From assembly GCA_965217865.1 (NCBI GenBank), contig CBDCJO010000001.1, forward strand, positions 224,001-288,000: a stretch of DNA of 64,000 nt, read 5' to 3'. The translations under genes were made by a program, and so were the position numbers. Below the pieces are notes generated by a model that worked only from the letters and a program-made list of their open reading frames with translations, made no database searches and was not told the DNA's origin. Position 1 is the stretch's first letter. Each line of letters starts with the position of its first letter. This document shows positions 1 to 64,000 of this stretch, in pieces. This DNA is from Candidatus Latescibacterota bacterium (GTDB lineage: Bacteria > Latescibacterota > UBA2968 > SICM01).

Positions 1-1182
1 GAGGATGCGTGCGGAGAGGTCCTCCGTTCCGTCCGAAAGGAAATAGGACCGGATACACCCCTGGTCTCCACCTGCGACCTGCACGCCAACGTGACACCGC
101 GGATGACAGACTCGGCCACTGCCATCGTGGGTTACCAGACCTCCCCCCACGTAGACCTGGACCGAGCCGGAAGACGCGCGATGGAGATCCTTCTCGGAAC
201 CATCTCGGAAGGCCTACGGCCGACCGCCGCGCTCTGCCGTCTTCCGATGATCCTTCCCGGGGAAACCAGCGTGACGATCGAAGGACCCCTGGCCGAAGTG
301 ATCCAGGAGATAAAGGCCGTGGAAACCGTTCCTGGAATCCTTTCGGCCTCCGCCTTCGCTGTTCAGCCGTGGCTCGACCTTTCCGACGTCGGTTGCAGCG
401 TGCTCGTCGTGACGGATGGGGACGGCTCGCTTGCACGCTCTCAGGCCGAACGAATCGCGGACCTTTTTTGGCAACGACGGGACCGATTTCATGTGAGGTT
501 GGCCCCTTTGTCGGACACGATCAGCCTCGCCTCTCGGGGGAACGGAGGGCCGTATGTCGTATCGGATGCCCCTGACGCTCCGTCGTCCGGAAGCACCGGA
601 GATTCGACGGAGATCCTCAAGGCCCTGCTAGATTCGAGATTCGATCGAACCGCCCTCTTGAACGTTGTGGATCCGGTTGTGGTCGAACATGCGATCCAGG
701 CGGGGATTGGAGCTACGATCAACGTCTCCGTGGGTGGGAAGCTTGCCCCTGATTTTTTCTCACCCGCACGTATATCCGGATATGTCCGGACGATCTCCGA
801 CGGAAATTTTATCCACAAGGGGGCCGGCTACCGGGGGGTTGTGTTCCAGCGGGGCCGCACCGTCGTGCTGCAATCCGGGTCGATCTCCCTGATGGTCATG
901 GAACGCCCTGTCATTCAGTGGGACCTTCAGTTCTATCGATCCCTTGGATTGGAACCCACCGATGCCCGGATGGTTGTGCTGAAATCCCCCCAAGGGTTTC
1001 GCGCGGAATACGGCCGTTTCGCCGAGGCGATTCTCTTTCCCGATGTCAGGGGGATCTGTAGCTCGCACCTGGCTTCGATGCCATGGAAACGGATCGGCCG
1101 GCCGATTTATCCGATGGACGAACCCCGTGACTGGCGGAGCCCTCCGATCGGATGCGTGCACATCCCGGAGGGAATCGCTTGA
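1..1182 (+). CDS. MlrC-like M81 family metallopeptidase (5' partial)
   Basis: Frame open from base 1 (EDACGEVLR...STCDLHANVT); DLHAN, GYQTSPHVD and VVLKS..GFRA motifs typical of MlrC. Confidence 0.85.
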   Translation, partial: EDACGEVLRSVRKEIGPDTPLVSTCDLHANVTPRMTDSATAIVGYQTSPHVDLDRAGRRAMEILLGTISEGLRPTAALCRLPMILPGETSVTIEGPLAEVIQEIKAVETVPGILSASAFAVQPWLDLSDVGCSVLVVTDGDGSLARSQAERIADLFWQRRDRFHVRLAPLSDTISLASRGNGGPYVVSDAPDAPSSGSTGDSTEILKALLDSRFDRTALLNVVDPVVVEHAIQAGIGATINVSVGGKLAPDFFSPARISGYVRTISDGNFIHKGAGYRGVVFQRGRTVVLQSGSISLMVMERPVIQWDLQFYRSLGLEPTDARMVVLKSPQGFRAEYGRFAEAILFPDVRGICSSHLASMPWKRIGRPIYPMDEPRDWRSPPIGCVHIPEGIA

Positions 1183-1258
1183 TACGCAGATGACTGGAAC
1201 CTTTCGGGGGTTCACTCGTCCGAATTAGACGCCTTTCAATCCGAAATCCAGGGTCCCA

Positions 1259-2041
1259 ATGGCCGAATCTCCAGATCTCTCAAGACTCCCAGGTTATATC
1301 ACCTATCTCAAACAGTGGCGACTTCCCCACCTCCGGATCGGATTTATCTGGTCCGCAACATCACACTTCTGTGCCTTTGCCATCCTGTTCGTCTGGTTGT
1401 CCTGGTCCGGAGAACCCGAAGTCCGGCAGATCAGACTACGGGAATGGGATTCCCCCCAAAAGCTCTTTCTGCACGATATCCCCGTAATCCTCGAAGGAGG
1501 GGGAGGTACAACCGACCTGGAAGCCCCCCCGGGCCCCGGGATCGGAGAGGTTGCCGTCGAGATCCCCCCACTGGCCATTCCGGTCCCCGTAGCTGACGAC
1601 TTGGTTGCCCCCGATGCCACCATCGTAACCCAGGACAATGCCGATCTTGCGGGGCTCATGCCCGATGAACACGCGGATACAACGGGTGGCGGCGGGGGCG
1701 GCGGGGGTGGCGGATCCGGAGGGGGTTTCGGAGGAGGGGTCGGGGGCGGCCTTGGAAAGGGATTCGGATCTTTTCAAACCCCGCCCCGGCCAGTGAAGAT
1801 CGTGATGCCAGGTTATCCGGAGTCGATGGGCAAAGAGGAAAAAAAGGTCCTTTTTTTAATCCTGGTGGATGAATCGGGGAATGTGATTGAGGATCGGATT
1901 ATCGAATCCTCCCGCTCTACGGTTTTGGACAGGATCGCTGAAGAGGCTGTACGGAAATCCCTGTTTATCCCTGCAAAACAGAATGGTCGTTTCATCAAGG
2001 CGTGGACCCGATATGAAGTGACGTTCGGTCGAAAGAATTAA
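1259..2041 (+). CDS. Energy transducer TonB family protein
   Basis: N-terminal TM helix with S..H, Pro/Gly-rich linker, C-terminal TonB_C domain (P.YP...LVDESGNV...FIPAKQNG). Confidence 0.8.
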   Translation: MAESPDLSRLPGYITYLKQWRLPHLRIGFIWSATSHFCAFAILFVWLSWSGEPEVRQIRLREWDSPQKLFLHDIPVILEGGGGTTDLEAPPGPGIGEVAVEIPPLAIPVPVADDLVAPDATIVTQDNADLAGLMPDEHADTTGGGGGGGGGGSGGGFGGGVGGGLGKGFGSFQTPPRPVKIVMPGYPESMGKEEKKVLFLILVDESGNVIEDRIIESSRSTVLDRIAEEAVRKSLFIPAKQNGRFIKAWTRYEVTFGRKN

Positions 2042-2067
2042 GCCTGAGAAACATATTTAGGAAGAAC

Positions 2068-2106
2068 AAAAAAAAAGGGACGACCTTTACGGTCGCCCCT
2101 TTTTTT
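2068..2106. terminator. Bidirectional intrinsic terminator
   Basis: A9-GGGACGACC-TTTAC-GGTCGCCCC-T7 between convergent genes. Confidence 0.9.
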
Positions 2107-2119
2107 GGTGTAGCCTTAA

Positions 2120-2560
2120 TTATTTGATGTCCGCGTGAAAATCGTTCCAATCTTCAAGGGCATTCAGGTGGACCGCATCCAACACGGAACCGTCGTCTGT
2201 CCGACCTGCCGCTGAGAGAATGCTGGTGCGGGTTTCGTCCGCGTGGTTGTAGCCTCGGATCGCGGAATTTAAGGCCTCCACTTCGCCCTGATTGAGGCTG
2301 CCGCCTTTCTGATCGAGAATCCACTGTTCGAACTGCGGGTAGGTAGGAAACTCACTACGCAGGTAGGCCAGGGTGGCGTCCCGATCCAGCTTCAGGCCGT
2401 CGAGGACCATCTGATCAAATCCCATTCCGCAGATATCGTGGCCCTCCGGCAGTAGATCTCTCGCACCCATGAGAACTTTTAACCAGAGTCTCGGCAGGTG
2501 GCAAACCCCCAGGGGGCCCTGTACATCGGAACTGATCAATGGGACGATCGAATTAGCCAT
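2120..2560 (-). CDS. DUF5069-like protein
   Basis: VPLISS..GPLGVCHLPRLWLK and PTYPQFEQWI motifs; strong SD AGGAGGTG. Confidence 0.7.
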   Translation of the reverse strand: MANSIVPLISSDVQGPLGVCHLPRLWLKVLMGARDLLPEGHDICGMGFDQMVLDGLKLDRDATLAYLRSEFPTYPQFEQWILDQKGGSLNQGEVEALNSAIRGYNHADETRTSILSAAGRTDDGSVLDAVHLNALEDWNDFHADIK

Positions 2561-2615
2561 CTTTCACCTCCTTGGTAAAATGGACTCGGATTTTCCAGCT
2601 ATCAGAACGCAATTC

Positions 2616-2644
2616 AAAATATGCGGAGAGCGTTTCCGTGTCAA
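2616..2644 (-). promoter_or_regulatory. sigma70 promoter of DUF5069-like gene
   Basis: TTGACA-17 bp-TATTTT. Confidence 0.75.
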
Positions 2645-2696
2645 GTCATTTAACTGAGAGAGAGTTACCGCTATCTGGTGCCCCTTCTGGTCCTAA

Positions 2697-3067
2697 TTAT
2701 CGATCTTTAAACGATTCCTCAAGATTCTTGTCGAGCACAAAAACGAGGATATGCTTTCCGGTTTTGGTGCTGAGGTCGGTCAGGAGACTCAAGACCCGGC
2801 AACCGGTGAGCTCCTTTATCCAAGTTTCAAGCATGTCCTTCGAGGTTTCCACCAGTCGAAGACGCATCTCCCGGATCAGGGAAGAGCCATTTGAATCTTT
2901 GGCCAGGTGACGTTCGGCGGGCATCAGCACACCCTGCAGACGCACCACGGCCATGTCCTGGACGATAACGGGCCCCGTCCGGAACCCCGTCCGATATGCT
3001 GCTTTTCGAACCGGATCAGAAGTTTGCTGATCTCGGCCTCCATCTGTCCCTTCGTCAGATTCTGCAC
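2697..3067 (-). pseudogene. MpsC/DUF2294 family protein, frameshifted
   Basis: GTG at 3067 (SD GGGAG) gives MQNLTKGQMEAEISKLLIRFEKQHIGRG, then stop at 2924; remainder (VIVQDMAVVRLQGVLMPAE...HILVFVLD) is in the -1 frame. Confidence 0.75.
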
Positions 3068-3082
3068 CGCACCGCGCTCCCA

Positions 3083-3445
3083 TCATGATTCCGGTTTCTC
3101 ATCTTCCAACTCAAACATGGCCACGATGCTCCCCGTCAGCGGGCTGATGGCTGTCTGCACGTCGAGAACCCGTCTATCCATCGCATCGGCTATAAGCTGT
3201 TCCACCGACGGTTCCGCCCCTCCCTTGAAAAGCATTGTCGTAAACCTCTCCACCAGATCCTGGCCCCGTTCAGTCAGGGCGAGATGTTTTTCAGGGGCCG
3301 GAAGCACCTCCTTGAGGTGGACGATGACCACATCACCCCTCACCATCACATTGACCGAAGAAGGTCGAATCCCCATTTCCTGCCGCTCGAACTGTTCGAC
3401 CAGGTCGCCGATGGCAGCTTGCAGGGTGCTATTTTCCTCAGGCAT
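3083..3445 (-). CDS. MpsC/DUF2294 family protein
   Basis: FERQEMGIRP..V.V...GDVVIVHLKEVLPAPEKHLA...TGSIVAMFEL pattern; start uncertain (3445 or 3502). Confidence 0.75.
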   Translation of the reverse strand: MPEENSTLQAAIGDLVEQFERQEMGIRPSSVNVMVRGDVVIVHLKEVLPAPEKHLALTERGQDLVERFTTMLFKGGAEPSVEQLIADAMDRRVLDVQTAISPLTGSIVAMFELEDEKPES

Positions 3446-3502
3446 CACAAATTCAGGAGTCGGGTGGTCACGGATCGAATTTCCGCGGACAAAATCTTTC
3501 AC

Positions 3503-3907
3503 TCACGGGTTATTTTTCAGAATCTGGTCCTTCTCGACGACAAAACCGACAAGCCGCTTCTTGCCCAGCTGTTTCAGGTAATGGAGCAGGGAGATTTCAG
3601 ACTCCTTCAAATTGAGCTTGTGCTGCTGACTCAACCTCCGGATCATCGTCTCTACCGTCGTCTGGCCATCGCACATATCCCAAACCCCCGAACCCACTTC
3701 GTCAAGGATCAGCTTTCTCCGTTCCGGAAGATGTAAAAATTTGGCCAGAAGATCGATTTTCCACGATTCCCGGGTTCGTACAATCGTGATGCAGACCTCG
3801 CCGTTTTCGTCCCGATCCCACGTGACCGCGTCATTCCGAGTGGGTTTTGAGGTAAGCATCGCTTCGCGACTGATCCGGGGACTGCGACGGGTGGCAAACC
3901 ACCTCAC
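3503..3907 (-). CDS. PqqD family (RRE-like) protein
   Basis: LDEVGSGVWDMCDGQTTVETMI...LKQLGKKRLV; GTG at 3907 with SD GAGGAGG. Confidence 0.8.
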   Translation of the reverse strand: MRWFATRRSPRISREAMLTSKPTRNDAVTWDRDENGEVCITIVRTRESWKIDLLAKFLHLPERRKLILDEVGSGVWDMCDGQTTVETMIRRLSQQHKLNLKESEISLLHYLKQLGKKRLVGFVVEKDQILKNNP

Positions 3908-4829
3908 GACAGACCTCCTCAAGAGGAGCGGCTTCCCCCTCACGTTTGTATACCGTCAAGGCGGCGAAGATCTTATTGGATTCGGGACAATGCCAAGCCC
4001 ACCCTTCCAGGAAAAATCGTTTCTTGGCATAGAGAAAGGGAAGCGGACTCAGGAATCCGCGCAACCTGCTCTTAGGCCTTCCCTCCAGGCGGATGCCGGG
4101 ATGCCTCTGACCCGAAAAGGGTTCGATATGAAAATCAAGGTCTCGAAGGAGTTTATCATAAAAATCTTCAAACCAGTCCTGAAGGGATCTCTCCCTCAAT
4201 AACACGCCGGCCATACTTAAACGGTCCACCTGGAGGGTGGTCTCACCGTCTAAGAACCTGAGCTGGATGTGGCCCGATCGAAGGGTGGAAGTGTCCAGAT
4301 CGAATCCCTGGGGGATATGGCACAAAAGATCGTAAAGCGCCCATATCCCAGGGACTTCTGGATCCTGGTCTTCCAGGGACAGCAGGATATCCCGGGCGAC
4401 CACAAGGATATCTTCTTTGAGTTTTCCGATGATTCTGATGAACGCCAACCTCTTCGACTTCCGAAACCGGCGGGCAAGGGCGTAGACACGAAAGTCCGTT
4501 TCCCAGAAGATGGTCTCCTGATCATCCCCTGAAAGCCGTCCCCGGGTACCCGGCATGGCAAATGGGCGGTGAACCTCCAGGGGTCCGGACTTTCGTTGAA
4601 TCTGTTTTTCAAGTTCCTCAACAAATCGATCCACCGTACTCGAGATGGCCACATCTTCCCGGTCCCCCCTCCATTCCAATTCCATCCGAACCATCTCCGT
4701 GTCGTCTAGACGAATGCTCCCGGAATGAAACCCACCCGTGATTCGCCCCGGATTCCATTCCGCGGGGATGCGCATCAGGAAACCCTGCCATCCGAGAGGC
4801 ACCCAGTCTGTATATCGAACCTTCTTCAT
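3831..4829 (-). CDS. Conserved hypothetical protein upstream of PqqD
   Basis: Long ORF, likely start ATG 4829 (MKKVRYTDWVPLGWQG); WHC...CH motif near the C-terminus. Confidence 0.7.
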   Translation of the reverse strand: MKKVRYTDWVPLGWQGFLMRIPAEWNPGRITGGFHSGSIRLDDTEMVRMELEWRGDREDVAISSTVDRFVEELEKQIQRKSGPLEVHRPFAMPGTRGRLSGDDQETIFWETDFRVYALARRFRKSKRLAFIRIIGKLKEDILVVARDILLSLEDQDPEVPGIWALYDLLCHIPQGFDLDTSTLRSGHIQLRFLDGETTLQVDRLSMAGVLLRERSLQDWFEDFYDKLLRDLDFHIEPFSGQRHPGIRLEGRPKSRLRGFLSPLPFLYAKKRFFLEGWAWHCPESNKIFAALTVYKREGEAAPLEEVCREVVCHPSQSPDQSRSDAYLKTHSE

Positions 4830-4835
4830 AGCACA

Positions 4836-4865
4836 AAGATACACCGGTAAACATCCGACCGTCAA
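4836..4865 (-). promoter_or_regulatory. sigma70-like promoter, predicted leaderless transcript
   Basis: TTGACG-18 bp-TATCTT, 6 nt before ATG 4829. Confidence 0.55.
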
Positions 4866-4902
4866 GATTTTTCCTGAACTGCACGTCCGGGCAGATTGGG
4901 GC

Positions 4903-4931
4903 TTGACAAATGAACTCATGTGCAGTATATT
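4903..4931 (+). promoter_or_regulatory. lexA promoter with candidate SOS box in the spacer
   Basis: TTGACA-17 bp-TATATT; spacer holds TGAAC-TCAT-GTGCA (4911-4924). Confidence 0.75.
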
Positions 4932-4966
4932 CAAATGGGCAGCGAACCATCCTCAAGGAGGTCACT

Positions 4967-5596
4967 ATGAGAAAGACGTTGACCGAAAGACAACGGTCGA
5001 TCTACGAATACATCGTGGATGTCATTCGCACTATGGGCTTTCCTCCCACGATCAGAGAGATGATGGGGGAGTTTAACATCGCCTCCACGAACGGCGTCCG
5101 TACGACATTGTCAGCCCTCGCTAAGAAGGGATATATTCGAAGGCGACCGATGCTCTCCCGTGGAATTGAGCTCACCGACTTCGTTGACCGCAGCATTCCT
5201 GACGCAACCAGGACCAGCCAGATCCCGATGGTGGGCAAGGTGGCGGCCGGAGAGCCGATTCTCGCTGTAGAGAACGTCACCGGAACGCTCGGGGTGGACA
5301 GGACTTTTTTGCCTACGGAGGGGGTTTTTGCGCTGGAAGTACAGGGAGAGAGTATGAAGAATGCGGGGATCTTTCACGGCGATTATGTCCTTGCGCGTCA
5401 GCAGGAACACGCGGATCCAGGGGATATCATCGTCGCGATCGTAGGCGATGAAGCCACTGTGAAACGATATTACCGGGATGGGAGCGGAGTCCGATTGATG
5501 CCTGAGAACGAATCTTTCGAACCACTCATGATCAACGGGGGGGACCCGGATTTCAGGATTTCAGGGAAGGTTGTCGGATTGATGCGTAAGTTTTAA
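4967..5596 (+). CDS. lexA: SOS repressor LexA
   Basis: wHTH (LTERQ..GFPPTIRE), VAAG cleavage site, GESM Ser and ATVK Lys; SD AAGGAGG before ATG 4967. Confidence 0.97.
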   Translation: MRKTLTERQRSIYEYIVDVIRTMGFPPTIREMMGEFNIASTNGVRTTLSALAKKGYIRRRPMLSRGIELTDFVDRSIPDATRTSQIPMVGKVAAGEPILAVENVTGTLGVDRTFLPTEGVFALEVQGESMKNAGIFHGDYVLARQQEHADPGDIIVAIVGDEATVKRYYRDGSGVRLMPENESFEPLMINGGDPDFRISGKVVGLMRKF

Positions 5597-5619
5597 GCCG
5601 GACGGATCCGGGCTCTTCA

Positions 5620-6723
5620 TCAACCCCTGACGAACATCTTTCCGGGAAGTTGCTTAGCCAGTCCCGCCAGTTCCAACGATAGCAGAGTTCCAAGGGTTTT
5701 GCCCGGAGGGAAACCGATTACCGACGCGATTACATCCACGTGGGTGATCTCAGTGGAAAGCGCGGTCAGGACGGCAGTCTCATCCTGGGACAGCTCGCGG
5801 TGGAACGGTAACTCAGCCTGGAGGGGGGATGGCATTCCTCTGAGATTCCCCTGAAGCTCCTCAACGACATCCTGCACACCCTGGACCAGCTTCGCACCGT
5901 TTTTGATTAACCGGTTTGCACCCTGACTATTCTCTGAGTCGATCGGCCCGGGAACCGCGAACACCTCCCTTCCCTGTTCCAGGGCGTGCCGGGCGGTAAG
6001 AAGCGCTCCGCTTTTCACACTCGCTTCCACGATCAGAACCCCCAGACTCATACCGCTGATGATTCTATTCCGCTGGGGAAACAAATTCGCTTCCGGTTTT
6101 GTTCCCATCGGGAATTCGGACACGATCGCTCCGGATTGTGAAATGTCCTCGAAAAGCCACTGATTTTCCGATGGGTAGACCACGTCGGTCCCGCATCCCA
6201 GTACTGCCACGGTTCTTCCTCCCCGTTCGAGTGTGCGTTGATGTGCGATCGTGTCGATGCCTCTGGCAAGCCCGCTCACGATCGTAAATCCCAGTTCAGC
6301 AAGACCCGAAGTCAGCATCCGCGCAATCTTCTTCCCGTATTCGCTGGCTATCCTCGGCCCGACCACGCCCACACAAAAACCCTTCCACATCTCGTGGGAT
6401 CCCTTGATAAACAGAATCGGCGGTGGGGCGTGGATCTCCCTGAGCAGAGACGGATACCGGATGTCCTCCAACGTTATGATCGTGGTCTCTTCCCTTTCTG
6501 CTGCGTTTATTTGGGACGCCACCCAGCCCTCGTCCGTATTTTGTATGGCCAGTGCCGTTTCCCGGTCCATCCGTGGCAAGGCCATTAAGGCATCGAGCGA
6601 TGCGGAGAGGGCAGCACCCGGGTTCCCAAAATTCAGTAGCAACTCCCTGTAAAGGCCCGGCCCCACCCCCTGTACCGACAGGAGCCTCAGCCAAGGCTTC
6701 ACCTCTTCGATATCAATCTTCAT
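5620..6723 (-). CDS. dprA: DNA-processing protein DprA
   Basis: IVSGLARGID, FPQRNRIISG, SGALLTA, GREVFAVPG motifs. Confidence 0.96.
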   Translation of the reverse strand: MKIDIEEVKPWLRLLSVQGVGPGLYRELLLNFGNPGAALSASLDALMALPRMDRETALAIQNTDEGWVASQINAAEREETTIITLEDIRYPSLLREIHAPPPILFIKGSHEMWKGFCVGVVGPRIASEYGKKIARMLTSGLAELGFTIVSGLARGIDTIAHQRTLERGGRTVAVLGCGTDVVYPSENQWLFEDISQSGAIVSEFPMGTKPEANLFPQRNRIISGMSLGVLIVEASVKSGALLTARHALEQGREVFAVPGPIDSENSQGANRLIKNGAKLVQGVQDVVEELQGNLRGMPSPLQAELPFHRELSQDETAVLTALSTEITHVDVIASVIGFPPGKTLGTLLSLELAGLAKQLPGKMFVRG

Positions 6724-6749
6724 TTCGATGGCCTCAACAGGCTAATCTC

Positions 6750-6954
6750 CCCGTCAGGGCTTGCCATGGTTGGGTTGTGAAAGATTTTTTCGCAGGGTGA
6801 TCAATATTTGCACGTGTGCACGGAAAGAGTTTCACTCCAGTGACACGATATGATCGGACTGATGCACGTGTTCAACGGGTTTGAAGATCGGAACCACGAA
6901 TCGCAGAGTTGGTCCCCGAACCAATAGGCAATTTGAATGCCAGGTACCGACGGG
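6750..6954. other. Nested inverted-repeat element, putative structured RNA
   Basis: Several concentric complementary segments (see findings); strand and identity unknown. Confidence 0.45.
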
Positions 6955-6988
6955 TTTGATCCGCGGTAAATCTTCGGGGTGTACAATC

Positions 6989-7020
6989 AAAAGCCGCAGC
7001 CGGTACTTCCAGCTGCGGCT
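6989..7020 (-). terminator. Intrinsic terminator after rlmD
   Basis: AGCCGCAGC...GCTGCGGCT stem followed by a T-run on the minus strand. Confidence 0.75.
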
Positions 7021-7049
7021 CAATCGCTTCGGCATCAGTGCGATAGCCA

Positions 7050-8408
7050 TCAGGCTCTTTTTACCGCCCTGATCACCGTTTCGCAGTGGGCGGTCTGAGG
7101 GAACAGATCGACCAGGCGTGCCCGATCTGCACGATAACCCGCCGCCTGCAAGCGGGACAGATCTGCCGCAAGGGAGGTTGGATTGCAGGATACGTAGACG
7201 ATCCGGGATGGGGAAAGCTCGATCAAGGTCCTGAGCGCCTCGGGGTGCATGCCGGGCCTGGGGGGGTCCACCACGACGACCTCATACCTTTCCCCCTGCC
7301 TATTGAGCTGCTTCAGAATCACGGTGGCCTCCCCGTGGATAAACCGACACCCCGTAACCCCATTCTCGGCGCAATTCCGCAGGGCGTCTTTAACCGCGTC
7401 CTCGGAAGACTCAACCCCGATCACGGATTCGGCCTTCCGTGCCAGATACATCGCAATCACACCGGTCCCTGAATACAGATCGAGGGCGCGATCCCCAGGG
7501 CGCGGATCTGCGTAATCATGGACCAGTTCATACATCCGTTCCGCTTGCCTCGGGTTGGTTTGAAAAAAGGAATTGGGCGAGATCCGGAAGGCAAGGCCTC
7601 CGAGTTCCTCCCGGATGAATCCTTCGCCGTGGAGGACGGTCATAAAGTCCCCTACGGCCACCTGCGCCATCCGCCGATTGACCGTGTGAATTATAGTTGA
7701 GACCTCCGGAACAGACTCCAAAAGGGATTTCACCATCGCGGGGCGCGATTCAAAGGGTTCATCCGAAGTGACCAGATTCACCATGACCTCTCCGGTTTTT
7801 ACGCCCTCCCTGATCGTGAGGAAGCGTAACAATCCTCGATGACGTTTCAGGTCATAGGACTGAAGGCCTTCAGATCGGGCGAAGTCGCGAATTGCCGCAA
7901 CGATTCGATTTGAGACCTCCGATTGGAGGTGGCATCGGCTAAGATCGAACACCTTGTCAAACTTCCCCCTCTGGTGAAGCCCCAGAATGACCTCGCCTCC
8001 CTTCTGGCCGAAAGAAAACTCCATCTTATTTCGATAGAAGAAGGGTTCTTCGGCGACCATTGGATCCTCGAATTCTAAGTCCATCTCGGAACGCGCGAGA
8101 GTTTCACGGACGATTTTCAACTTCAGTCGGACCTGGTCTTCGTAGGGGATGTTCTGCCAAAGACATCCGCCACATGTCCCGAAGTGTGTGCAGACCGGGG
8201 AAATCCTTTCTAGCCCAGGTTCCACTAGCGCAGTCATTCGGGACTCCAACATCTGCTTTCGCATACGACCAACCCGAACCTCAACCCGATCGCCGGGCAT
8301 GGCACCGGGCACCCTGAAGGTAATCCCATCCGATTGTCCAACCCCCTTTCCATCAGGGTCCAGGCCAACGACGGAAAGCGTGACCAGACTGTTTCGTCTG
8401 GGTTTCAA
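7050..8408 (-). CDS. rlmD: 23S rRNA (uracil-5)-methyltransferase RlmD
   Basis: TRAM domain, C..F..CGGC Fe-S motif, SFFQTN, DPPRPG, YVSCNP, DLFPQTAHCE. Confidence 0.93.
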   Translation of the reverse strand: MKPRRNSLVTLSVVGLDPDGKGVGQSDGITFRVPGAMPGDRVEVRVGRMRKQMLESRMTALVEPGLERISPVCTHFGTCGGCLWQNIPYEDQVRLKLKIVRETLARSEMDLEFEDPMVAEEPFFYRNKMEFSFGQKGGEVILGLHQRGKFDKVFDLSRCHLQSEVSNRIVAAIRDFARSEGLQSYDLKRHRGLLRFLTIREGVKTGEVMVNLVTSDEPFESRPAMVKSLLESVPEVSTIIHTVNRRMAQVAVGDFMTVLHGEGFIREELGGLAFRISPNSFFQTNPRQAERMYELVHDYADPRPGDRALDLYSGTGVIAMYLARKAESVIGVESSEDAVKDALRNCAENGVTGCRFIHGEATVILKQLNRQGERYEVVVVDPPRPGMHPEALRTLIELSPSRIVYVSCNPTSLAADLSRLQAAGYRADRARLVDLFPQTAHCETVIRAVKRA

Positions 8409-8419
8409 TATCGTCTCCT

Positions 8420-8460
8420 AAAAAAGAGGGCAAGTCCGACAAATAAAGCCGGATTGTCCT
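8420..8460 (-). terminator. Probable terminator after rplQ
   Basis: Imperfect stem AGGACAATCCG/CGGACTTGCCCT followed by T6 on the minus strand. Confidence 0.5.
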
Positions 8461-8498
8461 AATTTCACACAAGGCTGCGGCCTGCTGCTACCCGCGTC

Positions 8499-8936
8499 TT
8501 ACGCAGCCTGCTCCTTGGTCTTGGGTTCCGATGGTTTTGACCCCTTGCGACTCTCCTCCGGAGGTGTTGCCTTTCCAACCTCGTCGCCCGAGAATGTTAC
8601 GACCGATATCGGGGCCCCATCCCCTTTTCGAATTCCGATCTTAAGAATCTTTGTGTAGCCGCCTGCTCTGTCCACAAACTGGGGGGCGATCTCGTCGAAA
8701 AGGCGCTTGACGATCTTCGGATTCCTGACCGACTTGAGGACCTGTCGGCGGGAAGCCAGATCCCCCCGCTTGGCGAACGAAACCAGCCGATCCACGACGC
8801 CCCGCAGCACCTTGGCCTTCGCGTCCGTCGTCCTGACGCTCCCCTCCTGGATCAGTGAAGCAGCGAGGTTTTTGAGCAACGCCTTCCTGTGACTGGAAGT
8901 GCGACCCAATTTTCGGACTTTGCGTCCGTGCCGCAC
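8499..8936 (-). CDS. rplQ: 50S ribosomal protein L17
   Basis: MRHG..KLGRTSSHRKA, GGYTKI. Confidence 0.98.
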   Translation of the reverse strand: MRHGRKVRKLGRTSSHRKALLKNLAASLIQEGSVRTTDAKAKVLRGVVDRLVSFAKRGDLASRRQVLKSVRNPKIVKRLFDEIAPQFVDRAGGYTKILKIGIRKGDGAPISVVTFSGDEVGKATPPEESRKGSKPSEPKTKEQAA

Positions 8937-8938
8937 GG

Positions 8939-9958
8939 TTAAAAATCCTCCTCCAAAGGGGTTGTTTCCTTCTTGTGTTCTCCAAGACCTTTGTATAGTA
9001 AGACGTCCATCCCAAAGCTCATCCCAAGGCCGGTCAGGATCGCATTCAACTCATTCAGAGACTTCCGGCCGAAATTTCGGTATTTCAACATTTCGGGTTC
9101 CGTCTTCTGAACGAGATCTTCCAAAGTAACGATGCCCGCAGCCCGGAGGCAGTTTGCTGAACGGACCGAAAGCTCCAATTCCTCAACCGGCATCTCGAGA
9201 AGGTTTCCGATTCGCTGGGCCTCCTGGTCAACCTCATCCTCCTCAACGTCTTCGATGCCTTCCTCTTCGAAATTAATGAACAACTCCAGGTGGTCTTTTA
9301 GGATTTTTGCCGCGAACGATAGCGCGTCGTCTGGTTTCATCGCGCCGTTGGTCCACACCTCGAGAATCAGCTTGTCATAGTCCGTGCGCTGACCTACACG
9401 CGCGTTCTCGATTTCGTAATGGACTTTCCGAATTGGCGAGAAGATGGAGTCGATCGGGATGGTGCCCAGAGCCTGGTCTTCGGCCTTATTTTCCTCTGCG
9501 AATACATACCCTCGCCCCCCACCCACCACGATCTCCATCTTGAAAAGACCATCCTCATCCAGGGAGGCAATGTGCAAATCCGGATTGACGATCTCGACTT
9601 GAGGATCGACCTGAAGATCTCCCGCCTTTAGATCCCCTGGCCCTTTGTGTTCTAGAGAGATGGTCCGTTCCTCATCCGCGTGGAGCCGGAGGCAGACCTC
9701 TTTCAGATTGAGAATAATTTCCGGAACATCCTCGACCACGCCCGGTGCGGTGGAGAATTCATGATGCACACCCTCCATCTTAACCGACTTGATCGCGGCC
9801 CCGTGGATGGACGAGAGCAACGCCCGGCGGAGGGCGTTTCCGATCGTCGTCCCAAATCCCCTTTCCAGGGGCTGAAGGATGAATTTTCCATACATACCGG
9901 TCAGCGTTGACTCTTCGATCTGCACCGCTCTGGGCATGTGCAAACTTTTCCACTTCAT
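8939..9958 (-). CDS. rpoA: RNA polymerase alpha subunit
   Basis: PLERGFGTTIGNALRR, LSVRSANCL, NFGRKSL. Confidence 0.99.
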   Translation of the reverse strand: MKWKSLHMPRAVQIEESTLTGMYGKFILQPLERGFGTTIGNALRRALLSSIHGAAIKSVKMEGVHHEFSTAPGVVEDVPEIILNLKEVCLRLHADEERTISLEHKGPGDLKAGDLQVDPQVEIVNPDLHIASLDEDGLFKMEIVVGGGRGYVFAEENKAEDQALGTIPIDSIFSPIRKVHYEIENARVGQRTDYDKLILEVWTNGAMKPDDALSFAAKILKDHLELFINFEEEGIEDVEEDEVDQEAQRIGNLLEMPVEELELSVRSANCLRAAGIVTLEDLVQKTEPEMLKYRNFGRKSLNELNAILTGLGMSFGMDVLLYKGLGEHKKETTPLEEDF

Positions 9959-10017
9959 ATCTACCCTCTCACAGGCCTTGCTCTGTCGTTGAGGCGAATC
10001 TTCGCCAAAAGGAGACC

Positions 10018-10644
10018 CTACTTGGAATAGAGCTCGACGATGAGTTGCTCCTCCACTGGGGTCGGGATATTTTCCCGAGTAGGATACTCGGTTAACGTAC
10101 CCATTAGATTGCTCTTATCCACGCTCAACCATGGCACAAGTTGGCCATCCCCCGCCCGTTTAAGAGAATCGTGGACAAGTGCCATTTGGCGGCTCTTTTC
10201 TCGAATCTGGATCTGATCGCCGGGAGCCAGACGGTAGGAGGGGATATCCACCAGACGATCGTTTACCGATACGTGACGATGCCGGACAAGTTGGCGGGCT
10301 GCTTTCCGAGATGGGGCAAAACCGAGCCGGTAGACCACATTATCAATTCGGGTCTCCAGAAATCTTAGAAGGGTTTCACCGGTGACCCCTTTGAGTTTCG
10401 CCGCCTTGACAAACGTCGTATGGAATTGTGCTTCGAGCAACCCATAAACCCGCTTGGCCTTCTGTTTTTCACGAAGCTGAAGGCCGTATTCAGAAAGTTT
10501 TGGGCGTCGCTGCCAGTGCATCCCAGGAATGTAGCCCCGCTTTTCAAAAGAACATTTGTCCAGATGACATCGGACGCCTTTCAGGAAAAGCTTGGTTCCT
10601 TCCCGTCTACATAACTTACAATTTGGACCCGTAAACCGTGCCAT
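10018..10644 (-). CDS. rpsD: 30S ribosomal protein S4 (Zn-binding type)
   Basis: CKLCRREG, SEYGLQLREKQK, IVELYSK. Confidence 0.99.
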   Translation of the reverse strand: MARFTGPNCKLCRREGTKLFLKGVRCHLDKCSFEKRGYIPGMHWQRRPKLSEYGLQLREKQKAKRVYGLLEAQFHTTFVKAAKLKGVTGETLLRFLETRIDNVVYRLGFAPSRKAARQLVRHRHVSVNDRLVDIPSYRLAPGDQIQIREKSRQMALVHDSLKRAGDGQLVPWLSVDKSNLMGTLTEYPTRENIPTPVEEQLIVELYSK

Positions 10645-10685
10645 GTAACCTCATTGCTCCTTTAATATCTCCGGGAAACCGACCG

Positions 10686-11081
10686 TCAAACCCTCCTGCG
10701 TTTGGGTGGACGGCAACCGTTATGGGGAATCGGGGTAACATCTTTTATGGCCGAGATCTCCAGGCCGGCGGCCTGCAGGGATCGAACGGCTGCCTCTCGA
10801 CCGACTCCTGGGCCTTTAACCCACACCTCAACCCTCCGAAGTCCCATCCCCATGGCCTCCTTGGCAGCCGAGTCCGCAGCCAGTTGCGCGGCGAAAGGCG
10901 TGCTCTTCCTGGACCCCTTTTGCCCGATCTTTCCAGCGCTCGCCCAGGATATAACCTGGCCCTCTCGATCGGTTAAAGTAACGATCGTGTTGTTAAAACT
11001 GGCCTTGATATGCGCCACTCCAACCGCATCCACACGTTTGTTCTTCCTGCGCACTCTGCGCCTTCCCGTCTCAGGCGGCAA
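10686..11081 (-). CDS. rpsK: 30S ribosomal protein S11
   Basis: [27 protein letters not shown]. Confidence 0.99.
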
Positions 11082-11141
11082 TTCAACCTCCTTCCGATGA
11101 CAGGGTCAGAAATTCCGGTGAGACCGTCAACCCCGACCCTG

Positions 11142-11522
11142 CTATTTCCGCTCCTTCTTTACCCTTGCAACCGTACCTCTTTTGGGGCCCTTCCGCTCCC
11201 GTGCGTTGGTCCGCGTTCGCTGGCCTCTCACCGGGAGTCCACGTCGATGCCTGTAACCCCGGTAGGACCCGATGTCCATCAACCGCTTGATGTTGATCTG
11301 TACCTCGCCCCGGAGGGCGCCCTCGACCTTGTAGTTCCCCTCGATGTTGTTCCTCAGACGCCCAGTCTGTTCTTCGGTCATCTGATTGACCCGGGTGTCC
11401 GGATCCACCTGGGAATTTTGGAGGATCCGACGTGCGCTGGACGGACCGATCCCATAGATGTAAGTAAGGGCAACCTCTATCCGCTTTTCCCTCGGAAGAT
11501 CCACTCCCGCAATTCTGGCCAC
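11142..11522 (-). CDS. rpsM: 30S ribosomal protein S13
   Basis: [22 protein letters not shown]. Confidence 0.99.
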
Positions 11523-11562
11523 GGTCTGTCTCCTATGACTGAGATACGGGTCGGCCTTTGTT

Positions 11563-11733
11563 TCAGCCTTTTCCTTTTGACCTTTTCCCTTTAAACCGGG
11601 AGGAGGAACCCCTGATCGGGCCCTGTCTCTGTTTGTGCCGTGGATTCGCGGAGCATATGACTCGCACGATCCCTCTGCGCCGAACGATCTTGCAGCGTAT
11701 GCACCTTTTCTTGACCGAAGATTGGACTTTCAC
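11563..11733 (-). CDS. rpmJ: 50S ribosomal protein L36 with C-terminal extension
   Basis: GTG 11733: [38 protein letters not shown] plus 18 extra residues. Confidence 0.95.
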
Positions 11734-11796
11734 GACTCTGGGTCCGGAAACGACCTTCTTCAGATTGGTCTGGTTGAAAACGATCAACGGCCGGGG

Positions 11797-12015
11797 CTAT
11801 TTATACCTGTAGGTAATTCGCCCTTTGGTCAGGTCGTATGGCGACAACTCGATGGTCACTTTGTCCCCGGGGAGGATCTTAATAAAATGCATCCGCATCT
11901 TGCCGGAGATATGTGCGAGCACCTTGTGCTTTTCGTCGATCGCCACCCTGAAAGTCGCGTTGGGAAGCGATTCGATCACAGTTCCTTCCACCTGAATGAC
12001 GTCTTCTTTGGGCAT
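11797..12015 (-). CDS. infA: Translation initiation factor IF-1
   Basis: [22 protein letters not shown]. Confidence 0.99.
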
Positions 12016-12027
12016 AACGCTCCGTCT

Positions 12028-12687
12028 TTAAGATCGTCCCCTCTTCCTATCCAGAGCCTGGACGATCCGCCCGTGGACTTCTTCAACCTTACCCTCGCCG
12101 TCGACTTCCAACATAAACCCCTTTTCTTCGTAGAAACGTTTGATTTCGGCAGTTTCATGCTGATAGATCTTAAACCGCTCCTGAATCGTCTCCGCCACGT
12201 CGTCTGGCCTTTGTGTCAGTCGAGCCCCACATCGATCGCAAATTCCTTCGCGACGGGGGGGGGTTGTTATCAAATTATAAACGGCTTCACAGGACGGGCA
12301 GACGCGCCTTGCGATCAATCTCTTAACAAACAACTCCAACCGGACCTCCAGGCTGACAACTGCGTCCAGGGGACGATCGATACCTTCCAGGAGGGCGTCA
12401 AACCCTCGAGCTTGTCCTAAAGTCCTCGGAAAACCATCCAGGATATATCCCGGATCGCAGTCCGACCGCAACAGCCGCTCGCGCACGATGTCCAGGATTA
12501 AAGGGTCCGGCACCAGATGTCCCCTGTCCACGTGATGGGCGGCATCCTTACCCAGATCGGATCCGTTTGAGATGGCCTGCCTCAGAATATCACCTGTGGA
12601 GATATGCGGAATCCCGTAAGGGGACTCCAGCTTCTTTGCCTGCGTCCCCTTACCAGATCCCGGCGGTCCAAGTAGCACCACCCGCAA
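12028..12687 (-). CDS. adk: Adenylate kinase (Zn-lid)
   Basis: GPPGSGKGT, LDGFPRT, CxxC...CxxC lid. Confidence 0.98.
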   Translation of the reverse strand: MRVVLLGPPGSGKGTQAKKLESPYGIPHISTGDILRQAISNGSDLGKDAAHHVDRGHLVPDPLILDIVRERLLRSDCDPGYILDGFPRTLGQARGFDALLEGIDRPLDAVVSLEVRLELFVKRLIARRVCPSCEAVYNLITTPPRREGICDRCGARLTQRPDDVAETIQERFKIYQHETAEIKRFYEEKGFMLEVDGEGKVEEVHGRIVQALDRKRGRS

Positions 12688-12705
12688 CCCGGTCCCCTTT
12701 CGCTT

Positions 12706-14052
12706 CTACCGACGACCTCTAATACGGCCTTTCTTCATGAACCCGTCGTAATGCCTCATCATCAAATGGGACTCGACCTGTTGAAGGGTATCGAGCGCCA
12801 CCCCGACCACGATCAGAAGCCCGGTCCCTCCGAACAAATCCATCAAGCCCGGGTCGACGTTCATCCAACCCACCACGAAATAGGGAAAAATAGCGATCGA
12901 AGCCAAATAGACCGAACCCGGAAGCGTAATTCGGGTCAGGATGCGGTCGATATGGTCCGATGTTCGTTTGCCCGGGCGAATGCCAGGGATGAATCCGCCG
13001 TATTTCTTCATGTTGTCGGCCAGGTCGACTGGATTGAACACGATTGCGGTATAGAAATATGAAAAGAAAATTATCAATAAGGCGGTCGCCATCCAATACG
13101 GCAGAGATCCCGGCATAGGTCCCGGGGTAAAATGCATGGCCATCGATTGCATGATTTCCACGTCCGGGAACATCTGTGCAGCCGTGGAGGGGAGAAACAT
13201 GATCGCTTGCGCGAAGATGATCGGAATCACACCCGAAGTGTTGACTCGTAAAGGGATGTGCGTCGCCTGACCGCCGTAAACCTTTCGCCCCACGATCCGC
13301 TTCGCGTATTGCACCGGAATCTTACGTTGGCCTTGTGTGAGGAGAACCACGACGGCCGTAACAGCCACAATCAACGCAAGAATGAACAACTCTCCGAGAA
13401 TTCCGAACTTGATCTCTTGATTGGTTACGAAATTCTCGTATTCCCTGCCAATCGCCTGGGGAAATCGCGCCACAATCCCGATGAAGATGATTAACGAAAT
13501 CCCGTTCCCGATCCCCCTTTCGGTGATCTGTTCACCGAGCCACATGATGAAGACCGTCCCCGTCGTGATGCTCAGCATCGTCATCAGGGTGAAGCCCACA
13601 CCAGGATCGGTGACCACCGGCGCGCCGGTCTGCGGAGAGGACAGGCTCTTCAGAAATATGCTGACTCCGAACGACTGGCCCAATGCCAGCAGCACGGTCC
13701 CATAGCGCGTGTACTGGTTGATCTTCTTCCTGCCCTCTTCTCCCTCTTTTTGAAGTTTCTGAAAATGGGGGATGACCGACCCGAGGAGCTGAAGGATGAT
13801 CGACGCGCTGATGTAAGGCATAATGCCGAGGGCGAACACCGTTGCCCTCGAGAAGGCGCCACCCACGAACAGGTCGTAAATCCCCAACAATCCCTGCTGC
13901 GCCGACGAGAAATAATCCAACAGGGCCTGGCTGTCGATACCCGGGGTTGGAACGTGCCCCCCGATCCGGTACACGACCAGAATGGCCAATGTAAAAAGAA
14001 TGCGGGATCGTAATTCAGGTATCCGGAAGGCACTCTGAAAACTCTTCAGCAC
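12706..14052 (-). CDS. secY: Preprotein translocase SecY
   Basis: LGIMPYISASII, GIGNGISL, IPGIRPG. Confidence 0.99.
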   Translation of the reverse strand: MLKSFQSAFRIPELRSRILFTLAILVVYRIGGHVPTPGIDSQALLDYFSSAQQGLLGIYDLFVGGAFSRATVFALGIMPYISASIILQLLGSVIPHFQKLQKEGEEGRKKINQYTRYGTVLLALGQSFGVSIFLKSLSSPQTGAPVVTDPGVGFTLMTMLSITTGTVFIMWLGEQITERGIGNGISLIIFIGIVARFPQAIGREYENFVTNQEIKFGILGELFILALIVAVTAVVVLLTQGQRKIPVQYAKRIVGRKVYGGQATHIPLRVNTSGVIPIIFAQAIMFLPSTAAQMFPDVEIMQSMAMHFTPGPMPGSLPYWMATALLIIFFSYFYTAIVFNPVDLADNMKKYGGFIPGIRPGKRTSDHIDRILTRITLPGSVYLASIAIFPYFVVGWMNVDPGLMDLFGGTGLLIVVGVALDTLQQVESHLMMRHYDGFMKKGRIRGRR

Positions 14053-14092
14053 AGGATGAAACCTCGCTACAGCGTAGGGGCATCAGACGAGA

Positions 14093-14536
14093 CTATGAAA
14101 TGATCTCAACCTTTCCGCCGGCCTCCTTAATCTTGGCCGAAGCCGTTCCGGAGACAGCGTGTACACGAAATTCAACCGCCCGTTCCAATTCCCCGCTTCC
14201 CAGGACCTTAACCTTTCCCGAGGCATCCCGGATCAACCCCGCAGCCCGGAGCAGGTCCGGAGTGACGACATCATCCTGAACGCGGTCTTTAAGGTCCTTC
14301 AGATTCACAATCTGGTAGCGTTCGCGTTGAAGGGGACCAACCCCGATCTTTGGGAGCCTGCGCTGAATGGGCATCTGGCCACCTTCGAACCACGCCCGAC
14401 GTTTTGAGCCCGATCTGGACTTTTGGCCCTTCGAACCCCGGCACGCGGTCTTGCCGTGTCCGGAACCCGGACCACAACCCACGCGTTTATGACGCTTAAC
14501 TCCATGCTCTGGAGGGGAAAGCTGACCTAAATGCAC
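14093..14536 (-). CDS. rplO: 50S ribosomal protein L15
   Basis: GSGHGKT, FEGGQMP. Confidence 0.98.
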   Translation of the reverse strand: MHLGQLSPPEHGVKRHKRVGCGPGSGHGKTACRGSKGQKSRSGSKRRAWFEGGQMPIQRRLPKIGVGPLQRERYQIVNLKDLKDRVQDDVVTPDLLRAAGLIRDASGKVKVLGSGELERAVEFRVHAVSGTASAKIKEAGGKVEIIS

Positions 14537-14568
14537 AAACGCTCCTGACTGCTGAAACGATATCGCTA

Positions 14569-14763
14569 TTACTCTGCCTCACCCACCTTGACAAGATGAG
14601 CTATTTTGAAAATCATCCCCCGAATCTGCGGGGTATCTACGTGAACCACCCGTTGACCCATCCTGCGGATCCCCAGGGCTTTCAAAGTCGCTTTCTGATC
14701 CGCTTTCCGCCCGATGCCGCTTCGAACCTGGACGATTGAAAGCTGCCCCTCTGCAATTGACAT
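14569..14763 (-). CDS. rpmD: 50S ribosomal protein L30
   Basis: [25 protein letters not shown]. Confidence 0.95.
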
Positions 14764-14774
14764 TTCGGCCTCCT

Positions 14775-15281
14775 TCACGCCCCTTCTCCCCGATGCCCAA
14801 TCCCTCGCATCCGGGCGACGGTTTCAGCGTCACGAAGTTTGGTCAAACCCTCAAGCGTGGCTTTAATCGTATTGTGAGAATTCTGCGACCCCAAGGACTT
14901 GGTCAAGACATTCTGGACGCCGGCCATCTCAAGGACCGCCCGGATGCCTCCCCCCGCAATCAAACCCGTCCCCGGGGCAGCGGGTTTCAGGAGGACCCGA
15001 CCCGCCCCGAATCGACCGATCACCTGGTGCGGGATTGTCCCATTGATGAGAGGGATTCGGATGAGATTCTTCTTGGCCGTCTCAGTACCTTTCCGGATCG
15101 CCTCGGATATCTCCCCGGCCTTCCCCATCCCCACACCCACGTGGCCGTTCCGGTCCCCCACCACCACCAGGGCGTTGAAAGCGAACCGCCTGCCGCCCTT
15201 CCGGACGTGGGCAACCCGATTGATGCTGTTCTGAACAACGACCTCAGCCAGGTCGAGCTGTGATGAATCTATCCTTGGCAA
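14775..15281 (-). CDS. rpsE: 30S ribosomal protein S5
   Basis: [25 protein letters not shown]. Confidence 0.99.
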
Positions 15282-15305
15282 CGGATCCTCTCCTGTATAA
15301 AAAGC

Positions 15306-15677
15306 CTAAAACTCCAGGCCGCCCTCTCTGGCCCCTTCCGCGAGAGATTTGATGCGTCCGTGAAAACGGTGCCCCCCGCGATCGAATACCACCTTTTTGA
15401 TCCCGGATTCAATGGCCTTTTCGGCGAGGAGCCGACCGACAATCCGGCTCTTTTCACACTTCCCGCTCACCCCTGAAATCTGGGTTTCCACGTCCTTTGA
15501 TAGGCTCGACAACCCGACGAAGGACTTTCCTGCGACGTCATCTACGACCTGGGCCTCGATGTTCTTCAGGCTCCGGCTGACGACCAACCTGGGGCGCTCG
15601 GCGGTCCCGGAGGCCTTGCGGCGTACCCTCCGATGGCGGGTTTTCAATATCCGCTGCTTTTTTACTCGAGGATCCAA
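15306..15677 (-). CDS. rplR: 50S ribosomal protein L18
   Basis: [21 protein letters not shown]. Confidence 0.98.
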
Positions 15678-15704
15678 GGGGCACTCCTGAAAATCATGGC
15701 GACA

Positions 15705-16265
15705 CTACGCGGCAGTCTTTCCGGCCTTTCGACGCACGTGCTCGTTCAGATAACGAATCCCTTTCCCCTTGTAAGGTTCAGGAGGACGAAGCTTCCGAAC
15801 CTCGGCGGCGGTTTGGCCGACAAGCTGTTTATCGATCCCCTTGACCACCACGGTAGCCTGGGCGTCCTCCACGCCGGAGGTCGGGGGCTCTGTGGTGAAT
15901 TCTATCCCCTCTCGAGGAGGGACGACGACAGGATGGGAAAAACCCAGCAATAGTCGTAGATTGGGGCCCTCCAGATCCGCCCGGTATCCGATACCCACGA
16001 TGACCAAGCGCTTTTCAAAGCCCGTTGTGACCCCCTGGACTGCGTTGTCGACGAGTGACCGGCCGAGTCCCCACAAGGCGTTCACCTTTCGATCCTCTGA
16101 CACCGGAGAGATCGCCACCAAACCATCTTCCACCGCGACAGAGAGGGAGGGATGAATCGGAACATCTAACTCCCCTTTTGGCCCCTTGATGTTAAGGGAA
16201 TCCTTTCGAGGTTCAACGGAAACACCCGAGGGCAAAGGGATCGGTTTTCGGCCTACACGAGACAT
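15705..16265 (-). CDS. rplF: 50S ribosomal protein L6
   Basis: MSRVGRKPI, RPPEPYKGKGIRY. Confidence 0.99.
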   Translation of the reverse strand: MSRVGRKPIPLPSGVSVEPRKDSLNIKGPKGELDVPIHPSLSVAVEDGLVAISPVSEDRKVNALWGLGRSLVDNAVQGVTTGFEKRLVIVGIGYRADLEGPNLRLLLGFSHPVVVPPREGIEFTTEPPTSGVEDAQATVVVKGIDKQLVGQTAAEVRKLRPPEPYKGKGIRYLNEHVRRKAGKTAA

Positions 16266-16323
16266 AGCTTTCCCAAGAGGGATTCAACTCCATCGGAGCG
16301 AAGGACACGGGGGGGTCCACAGA

Positions 16324-16722
16324 TCACCAGATATAGCAGAGGACCTCCCCTCCCAATCCGTCCTCGCGGGATTCTTTGTCTGTCATAATTCCTTTGGACG
16401 TCGAAATCACGGCGATTCCCAGTCCGTTTAAGACCCGGGGGATCTCCTTCTTTGCGACATATTGTCTTAATCCCGGGCGGCTCACCCTCTTCAGGCCCTG
16501 GATAACGCTCTCATCATTCGAATCATACTTCAAATACAACCTGATAAAGCCCTGCCGGCCATCCTCCACGTAAGTATGGTGGTTGATGAAGCTGCTCGCC
16601 TTTAAGATTCGAGCGATCTCCCGCTTGACTCCGGATGCCGGCACATCCACCTTCTTGTGCCCCGCGGTGCACGCATTTCGTATTCGAGTTAACATATCCG
16701 CAATCGGATCTGTCATTCCCAT
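16324..16722 (-). CDS. rpsH: 30S ribosomal protein S8
   Basis: [24 protein letters not shown]. Confidence 0.99.
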
Positions 16723-16739
16723 CGTGACGCCTTCCCTTT

Positions 16740-16925
16740 TTACCAGCTTGCTTTCGTGACGCCGGGAATTTCACCCAGAAGCGCCAGTTCCCTGAAGCAG
16801 ATTCGGCAGATGCCAAAATGCCTCATGAAACCCCTCGCACGACCACAACGATGGCATCGATTATGTCGTCGGACTCCGAATTTGGGCTTCTTATTCGCCT
16901 TCACTATCCATGCTTTAGTGGCCAC
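16740..16925 (-). CDS. rpsN: 30S ribosomal protein S14, zinc-binding (type Z)
   Basis: RCHRCGR...[18 protein letters not shown]; GTG start 16925. Confidence 0.97.
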
Positions 16926-16948
16926 GTTACCCCTCGCTCGAGTTTGGC

Positions 16949-17494
16949 TCAATTCCCACTGAAAGGCATTCCGAATAATCTGAGGAGTTCGAAAGCCTCT
17001 TCATCCGTCTTGGCCGTCGTGACGATCGTCACGTCCATGCCCCTTATGCGATCGATTTTATCGTAATCGATCTCAGGAAAGATGATCTGTTCCTTGATGC
17101 CCAATGTGTAATTTCCCCGGCCATCGAATGAATTCGGAGATACCCCGCGAAAATCCCGGATACGCGGAATCGCAAAATTAAGGAATCGATCCATAAATTC
17201 GTACATCCGGTCTCGCCTCAGGGTTACACTACACCCGACCGGAACGCCCGCCCGCAACTTGAAGTTGGAAATCGCCTTCTTGGACCTCCGGATCGACGGC
17301 TTCTGGCCCGTGATCGCGGTCATATCCCGAACAGCTCCGTCCATCAGGTTGGGTGTTTGAATCGCCTCTCCCACCCCCATGTTGATCACGACCTTCTGAA
17401 GGCACGGGACCTCCATGACATTTCGATACCCGAATTGTTTCGTCATTCCGGGTACGATCTCCTGATGGTATATCGTATTCAACCTGGTCTTCAA
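16949..17494 (-). CDS. rplE: 50S ribosomal protein L5
   Basis: [21 protein letters not shown]; TTG start 17494 after SD GAGGGG. Confidence 0.97.
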
Positions 17495-17504
17495 GTCAAC
17501 CCCC

Positions 17505-17825
17505 TCAATCCGTCGCCCCGATGACCTCTCCACAACTTCTGCAGATTCGTGCACGTTTTCCATTCTCGACCGGAGCGACGCGAACTTTTGAGCTCGTGTT
17601 GCACTCGGGGCATATAAGGATCAGGTTGGACACGTGAACCGGCGCCTCTTTTTCAATAATGCCCCCTTGCGGGTTGTTGCGATTGGGTTTGGTGTGCCGT
17701 TTGATAAAATTAACGCCCTCGACGATCGCCCGGCCCCGGTCCGGAAACACGGCCAGCACCCGTCCTTTCTTTCCCAGGTCCTCCCCGCTCAGGATCTCTA
17801 CAGAATCGTTCTTTCTAATACGCAT
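17505..17825 (-). CDS. rplX: 50S ribosomal protein L24
   Basis: KOW motif, [14 protein letters not shown]. Confidence 0.98.
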
Positions 17826-17832
17826 GGGGGCC

Positions 17833-18201
17833 TCATAGTACTTCCGGAGCCAGGGAGACGATTCGCATGTAGCGCTTTTCCCTCAACTCGCGCGCAACCG
17901 GTCCGAAGATCCGCGTCCCCATAGGCTCTCGGTCATCGTTGATGATCACCGCCGCGTTATCGTCGAACCGAATGTAGGATCCGTCTTTCCGTTTGATCTC
18001 TTTCGTGGTTCGGACAACGACCGCCTTGCAGACCTCCCCCTTCTTGACCGTACCGTTGGGATCGGCCACTTTCACTGCGACCACGATGATATCACCGACC
18101 GAGGCATAACGCTTGCGGGTCCCACCCAGCACCCGAAAGCACATGCATTTTCTCGCCCCGGTATTGTCGGCCACATTCAAAACCGTGTATTCATGAATCA
18201 T
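17833..18201 (-). CDS. rplN: 50S ribosomal protein L14
   Basis: [26 protein letters not shown]. Confidence 0.99.
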
Positions 18202-18207
18202 GCCGTC

Positions 18208-18468
18208 TCACTTTGCCCGCTCCGTCACTTCCATCAGTCTCCAACGTTTGGTCTTGCTAAGAGGGCGCGTCTCCATGATCGTAATGATATCTCCAACCTT
18301 TGAAAGGTTCTCTTCGTCGTGAACCGAGTATTTCCGGCTTCGCCTCAAAATTTTCTGGTAAAGCGGATTCTGAAACGAACGTTCCACGACGACGAGGCGG
18401 GTCTTATCACATTTATCGCTGACGACCCGTCCGATTCGGACCTTCCTTTTTCCCCGGCTTTCAGCCAT
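18208..18468 (-). CDS. rpsQ: 30S ribosomal protein S17
   Basis: [21 protein letters not shown]. Confidence 0.98.
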
Positions 18469-18727
18469 CTGGACCCTCCCCGGGGAGTTCAGAAGCCGGT
18501 TGTCCCGTCCCACCATCGCCAGTCCCAAGCGTGTGAAGCCCCAAAGAATGTTCCCTCAAGACCGTCTTCAAGCGTGCCACCTCCCGCCTAACCCTTCGGA
18601 CTGAAATTTGATTGGTCAACTGTTTCGTCACCAACTGGAAGCGAAGGTTAGAGAGTTCGTCCTGGCGGTCGGCCAGGTGTTGTTGGACCTCTCCGACGCT
18701 CATGCTTCGATATTCACTCACCTTCAA
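18461..18727 (-). CDS. rpmC: 50S ribosomal protein L29
   Basis: EL.NLRFQ...RREVARLKT; position in S10 operon. Confidence 0.95.
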
Positions 18728-18748
18728 GAGACCACCTCCTGATTCCCC

Positions 18749-19162
18749 TCAGTTCGCACGCCTTTCAACCAACCGGGTCTTTATGGATAATTTTCGCCCG
18801 GCCAGACGGATGGCTTCCTGCGCGGACTCCTTTCCGATCCCTTCGATCTCGAACAGAATCCGGCCGGGCTTGACTACCGCCACCCAGTGCTCGGGATTTC
18901 CCTTGCCTTTTCCCATCCGGGTCTCGGCTGGCTTAACCGTAACCGGTTTGTCCGGGAAGACTCGGATCCAGATCTTCCCCCCGCGGCTCACGTGGCGCGT
19001 CATCGCAACCCGGGCGGCCTCGATCTGCCTGTTGGTGATCCATCCCGGTTCTAAGGCCTGAAGGCCGAATTCCCCGAAGGAAATCTGCACCCCGCGCGCG
19101 GCCACCCCCCTCATCCTGCCGCGTTGTTGTTTTCGGAATTTGACCCGTTTGGGCATCAACAT
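18749..19162 (-). CDS. rplP: 50S ribosomal protein L16
   Basis: [18 protein letters not shown]. Confidence 0.99.
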
Positions 19163-19168
19163 TGCCCG

Positions 19169-19837
19169 TCATCCTCCTGATCCACCCAGTTGAACCTCCC
19201 CGCTCCCATCCCCCGCCACCTCTCCTTTGCAGATCCAAACCTTTACACCGATGGTCCCCGACATGGTGTAGGCGGTAACCGCCGCGTAGTCTATATCGGC
19301 CCGCAGGGTATGCAAGGGCACGCGGCCGGCCGGCTCTGAGCGCTCCCTTCGGGACATCTCCGACCCGCCGAGCCGGCCCGAGCAGACCACGCGGATCCCT
19401 TCTGCTCCCATCCGGATCGTGGAGGCGATGGCCTTCTTCATCGCCCTTCGGAAGGCCACTCGCTGTTCGAGTTGGCGGGCGATATTCTCCCCAACAAGAT
19501 AGGCGTCCAATTCGGGGCGTTTGATCTCTTGGATGTTAATGTAGATGTCTTTCCCCGTGACGTGCTTCAACTCGTCCCTGAGCTTATCCACCTCAGCACC
19601 CTTCCTTCCGATAACGATCCCCGGACGCGCGGTGTGGATGTTAATTGTAACCCGCTTGGGTGCCCGCTCAATCTCGATGGCCGAAACACCCGCCCGCTGC
19701 AGCCTGCTCCGAACGTACCTCCGGAGCATCAGGTCTTCCTTCAGCAGACCTGTGAAATCTTTCTCGGCGAACCACCGAGAACGCCAGCCTTTGACGATCC
19801 CAAGACGAAACCCAATCGGATGTGTTTTTTGGCCCAC
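19169..19837 (-). CDS. rpsC: 30S ribosomal protein S3
   Basis: [25 protein letters not shown]. Confidence 0.99.
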
Positions 19838-19838
19838 C

Positions 19839-20207
19839 TCAGACTCCTTGTTTTTTACCCCTGGATTCCTGGCCGTCCGATACGACGACCGTTATGTGAC
19901 TCAACCGCTTTCGGATCTGACCCGCCGCACCCCTTGGCATCGGCAAGAGCCGCTTGAAGGCGATCCCCCCATCCACGAAGATCTCCTTGATGAACAGGTC
20001 CTCGTGGTCCCCCTTGTCCCCCTCCGCCACGTCCCAGTTTGCCGCTGCTGAACGGACGGTCTTCTCTACGATGCGAGCCGCCTTTTTAGGGGGAAAATGC
20101 AGCTGATTCAGGGCGGATTCCACGTTTTTTCCCCGTACCAAATCAACCACCTGTCGGGCTTTCCTGGGTGATAATCTGACATATCGAGCGACTGCTCGGG
20201 CTTCCAC
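19839..20207 (-). CDS. rplV: 50S ribosomal protein L22
   Basis: [15 protein letters not shown]. Confidence 0.98.
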
Positions 20208-20236
20208 AAGGACCTCCGAACCATCAATTGATCAGG

Positions 20237-20524
20237 TTATCTAACCGAAGTCGACCGTTCTGTCGCTCTTTGCCGATGCCCGCGAAAAGTCCGGGTGGGG
20301 GCGAACTCACCGAGTTTGTGCCCGACCATATTTTCAGTGATGTAGACCGGAATAAATTTGTTCCCGTTATGTACGGCGAAGGTATGACCCACAAAATCAG
20401 GCGAGATGGTCGAACCTCTTGCCCAGGTTTTGATCACACGCTTGTCCCCAGACTTGTTCATCTGCTCGACTTTCTTGAGCAAACCCAGATCAATAAAAGG
20501 GCCCTTTTTGATCGAACGCCCCAC
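20237..20524 (-). CDS. rpsS: 30S ribosomal protein S19
   Basis: [19 protein letters not shown]. Confidence 0.99.
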
Positions 20525-20563
20525 GTCGGCTTTATCCTCCTGTTTACTTCATTGATCGCGCCA

Positions 20564-21391
20564 TCAGCCTTTTGATTTTCGCGGTCGGATGATCAGCGGA
20601 TTCGGCTTCTTTTTTCGCGTCTTATAACCCTTCGTTGGCCATCCCCACGGAGACCGGGGATGCCCACCGCCCGAAGCCTTTCCCTCGCCCCCCCCCATCG
20701 GGTGATCGACGGGGTTCATCGCCACGCCCCGGACCGTGGGGCGGACTCCAAGCCAGCGGGAGCGACCCGCTTTGCCGAGGGACAGGTTCTCGTGGTCAAG
20801 GTTACCCACCTGCCCGATCGTCGCATAACAGTCGAGTTTGACCTGTCTCGTCTCTCCGGATGGGAGGCGAAGATGGGCGTACTTCCCCTCTTTTGCCATC
20901 AGTTGAATTCTTGAACCCGCGCTCCGCCCGATCTGGCCGCCTTTCCCCGGTTGGAACTCGACATTATGGATTTCTGACCCAAGGGGAACCCGCTCCAACG
21001 GCATGGCATTGCCCGGCCGAATCTCGGCACGATCCCCCGCCATAACGGGATCTCCTACCTCCAATCCCACCGGTGCGATGATGTATCGTTTCTCCCCATC
21101 GATGTACTGGAGGAGGGCGATACGGGCGGAGCGATTCGGATCATATTCGATCGAAGCCACACGGGCGGAGATGTTGCGTTTGTCCCGTTTAAAGTCAATT
21201 TGACGATACCGCCTCTTGTGACCTCCCCCCCGGTGACGGCAAGTCACCACACCCCTGTTGTTTCGACCCCCCTTTTTCCGAGAGGACCTTAAGAGGGATT
21301 TTTCCGGTTTTGAAGTCGTAATCTCATCGAATGATGAGATCGTCTTGAACCTCAGCGTGGGGGTTGTCGGTCGAAAACTCTTAACGGCCAC
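20564..21391 (-). CDS. rplB: 50S ribosomal protein L2
   Basis: [27 protein letters not shown]. Confidence 0.99.
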
Positions 21392-21447
21392 GGGAATCCA
21401 TCCGTTTAATGGGATCAGGAAAACGGTGATCTTCTAGGGGTGTCGGT

Positions 21448-21738
21448 TCAGGTCCCCTCAAAGAACTCAATTTTATCTCCGGCCTGTAGGGTCACAATCG
21501 CTTTTTTACGGTCCGGTCGACGTCCCCGATACATTCCCATTCGCTTGATCTTACCGTGCATCCAAAGCGTTCGGACGCCGACGACCTTCACGTCGAACTT
21601 CTGTTCGACCGCCCGCTTGACATCGATCTTGTTGGCGAAACGATCTACCTCAAACACCACTTTGTTTTCTCGATCGGTGAGGACCGTAGACTTCTCTGTG
21701 ATCAGAGGTTTGCGAATGACATGATTTGGATTTTTCAC
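21448..21738 (-). CDS. rplW: 50S ribosomal protein L23
   Basis: PLITEKS, KKAIVTL. Confidence 0.97.
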   Translation of the reverse strand: MKNPNHVIRKPLITEKSTVLTDRENKVVFEVDRFANKIDVKRAVEQKFDVKVVGVRTLWMHGKIKRMGMYRGRRPDRKKAIVTLQAGDKIEFFEGT

Positions 21739-22370
21739 GGTGCGCCCCAAACCTCCGACATTCTGTTCAGGGCTGATGTCGTAAACAGAACCGTCTCAGA
21801 CCGCATCACGTCATACACGGAAAAGCTGTTCGCGGGCTTTACGTCCAGCCCAGAAATATTTCGACAGGATTTGAAAAGGACCGGATCCGACGGGTTGACC
21901 ACCAGAAGGGCCCTGCGATTCTGAAGACCCAACGCCCGCATCAGATCGGCCACCTTTTTCGTCCGGGGTGTTTCGAGGGAAATATCCTCAAGGACCCTCA
22001 CCTGGCCTTCCCGCATTTTGAGGGTCAGCGCAGACTTCAAGGCCAATCGCCGAACCTTCTTGGGCACCTTTTCACGGTATCCGTGCGGATGAGGGCCATG
22101 CGCCGTCCCTCCGCCCACCCATACGGGAGATCCCCTCGTTCCCGAACGAGATCGTCCGGTTCCCTTCTGTCGCCAGGGTTTACGCTTCGTTCGGTTGACC
22201 TCCGCACGGGTCAACGTATCCGCGTTTCCCTGCCGCTGCGCATTCTGGAAGGCCTTCACCGAGAAATAGATCGCCTCTGAAGACGGCCGGTCAATCTCGA
22301 AAATCGCGGATGGAAGTTCGGTCGTTCCCACGACGCCCCCGTCCAAGTTGTAAATATCTAAACCTGCCAT
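21735..22370 (-). CDS. rplD: 50S ribosomal protein L4
   Basis: KPWRQKGTGR, GGGTAHGP. Confidence 0.98.
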   Translation of the reverse strand: MAGLDIYNLDGGVVGTTELPSAIFEIDRPSSEAIYFSVKAFQNAQRQGNADTLTRAEVNRTKRKPWRQKGTGRSRSGTRGSPVWVGGGTAHGPHPHGYREKVPKKVRRLALKSALTLKMREGQVRVLEDISLETPRTKKVADLMRALGLQNRRALLVVNPSDPVLFKSCRNISGLDVKPANSFSVYDVMRSETVLFTTSALNRMSEVWGAP

Positions 22371-22377
22371 CTCGAGC

Positions 22378-23001
22378 TCAACCTGCCTTTCGAATCGAGA
22401 CAACCCCGCCCCGTGCCCCCGGAACGGCCCCTTTTACAAAAAGAAGATTTCGCTCTTTGTCGATTCGGACCACCGACAGCCCCTTGACGGTCACCCTGCG
22501 GTTTCCCATCCTGCCCCCCATACGCACGCCTTTGAAAACCCGGGATGGATAGGAACTTTGACCGATCGAACCCGGAGCGCGATGACGGTCCGATTGGCCG
22601 TGAGTCTTGGGCCCGCCTTTAAAATGATGTCTCCGAATGGTCCCGGCGAAACCTTTACCCTTCGAACACCCCGTTACGTCCACCTGATCTCCATCTTCAA
22701 ACATCGCAACGTCCAGGATGTCCCCTATTTGATACGTCTCCTCCGAAGTCAGCCGGAACTCTCGGAGTATCCGCTTGGGTTCAAGACCGGCTTTTTCAAA
22801 GACCCCGGCATCCGGACGGTTCACGCGCTTTGACGGAATGTCCTCATAGCCGATCCGCACCGCCCGGTAGCCGTCAACGGCCTCTTCTTTGACCTGGACC
22901 ACTGGACAGGGACCCGCCTGGATGATCGTCACCGGGACAAGGTCGTCATTCTTCCCGAAAATCTGGATCATTCCCACTTTTCTGCCAACCAAAGTCGCCA
23001 C
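22378..23001 (-). CDS. rplC: 50S ribosomal protein L3
   Basis: GRKVGM, SKGKGFAG, HRAPGSIG. Confidence 0.99.
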   Translation of the reverse strand: MATLVGRKVGMIQIFGKNDDLVPVTIIQAGPCPVVQVKEEAVDGYRAVRIGYEDIPSKRVNRPDAGVFEKAGLEPKRILREFRLTSEETYQIGDILDVAMFEDGDQVDVTGCSKGKGFAGTIRRHHFKGGPKTHGQSDRHRAPGSIGQSSYPSRVFKGVRMGGRMGNRRVTVKGLSVVRIDKERNLLFVKGAVPGARGGVVSIRKAG

Positions 23002-23028
23002 GGTTCAAAACCTCTACCGGAAGTCCGC

Positions 23029-23337
23029 TCAAGCCTTGATCTCTATGTCGATGCCAGCCGGAAGATCCAGCTTCATCAAGGCATCCACCGTCTGAGGGTT
23101 AGAATTGTAAATGTCGATCAGTCTTTTATGGACCTTTGTCTGGAACTGCTCACGGGATTTCTTGTCCACGTGCGGTGATCGGAGCACGGTATACAACGTC
23201 CTGTCCGACGGAAGGGGGATAGGCCCTGCGATCAGCGCCCCGGTCCGTTTGGCGGTTCTTACGATCTCATCCGCGGAACGATCCAACGACCGATGATCGT
23301 ATGCCTTCAGGCGAATACGTATCTTTTGAGAAGGCAA
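23029..23337 (-). CDS. rpsJ: 30S ribosomal protein S10
   Basis: [23 protein letters not shown]. Confidence 0.99.
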
Positions 23338-23408
23338 AAAAACCTTTCCATAGGGACGCTCTCCCGCGTCCCGAAAAAACGTGAAGGGTTGGGGACTCCG
23401 GTGAACCC

Positions 23409-24599
<1,191 letters not shown>

Positions 24600-24663
24600 T
24601 GTTGCTGCCTCCTTGAAGGGGATTGCCCGGATCAGCGGCAGTCTTCGCGGCCGGACCCCGGTC

Positions 24664-26745
24664 TTAGATGCCTCGAACTTTGGCTATGATTTCATCGGCG
24701 ATGTTTTTCGGTGCTTCCTGGTACCTGGAGAATTGCATGGAATGAATCGCTCTCCCCTGTGTCAGCGATCGAAGGCGTGTGGCATAACCGAACATCTCGC
24801 TAAGCGGAACCACGGCGGTCACAACCTGTGCATCCGGTCGGTTTACGATACCCATGATACTTCCTCGGCGCGCATTCAGGTCTCCGATGACTTCCCCCAT
24901 GTATTCGCCCGGGACCACCACCTCCACATCGAAAACCGGCTCCAGAAGATAGGGGTCCGCTTTTTTGGCCCCCTCTCGAAAGGCCATCGAACCAGCGATC
25001 TTGAAGGCTATCTCCGACGAGTCCACTTCGTGAAAGGAACCGTCATAAAGGGTCACCTGCACATCCTCTACGGGAAACCCCCCCAGCACCCCGCTGGTCA
25101 TCGCCTCCTGGATCCCTTGCCTCACGGGATTGATGAATTCCTTGGGGATCCTCCCCCCCACGATTTTATTCTCAAAGGCCAGGCCCACGCCCGGTTCACC
25201 GGGCCCCATTTCGATACAAACGTGGCCGAACTGCCCCCGTCCACCGGATTGGCGGACGAACCGTCCTTCGGACTTAACCGTGTCTCGAATCGACTCTTTG
25301 TAGGCCACCTGAGGTTTGCCGACATTCGCCGTGACCCGAAACTCCCGAAGGAGCCGATCTACGATGATCTCCAGGTGAAGCTCACCCATTCCTGAGATGA
25401 TCGTCTGTCCGGTATCCGGATCGTTGGACACCTGGAAGGTCGGGTCCTCTTCCGTGAGCTTCGACAAAGAAGTGCCCAAAAGATCCTGATCGGCCTTGGT
25501 CTTGGGCTCAATGGCCACATCGATGACCGGCTTGGCAAACTGTATCGTCCCCAAGATGATCGGGTGCCGCTCATCGCAGAGCGTATCACCGGTGGCAGTA
25601 CCCTTCAACCCCACCATCGCGGCGATGTCCCCTGCGTGCACCTCCTGCAGTTCCTCTCGCTTGTTGGCGTGCATCCGGAGCAACCGTCCGACCCGTTCCC
25701 GGCGGCCGCTGTTTGCGTTCAGCACGTAAGATCCGGTCTTGAGGCAACCGGAGTACACCCGGGAATAGGTCAGGCGGCCCACATACGGATCTGTCATAAT
25801 CTTGAAGGCAAGCGCGCAAAATGGATCCTCGTCCGAAGCGGACCGCTTCTCTTCCGCTTTGGAATCGGGATGGCGACCGACCACCTCGGTGAGATTGAGT
25901 GGATTCGGGAGATAGTCTATCACCGCATTCAAAAGCCTCTGTACCCCTTTGTTCTTGAAAGCAGATCCGCACAGAACCGGCACGATTTTTACTTGGGCCG
26001 TGGCCTGTCTGAGGGCACTTTTGATCTCTGAGACGGAGATCGGTTTTCCGTCGAGAAATTTCTCCATCAGTCCATCGTCGAAATCGGATACGGCCTCGAG
26101 AAGCTTCTCCCGATAGAAGAGGGCTTTTTTGACCATATCTTTGGGGATCCCGGATTCCACGAACTTGACCCCCAGCGAATCCTCGGGATACGTGAGGGAT
26201 GTCATCTGCACCAGGTCAATCAGGCCGGAATAGATATCCCCCGAACCCAGAGGGAGCTGGATCGGGACAAATTTACCCCCTAAGCGCTCCTCCATCATTT
26301 CGAGGACCTGGTAAAAATCCGCACCGGTCCGATCCATCTTGTTCACAAAGGCGATGCGAGGCACCATGTAGCGGTCGGCCTGACGCCACACGGTCTCGGA
26401 CTGAGGCTCCACGCCTCCCACGGCGCAGAATAGGCCGATGGCCCCGTCCAGCACGCGCAGCGAACGCTCCACTTCAGCCGTAAAGTCGACGTGCCCGGGG
26501 GTGTCGATGATATTGATCAGGTGGTCATCCCACTCGCAAGTGGTAGCTGCGGACGTGATGGTGATCCCCCGCTCCCGCTCCTGCTCCATCCAGTCCATCG
26601 CCGCTGCCCCGTCGTGGACCTCCCCCATCCGATGCAGCTTTCCGGAATAGTACAGGATGCGTTCGGTGGTCGTCGTCTTGCCCGCGTCGATATGGGCCAT
26701 GATCCCGATGTTCCGGATCTTTTCTAAGGAAACTTCTCGTGCCAT
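24664..26745 (-). CDS. fusA: Elongation factor G
   Basis: [24 protein letters not shown]. Confidence 0.99.
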
Positions 26746-26808
26746 AAAATCCGCGTCAATCTCCTGATTCTATCGATCGCCTTTCGCACCTTCTCCAACT
26801 GGCCGATC

Positions 26809-27279
26809 TCACCCTCTGTAATGTGCAAACGCCCGGTTCGACTCCGCCATACGGTGCGTATCCTCCCGTCTTCGAATCGCCCCGCCCTCGTTCTTGGCGG
26901 CATCCATCAATTCACCCGCCAACCGTTCGGCCATGCTTTTTTCAGAACGCTCCTGAGAGTAAGTGATAAGCCATCTTATCGAAAGACTCGTCCTCTGATC
27001 CTGACGGACCTCAACCGGAACCTGATAGGTCTGGCCCCCGACCCTCCTGGACCGGACCATGACAGCCGGCTTGACGCTCTCCACGGCCTTCTGAAAAACA
27101 TCGATCCCAGGCTGATCCGTTCGCTTTTCAACCAAGTCGAGCGCTTTATAAAAGATCCGTTCCGCGACGCTCTTCTTCCCGCGCTTTAAGAGGCGGCTGA
27201 CAAATCGCGTCGCGAGGATGTTATGATACTTGGGGTCGGGGAGAACCGGTTTTTTTTCAACCTTCCTTCGCCTCGGCAT
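26809..27279 (-). CDS. rpsG: 30S ribosomal protein S7
   Basis: RRVGGQTYQVP, HRMAESNRAFAHY. Confidence 0.99.
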   Translation of the reverse strand: MPRRRKVEKKPVLPDPKYHNILATRFVSRLLKRGKKSVAERIFYKALDLVEKRTDQPGIDVFQKAVESVKPAVMVRSRRVGGQTYQVPVEVRQDQRTSLSIRWLITYSQERSEKSMAERLAGELMDAAKNEGGAIRRREDTHRMAESNRAFAHYRG

Positions 27280-27337
27280 AAATCCTCAATTCGAAAAACT
27301 CATGCCTCGCCGCAGGAAATGCGGCGAGCCAATCCCT

Positions 27338-27709
27338 TCACTTCGGGGCCTTCGCACCGTACTTTGACCGACTCTGTTTTCGATCCGCCACGCCCGTTGT
27401 GTCAAGGACGCCCCTTATGATGTGATACCTCACCGAAGGGAGATCCTTTACTCGGCCGCCGCGGACCAGAACGATTGAGTGCTCCTGGAGGTTATGCCCC
27501 TCTCCCGGGATGTAGGCTGTGACCTCCATCCCGTTCGTCAACCGAACGCGGGCGACCTTCCTCAAGGCGGAATTCGGTTTTTTCGGGGTCTGAGTCGTCA
27601 CCCGGAGACAGACACCCCGCTTTTGGGGGCTTCCCCGAAGGGCGGGCGAAGCGGACTTTTGGCCCTTCCTTTTTCTCCCGAGACGGACGAGTTGATTTAT
27701 CGTTGGCAA
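27338..27709 (-). CDS. rpsL: 30S ribosomal protein S12
   Basis: [20 protein letters not shown]. Confidence 0.99.
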
Positions 27710-27766
27710 GCAAAACCTCCTGCTATCGCAGATAGCCTTTCAACATAGTCATTAATTTCAACATTG

Positions 27767-30700
27767 TCAAGCTTTTATTGTCTCCGGTTCATCCTCTCCC
27801 ACGGAAGCGACATGGGGTTCGTTGTCCGGATCCACGAGGGTCACGCCGGAGTATCGGTTCATCCCGGTCCCGGCCGGAATCAGATGGCCGATAATCACAT
27901 TCTCCTTCAGGCCAAGTAGATTGTCAACGCGCCCCTGGACGGCCGCATCGGTCAGCACCCTCGTCGTCTCCTGGAAGGACGCCGCGGAGACGAAGCTGTC
28001 CGTCATCAGGGACGCCCGGGTGATCCCGAGCAGCAGAGGTTGATAGGTGGCAGGGTCTCCGCCTTCTGCCACGACCTTCGCGTTTTCATCGAAGAACCGG
28101 AACTTGTCCACAGCCTCCCCCTCCAGAAAATTCGTATCCCCGGAGTCGACAAGCTTCACCTTCTGCAGCATCTGTCGAACGATCACTTCGATGTGCTTGT
28201 CGTTAATCTTGACCCCCTGCAGCCGGTAGACATCCTGAATTTCGTTCACCAGATACTCCTGCACCGCCTGGACACCCTGGATTCCAAGGATATCGTGAGG
28301 ATTCACCGAACCTTCCGAGAGCTGTTCTCCCGCAAGGACCCGATCCCCTTCGTGTACGCGCAGATGCTTCCCGTAAGGAATCAGATAACGCCGCTCCTCG
28401 CCCTCATCCGAGATGACGGTCAACTCCCTGGCGCCCCGCACAATCCCCCCTAACTTCACCAGACCGTCGATCTCGGTCACCACGGCCGGATCCTTGGGCC
28501 GGCGAGCTTCGAAGAGTTCGGCCACCCTGGGCAATCCCCCGGTGATATCTCGGGTCTTGCTCCGTTCCCTCGGGATCTTAACCAGAATGTCCCCCCCCTT
28601 GACTTCGTCTCCATCGCGAACAAAAAGCCTGGCCCCGACCGGGAGAAGATAGTGTGACAGCTTGTTTCCCCCCCCATCTATCACCTCGATATGAGGGGAT
28701 AACGTCCGATCCCGATGTTCGACGATAACCGGATGGCGAAGTCCGGTCGCTTCGTCGGACTCCTCCCGGTAGGTAACATCGTCCACGATGTCAACAAACC
28801 GTAGAGCACCCGGCTTATCCGTGACGATCACGTTGTTGTAAGGATCCCACTCATACAGGACCACGCCGCCCTCGACCTCGTCCTTCTCACGGACCTTCAC
28901 CACGGCCCCGGCAGGAACGTGGTAACGCCCCCCCCTCGGTCTCCCCTGCTGATCGAGCAGTTCGATCTCGCCGTTTCGACCCACGGCCACAAGGCCTTCC
29001 CCCGGCCTTTCCACGGCATCGAGGTTGTTGAAGTGCACCGTGCCCGCCCGCTTGGCCGTGATGCTCGACTGTTCCGCGATCCGGGAGGCCGTGCCTCCGA
29101 TATGGAATGTCCGAAGCGTCAGTTGGGTCCCGGGTTCCCCGACGCTCTGCGCCGCGATAACCCCGACCGCGTCTCCCACATCCGCGAGCCGACCGGTGGC
29201 CAGATTTCGACCATAGCACTTCACACAGACCCCCCTGCGCGACTCGCACGTGAGCATCGACCGGATCCAGCATTTCTCGATGCCTGCATCGGCGATCTTG
29301 TCGGCAAGCTCTTCGTCGATGAGCACGCCACCCTCGACGATCGTCTCTCCCGAGATCGGTTCAATCACGTCGTTCAAAAGGGTGCGCCCGACGATCCGGT
29401 CCGCCATGGGCTCCAGAATGTCCTCGCCCTCCTTTAACGCCCCGATTTCGATCCCCAGGATGGTTCCACAGTCCTCCTCGGAGATGATCACATCCTGTGC
29501 CACATCCACCATCCGGCGCGTCAGGTAACCGGCCTCTGCCGTCTTGAGGGCGGTATCGGCCAGACCCTTTCGGGCGCCGTGTGTGGATATGAAGTACTCC
29601 AGAACGGTCAGCCCCTCCTTAAAGTTCGATATGATGGGGGTCTCGATGATCTCGCCAACCGCACCGGTGATCTTCTTCTGTGGCTTGTTCATCGGTCCCC
29701 GCATGCCGCCGAGTTGCTTGATCTGGTCGTCGCTGCCCCGGGCCCCGGAATCGGCCATCACGAAGATCGAATTGAATCCACCTTCGTCCTGTTCAAGGAC
29801 TTCTTTCATCACCCGGGCGACATCGTTTGTGGTGTGTTGCCATACATCGATTACCTTGTTGTAACGCTCCCCGTCGGTGATGATACCCCGCCGGTACTGG
29901 TTTTGAATGTTCTCGACCTCTTTTATCGCCAGATTTACCATGGCATCTTTCTGATCCGGCACGACCACATCTTCCACCCCCACCGTCACCCCCGCCTTGG
30001 TGGCATACCGGTAACCCAGGGTTTTGAGATGGTCCACGAACTCGGCAGCCTTTCGATTTCCATACCGGTTATGAACCTGTGTGACCACGTCTTTAATCTT
30101 CGGCTTGTCCACCACCTCGTTGACGTAGGGGACCCCATCGGGGATGATCGAGTTGAAGATAATTCTCCCAAGCGTCGTCTCCATGATCGTCCCGTCCATT
30201 CGTACATTGATCGGCGTGTGCAGGTCCAGCCGCTCGTAGGCGTGAGCCGTCAGGGCGTCCTCAGCGCTGGAAAAACGCTTCAGTTCGTCCCCGTCCCGCT
30301 TCGCCATCTTCGTCAGGTAGTATGTCCCCAGGGCGATATCCTGAGGTTTGTCGATCACGACCGGGGACCCATCTGCGGGTTTGAGGATATTGTTGGCCGC
30401 CATCATCAGCACCCGGGCTTCGACCTGGGCCTCGAACGACAGGGGGAGATGAACGGCCATCTGGTCCCCATCGAAGTCTGCGTTGAATGCCGCACAGACA
30501 AGGGGGTGGATCTGAATCGCCTTCCCTTCCACCAGGACCGGCTGAAATGCCTGGATGCCAAGCCGATGGAGGGTCGGGGCCCGATTGAGAAGAACACAGT
30601 GGTCCTGGATGATCTCCTCGAGGATATCCCACACCTCCACCCGTTCCCGTTCCACGAGCTTTTTGGCGCTCTTGACGGTTTGTACGAGGCCTTTGTCTTC

Positions 30701-31849
30701 GAGCTGCTTGATGATAAAGGGTTTGAAGAGTTCGAGCGCAATCCCCTTCGGCAGGCCGCACTGACTCAGTTTGAGCTCGGGTCCACAGACGATGACCGAT
30801 CGTCCGGAATAATCGACGCGTTTCCCGAGCAGGTTCTGTCTGAAACGCCCCTGCTTCCCCTTCAGGAGGTCGGACAACGATTTCAGCGACCGGTTGCCAT
30901 CACCGCGAACAGCCCGGGACCGTCGACCGTTGTCGAAGAGGGCATCCACGGCTTCCTGAAGCATCCGTTTCTCGTTCCGAAGGATCACTTCCGGAGCCTT
31001 GATATCGATCAATTTCTTCAGGCGATTGTTTCGGTTGATCACCCGCCGGTACAGGTCGTTCAGATCGGAGGTTGCAAAACGCCCCCCCTCTAACGGGACC
31101 AGGGGTCGCAGGTCGGGGGGGATGACTGGAATAACTTCCAGGATCATCGATTCCGGCCGGTTCTGAGACCCCCGGAATGCCTCCACGACCTTCAGGCGTT
31201 TTAGGGCCTCCTGCTTGCGCTGTACCGATGTCTCCATCCTGGCATTCGTCCGCAGTTCGGCCGACAGAATATCCATTTCGATCTCCGACAGGATCTTATA
31301 GACGGCCGGAGCCCCCATCTCCGCCGTAAAATTATAACCCTGTTCCCGGAGCTGTTCCACCTCGTCCTCAGACAGAAGATCCTTTCGCTTCAAATCAGGC
31401 GCATCCCCCGGGTCGAGCACGACGTAAGACTCGTAGTAAAGTATGCGCTCAAGGTTCCGCACGGAGATATCGAGGAGATAGCCCATCCGGGACGGGAGGG
31501 ATTTGAAGTACCAGATGTGGGAGACGGGGACTGCCAATTCGATGTGGCCAAGGCGCTCCCGGCGGACCTTCGACTGCGTGATCTCAACCCCGCATCGGTC
31601 GCAGATAATGCCTTTGTAACGGATCCTTTTGTATTTTCCGCAGTGGCACTCCCAATCCTTCACGGGGCCAAAAATCCGCTCGCAGAAGAGGCCATCCCGC
31701 TCCGGTTTGAAAGACCGGTAGTTAATCGTCTCAGGCTTTGTGATTTCCCCTCGCGACCAGCCTCGAATGGTCTCAGGCGAGGCCAGTTGTATCAGGATCG
31801 AGGAGAAATTAGGCGACTTTTTCGCAACATTCAAGTCTGCCACGTCCAA
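27767..31849 (-). CDS. rpoC: RNA polymerase beta' subunit
   Basis: [20 protein letters not shown]; start TTG 31849 or GTG 31843. Confidence 0.99.
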
Positions 31850-31921
31850 ACCCCCTTCGGGTCAAAATTCGTGAGTCGGCCAGAATCTTTCATCCCAGCT
31901 CCGTCGCACACCGTCCGTCCT

Positions 31922-34900
31922 TCAATGGGTTTCTCCATCTTGTAAAACCACGTCCATCCCGAGGCTCTGCAGCTCCTTGACGAGAACATTAAACGACTCG
32001 GGGATACCCGGTTCCGGGGGATTGTCCCCCTTCACGATCGCTTCATAGATCTTGGACCGGCCCGCCACGTCGTCGGACTTGACGGTCAACATCTCCTGGA
32101 GCAAGTGTGCGGCCCCGTATGCCTCTAGGGCCCACACCTCCATCTCGCCGAACCGTTGTCCTCCGAACTGGGCCTTACCACCCAGAGGCTGCTGAGTGAC
32201 GAGGGAGTAAGGTCCGATAGAGCGGGCATGGATCTTATCCGCGACAAGATGGGACAGTTTCATCATGTAAATCTTTCCCACCACCACCTCTTTTTCGAAG
32301 GGATCACCCGTCTTCCCGTCGTAAAGAACCGTCTTTCCGGATGGCGGGAGGCCGGCCTCCTCCAGGGTCCGATTGACCTCCTCGAACGTGGCCCCGTCAA
32401 AGACGGGAGCTGCCATGTATTCGTTGAGTTCACCCGCGGCCCAGCCCAGATGCGTTTCAAAGATCTGCCCCAGATTCATCCGGGAAGGTACGCCCAGCGG
32501 GTTCAGGATGATATCCACGGGTGTTCCGTCGGGAAGATAGGGCATGTCCTCTACCGGAACGACGATCGAAACGACCCCTTTATTCCCGTGCCGCCCGGCC
32601 ATCTTGTCGCCCACGGACAATTTCCGCTTTCGGGCGATATAGACCTTGACGAGCTGGACGATACCCGGAGGGAGTTCATCTCCCCTTGCAATCTTATCCA
32701 TCTCGCGTTCCAGTTCCTCGTTCGCCTGTATCACAAGCCGGTCGGCGAGGTCTACAATCTGCGCGACCCGCCGATCTACCCCGCGATCCTCCGTCCAGCT
32801 GTGGTCGGGCCGAACGATGTCCAGATCGATCTTCTCTTCGAGTTTGCGATCGAAGGCCTTCCCCTCCCGTGCGAATACGGAGTTGTCCTCGATGTTTCTC
32901 AAAAGGCCGACCTTGCGATCCATCAGAAGCTCCTTGACCTGCTCGTCGCGTGCGGCCTTGATCCCATCGATCTTCGCGCTCATCTCCTTCTTCAGCCGAT
33001 TCACCTTCTCCCGATCCGACTTTTTTGTCTTCTCGTCCCGCTCCTTCCGGGAAAAAACCTTCCGGTCCATCACCACCCCGTCCATGCCCGATGGCGCTCG
33101 AAGGGAGGCGTCCCGGACGTCGCCGGCCTTTTCGCCGAAAATCGCCCTGAGCAACCGCTCCTCCGGAGAGAGCTCGGTCTCCCCTTTCGGGGTCACCTTG
33201 CCCACCAGGATGTCGCTCGCCCCAACCTCCGCACCCACTCGTATGATCCCCTCGTCGTCCAGATTCCGAACCGCCTGTTCGCTGACGTTCGGGATCTCCC
33301 GGGTAATCTCTTCGGAACCGCGTTTGGTATCGCGCACCTGCAGCTCGAACTCCTCGATGTGTATCGACGTAAAAATGTCATCTTTCAGAAGCCGTTCGCT
33401 GCAGATGATGGCGTCCTCGAAATTGTATCCGTTCCAAGACATAAACGCGACCGTAACGTTGCTTCCCAGGGCAAGGTCCCCCCTGTCCGTTGCGCAACCG
33501 TCGGCCAGGATGTCCCCGGCAGCCACCCGATCCCCCTTCCAAACGATCGGCCGTTGATTGATGCAACAATCCTGGTTCGACCGTTTAAATTTCGTCAAGC
33601 GGTAGACGTCCGTGTCGAAAAGGTTGACCACATCCCCCCCGCTTTTGGGCCGATCCCGCTTTACAACGATCCGGTCCGCGCTCACGTAAGCCACCGACCC
33701 CTGGTTCTTTGCCAGGACAACGGCCCCCGAATCGATGGCAACTTTCCGCTCCATCCCCGTGCCCACGAGCGGCGCATCGGTTTTCAAAAGAGGCACCGCC
33801 TGGCGCTGCATGTTGGATCCCATCAGCGCACGGTTCGCATCGTCATGCTCCAGGAACGGGATCAGGGCCGCCGCAACGCTGACAAGCTGTTTCGGGGAGA
33901 CATCCATGTATTTCACATCCGTCGACACCACCAGCGGGAAATCCCCCCGCAGACGGGCCTGGACCAGAGACTCTGTGAACCTGCCCCGCTTGTCCACCGA
34001 GGCGTTTGCCTGAGCGATGACATACCGGTCCTCTTGATCTGCGGAGAGGTACTCGATCTCTTCGGTCACCTTCCCGTTCTTGACGACGCGGTACGGAGTC
34101 TCCAGAAATCCGAACCGATTGACGCGGGCGAAAGTGGAAAGCGAAGCGATCAGGCCGATATTGGGCCCTTCCGGGGTCTCGATCGGACAAATGCGTCCAT
34201 AGTGCGTGTGGTGGACGTCCCGAACCTCGAACCCCGCCCGGTCCCGCGTCAACCCTCCGGGACCCAGCGCGGACAAACGTCTCTTGTGGGTCAACTCGTC
34301 GAGCGGGTTTGTCTGTTGCATGAACTGAGAGAGCTGGCTGCTGCCGAAGAAAGACCCGATCACCGTTGAGATCGTACGGGCGTTGATCAAATCGTGAGGC
34401 GTCAACGATTCCGAATCCCTCAGACTCATCCGTTCGCGAATCGTCCGCGCCATCCGGGACATGCCCACTGAGAACTGCTGAGACAGGAGCTCCCCCACGG
34501 ACCGGATTCGCCGATTTCCAAGATGGTCGATGTCGTCCGTAAAACCGTTTCCCTTGCGCAACTCGACCAGATAACGGATCAGTCTGAGAAAGTCCTCGAC
34601 GTGCAGAACGGTATAATCCAAAGGGATATCCATGTCGAAACGCTGATTGATCCGATAGCGTCCCACCTCACCGAGATAATACCGCTTGGGGCTGAAGAAG
34701 AGCCGTTCAAGAAGACCTCTTGCGGTCTCGATATTCGGTGGATCCCCCGGCCGAAGAAGGTTGTAAATCCGGACCAGGGATTCCTGAGAATTGTCCGTGG
34801 GGTCTTTCTTCAGCGTGTTTGTGATGACCCCGGCATCGTTTGCCTCGTCGATGTCAAGCACATCGATCCGGGCGATTCGGGCGCTTTTAAGCGACTGAAG

Positions 34901-35692
34901 GTGCTCCTCCGTCAGCGTCTCGAAGGCCTCCACGACGACTTCGCCCGATTTTTTGTTGACGGCGTCGGAGGCCGTGATTCGGCCCACGACATCCTCATCG
35001 ACTTTGGCCGGAGCAACCCCGTGAAAAAGGCTCAGGATCTCCCCGCTTTTCGAATAGCCCAACGCCCGCAAGAACAACGTCACCGGGAGTTTACGCTTAC
35101 GCTCGATGTGGACATACATGATATCATTGATGTCCATGCTGAACTCGAGCCAAGAACCCCGGAAGGGGATGATTCGGGCGGAAAACAACCGCTTTCCATT
35201 CGGGTGGGTCGTCTCGTCGAAAAAGACTCCCGGCGAACGGTGAAGCTGGCTCACGATGACCCGTTCCGAGCCGTTGATGATGAAAGTCCCCTGTTCGGTC
35301 ATCAGGGGAAGTTCGCCCAGGAACACCGTCTGCTCCACAATGTCCCGGACGCGGCTCTCTTTGTCCTGACGGTCTCGGGCGATCAGCCGCAAAGTCGCTC
35401 GGAGGGGAGCGGCATGCGTCGTACCCCGCTCCTGACATTCCTCAACGACGTATTTAGGACCCCCGATCGAATAATTAACGAATTCCAAGGAGTAAAAATT
35501 ATGGACGTCTGAGATCGGAAAAATGCTGTTGAAAACGGCCTGAAGGCCCTGATTCTTTCGATCCCCCGGAGGTGTATCGGCCTGCAGAAACCAAGTGTAG
35601 GAATCGGTCTGAATGTCCAGGAAGTTGGGCATTTCGATCGAATCGTGGAGTTTGGCGAAGCTTCGCCGCTGGATGAACCCTTTCTTTTCCAA
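31922..35692 (-). CDS. rpoB: RNA polymerase beta subunit
   Basis: [20 protein letters not shown]; start placed at TTG 35692 to avoid overlap with rplL. Confidence 0.98.
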
Positions 35693-35789
35693 AGCGCCTC
35701 GTTCCTTGATCAAAGAAATCAGGTTGTTTAATACTTCGGAAGGGAGAAAACCGGACCCGCTCAGGAAACCCGTCCCACCGGGGGAAATT

Positions 35790-36164
35790 TCATTTGATCT
35801 CCACGACCGCCCCGGCATTTTCAAGCTGCGTTTTTAGGGTTTGTGCCTCCTCCTTAGACACACCTTCTTTCACAGGGTTTGGCGCCCCGTCAACAAGGTC
35901 TTTGGCCTCTTTCAGCCCAAGACTCGTGATGGAACGAACCTCCTTAATCACCTGGATCTTCTTCTCGCCCGGGCTTGACAGGATGACGTCAAACTCGGTC
36001 TGCTCCTCCTCCGCTGGGACCGCTTCTCCCGCCGCTGGGGCCGCCGCGACCACAGCGGCTTGGGCTTTGACTCCAAATTTTTCCTCCAGGGCTTTTACCA
36101 GTTCTGAAAGTTCAAGTACCGACAATTTCTCGATCTGACCGATAATATCTTCGATAGCCATCAT
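35790..36164 (-). CDS. rplL: 50S ribosomal protein L7/L12
   Basis: [17 protein letters not shown]. Confidence 0.99.
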
Positions 36165-36275
36165 TGCCTCCGTTGTTAATGAGAACCGTATGATTTCAAA
36201 TCCTAGAATATGGGTTAAATACCGACTGATGAGCCTGACCCTTTCCGGAACCGAGAACCGCAGAACGGCCAGAGG

Positions 36276-36821
36276 TTACGCCGAACCCTCCTCCTCCTGC
36301 CGTTTCTCGGCCAACGAGTGGAGCGTCCCGACCAGCTTCTGGAGGACCCCATTAAGACACATCGCTAAACCGGCTATGGGCCCCTGGATAGACGACACCA
36401 ACTGGGAGAGCAAAACATCCCTGGGGGGAATCGACGCCAACTGTTCAACCTGAACGCCCGTATAAAGCGTCTCTTCGACGATCCCTCCTTTGATCTTTAG
36501 GGACAACTCCTTTTTTGCGAAATCCGCCAGAACCTTGGCCGGTGCCAACGGGTCCTCCTCGGTGGTGACGATCCCCGTTGGCCCTGTGAGATAGTCGCGA
36601 AGAGGGGCGTAGCCTGCCCTATCCGCAGCGATTGCGGTAAGCCTGTTCTTGACCACCAGGTAAGAGCAGGAGGCCTCCCGCAACCGGGCCCTCAAATCGG
36701 TCATCGCCGCCACGTTTATACCCGTGAAATCGGTCAAAATGATCCCCTTCGACCTCTCGAAAAGTTCTAATATTTCCGTAACTTCGGCCTCTTTTTTTGC
36801 CGTAGGCAAGGTGAACTCCAT
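36276..36821 (-). CDS. rplJ: 50S ribosomal protein L10
   Basis: VVKNRL, LTGPT; start may be TTG 36809. Confidence 0.96.
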   Translation of the reverse strand: MEFTLPTAKKEAEVTEILELFERSKGIILTDFTGINVAAMTDLRARLREASCSYLVVKNRLTAIAADRAGYAPLRDYLTGPTGIVTTEEDPLAPAKVLADFAKKELSLKIKGGIVEETLYTGVQVEQLASIPPRDVLLSQLVSSIQGPIAGLAMCLNGVLQKLVGTLHSLAEKRQEEEGSA

Positions 36822-36832
36822 CGTTGGTCGTT

Positions 36833-37525
36833 CTAATTTACCAGGCTGGCCCGGTCGATTCGGATGCCCGGGCTCATCGTTGTAGAAAGCGTTACGCTCC
36901 GGATATACTGGCCTTTAACACCGGGCGGTTTTGCCCGGACGATGGCATCGAGCAAGGCTCTGGAATTCTCCACGATTTTCCCATGCTCGAAGGAAACCTT
37001 TCCGACCGGTGCGTGGATATTGCCCGCCCGGTCTACTCGAAATTCGATCCGACCTGCTTTCGCCTCCCGCACCGCTTTTCCCACTTCCGAAGTAACCGTT
37101 CCGCTCTTGGGGTTCGGCATCAATCCCCGTGGCCCCAGGATCTTTCCAAGACGGCCCACGCTCCCCATCAAGTCGGGACTGGCGACGACCACGTCGAAGT
37201 CAACCCAGCCCCCGGAAATCTTCTTGATGAGGTCGTCGTTGCCCACATAGTCCGCCCCCGCTTCCAGTGCCTCGGATTCCAATTCACCTTTGGTCAGGAC
37301 AAGGACCTTCACGGACCCCCCGGTGCCGTGGGGAAGCAGGATGGTTCCCCGGACAACCTGGTCCGCGTGTCTCGGATCCACACCTAAATTCATGGAAACC
37401 TCCACCGTTTCGTTAAACTTCCGGCGAGGCATCTCCATCAACATCTTGATGGCGGTATCCAGGGGATATTGCGTCCGGCGGTCCACCTTCGCCTGCATCT
37501 CTTTGTAAAGCTTTCCGTTGCTCAC
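36833..37525 (-). CDS. rplA: 50S ribosomal protein L1
   Basis: [17 protein letters not shown]. Confidence 0.99.
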
Positions 37526-37527
37526 GT

Positions 37528-37953
37528 CTATTCCTCCACGGTAATCCCCATGCTTCGGGCGGTTCCGGCGATCATTCGGGTGGCCGAATCGAGATCCTTC
37601 GTGTTCAGGTCCACCAGCTTGAGATGTGCGATCTCCAGAACCTGAGCAGAAGACACCTTTCCGACTTTTTGCCGGTTGGATTCCGGAGACCCTTTTTCCA
37701 GACCCGCCGCCCTTTTTAAAAGAACCGATGCGGGCGGCGTCTTGGTGATGAACGTGAAGCTTCGGTCGGCGTAGATCGTGATCACGACGGGGATGATGAG
37801 CCCGCCTTTGTCCTGGGTTTGAGCGTTGAAGGCCTTACAAAATTCCATGATATTCACGCCGTGTTGTCCCAAAGCCGGCCCCACGGGCGGCGTGGGCGTT
37901 GCCTTGCCTGCGGGAATCTGAAGCTTGACGACAACCAGGACTTTTTTGGCCAA
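37528..37953 (-). CDS. rplK: 50S ribosomal protein L11
   Basis: [18 protein letters not shown]. Confidence 0.99.
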
Positions 37954-37975
37954 AGTCGAACCTCCTTAAATCTTT

Positions 37976-38515
37976 CTATTCCTTCTGTTCGAACGGCTCC
38001 ACCTGAAGCACATCGAGTTCGACAGGGGTATTCCGTCCAAAGATGCTCACCATCACCTTGATTTTGCTCTTTTCGGGGTTCATGTCATCGACCGATCCCA
38101 AGAAATCGCTGAAAGGACCGTCGATGACTTTGACCTTGTCCCCGATGCGATATGGCACGGTCTCCTCATCCTGGGTCTTCCCCCTGTCGATCTGTCCGAG
38201 GATTCGGTCCACTTCCTCTTCCCTCAAAGCGACCGGTTTCTTTCCAGGTCCTACAAAGTTGGTAACCCCGGGGACATTCGTTATAAAATGCAATGATTCC
38301 TTGGTTAGATCCATTTCGACCAGGACATAACTGGGCAAAAATTTTCTCGTAACGGTTGTCTTCCGGCCGTCCTTCATCTCGACGACCTCCTCGGTAGGAA
38401 CCACTACTTGAGCCACCTTCCCGAAGACGCTCGGGTCATTGGAGGCCGCGCTCTCTATATAGTGTTTGACCTTGTTTTCGTGGCCGGAATATGTGTGTAC
38501 GACGTACCAGCGCAT
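37976..38515 (-). CDS. nusG: Transcription factor NusG
   Basis: WYVVHTYSG, KOW domain, IFGRNTPVEL. Confidence 0.98.
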   Translation of the reverse strand: MRWYVVHTYSGHENKVKHYIESAASNDPSVFGKVAQVVVPTEEVVEMKDGRKTTVTRKFLPSYVLVEMDLTKESLHFITNVPGVTNFVGPGKKPVALREEEVDRILGQIDRGKTQDEETVPYRIGDKVKVIDGPFSDFLGSVDDMNPEKSKIKVMVSIFGRNTPVELDVLQVEPFEQKE

Positions 38516-38527
38516 GGATTCAACGGT

Positions 38528-38713
38528 CTACTTGAGGGCGGAAGCCATTCCCTTCGACAGGATGAAATCGAAGATGAACACAAAAATCGACAACGTAAAC
38601 GAGATCGCCAGCACGATCCAGGTCGAGGAGATCAGTTCCTCCCTTGTCGGCCATGCCACTTTCCCCATTTCGCTCTGGACTTCTTTCAAAAATTGCCCGA
38701 TTTTTTTGAACAT
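38528..38713 (-). CDS. secE: Preprotein translocase SecE
   Basis: EMGKVAWPTREE followed by a TM helix. Confidence 0.96.
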   Translation of the reverse strand: MFKKIGQFLKEVQSEMGKVAWPTREELISSTWIVLAISFTLSIFVFIFDFILSKGMASALK

Positions 38714-38819
38714 ATCCTTTATCGTTCCGACCTTGGTCCTCAGACAACGACGGGACCTTCCCCCAAGAGGTGGGGAAGGCGGAGAACACTCGATCAGCTG
38801 AACTCAATGAGGATAATGC

Positions 38820-38895
38820 TGGCAGGGGCGGCAGGACTTGAACCCGCAACCGCTGGTTTTGGAGACCAGTGCTCTACCAGTTGAGCTACACCCCT
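38820..38895 (-). tRNA. tRNA-Trp(CCA)
   Basis: Cloverleaf, anticodon CCA, encoded CCA end. Confidence 0.97.
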
Positions 38896-38906
38896 GCAAG
38901 GGGGAA

Positions 38907-39059
38907 TTAGCGAGTCTCCCGGTGTGAGGTATGCTTTCGACAAAATCGGCAATACCTCTTCTGCTCGATACGATCCGGGTGAAGCCGCCTGTTTTTATTC
39001 GTCGTATAGTTTCTTCGGCGGCATTCACCGCAAGCCATGATGACGAGGTCTCGAGGCAT
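38907..39059 (-). CDS. rpmG: 50S ribosomal protein L33 (Zn type; not in ORF track)
   Basis: Manual translation [50 protein letters not shown]. Confidence 0.96.
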
Positions 39060-39093
39060 GACGCTCTGCTTGCCCTCACAGGAGTTTGGGTAA

Positions 39094-39166
39094 AGCCCAC
39101 GACCGGACTCGAACCGGTGGCCTTTTCCTTACCAAGGAAACGCTCTACCTCCTGAGCTACATGGGC
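39094..39166 (-). tRNA. tRNA-Thr(GGT)
   Basis: Cloverleaf, anticodon GGT, no encoded CCA. Confidence 0.95.
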
Positions 39167-39365
39167 ACGCGGATTGGCAGAATCGTCTCTTTAGACCGAT
39201 GATTTGCCGCTCTGCCACCGGCTTTTATATTCACGGAGATGATGAGAAAAGGACAGCCCCTTGGTCAGGGAGGATAACGATTCGCTGAATCGTTGGTTGG
39301 GAAGGGACAATAAATTATTATTTAACCGTCAATTAACTAATGTTTTGAACCGACTCTTGCGATGT

Positions 39366-39442
39366 TGGAGCGGGAAACGGGATTCGAACCCGCGACCCTC
39401 AGCTTGGAAGGCTGACGCTCTAGCCAACTGAGCTATTCCCGC
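39366..39442 (-). tRNA. tRNA-Gly(TCC)
   Basis: Cloverleaf, anticodon TCC, encoded CCA. Confidence 0.97.
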
Positions 39443-39543
39443 CCTCGGTTCGGTACCTTTCGGGTACAGGGATATTGAACCCCAAAAAATCTGTCCGTGC
39501 CAAACTAAAAAAGGAAAATTTTGCCATCACTCAAAGACTGAAG

Positions 39544-39572
39544 AATATACAAAGAAAAAACAAAAAAGTCAA
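39544..39572 (-). promoter_or_regulatory. sigma70 promoter upstream of tRNA-Gly
   Basis: TTGACT-17 bp-TATATT. Confidence 0.8.
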
Positions 39573-39659
39573 GCCTTTACGGAAATTTATCCACGGGATC
39601 AAAGACCAATCTCGGAAGGGGATCTTGACTTTCAGGGAATTAAACAGAGGATGGGTTTG

Positions 39660-39742
39660 TGGGGAGGGCAGGACTCGAACCTGCGTAGGCATTAGCCAAC
39701 AGATTTACAGTCTGCCCCGTTTGACCACTCCGGAACCTCCCC
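39660..39742 (-). tRNA. tRNA-Tyr(GTA)
   Basis: Cloverleaf with long variable arm, anticodon GTA, no encoded CCA. Confidence 0.95.
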
Positions 39743-39889
39743 ACGACCAGATCAGGACAAAAACAAGAAATCAAAAGGCCCTGTCAAAGTCAAGGGTAAA
39801 ATGCGTCGGGCCATCCCGTCTTACCCACGAGATCATCAGACGGACGGGAGTGAAACCGGAGTTTTCGCCCCCCCGTGCGTGTGTCGATT

Positions 39890-39917
39890 TTGACTTCCTC
39901 CCATCCGTCCTTATATT
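39890..39917 (+). promoter_or_regulatory. Possible sigma70 promoter
   Basis: TTGACT-16 bp-TATATT. Confidence 0.5.
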
Positions 39918-40054
39918 CATGACATTCAGCTGACGAGAATGTTATCTCCTTGTCCTATTCATTTGAAACCCATTTCGGTTTCGGGCGTACAAAAACTAGG
40001 GAAAGTTAATCAACCAGCGTGAATCTTCATAGCTCATCCAGAAGGAGGCCCACC

Positions 40055-41302
40055 ATGTTGGCGAAGATGACCCCCTGTCGGTGGGTTGTTTGCCTCCTGA
40101 TCTGTATCTTCCTTCCAGCAGGTGAGACATACGGGGCAAACCCCAAAGACCTCCTGAATCTGAAAAAAATCAGGAAAAAGCTGAAACTATCATCCGCCCA
40201 GCAGGACACAGCAAGGCAGAAGGTCGACCAGATCAAGGACATCCTGACCCGTTTCGAGTGGGACTTTGCAAAGATGACGTGTGAAGCCGCCATCTGGAAA
40301 GGCGAACGGACTTCTCTTAAGGTGATAAAGGATCGCAAGAAAGATGCCTATACCCAGGTAGAGAACCTCTTGAAGACCTTCAGAGACGGTCTTGACAACC
40401 GACAGAAACAGCGTCTGGCCAAGATGATGGAAGGTTGGGAGGGGTTGTTGGATCTCCAATTTAACAAGGACATCCCCTTCTACTATATCGATACGCGACC
40501 CGTGTTCAGGAAAATGGAGAATGACCGCAATGTGCCTTACCTAAATTTTACCAAACCTCCCAGCATAGAATCTCCTGAGCGCTATAGAGATGTTCTGAAA
40601 CGGTGGACAGCCAGAACCTACATCTCTACCTTGACCCTCGGAGAAAACCAGATGCCCGGAATCGCCGATGCGCCCGAGCTGAATATCCGATCCGTGGGGA
40701 CTTCGCTGGAGGGAAATCTGGTCCGTTCTCCGTTGATCATTTCCGCCACCCTGATGGCCCCCGACCTGGTGAAAGCCGAAATCGATCACCTCAACACCTA
40801 TTATAAGTCTGAGGATCAGACCCTGGATGAGCTCCGGAAGGCCTACAGCGAGAAGAACCAGGTGGGTGATGCCATCCTTATCCGCATAAAGCTGACCACG
40901 CCCTTTGCGGCCCCCTACCTCGATCTCGACAACTGGATCATCTACCTCGAAGACAATGAAGGCACGGGATATGAGCCCGCCGATATGAAGGTGGTGGCGA
41001 TTCATCCGATCGAAGCGATCAAGATCGATGTCCCGGGACAAACCTACGAGGTGACCGACGTGCTCGGTACGTACTACCCTTATGTTCCGGGTGAGAAGAC
41101 CTACTTGACCCAGGGGGCGGCGAAGTTCACCTATGTGGGATATGAAGCCCAGGTAAAGGCCTTTTTCCCCGCATACAAACTTGGGGGCGCCCCCGTCATT
41201 TCACCCAGAACAAAATTCTTAAAGCTGATCATCAAAGCCGCGAAAGACAGAAGCTTCGAGGGCGAGGCCAAATGGAACTTTAAGAGATCGAGGAAATCGT
41301 GA
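40055..41302 (+). CDS. Exported hypothetical protein
   Basis: SD AAGGAGG before ATG 40055; signal-peptide-like N-terminus, helical N-domain. Confidence 0.75.
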   Translation: MLAKMTPCRWVVCLLICIFLPAGETYGANPKDLLNLKKIRKKLKLSSAQQDTARQKVDQIKDILTRFEWDFAKMTCEAAIWKGERTSLKVIKDRKKDAYTQVENLLKTFRDGLDNRQKQRLAKMMEGWEGLLDLQFNKDIPFYYIDTRPVFRKMENDRNVPYLNFTKPPSIESPERYRDVLKRWTARTYISTLTLGENQMPGIADAPELNIRSVGTSLEGNLVRSPLIISATLMAPDLVKAEIDHLNTYYKSEDQTLDELRKAYSEKNQVGDAILIRIKLTTPFAAPYLDLDNWIIYLEDNEGTGYEPADMKVVAIHPIEAIKIDVPGQTYEVTDVLGTYYPYVPGEKTYLTQGAAKFTYVGYEAQVKAFFPAYKLGGAPVISPRTKFLKLIIKAAKDRSFEGEAKWNFKRSRKS

Positions 41303-41343
41303 ATGGCACGGGGGGGCCGCACGTCAATCGTTTGACATGAAAC

Positions 41344-42804
41344 GTGCGTTCCGGATCCCTTTTTTCCTCTGACGCTCAACGCATCGGATTGGACCCTTTG
41401 ACGATGTTCATTATGTCAGCTTCCACGTTTTCCAGTTACATATCCCCAAAAACCCTCCTGCTCCTCATATTCCTCTCGGCTTTCGGCTTCGTCCGCACGG
41501 CCATCGGGCAGAATGCCACGGTCTATGACTACACGGTGCCCGTGAGCAGTGCAAAAAGCCTTCAGTTCGACTTCGCCTATTCATACTCGGCAACTGGGGA
41601 GACGGTAACGAACAGGAATGGAAATCTTGTTCTTTTCTACGAGAAATTTTACGATTCCCTCCCATTCGCCTATTCCCTCGACGTCAACGGCTCGGCGGTG
41701 CTCACCCATACAAACCCCGCCGGGGATTTCAATCTGAGCGGACGGACGGATGCTATAGACGGAGCTCTTCTTGCAAACTATTTCTTCCTTCAGGGGGGAA
41801 TGGGTTCCTCCCGGACCGACACCTCCCGATTCAACACTCTCTTCGACCTGAACCGGGACGGGATTCTGGACACCGCCGACCTCGACGAATTCTCGAATGT
41901 ATTCGGTCAAAAGGCGGAGGATGACCTGACATACAAGAGTGGGTTTTCAGGGAGGGGGAAAAAGTACTTCCAAAACGGGTCAGATTTTTTCGGGTTCGGA
42001 GATTTCAATATTCGAATGAGCGATACGTTCGACCGACCTGACACGGATGTTACGCCCGGGTTGGGTTACGGTCGCTTCATCAGTGCCACCCCCCTTGCCA
42101 AGGCCGTTCGGATCGAAGCGTTTCTGCTTAAGGAGAAGGCCGCGTCTGGTTACCTGCCCCGGGAAAAGCTCGTGGAGCTCGGCCACGTTATCCAGCGGGA
42201 GGATGAATTCAAAGAGCGCTACGGTCCCACCTACCGCAAATGGTGGTTCGAAGAGATGGAACGGGTTATCATCGCGTCGGGTGTGGCCCCGAAGGGAATC
42301 GGCGCGGGAGGGATTCTGCGGATCAACGAAGTCCTTTTCGAGGAGCGAGTCAACGAGCGGTTTTACGGATGGGAGACATCCGCTGGCGTGAACTTTCAAA
42401 CGACCTCCCCATTCACAGGCCAGGCGCGTAGAGATCCGGGTGCGAGTTTCGGGTTGCGTTATGCGAAACCTATCGGATGGAAGCACCAGGTCAGTGGAAG
42501 GATCGACCTGGCAAGCCCCCTGACGGGACGGTTCGGTAAAGAATACAAACTCACATTCTCCGAAGATTATGTCTACGAGATGAGCAATCGGGTCGACTTT
42601 ATTATCAGGGATAACCTGGCGCTCGATATCCAGGACGGCACCGGGACAAAGAACCGACACATCATCAGCAATGTCCTTTCGGCTGCATTCATCTTCTTCG
42701 TCGAAAACAAGACGACTTTTTCAGTGAACGCCCAATTCGACAAGGTCGAAGGGAGTCCTCTCCTCCAGAGCTATTCGGGGAACCTGAATTACAGAATTTT
42801 TTAA
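41344..42804 (+). CDS. Outer-membrane beta-barrel-like protein with inserted dockerin/EF-hand module
   Basis: Signal peptide, amphipathic strands, terminal YRIF; two DxNxxGxxD loops; true start may be ATG 41404. Confidence 0.65.
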   Translation: MRSGSLFSSDAQRIGLDPLTMFIMSASTFSSYISPKTLLLLIFLSAFGFVRTAIGQNATVYDYTVPVSSAKSLQFDFAYSYSATGETVTNRNGNLVLFYEKFYDSLPFAYSLDVNGSAVLTHTNPAGDFNLSGRTDAIDGALLANYFFLQGGMGSSRTDTSRFNTLFDLNRDGILDTADLDEFSNVFGQKAEDDLTYKSGFSGRGKKYFQNGSDFFGFGDFNIRMSDTFDRPDTDVTPGLGYGRFISATPLAKAVRIEAFLLKEKAASGYLPREKLVELGHVIQREDEFKERYGPTYRKWWFEEMERVIIASGVAPKGIGAGGILRINEVLFEERVNERFYGWETSAGVNFQTTSPFTGQARRDPGASFGLRYAKPIGWKHQVSGRIDLASPLTGRFGKEYKLTFSEDYVYEMSNRVDFIIRDNLALDIQDGTGTKNRHIISNVLSAAFIFFVENKTTFSVNAQFDKVEGSPLLQSYSGNLNYRIF

Positions 42805-43877
42805 CCCCCCTTCGGCGCTTTGTAAAAAGGCGTCTCCACAATCTTCCCTTTTATCCCACTTCCTTCCGATAGAACTTCCACCTGGCTCCCCGGCTCGTTG
42901 CAGTCCCGCTTGACATAACCGAACGCGATGATCGCGTTGAGCGACGGTGAAAAAATACTGCTGGTCAATCGGCCGATCTCCACCTCATCCTTCGTCACGC
43001 GGTCGCCGGCCGAGGGTAAAACATCCCCCTCGAACACGAACCCGACCAGATGACGCCTGGGCTTCCCCAGGTTGGTCATCTTTGAGATCACTTCCTGGCC
43101 GACATAACAACCCTTGTCGAGACTAACCGCGTGAGGGATCGAAGATTCGATCGGAGTTGAACGCTCCTCGATGTCGACACCGCATACGGGGATGCCCGCC
43201 TCCATCCGCAACAAACCCAATGTCGAAAGACCGACCGGCTTCACGTCCTTTCCCGAGGATTGAATCCGGTTCCACATCTCTTCTGCCTTTTCGGGGTGGG
43301 TATACAGGACATACCCGATCTCCCCCGTGTCCTCCCATCGAACAACCAGATGATCCCGTTCCTGGGCGGAACCGTATGGCTCCAACCCGGAGAGGTCCGT
43401 CTCCAGGATCGACCCGATTACTTCACCCGAAGCTCGGCCGGAGATCGCGATAGCGGACAACTGTTCCGTCACATCCTCGATATCAACGTCCTCCGAAATC
43501 AGGTAACGGTCGAGCGTTTCCCGGACCTTCTTTTCCAACCCTGCGTCCACGTCGAGCAGAAAATATTCGGGCCGACAGTATACCTTGAGATCCGCTAGAG
43601 TCTGGCCTTGCGCCGTCATCAGGACAGCATAATGACCCTGCCCGTGTCTCAATCCCTTGACGTCGTTTGTGATCATACCGTGGAGAAATGGTGTTCGGTC
43701 CTCTCCGGTCAACTTGAGTTTTCCACGATGGCTCAAGTCGATCAAGCCCGCCGCTGACCTGACGCACCGATGTTCGGAAAGAACATCGCCATAGTCGGCA
43801 ACGGTCTCCCAATCCTTTACGTTCGAAAATCGCGCACCAAGTTTTCGATGGAGTTCATAGAGTGGAGACCGATTCAT
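42801..43877 (-). CDS. GcvT/YgfZ family folate-binding protein
   Basis: DLSHRG, LRMEAG and KGCYVGQE (YgfZ signature). Confidence 0.88.
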   Translation of the reverse strand: MNRSPLYELHRKLGARFSNVKDWETVADYGDVLSEHRCVRSAAGLIDLSHRGKLKLTGEDRTPFLHGMITNDVKGLRHGQGHYAVLMTAQGQTLADLKVYCRPEYFLLDVDAGLEKKVRETLDRYLISEDVDIEDVTEQLSAIAISGRASGEVIGSILETDLSGLEPYGSAQERDHLVVRWEDTGEIGYVLYTHPEKAEEMWNRIQSSGKDVKPVGLSTLGLLRMEAGIPVCGVDIEERSTPIESSIPHAVSLDKGCYVGQEVISKMTNLGKPRRHLVGFVFEGDVLPSAGDRVTKDEVEIGRLTSSIFSPSLNAIIAFGYVKRDCNEPGSQVEVLSEGSGIKGKIVETPFYKAPKGG

Positions 43878-44001
43878 CTTTTCTTCCTCCTTCTTAGTTC
43901 TTCTTCAAACATTCTAAAATTTAACCGATCTAATTTTAATCTTAAACCTAAATGTGATCGACCGACTTCAGAAAAAATTACATTCGAAATTAAATTTTTT
44001 C

Positions 44002-44030
44002 TTGCCTTATTCATTAAGCTGGACTATATT
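44002..44030 (+). promoter_or_regulatory. sigma70 promoter with AT-rich upstream region
   Basis: TTGCCT-17 bp-TATATT. Confidence 0.7.
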
Positions 44031-44210
44031 TGGTTATCATTAGAGCGTTAGATACAACTTGTTGGGTTCCTCTCCTTAACCTCCGTTCAGCCTTCTGGGT
44101 GTTTTCAGCGTAGAATTGATCTCTCCCCCACTCTGCGCGTTGCTTTTCCCGTTAAAGCATTCGAAGATTCCGTTGCGTGAAACCGCAACAGGTTAACGAC
44201 ACGCATTTTT

Positions 44211-44481
44211 AAAGAAGATGGGGCACAGGTAAAAATGGACGTTCACTCAAGAGGCGTAACACTCGCTGCTCACGAGTCACGCTGTAGTCGAAGGAGGTGA
44301 CGCGCATGCCGGCGAAGAAGAAAGCGGCAAAGAAGAAGAAGAAAGCTGCCAAGAAGAAGGCTCCAGCGAAGAAGAAAGCTGCCAAGAAGAAGGCTCCAGC
44401 GAAGAAGAAAGCAGCAAAAAAGAGAAGGAGATAGGGAGTGTGAACGAACCCCTTTTAAACCTGTAGCCCCATCTCATCTTT
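44211..44481. repeat. ~40-bp imperfect inverted repeat flanking the small ORF
   Basis: Arms at 44211-44248 and 44436-44481 (AGATGGGGC-ACAGGT / ACCTGT-A-GCCCCATCT; CGTTCAC / GTGAACG). Confidence 0.85.
44306..44434 (+). CDS. Histone H1-like Lys/Ala-rich small protein (42 aa; not in ORF track)
   Basis: MPAKKKAAKKKKKAAKKKAPAKKKAAKKKAPAKKKAAKKRRR; perfect SD AAGGAGGTG; 33-bp tandem repeat. Confidence 0.88.
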   Translation: MPAKKKAAKKKKKAAKKKAPAKKKAAKKKAPAKKKAAKKRRR

Positions 44482-44518
44482 CAAGCCGACGGTCCAGCGC
44501 CGTCGGCTTGGTTTTTTT
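44482..44518 (+). terminator. Intrinsic terminator
   Basis: CAAGCCGACGG-7 nt-CCGTCGGCTTG then G-T7. Confidence 0.9.
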
Positions 44519-45121
44519 CATTCAAAGGACAACCCCAAAGCGGCCAGATCCATCTGAAGCTCCTCGGCGGTTCGAAAAACAATCCCATGCATGCCCTGTC
44601 GGGAGGCCGCCTGGACATAGTCCGGAATATCGTCGATATAGACACAGACATCCCCGGAATGTCCCGCCGCTTCAATCGCTGCCTGATAAATCCGCGGGTC
44701 GGGTTTCGAGCAGCCGATCCGGTAGGACAGTATAAACCGATCGGGTAAACCCAGGACATCGAAACGTTCGACCAGATGTTGAAAATGCATCTCATTTGTG
44801 TTGGACAAAAGGACGATCGGGTATCGGCCTTTGAAAACACCGAGCAGGTTCTCGACACCGGGATTTGGAAAAAATGTCGCTCCAGATCTCTCGGAACCGT
44901 TCGAACGGGATGGACACACCCAGATGTCGAGTTGTCCAGGTGTGGAACTCCTGAGACGAAATCCGCCCCTCATCATATCCATGATCCGTGCCGTACAGGA
45001 GATGCCGTACTTCCGGCTCCGGCCTCCCGGACATGGACGCAAGGGCTCTAGAGGTGATCCCGTGATCAAATCGGACGAGCACGCCCCCAAGATCTGTGAT
45101 CAAGGCGCGAATCCGTGGCAT
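44518..45121 (-). pseudogene. HAD-like hydrolase (YihX-like), frameshifted
   Basis: Motif I (DLGGV) in one frame; LSNT, KPDPRIY and IDD in another; break at T6 run 44869-44874. Confidence 0.8.
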
Positions 45122-45401
45122 TTCCAAATTCATAAACACGGTTCGTGGAAGGATCGAATCGGCTTCGGATTTGAGTCAATCCGAAAAACCCCCGCCGCAT
45201 CCCCTCAACGAATTTATACCCACCATTCGAAAGATGCAACCTGAATTATCCCTCGATCTAGGTTTGCCAGAAGGATGGAACGCACCGTGGCAGGAGCCAA
45301 AAAAGAGTGGACATCCATGTGCTCTTATGCTATATTTTTCATAGAAATAAACCGTTAGTCCATCTTGTAAATACCCCTGGAAAACCCAAAGGGATATCGA
45401 T

Positions 45402-45626
45402 ATGCCTGAGTTTTCGAGCATCGGAAAGATTTTGATGACCTCGGGGACCGTCCTGTTTCTGATCGGCGGTTTGCTCTTCCTGAATGTTAAGATTTCCTAC
45501 CTGGGCCATCTACCCGGAGACATCGCCATCCAGCGCAAAGGTTACAGTTTTTATTTTCCCGTCGCAACCTGTATTCTCCTCAGCATCGCCCTCTCCATTC
45601 TCCTGAGCTTCTTCTCCCGCCGGTGA
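45402..45626 (+). CDS. DUF2905 family membrane protein
   Basis: LGHLPGDI...FYFPVATCILLS; typical neighbour of queA. Confidence 0.85.
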   Translation: MPEFSSIGKILMTSGTVLFLIGGLLFLNVKISYLGHLPGDIAIQRKGYSFYFPVATCILLSIALSILLSFFSRR

Positions 45627-46660
45627 TCACCTCCAGTGAGTTGTCGGACTTCGACTATGATCTTCCGGAGAGACTGGTCGCCTCCCATCCAGTCCCGGTT
45701 CGAGACGAATCCAGGATGATGATCCTTCACCGCTCGAAGGAAAGAATCGAGCACGGGATCTTCCGGGATGTGAAAAACTACCTTTGTCCCGGCGATGTGA
45801 TGGTCGTCAACCAGACGAAGGTGATTCGGGCACGGTTGTTGGGAGAGGGACCCGGAGGCGGGCGGGTAGAACTGTTGCTGCTCGGCCGGTGCGGGAAAAA
45901 TCTCTGGAAAGCCATGGGCCGACCGGGACGACGATTGCGGGTCGGCGCATGGGTCAAATTCAACAACGGCCTCCTGACGGGTGAAGTGATCGGCCTCCTG
46001 CCGAAGGGCCTTTTTACGATCCACTTTCAGGGAGATGACGTAGCGGGGTCGATCGAACAAATAGGAAGGGTCCCGTTGCCTCCTTACCTGCACAGGGCAG
46101 ATATCGAAGCAGATAGAGAGCGATATCAGACAGTCTACGCAAAGACAGCGGGTGCCGTGGCGGCCCCCACGGCCGGGCTCCACTTTACCGAGGACCTGCT
46201 CGACGGGATTCGCAATTCGGGTGTGGACATCGTCCCGGTATTGCTGCAGGTGGGGCCGGCGACTTTCCGCCCTCTATCCCAGGAAGAACTGGCGGAGAAT
46301 AAGCTGGAGGGTGAATTCTACCGGGTCGGTTCCAGGGCCGCACGGCGCATCACCGCAGCGAGGAAAAAAGGAGGCCGGATCATCGCGGTGGGTACGACCA
46401 CGGTCCGTGCCCTTGAAACAGCTTCGGATGAAGGGGGGGGGATGCGCATGAGATCGGGAACCACTGAAATTTTCATTCGTCCACCCTATACCTTCAAGGT
46501 CGTGGACGCCCTCATCACCAATTTTCACCTCCCCCGGTCTTCACTTCTCATGCTGGTTTCCGCATTCGCGGGCAAGGCGTTTATTTTTAGGGCGTACCGT
46601 GAAGCCGTGGAACGTGGATATCGATTCTACAGCTATGGTGATGCGATGTTAATCCTTTGA
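45623..46660 (+). CDS. queA: SAM:tRNA ribosyltransferase-isomerase QueA
   Basis: PLPPY, YQTVYA, AAPTAGLHF, TNFHLP, YSYGDAM. Confidence 0.98.
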   Translation: MITSSELSDFDYDLPERLVASHPVPVRDESRMMILHRSKERIEHGIFRDVKNYLCPGDVMVVNQTKVIRARLLGEGPGGGRVELLLLGRCGKNLWKAMGRPGRRLRVGAWVKFNNGLLTGEVIGLLPKGLFTIHFQGDDVAGSIEQIGRVPLPPYLHRADIEADRERYQTVYAKTAGAVAAPTAGLHFTEDLLDGIRNSGVDIVPVLLQVGPATFRPLSQEELAENKLEGEFYRVGSRAARRITAARKKGGRIIAVGTTTVRALETASDEGGGMRMRSGTTEIFIRPPYTFKVVDALITNFHLPRSSLLMLVSAFAGKAFIFRAYREAVERGYRFYSYGDAMLIL

Positions 46661-47859
46661 ACGGGGACACCCGCTGCCCCCCTCCCCTTATGTCTGCAAT
46701 TGCCATCATCCTTGCGGCGGGAACGGGCCGCCGAATGGGTGGAGAGACGCCCAAGCTTTTTCTGCCGCTCGGTGGGAGGCCGATCCTGTCATATACCCTG
46801 GAGGCATTCGAGAAAGCGGAACAAGTCCGGGCCGTCGTAGTGGTAACCCACGAATCGATGTCGGATGCGTGTCAAAAGGGAATTGTCGAACGTTTCGGAT
46901 TACGGAAGGTGACCGACCTTATCGTCGGTGGGGCCGAACGTCAGGATTCGGTACGGGCCGGTTTGCACGCCGTCAGAGGCCGGGCGGATATCGTCGTGGT
47001 CCACGACGGAGACCGTCCGTTTGTCACTCCCGACCTGATCGATAACTCGGTCGAAATGTGCAAAGAATCCGAAGGCGCTGTGACCGCGGTCCCGTTGACC
47101 GACACGGTGAAGGTGGCGAAGGCGGGTCGGGTGATCGAGACGCTCGACCGCACGCGGCTCTGGGCCGCACAGACGCCCCAGACCTTTCCCTTTGACCTGC
47201 TCTGGGAGGCCCACGAAAAGGCCCGGTCGGAACGCATTAAAGGCACCGACGAGGCCTCTCTGGTCGAAAGGCTCGGGCACAGCCCGACCCTCATCGAAGG
47301 TCTTCAGGAGAATATCAAGATCACGACACCCGGGGATCTGCTCCTGGCGGAGACCATCTTGAAAAACCGGGAGGGAAAAGGAAGACGTCTCCGGGTGGGC
47401 CATGGCTACGATATTCACCGCCTCGTCGAGGGGAGGCGGATGGTGCTCGGTGGGGTGGAGATCCCTTTCGAAAAGGGTCTCCTGGGCCATTCCGACGCCG
47501 ATGTGCTCTGCCACGCAGTGGCCGACGCCCTTCTGGGCGCGTTGGGACTCGGGGATATCGGAGTCCATTTTCCGGACTCGGACCCGCGCTACAAGGACCT
47601 CTCCAGCCTTGTCCTGCTGAAGCGGGTGGCGGACAAGCTGGCCAAGGCCTCGGCCAAAATCGAAAATATCGACGCAACCCTTGTCGCAGAACACCCGAAG
47701 ATCGCCCCTTACGCCGACCGGATGCGTCAAAACATCGGCAGGACCCTGGACCTTTCGATGGATCGGGTCTCGATTAAAGCCACGACGAACGAGGGAATGG
47801 GGGCTCTCGGAAGGGAAGAAGGAATGGCAGCCTGGGCGATTGCCCTTGTCGAATCGTAG
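46657..47859 (+). CDS. ispDF: Bifunctional IspD/IspF
   Basis: LAAG.G.RMG, AQTPQ, KITT; then GYDIH, GHSDADV, GDIG, KATT. Confidence 0.96.
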   Translation: MNGDTRCPPPLMSAIAIILAAGTGRRMGGETPKLFLPLGGRPILSYTLEAFEKAEQVRAVVVVTHESMSDACQKGIVERFGLRKVTDLIVGGAERQDSVRAGLHAVRGRADIVVVHDGDRPFVTPDLIDNSVEMCKESEGAVTAVPLTDTVKVAKAGRVIETLDRTRLWAAQTPQTFPFDLLWEAHEKARSERIKGTDEASLVERLGHSPTLIEGLQENIKITTPGDLLLAETILKNREGKGRRLRVGHGYDIHRLVEGRRMVLGGVEIPFEKGLLGHSDADVLCHAVADALLGALGLGDIGVHFPDSDPRYKDLSSLVLLKRVADKLAKASAKIENIDATLVAEHPKIAPYADRMRQNIGRTLDLSMDRVSIKATTNEGMGALGREEGMAAWAIALVES

Positions 47860-47866
47860 GGTGGCG

Positions 47867-48532
47867 ATGGAATACTTCGATCAGTTTGTTGCATTCATAA
47901 GCGGGCAATCCCCGCTCCTGATATACACGACCCTCTTTCTGGGTGCCTTCTTCGAAAATCTGATTCCGCCGATCCCCGGGGATTCCATCATCGTTTTTGG
48001 GGCTTACCTGTCCGGGCGAGGGGTGCTCGGTAAGACCGAGGCCTTTATCTGGATGTGGATCGGCAGCTATACCGGATGCATGCTCCTCTATGTCATTGGC
48101 TACACGAAAGGCAGGGAGTTTTTTGTCACCAGGAGTCCGCGCATCTTCAGCCCGGAACGATTTGCCCAGGCCGAGCGGTGGTTCGAACGATATGGCGGAA
48201 AATTGATCGTCTTTAACCGATTCCTCCCGGGTGTTCGCTGTGTCATCGGAATTTCCGCAGGCTTAAGCCGTGTGAAACCTTGGCGCATGGGGCTCTACGT
48301 TGCTCTGGGCACCCTCCTCTGGAACGGCATCCTTGTCTACACAGGGATCATGGTGGGCTCTAATTGGAAATTGATCCTCCAGATCCTGAAAACCTACAAT
48401 CATATCATGATGGTGCTCATCCTGCTTGCGGGATGTGCCTTCGCCGCCATCTGGTTTCGTCGCAGAAAAAAACGCTCCGCAACCGGAAACGAGCGTTCGG
48501 ATCCGCGCCTCGACGACCGTAAAGTCGGCTGA
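47867..48532 (+). CDS. DedA family membrane protein
   Basis: ENLIPPIPGD, RFLPGVR. Confidence 0.9.
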   Translation: MEYFDQFVAFISGQSPLLIYTTLFLGAFFENLIPPIPGDSIIVFGAYLSGRGVLGKTEAFIWMWIGSYTGCMLLYVIGYTKGREFFVTRSPRIFSPERFAQAERWFERYGGKLIVFNRFLPGVRCVIGISAGLSRVKPWRMGLYVALGTLLWNGILVYTGIMVGSNWKLILQILKTYNHIMMVLILLAGCAFAAIWFRRRKKRSATGNERSDPRLDDRKVG

Positions 48533-48588
48533 AACGACGTGAACACGACTCGATCTTAGTTCGAAAGAGGAAACCCCGACAGGTTTTC

Positions 48589-50046
48589 ATGCCGCTCGAA
48601 ATAGAAAATTCCCTGACCCGAAGGAAAGAACCGTTCGTACCCTTGAGAAAGGGGCACGTCGGCATCTACCTCTGCGGACCGACGGTGTACGGGCATTCCC
48701 ACATTGGACACGCGAAGAGCTACATCTGCTTCGACGTGATCGTGCGGTATCTCCGCTATCTGGGCTACCGGGTGCGGTACATACAGAACATTACAGACGT
48801 GGGTCACCTGACGGACGACACGGTCGGAATGGCGGACCAGGGTGAGGATAAGATCTTAAAACAGGCCGGGCTCGAACAGGTTGAGCCCATGGAACTGGTC
48901 GAGCGTTACACCCGGAGCTACTTCGAAGACATGGATCGGCTGAACGTCATCAGGCCGGACATATCCCCACGGGCTTCGGGTCACATCCCCGAACAGATCG
49001 ACCTCATCGAACATCTGATCGACGGGGGATTCGCTTACGTCAACGACGGTTACGTCTATTTTTCGGTCCGTTCGTTCGAAAACTACGGCAGCCTCTCCGG
49101 ACGCAGACACGAGGATCAGGAGACCGGTACCCGCGTCGATGCGGATCCGAGGAAAAAAGACGCCGTCGATTTTACCCTTTGGAAGAAGGCGGGGCCGGAG
49201 CATATCCTTCGGTGGAATAGTCCGTGGGGGTCGGGCTACCCGGGATGGCACACCGAGTGCTCCGCGATGTCCATGCGCTATCTCGGTGAGACCTTCGACA
49301 TCCACGGGGGAGGAATCGAACACCTTTTCCCCCACCACGAGTGCGAGATCGCGCAGAGCGAAGCGGTGACCGGGAACCCTTTCGTGCGGTTCTGGGTCCA
49401 TAACAACATGCTGACGGTGAACGGAACGAAGATGGGGAAGTCCCTCGGGAATTTTACGACCATCAAGGATGCGCTCCGAAAGGTGGAGCCCCAGACCCTC
49501 CGTCTTTTCATCCTGAACAGTCACTATCGGAGTGTCACGGATTTCAGTATGGAGGCCATCGGTGCCATGGCACGGGGAATGGAGCGTTTGAGAAGGACGG
49601 TAAAAACCATCGAGGAACGATCTCGTACGGCACCGGCGAAAGAACCCGATAAGGACCTTGAGGAGCGGTTCGAAAAAACCCGTCGGACTTTCGCGGCGTC
49701 GATGGACAACGACTTCAACACCGGCCTGGCCCTGGCTGAACTCTTCGAGCTGACGCGGGACATGAATGCGACGTTGGACGCCGGGGTCACGGGCGGGAGG
49801 GACCTCAAATCGGCCAGAAAGATCTATGCCGACCTCGCCGAGGGGGTGCTCGGGCTTGACTTCGGGAATCAGGAGCGGGAAACGAGTTCGAACGAGGAAG
49901 CACTCGTCGACTATATTCTGGAACTTCGGGAGACCTCACGAGTCAAAAAGGATTGGGAAACAGCAGATTTACTAAGGTGTCGAATGGATGAATTGGGTTA
50001 TCTGATCGAAGATGGGCAGGAGGGAACAAAGTGGCGCAGAAAGTAA
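48589..50046 (+). CDS. cysS: Cysteine-tRNA ligase
   Basis: CGPTVY, HIGH, PGWHTECS, FPHHE, KMGKS. Confidence 0.98.
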   Translation: MPLEIENSLTRRKEPFVPLRKGHVGIYLCGPTVYGHSHIGHAKSYICFDVIVRYLRYLGYRVRYIQNITDVGHLTDDTVGMADQGEDKILKQAGLEQVEPMELVERYTRSYFEDMDRLNVIRPDISPRASGHIPEQIDLIEHLIDGGFAYVNDGYVYFSVRSFENYGSLSGRRHEDQETGTRVDADPRKKDAVDFTLWKKAGPEHILRWNSPWGSGYPGWHTECSAMSMRYLGETFDIHGGGIEHLFPHHECEIAQSEAVTGNPFVRFWVHNNMLTVNGTKMGKSLGNFTTIKDALRKVEPQTLRLFILNSHYRSVTDFSMEAIGAMARGMERLRRTVKTIEERSRTAPAKEPDKDLEERFEKTRRTFAASMDNDFNTGLALAELFELTRDMNATLDAGVTGGRDLKSARKIYADLAEGVLGLDFGNQERETSSNEEALVDYILELRETSRVKKDWETADLLRCRMDELGYLIEDGQEGTKWRRK

Positions 50047-50097
50047 GGCCCCGCGTGCCGGTTTCTCTTCGAGGGACGACGATCCGGCAGCAGGGAC

Positions 50098-50126
50098 TTG
50101 ACATCGATCCGTCTCAGCCGTAATTT
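50098..50126 (+). promoter_or_regulatory. sigma70 promoter of tRNA-Thr
   Basis: TTGACA-17 bp-TAATTT. Confidence 0.7.
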
Positions 50127-50140
50127 ACCTCGAATGGGAC

Positions 50141-50213
50141 GCCGACGTAGCTCAGATGGCAGAGCAGCTGATTTGTAATCAGCGGGTCGTGGGTTCGATT
50201 CCCTCCGTCGGCT
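50141..50213 (+). tRNA. tRNA-Thr(TGT)
   Basis: Cloverleaf, anticodon TGT, no encoded CCA. Confidence 0.93.
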
Positions 50214-50301
50214 GACCCAACGGGGCACCGGGTTCCTCCCGGTGCCCGTTTCTTGGACCTCGAAGGAGACAACCCGTCCATTCCTATTAAGGAGGAGCCA
50301 G

Positions 50302-50997
50302 ATGGGATTGAAACCCCTGGAACGCCAGACGCTCAGGGAAAAGGTCGTTGAAACGATCAAGAATTTCATCCTGGAAAACAGACTCAAACCCGGGGATCGG
50401 TTACCGACCGAACAAGAACTTGCAGTCCAACTGTCCGTGGGTCGATCCTCGGTCAGAGAAGCCCTCAAGTCCCTCGAGATGATCGGAGTCCTCGAGTCCC
50501 GACCAAAAATCGGTTGTTTGGTTAAGTCTGTCAACATGAGCCGTCTTACGGAACATATCTCTTTCAGCGTCCAGGTGGGTCAGGCGACGATGACCGAACT
50601 TCTGGAAGCGCGGGAGTTCCTGGAGGCCAACATCATTCCGCTCGTGGTCCAGAAAAACGATCCGATCGTGTTCAAGGAGATGGCAGAGGGATTGGAAATG
50701 ATGGAAGAGGTGTTGGCGGGACGGGGCGACCGGCGGGAGTCCGACGAGAAATTTCACACGGCCCTGTTCAAAGGGGCCCACAATTCGGTTTTGCAGAGCT
50801 TCAACGAAGTCATCAACGGGTTCTTCGTTCGAATCCGAAATGAGTATGCCAAGAAGGTGCCGGGGACCAAAGAATGGTTCGAGGATCACAAGTCCATATA
50901 CGAAGCCCTCAAAAAAAAGGATGCGGTGCTTGCCCAGGCCCTTATGCGCGCCCATCTGAACCGGTACGCGGACTACGGCCTCATCAAGAGGAACTGA
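50302..50997 (+). CDS. FadR/GntR family transcriptional regulator
   Basis: LKPGDRLPTE..L...VGRSSVREAL and FCD domain; SD AAGGAGG. Confidence 0.92.
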   Translation: MGLKPLERQTLREKVVETIKNFILENRLKPGDRLPTEQELAVQLSVGRSSVREALKSLEMIGVLESRPKIGCLVKSVNMSRLTEHISFSVQVGQATMTELLEAREFLEANIIPLVVQKNDPIVFKEMAEGLEMMEEVLAGRGDRRESDEKFHTALFKGAHNSVLQSFNEVINGFFVRIRNEYAKKVPGTKEWFEDHKSIYEALKKKDAVLAQALMRAHLNRYADYGLIKRN

Positions 50998-51047
50998 ACC
51001 TGATTTCGCTCCCCCTGGCTAACCCGTGACTTCGAAATCTTTGACCT

Positions 51048-52010
51048 CTACGGAGAACCCATCCCGTTCCCGTGCGATCGATCCGGTGGATCGACCTTCA
51101 GGCTTCCCACGAGTTCGGTGACCCTCCTGATGCCTGCGTCCCGGCAGTGAGTCTCGATCCCCTCCGCCACTTCGATTGCGGTCGTGGGATTGACGAACGT
51201 GGCGGTCCCCACCTGAATGGCGGTGGCCCCGACGATCAGAAACGCCATGGCGTCCTCGGAACTTGAAATCCCCCCCATACCCACGATCGGCACCCGGACC
51301 CGCTGGGCGACCTTCCAAGTCATGGCCAGTGCCATCGGTTTTATGGCCGGTCCCGAAAGCCCGCCCGTGATATTCGCGAGGACAGGCCGACATCGCTTCA
51401 CGTCCACGGCCATGCCCACGAAGGTGTTGACCAGGGCAACGGCGTCCGCCCCGCCGTCTTCGACGGCCCCCGCAATCTCCGCAATGTCCGTCACGTTGGG
51501 GGTCAGCTTGACGATGACGGGGGTATCGACCGCCCGCTTCACGGCTTCCGTGACTTGACAAGCCGCTCGGGGTTTACACCCGAAAAGCATCCCCCCGTCT
51601 TTCATGTTCGGCGATGATATGTTCAACTCAAGGGCGTGAACCCCGGGAAGGCCGTCAAGCCTTCGAGCCATCTCCGCGAATTCCTCGACCGTGGTGCCTG
51701 CGATGCTGACGATCGAAGCCGCGGGCAGTTCCTGAAGGGGGGGTAACTTTTCAGCGATAAAACCCTCGATTCCCGGATTTTGAAGCCCGATGGCATTCAG
51801 CATCCCGGCCGGTGTTTCGACGGTACGGGGGTAAGCGCAGCCCGCCCTCGGCTCCATCGTGATCGTCTTGGTTACCACTCCCCCGATTTTCGTAAAGTCC
51901 ATCCAGTCCGCGTATTCCGCCCCGTGACCGAATGTCCCCGAGGCCAGAAGGACGGGATTGCGGAGGGATAGACTTGCGATTTGGACGGACAGGTCGACCA
52001 TCAGGACCAC
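51048..52010 (-). CDS. pyrD: Dihydroorotate dehydrogenase class 1B, catalytic subunit
   Basis: NAIGLQNPG, ELNISSPN, VKLTPN, GGLSG. Confidence 0.95.
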   Translation of the reverse strand: MVLMVDLSVQIASLSLRNPVLLASGTFGHGAEYADWMDFTKIGGVVTKTITMEPRAGCAYPRTVETPAGMLNAIGLQNPGIEGFIAEKLPPLQELPAASIVSIAGTTVEEFAEMARRLDGLPGVHALELNISSPNMKDGGMLFGCKPRAACQVTEAVKRAVDTPVIVKLTPNVTDIAEIAGAVEDGGADAVALVNTFVGMAVDVKRCRPVLANITGGLSGPAIKPMALAMTWKVAQRVRVPIVGMGGISSSEDAMAFLIVGATAIQVGTATFVNPTTAIEVAEGIETHCRDAGIRRVTELVGSLKVDPPDRSHGNGMGSP

Positions 52011-52783
52011 GCGATTTTTTCAGCGTCGAAGACCGGCCCTTCGACACAGACTCTTCGATTTCGAAGGTATGGGTTGACTTCATCCGGATATTCCACGACA
52101 CAGCCGACGCAGGCACCGAAACCGCACGCCATGTGGTTTTCCAGAGATACAACGCACCGCGCCTTGTGCCGGCAGGCGATCCCCGCGGCGGCTTTCATCA
52201 TCGGGGTGGGGCCGCAGCAAAACACCTGGCAGGGACCCGCTGTGAGATGGGTTTCCATCAGTTCTGTCACAAAACCCCGGTGACCGACGCTTCCGTCGTC
52301 GGTCGCAATCTCCGTGCGAAATCCGGGGGGCATCAGACCGCCCGGGTCGGGCAGCCGCCCTCTGCTGGCGGCGCCGAAAAGCAGGAGGCTGTCGCTTTCC
52401 GGATCCTCATTCGCCCAGAAGGCCAGGGGGACGATGCCCACGCCCCCCGCGACCAGGATCACGCTGCCCGCGTCTGGGCGGGGGACATAAGGGCGGCCCA
52501 GCGGACCGATGATGTCCAGGGGATCCCCCCGACCATCGCGGGAAAGCGCGCGCGTGCCGGCCCCGATATCGTCATACAGCACGTCGACCCACCCGGCTTT
52601 CGGGTTCCGCCTCATCACGCTGAACGGCCTTCGCAGGTATGGGGCCCACCCGTCCGAGACCCGGATGTTGATAAACTGTGCCGGGCGTACGGCGGCGGCG
52701 ATCCGGGGGACTTCGAGCCGCATCAGATAGATGCGCTCAGCGACCTGATCGTTGAACAGGACCCTCCCGATTTCCTGGAACAT
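52001..52783 (-). CDS. pyrK: Dihydroorotate dehydrogenase electron transfer subunit
   Basis: RRPFS, GGVG, CGP, MACGFGACVGC...VCVEGPVF. Confidence 0.95.
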   Translation of the reverse strand: MFQEIGRVLFNDQVAERIYLMRLEVPRIAAAVRPAQFINIRVSDGWAPYLRRPFSVMRRNPKAGWVDVLYDDIGAGTRALSRDGRGDPLDIIGPLGRPYVPRPDAGSVILVAGGVGIVPLAFWANEDPESDSLLLFGAASRGRLPDPGGLMPPGFRTEIATDDGSVGHRGFVTELMETHLTAGPCQVFCCGPTPMMKAAAGIACRHKARCVVSLENHMACGFGACVGCVVEYPDEVNPYLRNRRVCVEGPVFDAEKIAWS

Positions 52784-52789
52784 ATAAGC

Positions 52790-54976
52790 TTAGTTTGGGG
52801 AATTCGCTCTTGAAGGTGGGAAGATCACGATCTGATCCGTCCACATCTCCTCCGCCTCCCCCTTCCGGGCACCCGGAATAAACCTGTACCTCTGGATCGT
52901 GGCAAGGGCGGCATCGTGGAACCGCTTGGGACCCTTCAGAACCTCTGCCCTTTTGATCTCACCGTTTTTTCCGACCAGAATCTTCACCATGATTCGAGCC
53001 CCCTGGGGATTATTCTTTAAACTGTCCGGGTAGACCAACGGTCCCGTGCTGGCCACGCGCGGAGGCCGGGATTTGGCGGCTCTAACGTCCCGGGGTTTGG
53101 ACGACCCTTTCGAGGGGTCCTGTGGTACTGATTTTAATGCCGTTTCCGGCAAAGGAGGAGATGTCAGGGAATCCACGTCTGCCCCATCGGCCAGGGAGTC
53201 CCTCTGACCCGCCATTCGAATCGAATCGACTTCGGCCTCGGCCTCGGCCCGGATGGAATCCTCCCTCGTCTGTGCGACAAGGGCATCGACTTTTTTTTGT
53301 GCGAGCGCGCCGAGGAGTGTCCGGGCATGCTTTCCCGCAACGATCTCGTAATGCACCCGGGCCTTTTCCGCGTCGTCCAGGACGTTCTCATAAGTCCAGG
53401 CGGTGGAAAAAAGAGACTTCACCGAATAGCTGCTCCGGGGGAATTCAGAAACGATCCGTTCGAAGATCCCGATATAAATCTCAGGATCCCCCCCCGTGAG
53501 GCGAAGCGTCTCGGCCTTCTGGAAGTTGGCCTGTGCGGGATCGGCACCGGGATCCCCGTCGCCCAACCAATCGGAAGCGGCATCCGCATATATCGTCCCG
53601 GGATAATCCTCTAACATGGATTCAAATGTCGCCCGAGCCGATGCCGAGTCGCGTTTCGTCTCTGCGTAGATCCAGCCGATTGCGTAGCCGGCCTTGGGGG
53701 CCAGCTCCCCGGTCGTATCTTTCGCCGCCACCGTCCGGTAAGCGACCAGTGCGGAGTCGGGCTCGTCGAGGCGAAGGCGAAACAGTTCGGCCATCTGGAA
53801 AACCGATTCGAGGTCGGTCGAGTCCGAAGCGATCTTGGTTTGATAACGATTGAGCTCTTTAAAATCCTTGAGGCGTTGATCGGCGAGTTTGCTTATCTCG
53901 CCACGGCGATACTCGTGTTTCGCCCTGTCGAAGAGATCCTTGATCTCCTCGGAGTCCTTTTGTTGACGCTGTGCGATCAGTCCCATCTGATAATAAGCCT
54001 TGGCGGACTGCGGAGTCTTCTTGTAGGTTTCGGTCACCCCTTTGGAGATCTCGTAGGATTCGTCGAGGCGATTCATCCGGTATAGCACCAACGCCAGGCT
54101 GATCTGGATGTCGGCCCCGAAGCCCTTCTTGAGCCGCTTCAACTTTAACATTTTCGCGTAATGATCACGCACCGCCCCGAATTCGCCCCGCTTCTCTAAA
54201 ATCTCCCCGATTGCCCTCCGCGCCTCGAATTCAACCCCGATAGGCGAACCTTTCTTGATTTTCCCCAGAGTCTCCCCCGCCTCCTCCAGGCGGCCCATCG
54301 CCAGGAGCGCCTTCCCGATCTCCAGGTGGATCGAAGCCTTGAGGTCACTCGTTTGGACGTGTGAAAGAAGCTCCCGACCGTCCTTGACGACGGAGTTGAA
54401 ATCTTCGATCCCCCCTGCCACCTCAAGCAACACAAATGCAGCCTGATCCGAAAATTCAGACCGCCCCTCAAAAGCCAACGCCCGAAGAACCCGTTGCGCA
54501 TCCTCGTAACGACCCAGCTTCCAGTACGATCTGCCCTCCCACAACCGGGATTCCTCGATCAGCCGGCTGTCGGGAAAGTTGGACCGGAGTTCGGAGAACT
54601 TCAGAATTGCCCCGGGATAGTCTTCCCTCCAGTATTGCGCTTTTCCGATCAACAGAAGACAGTCCTCAACATATTTGCTGCCGGGATAAAGCTCGATCAC
54701 GGCAGAGGCCTTTGTGATCGCTTGAAGGTAATCTTCCTGGGCTTTCCTTCTAGAATTCCGGTCCGTCTGGTTCTCCTCCCACTTGCGCCGGGCCCTTTCT
54801 CCATTCTGGTACCGCTTTTTCGCGTTGTAGAACGTGTTGAAATAGACGCATCCGGAAAAAATCACGCCCAGGACAACGGCCAGGGTAAGCAGCTGAAGCA
54901 CCCTGCAATGTTTGTGGTAATCGGGCATGGTCAGGCGCTCTGCACCGGGGATTGGGGTTTTAATTTGCACATGCAA
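52790..54976 (-). CDS. TPR lipoprotein fused to a C-terminal TonB_C domain
   Basis: Lipobox FSGC then YFNTFYNA, many TPRs, Pro/Ser linker, YP...VKILVGKNG...YRFIPG; start may be ATG 54928. Confidence 0.7.
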   Translation of the reverse strand: MHVQIKTPIPGAERLTMPDYHKHCRVLQLLTLAVVLGVIFSGCVYFNTFYNAKKRYQNGERARRKWEENQTDRNSRRKAQEDYLQAITKASAVIELYPGSKYVEDCLLLIGKAQYWREDYPGAILKFSELRSNFPDSRLIEESRLWEGRSYWKLGRYEDAQRVLRALAFEGRSEFSDQAAFVLLEVAGGIEDFNSVVKDGRELLSHVQTSDLKASIHLEIGKALLAMGRLEEAGETLGKIKKGSPIGVEFEARRAIGEILEKRGEFGAVRDHYAKMLKLKRLKKGFGADIQISLALVLYRMNRLDESYEISKGVTETYKKTPQSAKAYYQMGLIAQRQQKDSEEIKDLFDRAKHEYRRGEISKLADQRLKDFKELNRYQTKIASDSTDLESVFQMAELFRLRLDEPDSALVAYRTVAAKDTTGELAPKAGYAIGWIYAETKRDSASARATFESMLEDYPGTIYADAASDWLGDGDPGADPAQANFQKAETLRLTGGDPEIYIGIFERIVSEFPRSSYSVKSLFSTAWTYENVLDDAEKARVHYEIVAGKHARTLLGALAQKKVDALVAQTREDSIRAEAEAEVDSIRMAGQRDSLADGADVDSLTSPPLPETALKSVPQDPSKGSSKPRDVRAAKSRPPRVASTGPLVYPDSLKNNPQGARIMVKILVGKNGEIKRAEVLKGPKRFHDAALATIQRYRFIPGARKGEAEEMWTDQIVIFPPSRANSPN

Positions 54977-54979
54977 TTT

Positions 54980-56785
54980 TCATTTTTCATTTCCATGATA
55001 TTCCTGAAGCGACCTCACCTGAATCGGTTTCTTCCCCAGCGAGTCAATGCCCGAGACCGCAGCCGCACCCCCTGAAAGTGTTGTCGTATAGGGGACATTG
55101 TGCTGCAGGGCAGCCCGACGAATGGCCGAGTCGTCCCGCTGCGACTGCTCTCCAAGCGGGGTGTTGATCATCAGGACGATCTGGTTGCTCTTGATCGCGT
55201 CGACCACGTGAGGGCGATCTTCGTTCAACTTCGATATCCTGTCCGACGCCACGCCGTTTTGGGCGAGAAATTGCTGCGTGCCGGATGTGGCCACCAGGTC
55301 GAAATGGAGGGCCTTCAGGCGCCGAGCGATATCGATGACTCCGGGTTTGTCGCTGTCGTTCACGCTGATAAACACGGATCCGCTCCGCGGGAGGCGGACC
55401 CCCGCGCTGAGCTGGGCTTTCAGAAAGCAGAGGCCGAAATCCGAGTCGATTCCCATCACCTCGCCCGTGGATTTCATCTCCGGTCCCAGGACCGTATCCA
55501 CGCCGGGAAACTTGATGAAAGGCAGGACGGCCTCTTTGACGGCCATGTGTTTGATGGCCACCTCCCGGGTGAACCCCTGTTCCTTCAGTGTCACGCCCAC
55601 CATCGTGCGTGCGGCGATCTTGGCCAGGGGTTTTCCGATCACCTTGCTGACGAAGGGCACGGTCCGGGATGCCCTCGGGTTGACCTCCAGGACGTAGATC
55701 AAGCCGTCCTGGACCGCATACTGGACATTCATCAGGCCGATGACCTTCAGGGCGCGCGCGAGATCGTAGGTGTGTTCCCGAAGCCGATCGAGATCTTCCT
55801 CCGACGCCGCGTGCGGAGGGAGTACACAGGCACTGTCTCCCGAATGGATCCCCGCATTCTCGATGTGCTGCATGATGCCCCCAACGACGACCGCCTCTCC
55901 GTCCGACACGATGTCGACGTCGAACTCGCAAGCGTCCTCCAGGAACCGGTCGATCAGGAGGGGACGATCTCCGGACACCCCGATGGCCTCCCGAATATAA
56001 CCCGCCAGGCTATCCCGATCGTAGACGATGACCATGGCCCGGCCCCCCAAGACGAAAGAAGGGCGGACCAGAATCGGATATCCGATCCGGTCGGCGACGT
56101 CAACCGCCTCGTCCAGCGTGGTCGCCGTCCCGTTGTCCGGCTGTCGAATATCGAGATCTTTGATCAGGGCGGAGAATCGTTTCCGGTCCTCGGCGATATC
56201 GATGCTTTCGGGGGAAGTGCCGATGATGGGCAGTCCGGCGGCCTCAAGGCCGTGGGCGAGGTTGAGCGGCGTCTGTCCTCCGAATTGAACGATGACCCCA
56301 TCGACGCGTTCGACGTCGGCGATGTTCAGAACGTCCTCGACGGTGAGGGGTTCGAAGTACAACTTGTCGGAGGTGTCGTAGTCCGTGCTGACCGTCTCGG
56401 GGTTGCTGTTGACCATGATTGTCTCGTAACCGTCCTCCTTCAGAGCGAACGAGGCATGGACGCAGCAGTAATCGAACTCGATTCCCTGTCCGATCCGATT
56501 GGGGCCGCCTCCGAGGATCATGATCTTCTTCCGGTCCGTGCGGACCACTTCACATTCGCTCTCGTAGGTGGAATAATGATAGGGGGTATGGGCCTCGAAT
56601 TCGGCTGCGCAGGTATCGACCGTCTTGAAGGTAGGAAGAACGCCGAGGCGTTTGCGGAGGAGACGAATCGTGGTCTCTTCGGATTTCCAGAGGTAAGCCA
56701 GTTGCCGGTCGCTAAAACCGAACTGCTTGGCCTTTAACAGGGCGGCGCGGTCGATCTTGGAGAAGAGTTCTTCCAGGTTCATCAA
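54980..56785 (-). CDS. carB: Carbamoyl-phosphate synthase large chain, C-terminal part
   Basis: [24 protein letters not shown], second ATP-grasp, MGS domain; own SD AAAGGA. Confidence 0.93.
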
Positions 56786-56825
56786 ATTCCTTTGAATGGT
56801 ACCATATATCCTTCCCGCTTGACCT

Positions 56826-58274
56826 TCAAGCCACCATCGAGGCCAGTTCCTTTTCGAATTCGATGACCTCTCTGATGTTGTGGAGAAACCAGGGAGCGAT
56901 TTTCGTCAGGTCGTAGACCTCATCAACGGACATGCCCATCTCGAAGGCAGCCTTCACGTAAAAGATGCGCTGGGAATTGGGGACTTTGAGTTTCTGGAAC
57001 AGAAACTCTCGATCCAGATCGGAAAGGTCGAAGTCCTTCCCGTCGGCGCCCAGTCCCGCCCGGCCGATCTCGAGAGATCGGAGGCCCTTTTGAAGGGCCT
57101 CTTTGAAGGTCCTCCCGATCGCCATCGTCTCCCCCACCGATTTCATCTGGGTGTCCAGCACGTCCACGGAACCCGGGAACTTCTCGAAGGCCCAGCGGGG
57201 AATCTTGACGACGCAGTAATCGATCGTGGGTTCGAATGATGCGGGAGTCTCCCGGGTGATATCATTCCTGATCTCGTCGAGGGTATAACCCACCGCGAGC
57301 TTGGCCGCGATCTTCGCGATCGGAAACCCCGTTGCCTTGGAGGCGAGGGCCGAGGAGCGGGAAACCCTAGGATTCATCTCGATGATCACCATTCGACCGT
57401 TGTCGGGATTGATCGCAAACTGGATGTTCGACCCCCCGGTCTCGACGCCGATCTCTCGAATCACGTCGATAGCGGCGTCGCGCATCATCTGATATTCCTT
57501 GTCCGTCAGGGTCTGGGCAGGGGCCACGGTGATGGAATCCCCGGTATGGACCCCCATGGGGTCAACGTTCTCGATCGAGCAGATGACGACCACATTGTCT
57601 CGGAGATCGCGCATCACTTCGAGCTCAAACTCACCCCACCCGATCACGGACTCTTCGATCAGGATCTCGTTGCTCGGAGACAGATCGAGCCCGTGGGAGG
57701 CCAATCTCTCGAATTCCTCCGTGTTGTAGGCGATCCCTCCTCCGGTGCCTCCGAGCGTGTAGGAAGGACGGACAATCGCCGGATAGCCGACATCGTCCAC
57801 CAGCCTGATGGCCTCCTCATACGTGTATGCAAATCGGCCCTTCGGCAAGTCCAAACCGATGCCCTCCATCGAAGTCTTGAAGCGCTCCCGGTTCTCCGCC
57901 TTTTCGATTGCATCAAGTTTGGCCCCGATCATCTCAACTGAATAACGGTCAAGGACGCCCGATTTCGCCAGCTCCACCGAGACATTCAGGCCGGTCTGCC
58001 CCCCCAGGGTGGGGAGCAAGGCATCGGGGCGTTCCCGTTCGATGATGGCTTCACAGATGTCCGCGGTGATCGGCTCCACATATGTTCTGGTGGCTGTCTC
58101 AGGGTCGGTCATGATGGTGGCCGGGTTGCTGTTGATCAGGATGATCTCAAAGCCCTCCTCCCGAAGCGCCTTGCAAGCCTGTGTCCCCGAGTAGTCGAAC
58201 TCGCAGGCCTGACCGATGACAATAGGGCCCGAGCCGATGATCATGATTTTATGAATGTCGTTCCGTCGAGGCAT
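56826..58274 (-). CDS. carB: Carbamoyl-phosphate synthase large chain, N-terminal part
   Basis: [35 protein letters not shown]. Confidence 0.95.
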
Positions 58275-58283
58275 GGAGGCCTT

Positions 58284-58790
58284 TCAAAACATCACCAGGT
58301 AGATCAGAAAAAAGATAAATACGATCGTAACGCCGTAGGAGACCTTCAGAATCAGGCCCTGCGCCTCCTTGCTCAGACCCTTTTGGGTGCGAATTTCCCC
58401 ACCCGGCCGTTTGGGTTCCTCGATGACGCCGTGAAATCGTTCCTGCTCTATATACGCCACCAGGCTGGCATCACAATCTCCGATCGCCTTCAAAATGATC
58501 CGTTTGTTCCTGGCGACCTTCTCGGCAAACCGTTCGGAGGGGATCTTGTTTTGGGCCTCCTTCCGTCGGTCCTCAGAGTCTGAAAGATCCGATACCAGGT
58601 TGCAGGTACGGGCAAGCGCCAGCTTCTCAGCCAGATCTTCAAGCTTTTCTTTTTCCCGCACGTGTTCCCTGATGACCTTCTCACAAGCATTTATGAAGAT
58701 GTCCAGGTCCGTCTTGATCTCGGCCTCCGACCGCCCCATCAGATAAGACTCTTCGATCAAATCTTCTATTGAATCTTTTAATTCAGCCAT
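58284..58790 (-). CDS. Hypothetical helical protein with C-terminal TM anchor
   Basis: ORF fills the gap between nnr and carB; hydrophobic C-terminus; start uncertain (58790 or upstream). Confidence 0.6.
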   Translation of the reverse strand: MAELKDSIEDLIEESYLMGRSEAEIKTDLDIFINACEKVIREHVREKEKLEDLAEKLALARTCNLVSDLSDSEDRRKEAQNKIPSERFAEKVARNKRIILKAIGDCDASLVAYIEQERFHGVIEEPKRPGGEIRTQKGLSKEAQGLILKVSYGVTIVFIFFLIYLVMF

Positions 58791-58864
58791 AGCGTGACCC
58801 ATCGTGAATGAAGTAATGGGGGGACAATCCGTCTCCATCGTAGAACTACGACAACCTTCTTTTT

Positions 58865-60445
58865 TTAAATCCATTCAAAATATGGATGCCTCATCCCGCC
58901 GGAAGCAATTCCCTTCAGAACCTCCGGAACGGCTACAGCCAGTTCTCCCGCGGGGTGCCCGACCCCCCCGGCCCGTTCCGCCACCAGATCCCCGGCGGCG
59001 CCGTGGAGGTAAACCCCGAGCCTCGCCCCGGTCTCCGGCGTCAGACCCTGACCGATCAGGCTCGTGATGATTCCGGTCAAGACATCTCCGGCCCCACCCG
59101 TGGCCATCGACGAATTCCCAGTCGGGTTGAGATAGACCTTCCCAGAAGGATCCGCGATGACTGTGGGAGCGCCTTTCAAGACGACCACCACACGGTTCGT
59201 CCCCGCATACGCACGCGCCGACCCGATGGGATCCATCAGGATTTCGGCCGTCGGCATACCCGTTAGACGGCTGAACTCTCCCGGATGCGGGGTGATGACC
59301 GTGGGGCCTGCACGATCTTTGAGCAGATCGGACCTTCCGCCCAGTGCATTCAGGCCGTCGGCGTCCAGGACAAGAGGCTTCTCCACGTCTTGCACCAGCC
59401 GATGGACCAGACCCGCGGTCTCTCGATGTCTGCCCAGGCCGGGACCCATGGCGATCGAATCCGCCTTTTCCGCAAGACGTCCGATATCCCCTCGTGCCCT
59501 CAGCGAGAGACAGCGGGCTCTCCGCACCTCCGGAAGGGGGTAAGTCATGGCCTCGGTGAGCTTCACCTCAAGGATATCGTTCAAACTCGCGGGAACGCCG
59601 ACGGTCACGAGACCCGCACCGGACCGGATCGCGCCGTTCGCGCAGAGGACAGCGGCCCCCGTCAAACCCACCGATCCAGCCAGGATGAGGTCCCGGCCAA
59701 AGTCCCCCTTGTGCGCATCCGGCTCCCGGCGAGGCAGCCAGCCTACGACATCCTCCCGGGTGGTCAGGAAGACATCGACGCCTTCAGCATCTATGGAAGC
59801 CGGGGGAATACCGATGTCGATCAGGCTTAGGGCCCCGCAGAGCGTCCTTCCCGGGAAGAAGAAGTGCCCGACCTTGGGAAGGCCGAAGGTTACCGTGTGT
59901 GTCGATTTGACGCAAGGGCCCTCCGTCCTCCCGGTGTCGGCAAGTAATCCGGACGGGACGTCCACCGAAACCACAGGAATCCCCGCACGGTTGACGGCCT
60001 CGATGGCCGGAATCGATACCCCCCGAGCCCCACCCCGAAGGCCGGTTCCGAGGATGGCATCGACGATCAGGCTGGACCGCCCCAGAACGGGAATCAGATC
60101 ATCGACCTCCCGCTCTGAATGGATTTCACGAATCTCGACGCCCGCGGACCGGGCACGTTCCAGATGGGTCCGGGCGTCTCCCGACACGGCTTTGGCCCTT
60201 TCAAGAAGAAAGGCCTCAACTTCGACGCCGGCTTCTTTCAGGCACCGTGCGACGACAAATCCGTCTCCGCCGTTGTTCCCTTTCCCGCAGACGACGGCCA
60301 CCATGCTTCCCGGTTCACGGGTCCGGTCGATCACCACCTCGAAGACCCCGCGGCCGGCTCTCTCCATCAGTTCCAGGCCCGCGACTCCCGAAGCGATTAC
60401 ACGGCGGTCGATTCCCGCCATCTGCCCGCCCGTGGCAAGCTTCAT
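58865..60445 (-). CDS. nnr: Bifunctional NAD(P)HX epimerase/dehydratase
   Basis: GKGNNGGDG, DVPSG, HKG.FG, DADG, TPHPGE, GGAGDVL; ATG 60445 overlaps acpS stop. Confidence 0.95.
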   Translation of the reverse strand: MKLATGGQMAGIDRRVIASGVAGLELMERAGRGVFEVVIDRTREPGSMVAVVCGKGNNGGDGFVVARCLKEAGVEVEAFLLERAKAVSGDARTHLERARSAGVEIREIHSEREVDDLIPVLGRSSLIVDAILGTGLRGGARGVSIPAIEAVNRAGIPVVSVDVPSGLLADTGRTEGPCVKSTHTVTFGLPKVGHFFFPGRTLCGALSLIDIGIPPASIDAEGVDVFLTTREDVVGWLPRREPDAHKGDFGRDLILAGSVGLTGAAVLCANGAIRSGAGLVTVGVPASLNDILEVKLTEAMTYPLPEVRRARCLSLRARGDIGRLAEKADSIAMGPGLGRHRETAGLVHRLVQDVEKPLVLDADGLNALGGRSDLLKDRAGPTVITPHPGEFSRLTGMPTAEILMDPIGSARAYAGTNRVVVVLKGAPTVIADPSGKVYLNPTGNSSMATGGAGDVLTGIITSLIGQGLTPETGARLGVYLHGAAGDLVAERAGGVGHPAGELAVAVPEVLKGIASGGMRHPYFEWI

Positions 60446-60816
60446 TCCGTTCCTTCGACGACGACAACGGCGACGGCGTGCGCGTGGGTATGCGAAATGC
60501 TGACCAGGAACCGGTCCCCACGCCCCAGCAGCCTGGTTTGACCGTGAAGGAAGATCTCGGGTGCGGAACCCGGACGCCGAACGATCTCGATATCCACCCA
60601 TCGGACGCCCCGTTTCCAGCCCGTTCCAAGGGCCTTCATCGTTGCCTCCTTGGCGGCAAACCGCGCTGCCAGGGATCGATACTTTTCACCCCTGTTATAG
60701 CAGTAATCGATCTCCGCCTGGGTGTAGACACGCCGGAGAAACCGATCACCCCAGCGTTCAACGGCATTCTGGAGGCGTGCCACCTCGACCAGGTCGATGC
60801 CCACGGATCGGATCAT
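60442..60816 (-). CDS. acpS: Holo-ACP synthase
   Basis: GIDLVE, LAARFAAKEA.MKALGTG, SISH. Confidence 0.96.
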   Translation of the reverse strand: MIRSVGIDLVEVARLQNAVERWGDRFLRRVYTQAEIDYCYNRGEKYRSLAARFAAKEATMKALGTGWKRGVRWVDIEIVRRPGSAPEIFLHGQTRLLGRGDRFLVSISHTHAHAVAVVVVEGTE

Positions 60817-61059
60817 TCGCGATTTCCCAGGATCGAAAAGGCCGTGAAGCGCGAATCATAGTCTCGATAAATCGAGTCGAGCCTTGGGGGTGTAGGGGCC
60901 TCTGCGGAATGTGGATTGATAGCCCAAAAAAAATCCGGCCCCTGTCGAAACGCCGAATTAGGGACCCCAGGCCAAACATTTCGACGAACGAGGCAGATGC
61001 CGGGATTGGGATAGACCAGGATAAAATACGGTAATTTTTAAACCTTAAAATCAATGAAA

Positions 61060-61141
61060 AGATAACCCCTCGGGGAGGAACTTGTCAACCCTTTTTTCCC
61101 ATTAGAGGATACTTGACAAACAACCCGAAGTTAATTATTCT
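61060..61141. promoter_or_regulatory. Divergent sigma70 promoters (acpS / dapL)
   Basis: Plus: TTGACA(61113)-17-TATTCT; minus: TTGACA(61088)-17/18-T(T)ATCT. Confidence 0.7.
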
Positions 61142-61184
61142 CTTTGGCATTAATCGGGCATCAACCCTTTAAAGGAGCACCTCC

Positions 61185-62354
61185 ATGCAGCTTGCCGAAC
61201 GCCTGTCGAAGATTCCCCCCTATCTCTTCATGGAACTGCGAGAAAAAATCGGGAAGGCTCGCGCTTCCGGAGTTGACGTGATCAGCCTGGGCGTGGGCGA
61301 TCCCGTGGAACCCACACCCGACGGAATCATCGAAGAGCTCTCAGTTCGGGCCCGCGATCCCGCGAACCATCAATATCCTCCCGACGAAGAGAAGGGCATG
61401 GGCGAGTTCCGGACCGCCGTTGCCGAATTCTTCCGGGATCGCTACAGCGTGGATCTGGATCCCGCTTCCCAGGTGCTCGGCCTGATCGGATCAAAAGAGG
61501 GCATCCATCATTTCTGCCTGGCCAGGGTGAATCCAGGCGACCTGGTCCTCATGACAGATCCCGGATATCCCGCTTACCGGGCGAGTATATTGATGGCGGG
61601 TGGAGAACCCCACTCCATCCCGATTCTCCCGGAAAACGGATATCTGCCGAACCTGGCGGATATCCCATCCGACGTTGCCCGGCGCGCGAGCGCCCTGTTT
61701 CTCTGTTATCCGAACAATCCCACCGGGGCCGTCGCGACCCGCGCGTTCTACGAAGACCTTGTTCGCTGGGCGAAGGACTTCGACGTGGCGATTTGTCAGG
61801 ACGGCGCGTACAGCGAAATGGTCTTCGACGAAGCAGACCGAGTCAGCATGCTGCAGGCCCCGGGCACACTCGATGTCGGGGTCGAGCTGGGATCCCTCTC
61901 AAAATCTTTTAACATGACCGGATGGCGGATCGGCATGGTGATGGGCAATCCGGACATCATCTCCGGGATCTCAAAAGTCAAGGAGAATACCGACTCCGGG
62001 GCTTTCGCCGCGATCCAGCACGCCGGGATAGCCGCCCTCCGGCACCAAAAAAGCACCATCGATAAAATGTTAGGCATTTACCGGCGCCGGCAGAAACTGG
62101 TCGTGGATACGTTAAAGGACATGGGATGGGATTGCCGGCCCCCGAAGGGGACATTCTACATCTGGCTTCCGACACCGAGCGGGACATCCTCCATCGCGTT
62201 CGCGAATCTCCTGTTCGATCGGGCTCATGTCGTCGTGGCCGCGGGAACCGCCTACGGAGAATATGGGGAGGGTTTCGTAAGGATCTCACTCTGCGTGCCC
62301 GACAATCGGCTTGAGGAAGCGATGGGCAGGATCGGGAAAGCGATACGGGACTGA
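61185..62354 (+). CDS. dapL: LL-diaminopimelate aminotransferase-like class I PLP enzyme
   Basis: GSKEG, YPNNPTG, SLSKSFNMTGWRIG; directly upstream of lysA. Confidence 0.82.
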   Translation: MQLAERLSKIPPYLFMELREKIGKARASGVDVISLGVGDPVEPTPDGIIEELSVRARDPANHQYPPDEEKGMGEFRTAVAEFFRDRYSVDLDPASQVLGLIGSKEGIHHFCLARVNPGDLVLMTDPGYPAYRASILMAGGEPHSIPILPENGYLPNLADIPSDVARRASALFLCYPNNPTGAVATRAFYEDLVRWAKDFDVAICQDGAYSEMVFDEADRVSMLQAPGTLDVGVELGSLSKSFNMTGWRIGMVMGNPDIISGISKVKENTDSGAFAAIQHAGIAALRHQKSTIDKMLGIYRRRQKLVVDTLKDMGWDCRPPKGTFYIWLPTPSGTSSIAFANLLFDRAHVVVAAGTAYGEYGEGFVRISLCVPDNRLEEAMGRIGKAIRD

Positions 62355-62361
62355 CTGACTT

Positions 62362-63600
62362 ATGGAGATCAGAGACAACAAGCTGCACCTGGGAAGCGTG
62401 TCGGTGGAGAAACTGGTCGCGGATTTCGGGAGTCCCCTTTTCGTCTACGAAGAGGAGATGCTCCGAAAGCGAATCAACGACCTGAAGGCCCACATCACCT
62501 ACCCCGAGCTTCGGATCCTTTACGCCTGCAAGGCCAACTCGAATCTCACCATCATGCGGATCCTCCGGGAGGAGGGCGCTTACCTGGATACCGTGGCCCC
62601 CGGCGAAGTGTTCCTTGCCCTGAAAGCCGGATACCGGACGGACCAGATCCTCTACACCGGGAACAGCACCTCCCGGTCGGATCTTGAATTCTGTAAAGCG
62701 CATGGCCTGCTCGTAAACGTGGAGTCCCTGACTCAGCTCGAGACCTACGGGGAGATGAATCCCGGCGCCCGGATCGCGATCCGGATCAATCCGGACATCG
62801 GGGCGGGACATCACGGGCACTGCATCACAGGCGGGCCGGACAGCAAATTCGGAATCTACCAGGATAAGATCGCCGACGTCATGGACATCGCAGGCCGTCA
62901 CGGGATGAAGATCGTGGGCCTGCACAGCCATATCGGCTCGGGAATCCTCGACACCGCGATCTACCTCGAAGTCATGGACATCGTCCTTCAATTCGCACGG
63001 AACTTTCAAGGCCTGGAGTTCATAGACTTCGGAGGCGGAATCGGGATCCCCTATTCCCCGGACGAAAGGCCCATCGACATGCCTACCTTTGGAGAGGCGG
63101 TGGGGGGCAAGTTTTCCGACTACGTGAAAAAGACCGGAGAAGGAATGACCCTTGCGATCGAGCCTGGTCGGTATCTGGTGTGCGAATCAGGCTTCCTTCT
63201 GGCGACCGTGAACAACACAAAGGAGACCCCGAAGCACAAATTCGTGGGCACGGACACCGGATTCCATCACCTCATCCGTCCGATGGCCTACGGATCCTAC
63301 CACGAGATCATCAACGCCTCGAACGTTGAGGACGGGAGCGAGCCGGTCGTGGTTGCGGGAAACATCTGCGAATCGGGAGACGTATTCACCAGGGACGAGC
63401 ACGGACCCTTGGACCGCGAGATCCCCAGGGTGCAAGTCGGAGACATCCTTGCGATATGCAACGCCGGCGCCTACGGGTTTTCGATGTCTTCCAACTATAA
63501 CTGCCGGACCCGCCCCGCGGAGGTCCTCGTGAAGGACGGTGATGCGAGGGTCATTCGGGAAGCCGAGCCGATGGAGAATCTCCTGTGGGGGATGGAATAA
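62362..63600 (+). CDS. lysA: Diaminopimelate decarboxylase
   Basis: YACKAN, HIGS, EPGRY, CESGD, GAYG..MSSNYN. Confidence 0.95.
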   Translation: MEIRDNKLHLGSVSVEKLVADFGSPLFVYEEEMLRKRINDLKAHITYPELRILYACKANSNLTIMRILREEGAYLDTVAPGEVFLALKAGYRTDQILYTGNSTSRSDLEFCKAHGLLVNVESLTQLETYGEMNPGARIAIRINPDIGAGHHGHCITGGPDSKFGIYQDKIADVMDIAGRHGMKIVGLHSHIGSGILDTAIYLEVMDIVLQFARNFQGLEFIDFGGGIGIPYSPDERPIDMPTFGEAVGGKFSDYVKKTGEGMTLAIEPGRYLVCESGFLLATVNNTKETPKHKFVGTDTGFHHLIRPMAYGSYHEIINASNVEDGSEPVVVAGNICESGDVFTRDEHGPLDREIPRVQVGDILAICNAGAYGFSMSSNYNCRTRPAEVLVKDGDARVIREAEPMENLLWGME

Positions 63601-63616
63601 GCCAGGGGCCAGGGAA

Positions 63617-63711
63617 ATTGAAGATTGAATATCGGAGAATTGAATGTTTGAACAATTCACGACTTTCATGGAAGTCCTTCAATATTCAATCTTCAGTATT
63701 CAATCTTCAAT
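63617..63711. repeat. Palindromic element of 7-bp tandem units (ATTGAAG/T ... TTCAATA/C)
   Basis: Left arm 63617-63652, right arm 63678-63711; outer 15 bp perfectly complementary. Confidence 0.85.
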
Positions 63712-63726
63712 AGGAAAGGAGCATCC

Positions 63727-64000
63727 ATGATCGAAACCATGCTCTTGACCGGTGCGAACAACCACGACTGGAAACGCTCCGCCCCTTTCTTCAAGAAACT
63801 CCTTGAGGACACTGGACGCTTCCGCGTGGATCTGACGAAAGATCCGTCTGGTTCGCTTGGGGATCGCTCCGCCCTCGGGCGCTATGGCCTCTTCTTCCTC
63901 GACTACAACGGCGAGTCCTGGTCCGATGACGCCCGCACCAATTTTATAGAAGCCGTGCGGGAAGGGACCGGGGTCACCATCCTGCACGCATCGGACAATG
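63727..64000 (+). CDS. ThuA-like domain protein (3' partial; not in ORF track)
   Basis: MIETMLLTGANNHDWK...FLDYNG...GTGVTILHASDN; SD AAAGGAG. Confidence 0.75.
   Translation, partial: MIETMLLTGANNHDWKRSAPFFKKLLEDTGRFRVDLTKDPSGSLGDRSALGRYGLFFLDYNGESWSDDARTNFIEAVREGTGVTILHASDN

Follow-up and report, generated by a model that had tools for sequence, protein, structure and literature searches.

A conserved, predicted end-to-end RNA stem around a lysine-rich micro-gene in one small bacterial family

The 64,000-nucleotide stretch of Candidatus Latescibacterota DNA analysed here (the window) contains a short transcription unit in which a 42-codon ORF for a very basic peptide is enclosed by a predicted long-range stem between a segment of the 5' leader and a segment lying directly against the terminator. 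This RNA motif is conserved and undescribed, and the gene that it surrounds belongs to a class of micro-genes that is widespread but unannotated. Whether the complementary ends act as a clamp that gives a processed, long-lived mRNA seems to us evenly balanced. The unit is a compact test object of ~300 nt for the role of the polylysine micro-genes that begin with MPAKK, and for the question of why structured RNA surrounds them in several lineages; the reach of the finding is limited, as only one small family was found to have the stem. The features of the unit and its two neighbours are these:

44002..44030, plus strand: sigma70-type promoter found by scan, with invariant hexamers; the longest RNA contig of run X1 starts at 44055
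44037..44210, plus strand: variable 5' leader with a kept TGTTGGGT start block and an A/U-rich linker before the arm; its removal is predicted
44211..44246, plus strand: 5' arm, with outer helix 44211-44215, core AGATGGGGC at 44216-44224, ACAGGT at 44225-44230 and inner helices to 44246
44214, plus strand: candidate processed 5' end, from an adapter-like end on one X4 contig in a single run, a hint only
44261..44277, plus strand: hairpin with a 5-bp stem and a 7-nt loop, CUGCUCA (44266-44272), the loop invariant in 5/5 sequences
44291..44300, plus strand: Shine-Dalgarno sequence (SD) AAGGAGGTGA, pairing with the tail of its own 16S rRNA
44306..44434, plus strand: ORF encoding an MPAKK-class peptide of 42 aa (K/A/P/R), with a coding signature in orthologues
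44440..44481, plus strand: 3' arm, made of GTGAACG, CCTTTT, ACCTGT, bulged A44465, GCCCCATCT at 44466-44474 and TCTTT, adjoining the terminator without a linker
44482..44518, plus strand: intrinsic terminator found by scan, its stem kept in orthologues
42801..43877, minus strand: YgfZ/GcvT-like folate-binding protein, divergent neighbour, context only
44518..45090, minus strand: HAD hydrolase, convergent, its stop codon overlapping the terminator U run, context only

The promoter was recognised by a consensus scan as TTGCCT-17-TATATT, with transcription predicted to start near 44037; both hexamers are identical across all five orthologous sequences and the promoter as a whole is nearly invariant, and despite this the distance from the predicted start to the arm ranges from 77 to 199 nt. 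The last 20 nt of the leader before the core are 65-80% A/U in each of the five sequences, and a leader hairpin (GTTGCG-TGAAAC-CGCAAC, 44170-44190) is found only in the window's own sequence. The SD forms 10 Watson-Crick pairs with the same genome's 16S rRNA at its 3' end, and SD, spacer and first codons are identical in 5/5 sequences. The terminator consists of a stem at 44482-44510 and a U run, so that the promoter, perfect SD, 42-codon ORF and strong terminator described in an earlier sequence-only reading all lie where that reading had put them. The divergent YgfZ/GcvT-like gene is also present at L002, L005, L025 and L027, and the position of the HAD hydrolase is taken by other genes in relatives. 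Further along the window a site at 45308-45336 strongly resembles a promoter (10 of 12, with TG); it lies upstream of a membrane ORF of 74 aa and a queA-like gene, and a block similar to this region also follows the unit at L002 and L025.

The predicted fold pairs 44211-44246 with 44440-44481 through 33 pairs with bulges, the last pair adjoining the terminator hairpin, and the core helix has a predicted pairing probability of 0.97-1.00 in all five sequences. The earlier description of a ~35-bp stalk around the ORF holds for the stem itself, but 44436-44439 of the 3' segment then proposed are absent from the predicted pairs. When the 134 nt before the SD were set against the 48 nt after the stop codon, the best duplex in the window reached -39.3 kcal/mol (z -5.9), as good as none of 1000 dinucleotide shuffles; these segments were picked after the stem had been seen, yet were used unchanged on all control loci. 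In the same test each of six other family rows was matched by 0/100 shuffles. The whole 501-nt unit folds no better than shuffles (z -0.33), and the longest unbroken Watson-Crick helix of the stem is 9 bp in all five sequences. Each arm occurs once in the 6.4-Mb genome with orthologues at the same locus, and since the arms are single-copy a MITE, one of the outcomes that would have undone the original proposal, is excluded. A first stem test based on alignment scores was discarded for its excessive permissiveness. L022, L025 and L027 escaped it, and it picked out L077 (z 3.0), L103 and L073, none of which held in the energy-based duplex test, and L083, which shows 30 long-range pairs in its fold, has a z of +0.5 in the duplex test.

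Five distinct sequences are available for comparison (the window, L025, L027, L005 and L022), the orthologues deriving from two other genomes of the same family and three metagenome contigs; L002, which has an N gap, was replaced by L025 in the structure counts, and L080 and L110, which carry the family's element, were counted with the family and neither as controls nor as independent sequences. In L002 the 3' arm and terminator occur twice around the N run (1258-1434) and only once in L025, which looks like a scaffolding artefact. Twenty-one pairs were chosen, 18 long-range and 3 in the hairpin, and over the five sequences 105/105 cells are paired, against 37-49% in slid controls. Four of the 21 pairs change on both sides, a count reached by 3/500 shuffles, and all of these double-sided changes come from one contrast, that of the window with the other four sequences. 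Of 14 core pairs 13 show no variation whatever; an invariant core and compensatory changes are thus seen beside a diverging leader. The comparison of orthologous loci that had been suggested as a check on the stem thus came out in its favour, with the 18 long-range pairs formed in 5/5 sequences and the arms both kept and covarying around the ORFs.

Among the genomes searched the RNA element is found only in one small family. A DNA search of 168 genomes of the phylum gave strong matches only in the window's family (2/2, plus the window's own genome), the next best having an E-value of 0.004, and a covariance model, R1, run on 151 genomes scored the three family genomes at 73-114 bits and all others at 27 bits or below. 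None of the 22 weak R1 loci inspected has a K-rich ORF in its SD-led frames, and the loop heptamer is present in one; by eye, the arms are likewise not seen around longer H1-like ORFs of other families (L006, L007, L009, L010 and L013). Seven matches in a metagenome scan comprise three orthologues (L022, L025 and L027) and four chance matches in unrelated DNA, and the two matches from a viral scan both lack the 5' arm or hairpin. The titled records that bear the element include one labelled Candidatus Latescibacterota and another labelled uncultured Gemmatimonas sp. An Rfam scan of the unit returned nothing at the gathering score and only chance-level E-value matches, and the literature available in full text, with few subscription papers and supplementary motif lists lying outside its scope, was not found to describe either the motif or the MPAKK micro-genes.

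The hairpin between the 5' arm and the SD is absent from the first description of the locus. Its CUGCUCA loop is the same in every orthologue and two of its stem pairs change on both sides; among the 1147 CTGCTCA sites in the genome only this one has such a stem, and there are 12 near-matches to the hairpin elsewhere in the genome (up to 3 mismatches). The predicted probability of closing is low to moderate, 0.00 in the window and 0.02-0.66 in relatives. A tRNA-like anticodon arm was considered and rejected, as the size fits but the sequence differs from the genome's tRNA-Ser(GCU) arm.

The peptide consists of 22 K, 3 R, 13 A and 3 P besides its initial M and has no acidic residue. Its orthologues, of 23-25 aa, change in length without leaving the frame, differ synonymously at third positions and end in TAG or TAA, and in RNA contigs there are in-frame deletions of 3 and 6 nt within the ORF; the in-frame length changes together with the synonymous substitutions indicate that the ORF is coding. 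The earlier comparison with histone H1 is borne out in the basic, K/A/P-rich composition but not at the level of family, there being 0 Pfam or NCBIfam families for the 42-aa peptide; in the ESM Atlas only clusters of hypothetical proteins are found, the nearest named cluster having HC2 on only 20% of its members (score 0.88), which is a lead only. From its composition the peptide is expected to bind nucleic acid, and composition is also the sole ground on which it might be proposed to condense the nucleoid.

A scan for an SD followed by an MPAKK start gave 65 loci (within the range L050-L114) in many phyla, with record titles that name Bipolaricaulota, Patescibacteria, Zixibacteria, Acidobacteriota, Nitrospirae, Chloroflexi, Verrucomicrobiota and one archaeon. 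L081, whose ORF runs past the end of its locus, was left out of all counts, and 57 of the 64 ORFs that are complete do not exceed 70 aa and have at least 44% K+R. These micro-genes span 12-116 aa, have a very strong SD and usually a terminator-like hairpin. When the duplex test was applied to the loci outside the family, 0/62 gave a significant stem around the ORF (the best being equalled by 7/100 shuffles), whereas all family rows are significant; the micro-gene is thus common, and the stem has been added to it in one lineage. SWIB domains are linked to the nucleoid, and L076 and L098 have the same K-rich start joined to SWIB-like domains (below cut-off), and in L007 a complete SWIB domain is joined to a K-rich region; on account of these fusions we lean towards DNA as the target of the peptide. 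Other fusions are to zinc-ribbon-like sequences (L083 and L097) and to a desulfoferrodoxin N-terminal domain (L070), and L054 holds two in tandem.

Structured leaders of other kinds are visible elsewhere in the class. Eight loci from Thermoanaerobaculia/Acidobacteriota (L053, L064, L085, L089, L093, L096, L101 and L104, at ~701-737) share a near-invariant nested leader of ~90 nt with an anti-SD-like CUGUCA, and for an invariant UUCCGGGAUUC just before their terminator the leader offers a potential partner in GAAUCCGGAA (10 bp with one bulge). This is a possible second 5'/3' interaction, for which no covariation was found in these loci and the shuffle test was not significant. In seven others (L051, L063, L072, L086, L091, L095 and L111, Bipolaricaulota and Thermotogae-labelled) the leader carries CCUGUCACC and then a pyrimidine run complementary to the SD region, and two hairpins follow the stop codon.

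Metatranscriptomes were consulted as assembled contigs of RNA runs, eight runs from seven studies being examined out of 18 listed with a small word share; the runs were chosen by their match to this stretch and cannot rank genes. All eight hold a contig from a close relative that lies across the 5' UTR and ORF, 112-314 nt long with 0-9 other letters: X1 at 44055-44374, X2 at 44229-44410, X3 at 44258-44460, X4 at 44214-44403, X5 at 44233-44402, X7 at 44224-44374, X12 at 44257-44374 and X17 at 44229-44374. Seven start within 44214-44258; the one that starts at 44055, X1, fits an unprocessed transcript. In the X4 contig (depth 48.7) a 20-nt adapter-like foreign end is joined directly to 44214, and this loose end matches the SMART primer stem printed in PMC7325058, ending in GGG like a template-switch oligo and two letters short of the printed version. 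The joint suggests, as a hint only, a plus-strand RNA with its 5' end at the base of the stem, that is, with the leader cut off; X5, a replicate from the same study, starts at 44233 and the adapter is absent from the loose ends shown. The starts of X12 and X3 at 44257-44258 adjoin position 44256, where strains vary, and the contigs that end at 44374 do so inside a 33-nt repeat, and both may be assembly breaks, contigs alone being unable to fix RNA ends. No RNA contig was found over 43900-44043 or beyond 44460 in X1-X4, nor over 43500-44201 or 44418-45100 in X5, X7, X12 and X17. Mapping of RNA ends and junctions had been put forward as a check on the stem, and on contigs it showed RNA of relatives in every run examined and no joint between the 3' and 5' arms in any, the only joints lying within K-rich repeats, in a kind of data that drops rare forms. 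The same marine and sponge runs (X1-X5, X7, X12 and X17, against 44308-44420) contain many other high-depth K-rich contigs, some with GGAGG leaders, and RNAs of polylysine micro-genes from other organisms seem to be common in such metatranscriptomes.

Beyond the complementarity and the conservation of the arms, the steps by which the ends might act as a clamp are ones that we infer. Transcription would begin near 44037, and a single-strand endonuclease, RNase E/G or RNase Y, would then cut the A/U-rich linker, leaving an RNA of ~305 nt (~260 nt in relatives) with its 5' end at the stem base near 44214. The new 5' end would lie inside a helix beside the terminator hairpin, so that both ends would be shielded and the mRNA long-lived, and the kept bulges would make the helix a poor substrate for RNase III. 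The perfect SD would drive translation of a polycation whose nucleic-acid target could be DNA, rRNA or its own mRNA; in three of the five sequences the SD would be held by the inner 5' arm for as long as the 3' arm is still to be made, and translation would be mostly from finished transcripts. Genes over the cut-off are present for RNase III and RNase E/G and, twice, for RNase Y, the latter two of full length (G000:C2:5768764-5770287 and 5621491-5623017), together with six PF00216 matches of the HU/IHF family located elsewhere; no RNase J gene was found over the cut-off in this genome. Folding predicts that the ribosome-binding site opens at lower cost with the 3' arm in L025 (by 2.3 kcal/mol), L027 (2.4) and L005 (4.7), since the SD is otherwise taken up by the inner 5' arm. 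The cost with the 3' arm and without it is 12.0 and 11.8 kcal/mol in the window and 13.1 and 13.3 in L022, which is no gating effect, and the prediction of SD gating in only some of the sequences is one of several points that weigh against the end clamp. An invariant core would fit sequence-specific protein binding equally well, the double changes all stem from one contrast and the adapter from one contig in one run, the pathway known for hbs cannot be identical given that RNase J has no match above the cut-off, and 62 other MPAKK genes do without such a stem. Of the fates named at the outset for the looped-out ORF (excised, stabilised or circularised), stabilisation remains the best reading; nothing points to a circle, and the stem is unlike the processing stems of rRNA.

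It was considered whether the stem might instead be a substrate of RNase III, which would make staggered breaks close to where the GC-rich core ends on its inner side and so excise the ORF loop or start decay. The enzyme is encoded in the genome, the contigs X2 and X17 from two studies start at 44229 and X3 ends at 44460, G44229 pairs with C44460, and a cut with a 2-nt overhang would yield 44229-44462, which the contig ends fit within 2 nt. It also speaks for this reading that, according to PMC3867540, a substrate needs a minimum of only ~11 bp from the cut site and bulges can limit cutting to one strand. Against it, the stem has 9 unbroken pairs where the rRNA processing stems of this genome run to 17 and 19 bp without a break, and it has no motif in common with them. 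X4 runs intact through 44229 to 44214 and X7 reaches 44224, X3 has a depth of only 2.6, and stalling of reverse transcriptase at the GC-rich core would also yield starts near 44229, so that we judge this reading unlikely, if worth keeping in mind. The 16S and 23S processing stems (G000:C2 2782068-2787500) share a CGAAUA/UAUUCG motif of their own, and inspection by eye of the sequence after the 23S stem revealed no 5S gene. Rather unlikely, too, is that the main job of the stem is that of a translation gate, in which the SD of the nascent RNA is covered by the 5' arm until the 3' arm pulls that arm away, the CUGCUCA hairpin binding a regulator, perhaps the peptide itself, and a potentially harmful polycation being made only from finished transcripts. 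In L025, L027 and L005 GUGUUACCUC in the arm is the main predicted partner of the SD (0.82-0.83 without the 3' arm), its pairing with the SD also appears in the consensus structure, anti-SD segments are visible in MPAKK leaders of Bipolaricaulota and Thermoanaerobaculia records, and metastable structures that hide the SD uncouple transcription from translation in the aapA3 mRNA, according to PMC6733600. However, the 3' arm is without effect in the window and L022, within the arm the anti-SD segment is conserved least and the invariant core is situated away from the SD, and the SD is predicted to be mostly paired even with the 3' arm present (unpaired 0.25-0.49).

The invariant core raises the matter of protein binding more generally, and it is conceivable, though we hold it distinctly doubtful, that the processed 260-305-nt RNA is dual-function, its invariant closing helix and CUGCUCA hairpin binding a specific protein, so that it would serve as a stored ribonucleoprotein or, in a class with no detectable 6S, a substitute for 6S/Ms1 while the polylysine peptide encoded in the loop packages this RNA or the nucleoid; in that same doubtful reading the candidate binders would be RNA polymerase, a factor of the ribosome or of RNA decay, or the peptide. 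A narrower form, very unlikely in our estimation, is that of a 6S- or Ms1-like RNA that binds RNA polymerase and took up a peptide ORF in its loop. A length of 260-305 nt, paired ends, an own promoter and terminator and an invariant core suggestive of protein binding would suit it, and the core helix may resemble the closing stem of enterobacterial 6S. 6S RNA often lies next to zapA; here the gap between zapA and rny is 68 nt (L115, G000:C2 near 5770300-5770430) with a conventional 6S not evident, RF00013 matches 0/101 genomes of the class and RF01685 has no match in this genome, and the class may lack conventional 6S RNA. In relatives (L117-L145) the same gap is mostly ~70-150 nt with a terminator-like hairpin. 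Against the 6S- or Ms1-like form, there is no Rfam match at gathering or at E <1 in the region of the window and no 6S/Ms1 match there or in two orthologues, no long second stem lies beyond a central bubble, a single closing stem leading instead into a multibranch loop that bears the ORF, and at 30 loci the gaps downstream of zapA show no likeness to the arms by eye, the element lying beside ygfZ/gcvT instead. Other families of the class lack both RF00013 and this element, so that absence of 6S needs no substitute. For excision of the loop and its ligation into a circular mRNA the chance seems exceedingly slim: that the stem brings both ends together speaks for it and nothing else does, while the X4 contig is a linear 5' end on an adapter at the stem base and there is no match to a bulge-helix-bulge or a ribozyme family. 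Equally hard to credit, and largely refuted, is that the complementarity is a by-product such as a decayed MITE or chance pairing; the folding of the whole unit no better than shuffles and the mere five distinct sequences would allow it, but the single copy, the strength of the duplex, the compensatory changes and the invariant core beside a diverging leader tell against it.

Among known systems with paired ends, hok is a type I toxin mRNA with a 5'-3' long-distance interaction, and the earlier reading had named control of this type as a parallel. The parallel is not borne out by the predicted folds, in which the SD is not shut by the long-range pairing. As in aapA3 of Helicobacter (PMC6733600), a small ORF lies inside a 5'-3' pairing and metastable anti-SD pairing is possible in the nascent RNA; in mRNAs of the aapA3 type, however, it is the completed structure that conceals the SD, and activation comes with 3' trimming (same paper), whereas here the 3' arm frees the SD or leaves its cost about unchanged (lower or the same in 4/5, +0.2 kcal/mol in the window). 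In contrast to type I toxins the peptide is made of M, K, R, A and P only and has no hydrophobic segment, and a consensus scan found no minus-strand promoter or terminator site over the unit that would mark an antisense unit, the contigs being strandless. Membership of the type I toxin mRNAs is rejected, the SD not being hidden by the 3' end and a hydrophobic toxin being absent.

The chlamydial proteins Hc1/HctA and Hc2 (PMC3469542, PMC4355289 and PMC8343073) are similarly Lys/Ala-rich and very basic with K/A/P-rich repeats, but HctA is controlled in trans by the sRNA IhtA and the present unit would be controlled by a stem in cis; membership of the Hc1/Hc2 family is rejected in that there is no Pfam or NCBIfam profile match. 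With 6S (RF00013) and Ms1 (PMC9130861) the unit shares the form of a stand-alone RNA of a few hundred nt with paired ends, and it differs from both in the lack of a model match, of a bubble with a second stem and of a position at zapA, and in the presence of a conserved ORF. It is not counted as a 6S RNA (RF00013, RF01685), there being no covariance-model match and both shape and position being wrong.

The closest parallel is with hbs of Bacillus subtilis. HBsu is a protein of the HU family. PMC5737220 describes the hbs mRNA as having an exceptionally strong SD and a structured, processed leader, with a 14-bp pairing (-19 kcal/mol) between the 5' UTR and the sequence just upstream of the terminator that restricts cleavage by RNase Y and stabilises the primary transcripts. 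In the same paper, breaking either side of the pairing shortens the life of the primary transcript, compensation restores it and deletion of rnc is without effect; the pairing restrains cutting of the leader, and RNase J1 sets the mature end at the ribosome. Since pairing between 5' and 3' UTRs was already described for hbs (PMC5737220) and the peptide class is widespread and mostly without a stem, the suggestion that the unit is a new system in itself cannot be upheld. Set beside that of hbs, the stem here is longer and bulged (33 bp, -39 kcal/mol), the candidate processed end lies at the stem base instead of at the ribosome footprint, RNase J has no match, the product is a low-complexity K/A peptide and not HU, and there is the extra hairpin with its invariant loop. 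What the unit has in common with hbs is a short mRNA with an intrinsic terminator, a very strong SD, a 5'-UTR segment that pairs just upstream of the terminator, an encoded RNase Y and a small product that would, in our case by inference, bind nucleic acid. The likeness is likely to be convergent, the unit being a longer version of the same arrangement, and it would likely represent a second, independent case of hbs-like pairing between the ends of an mRNA.
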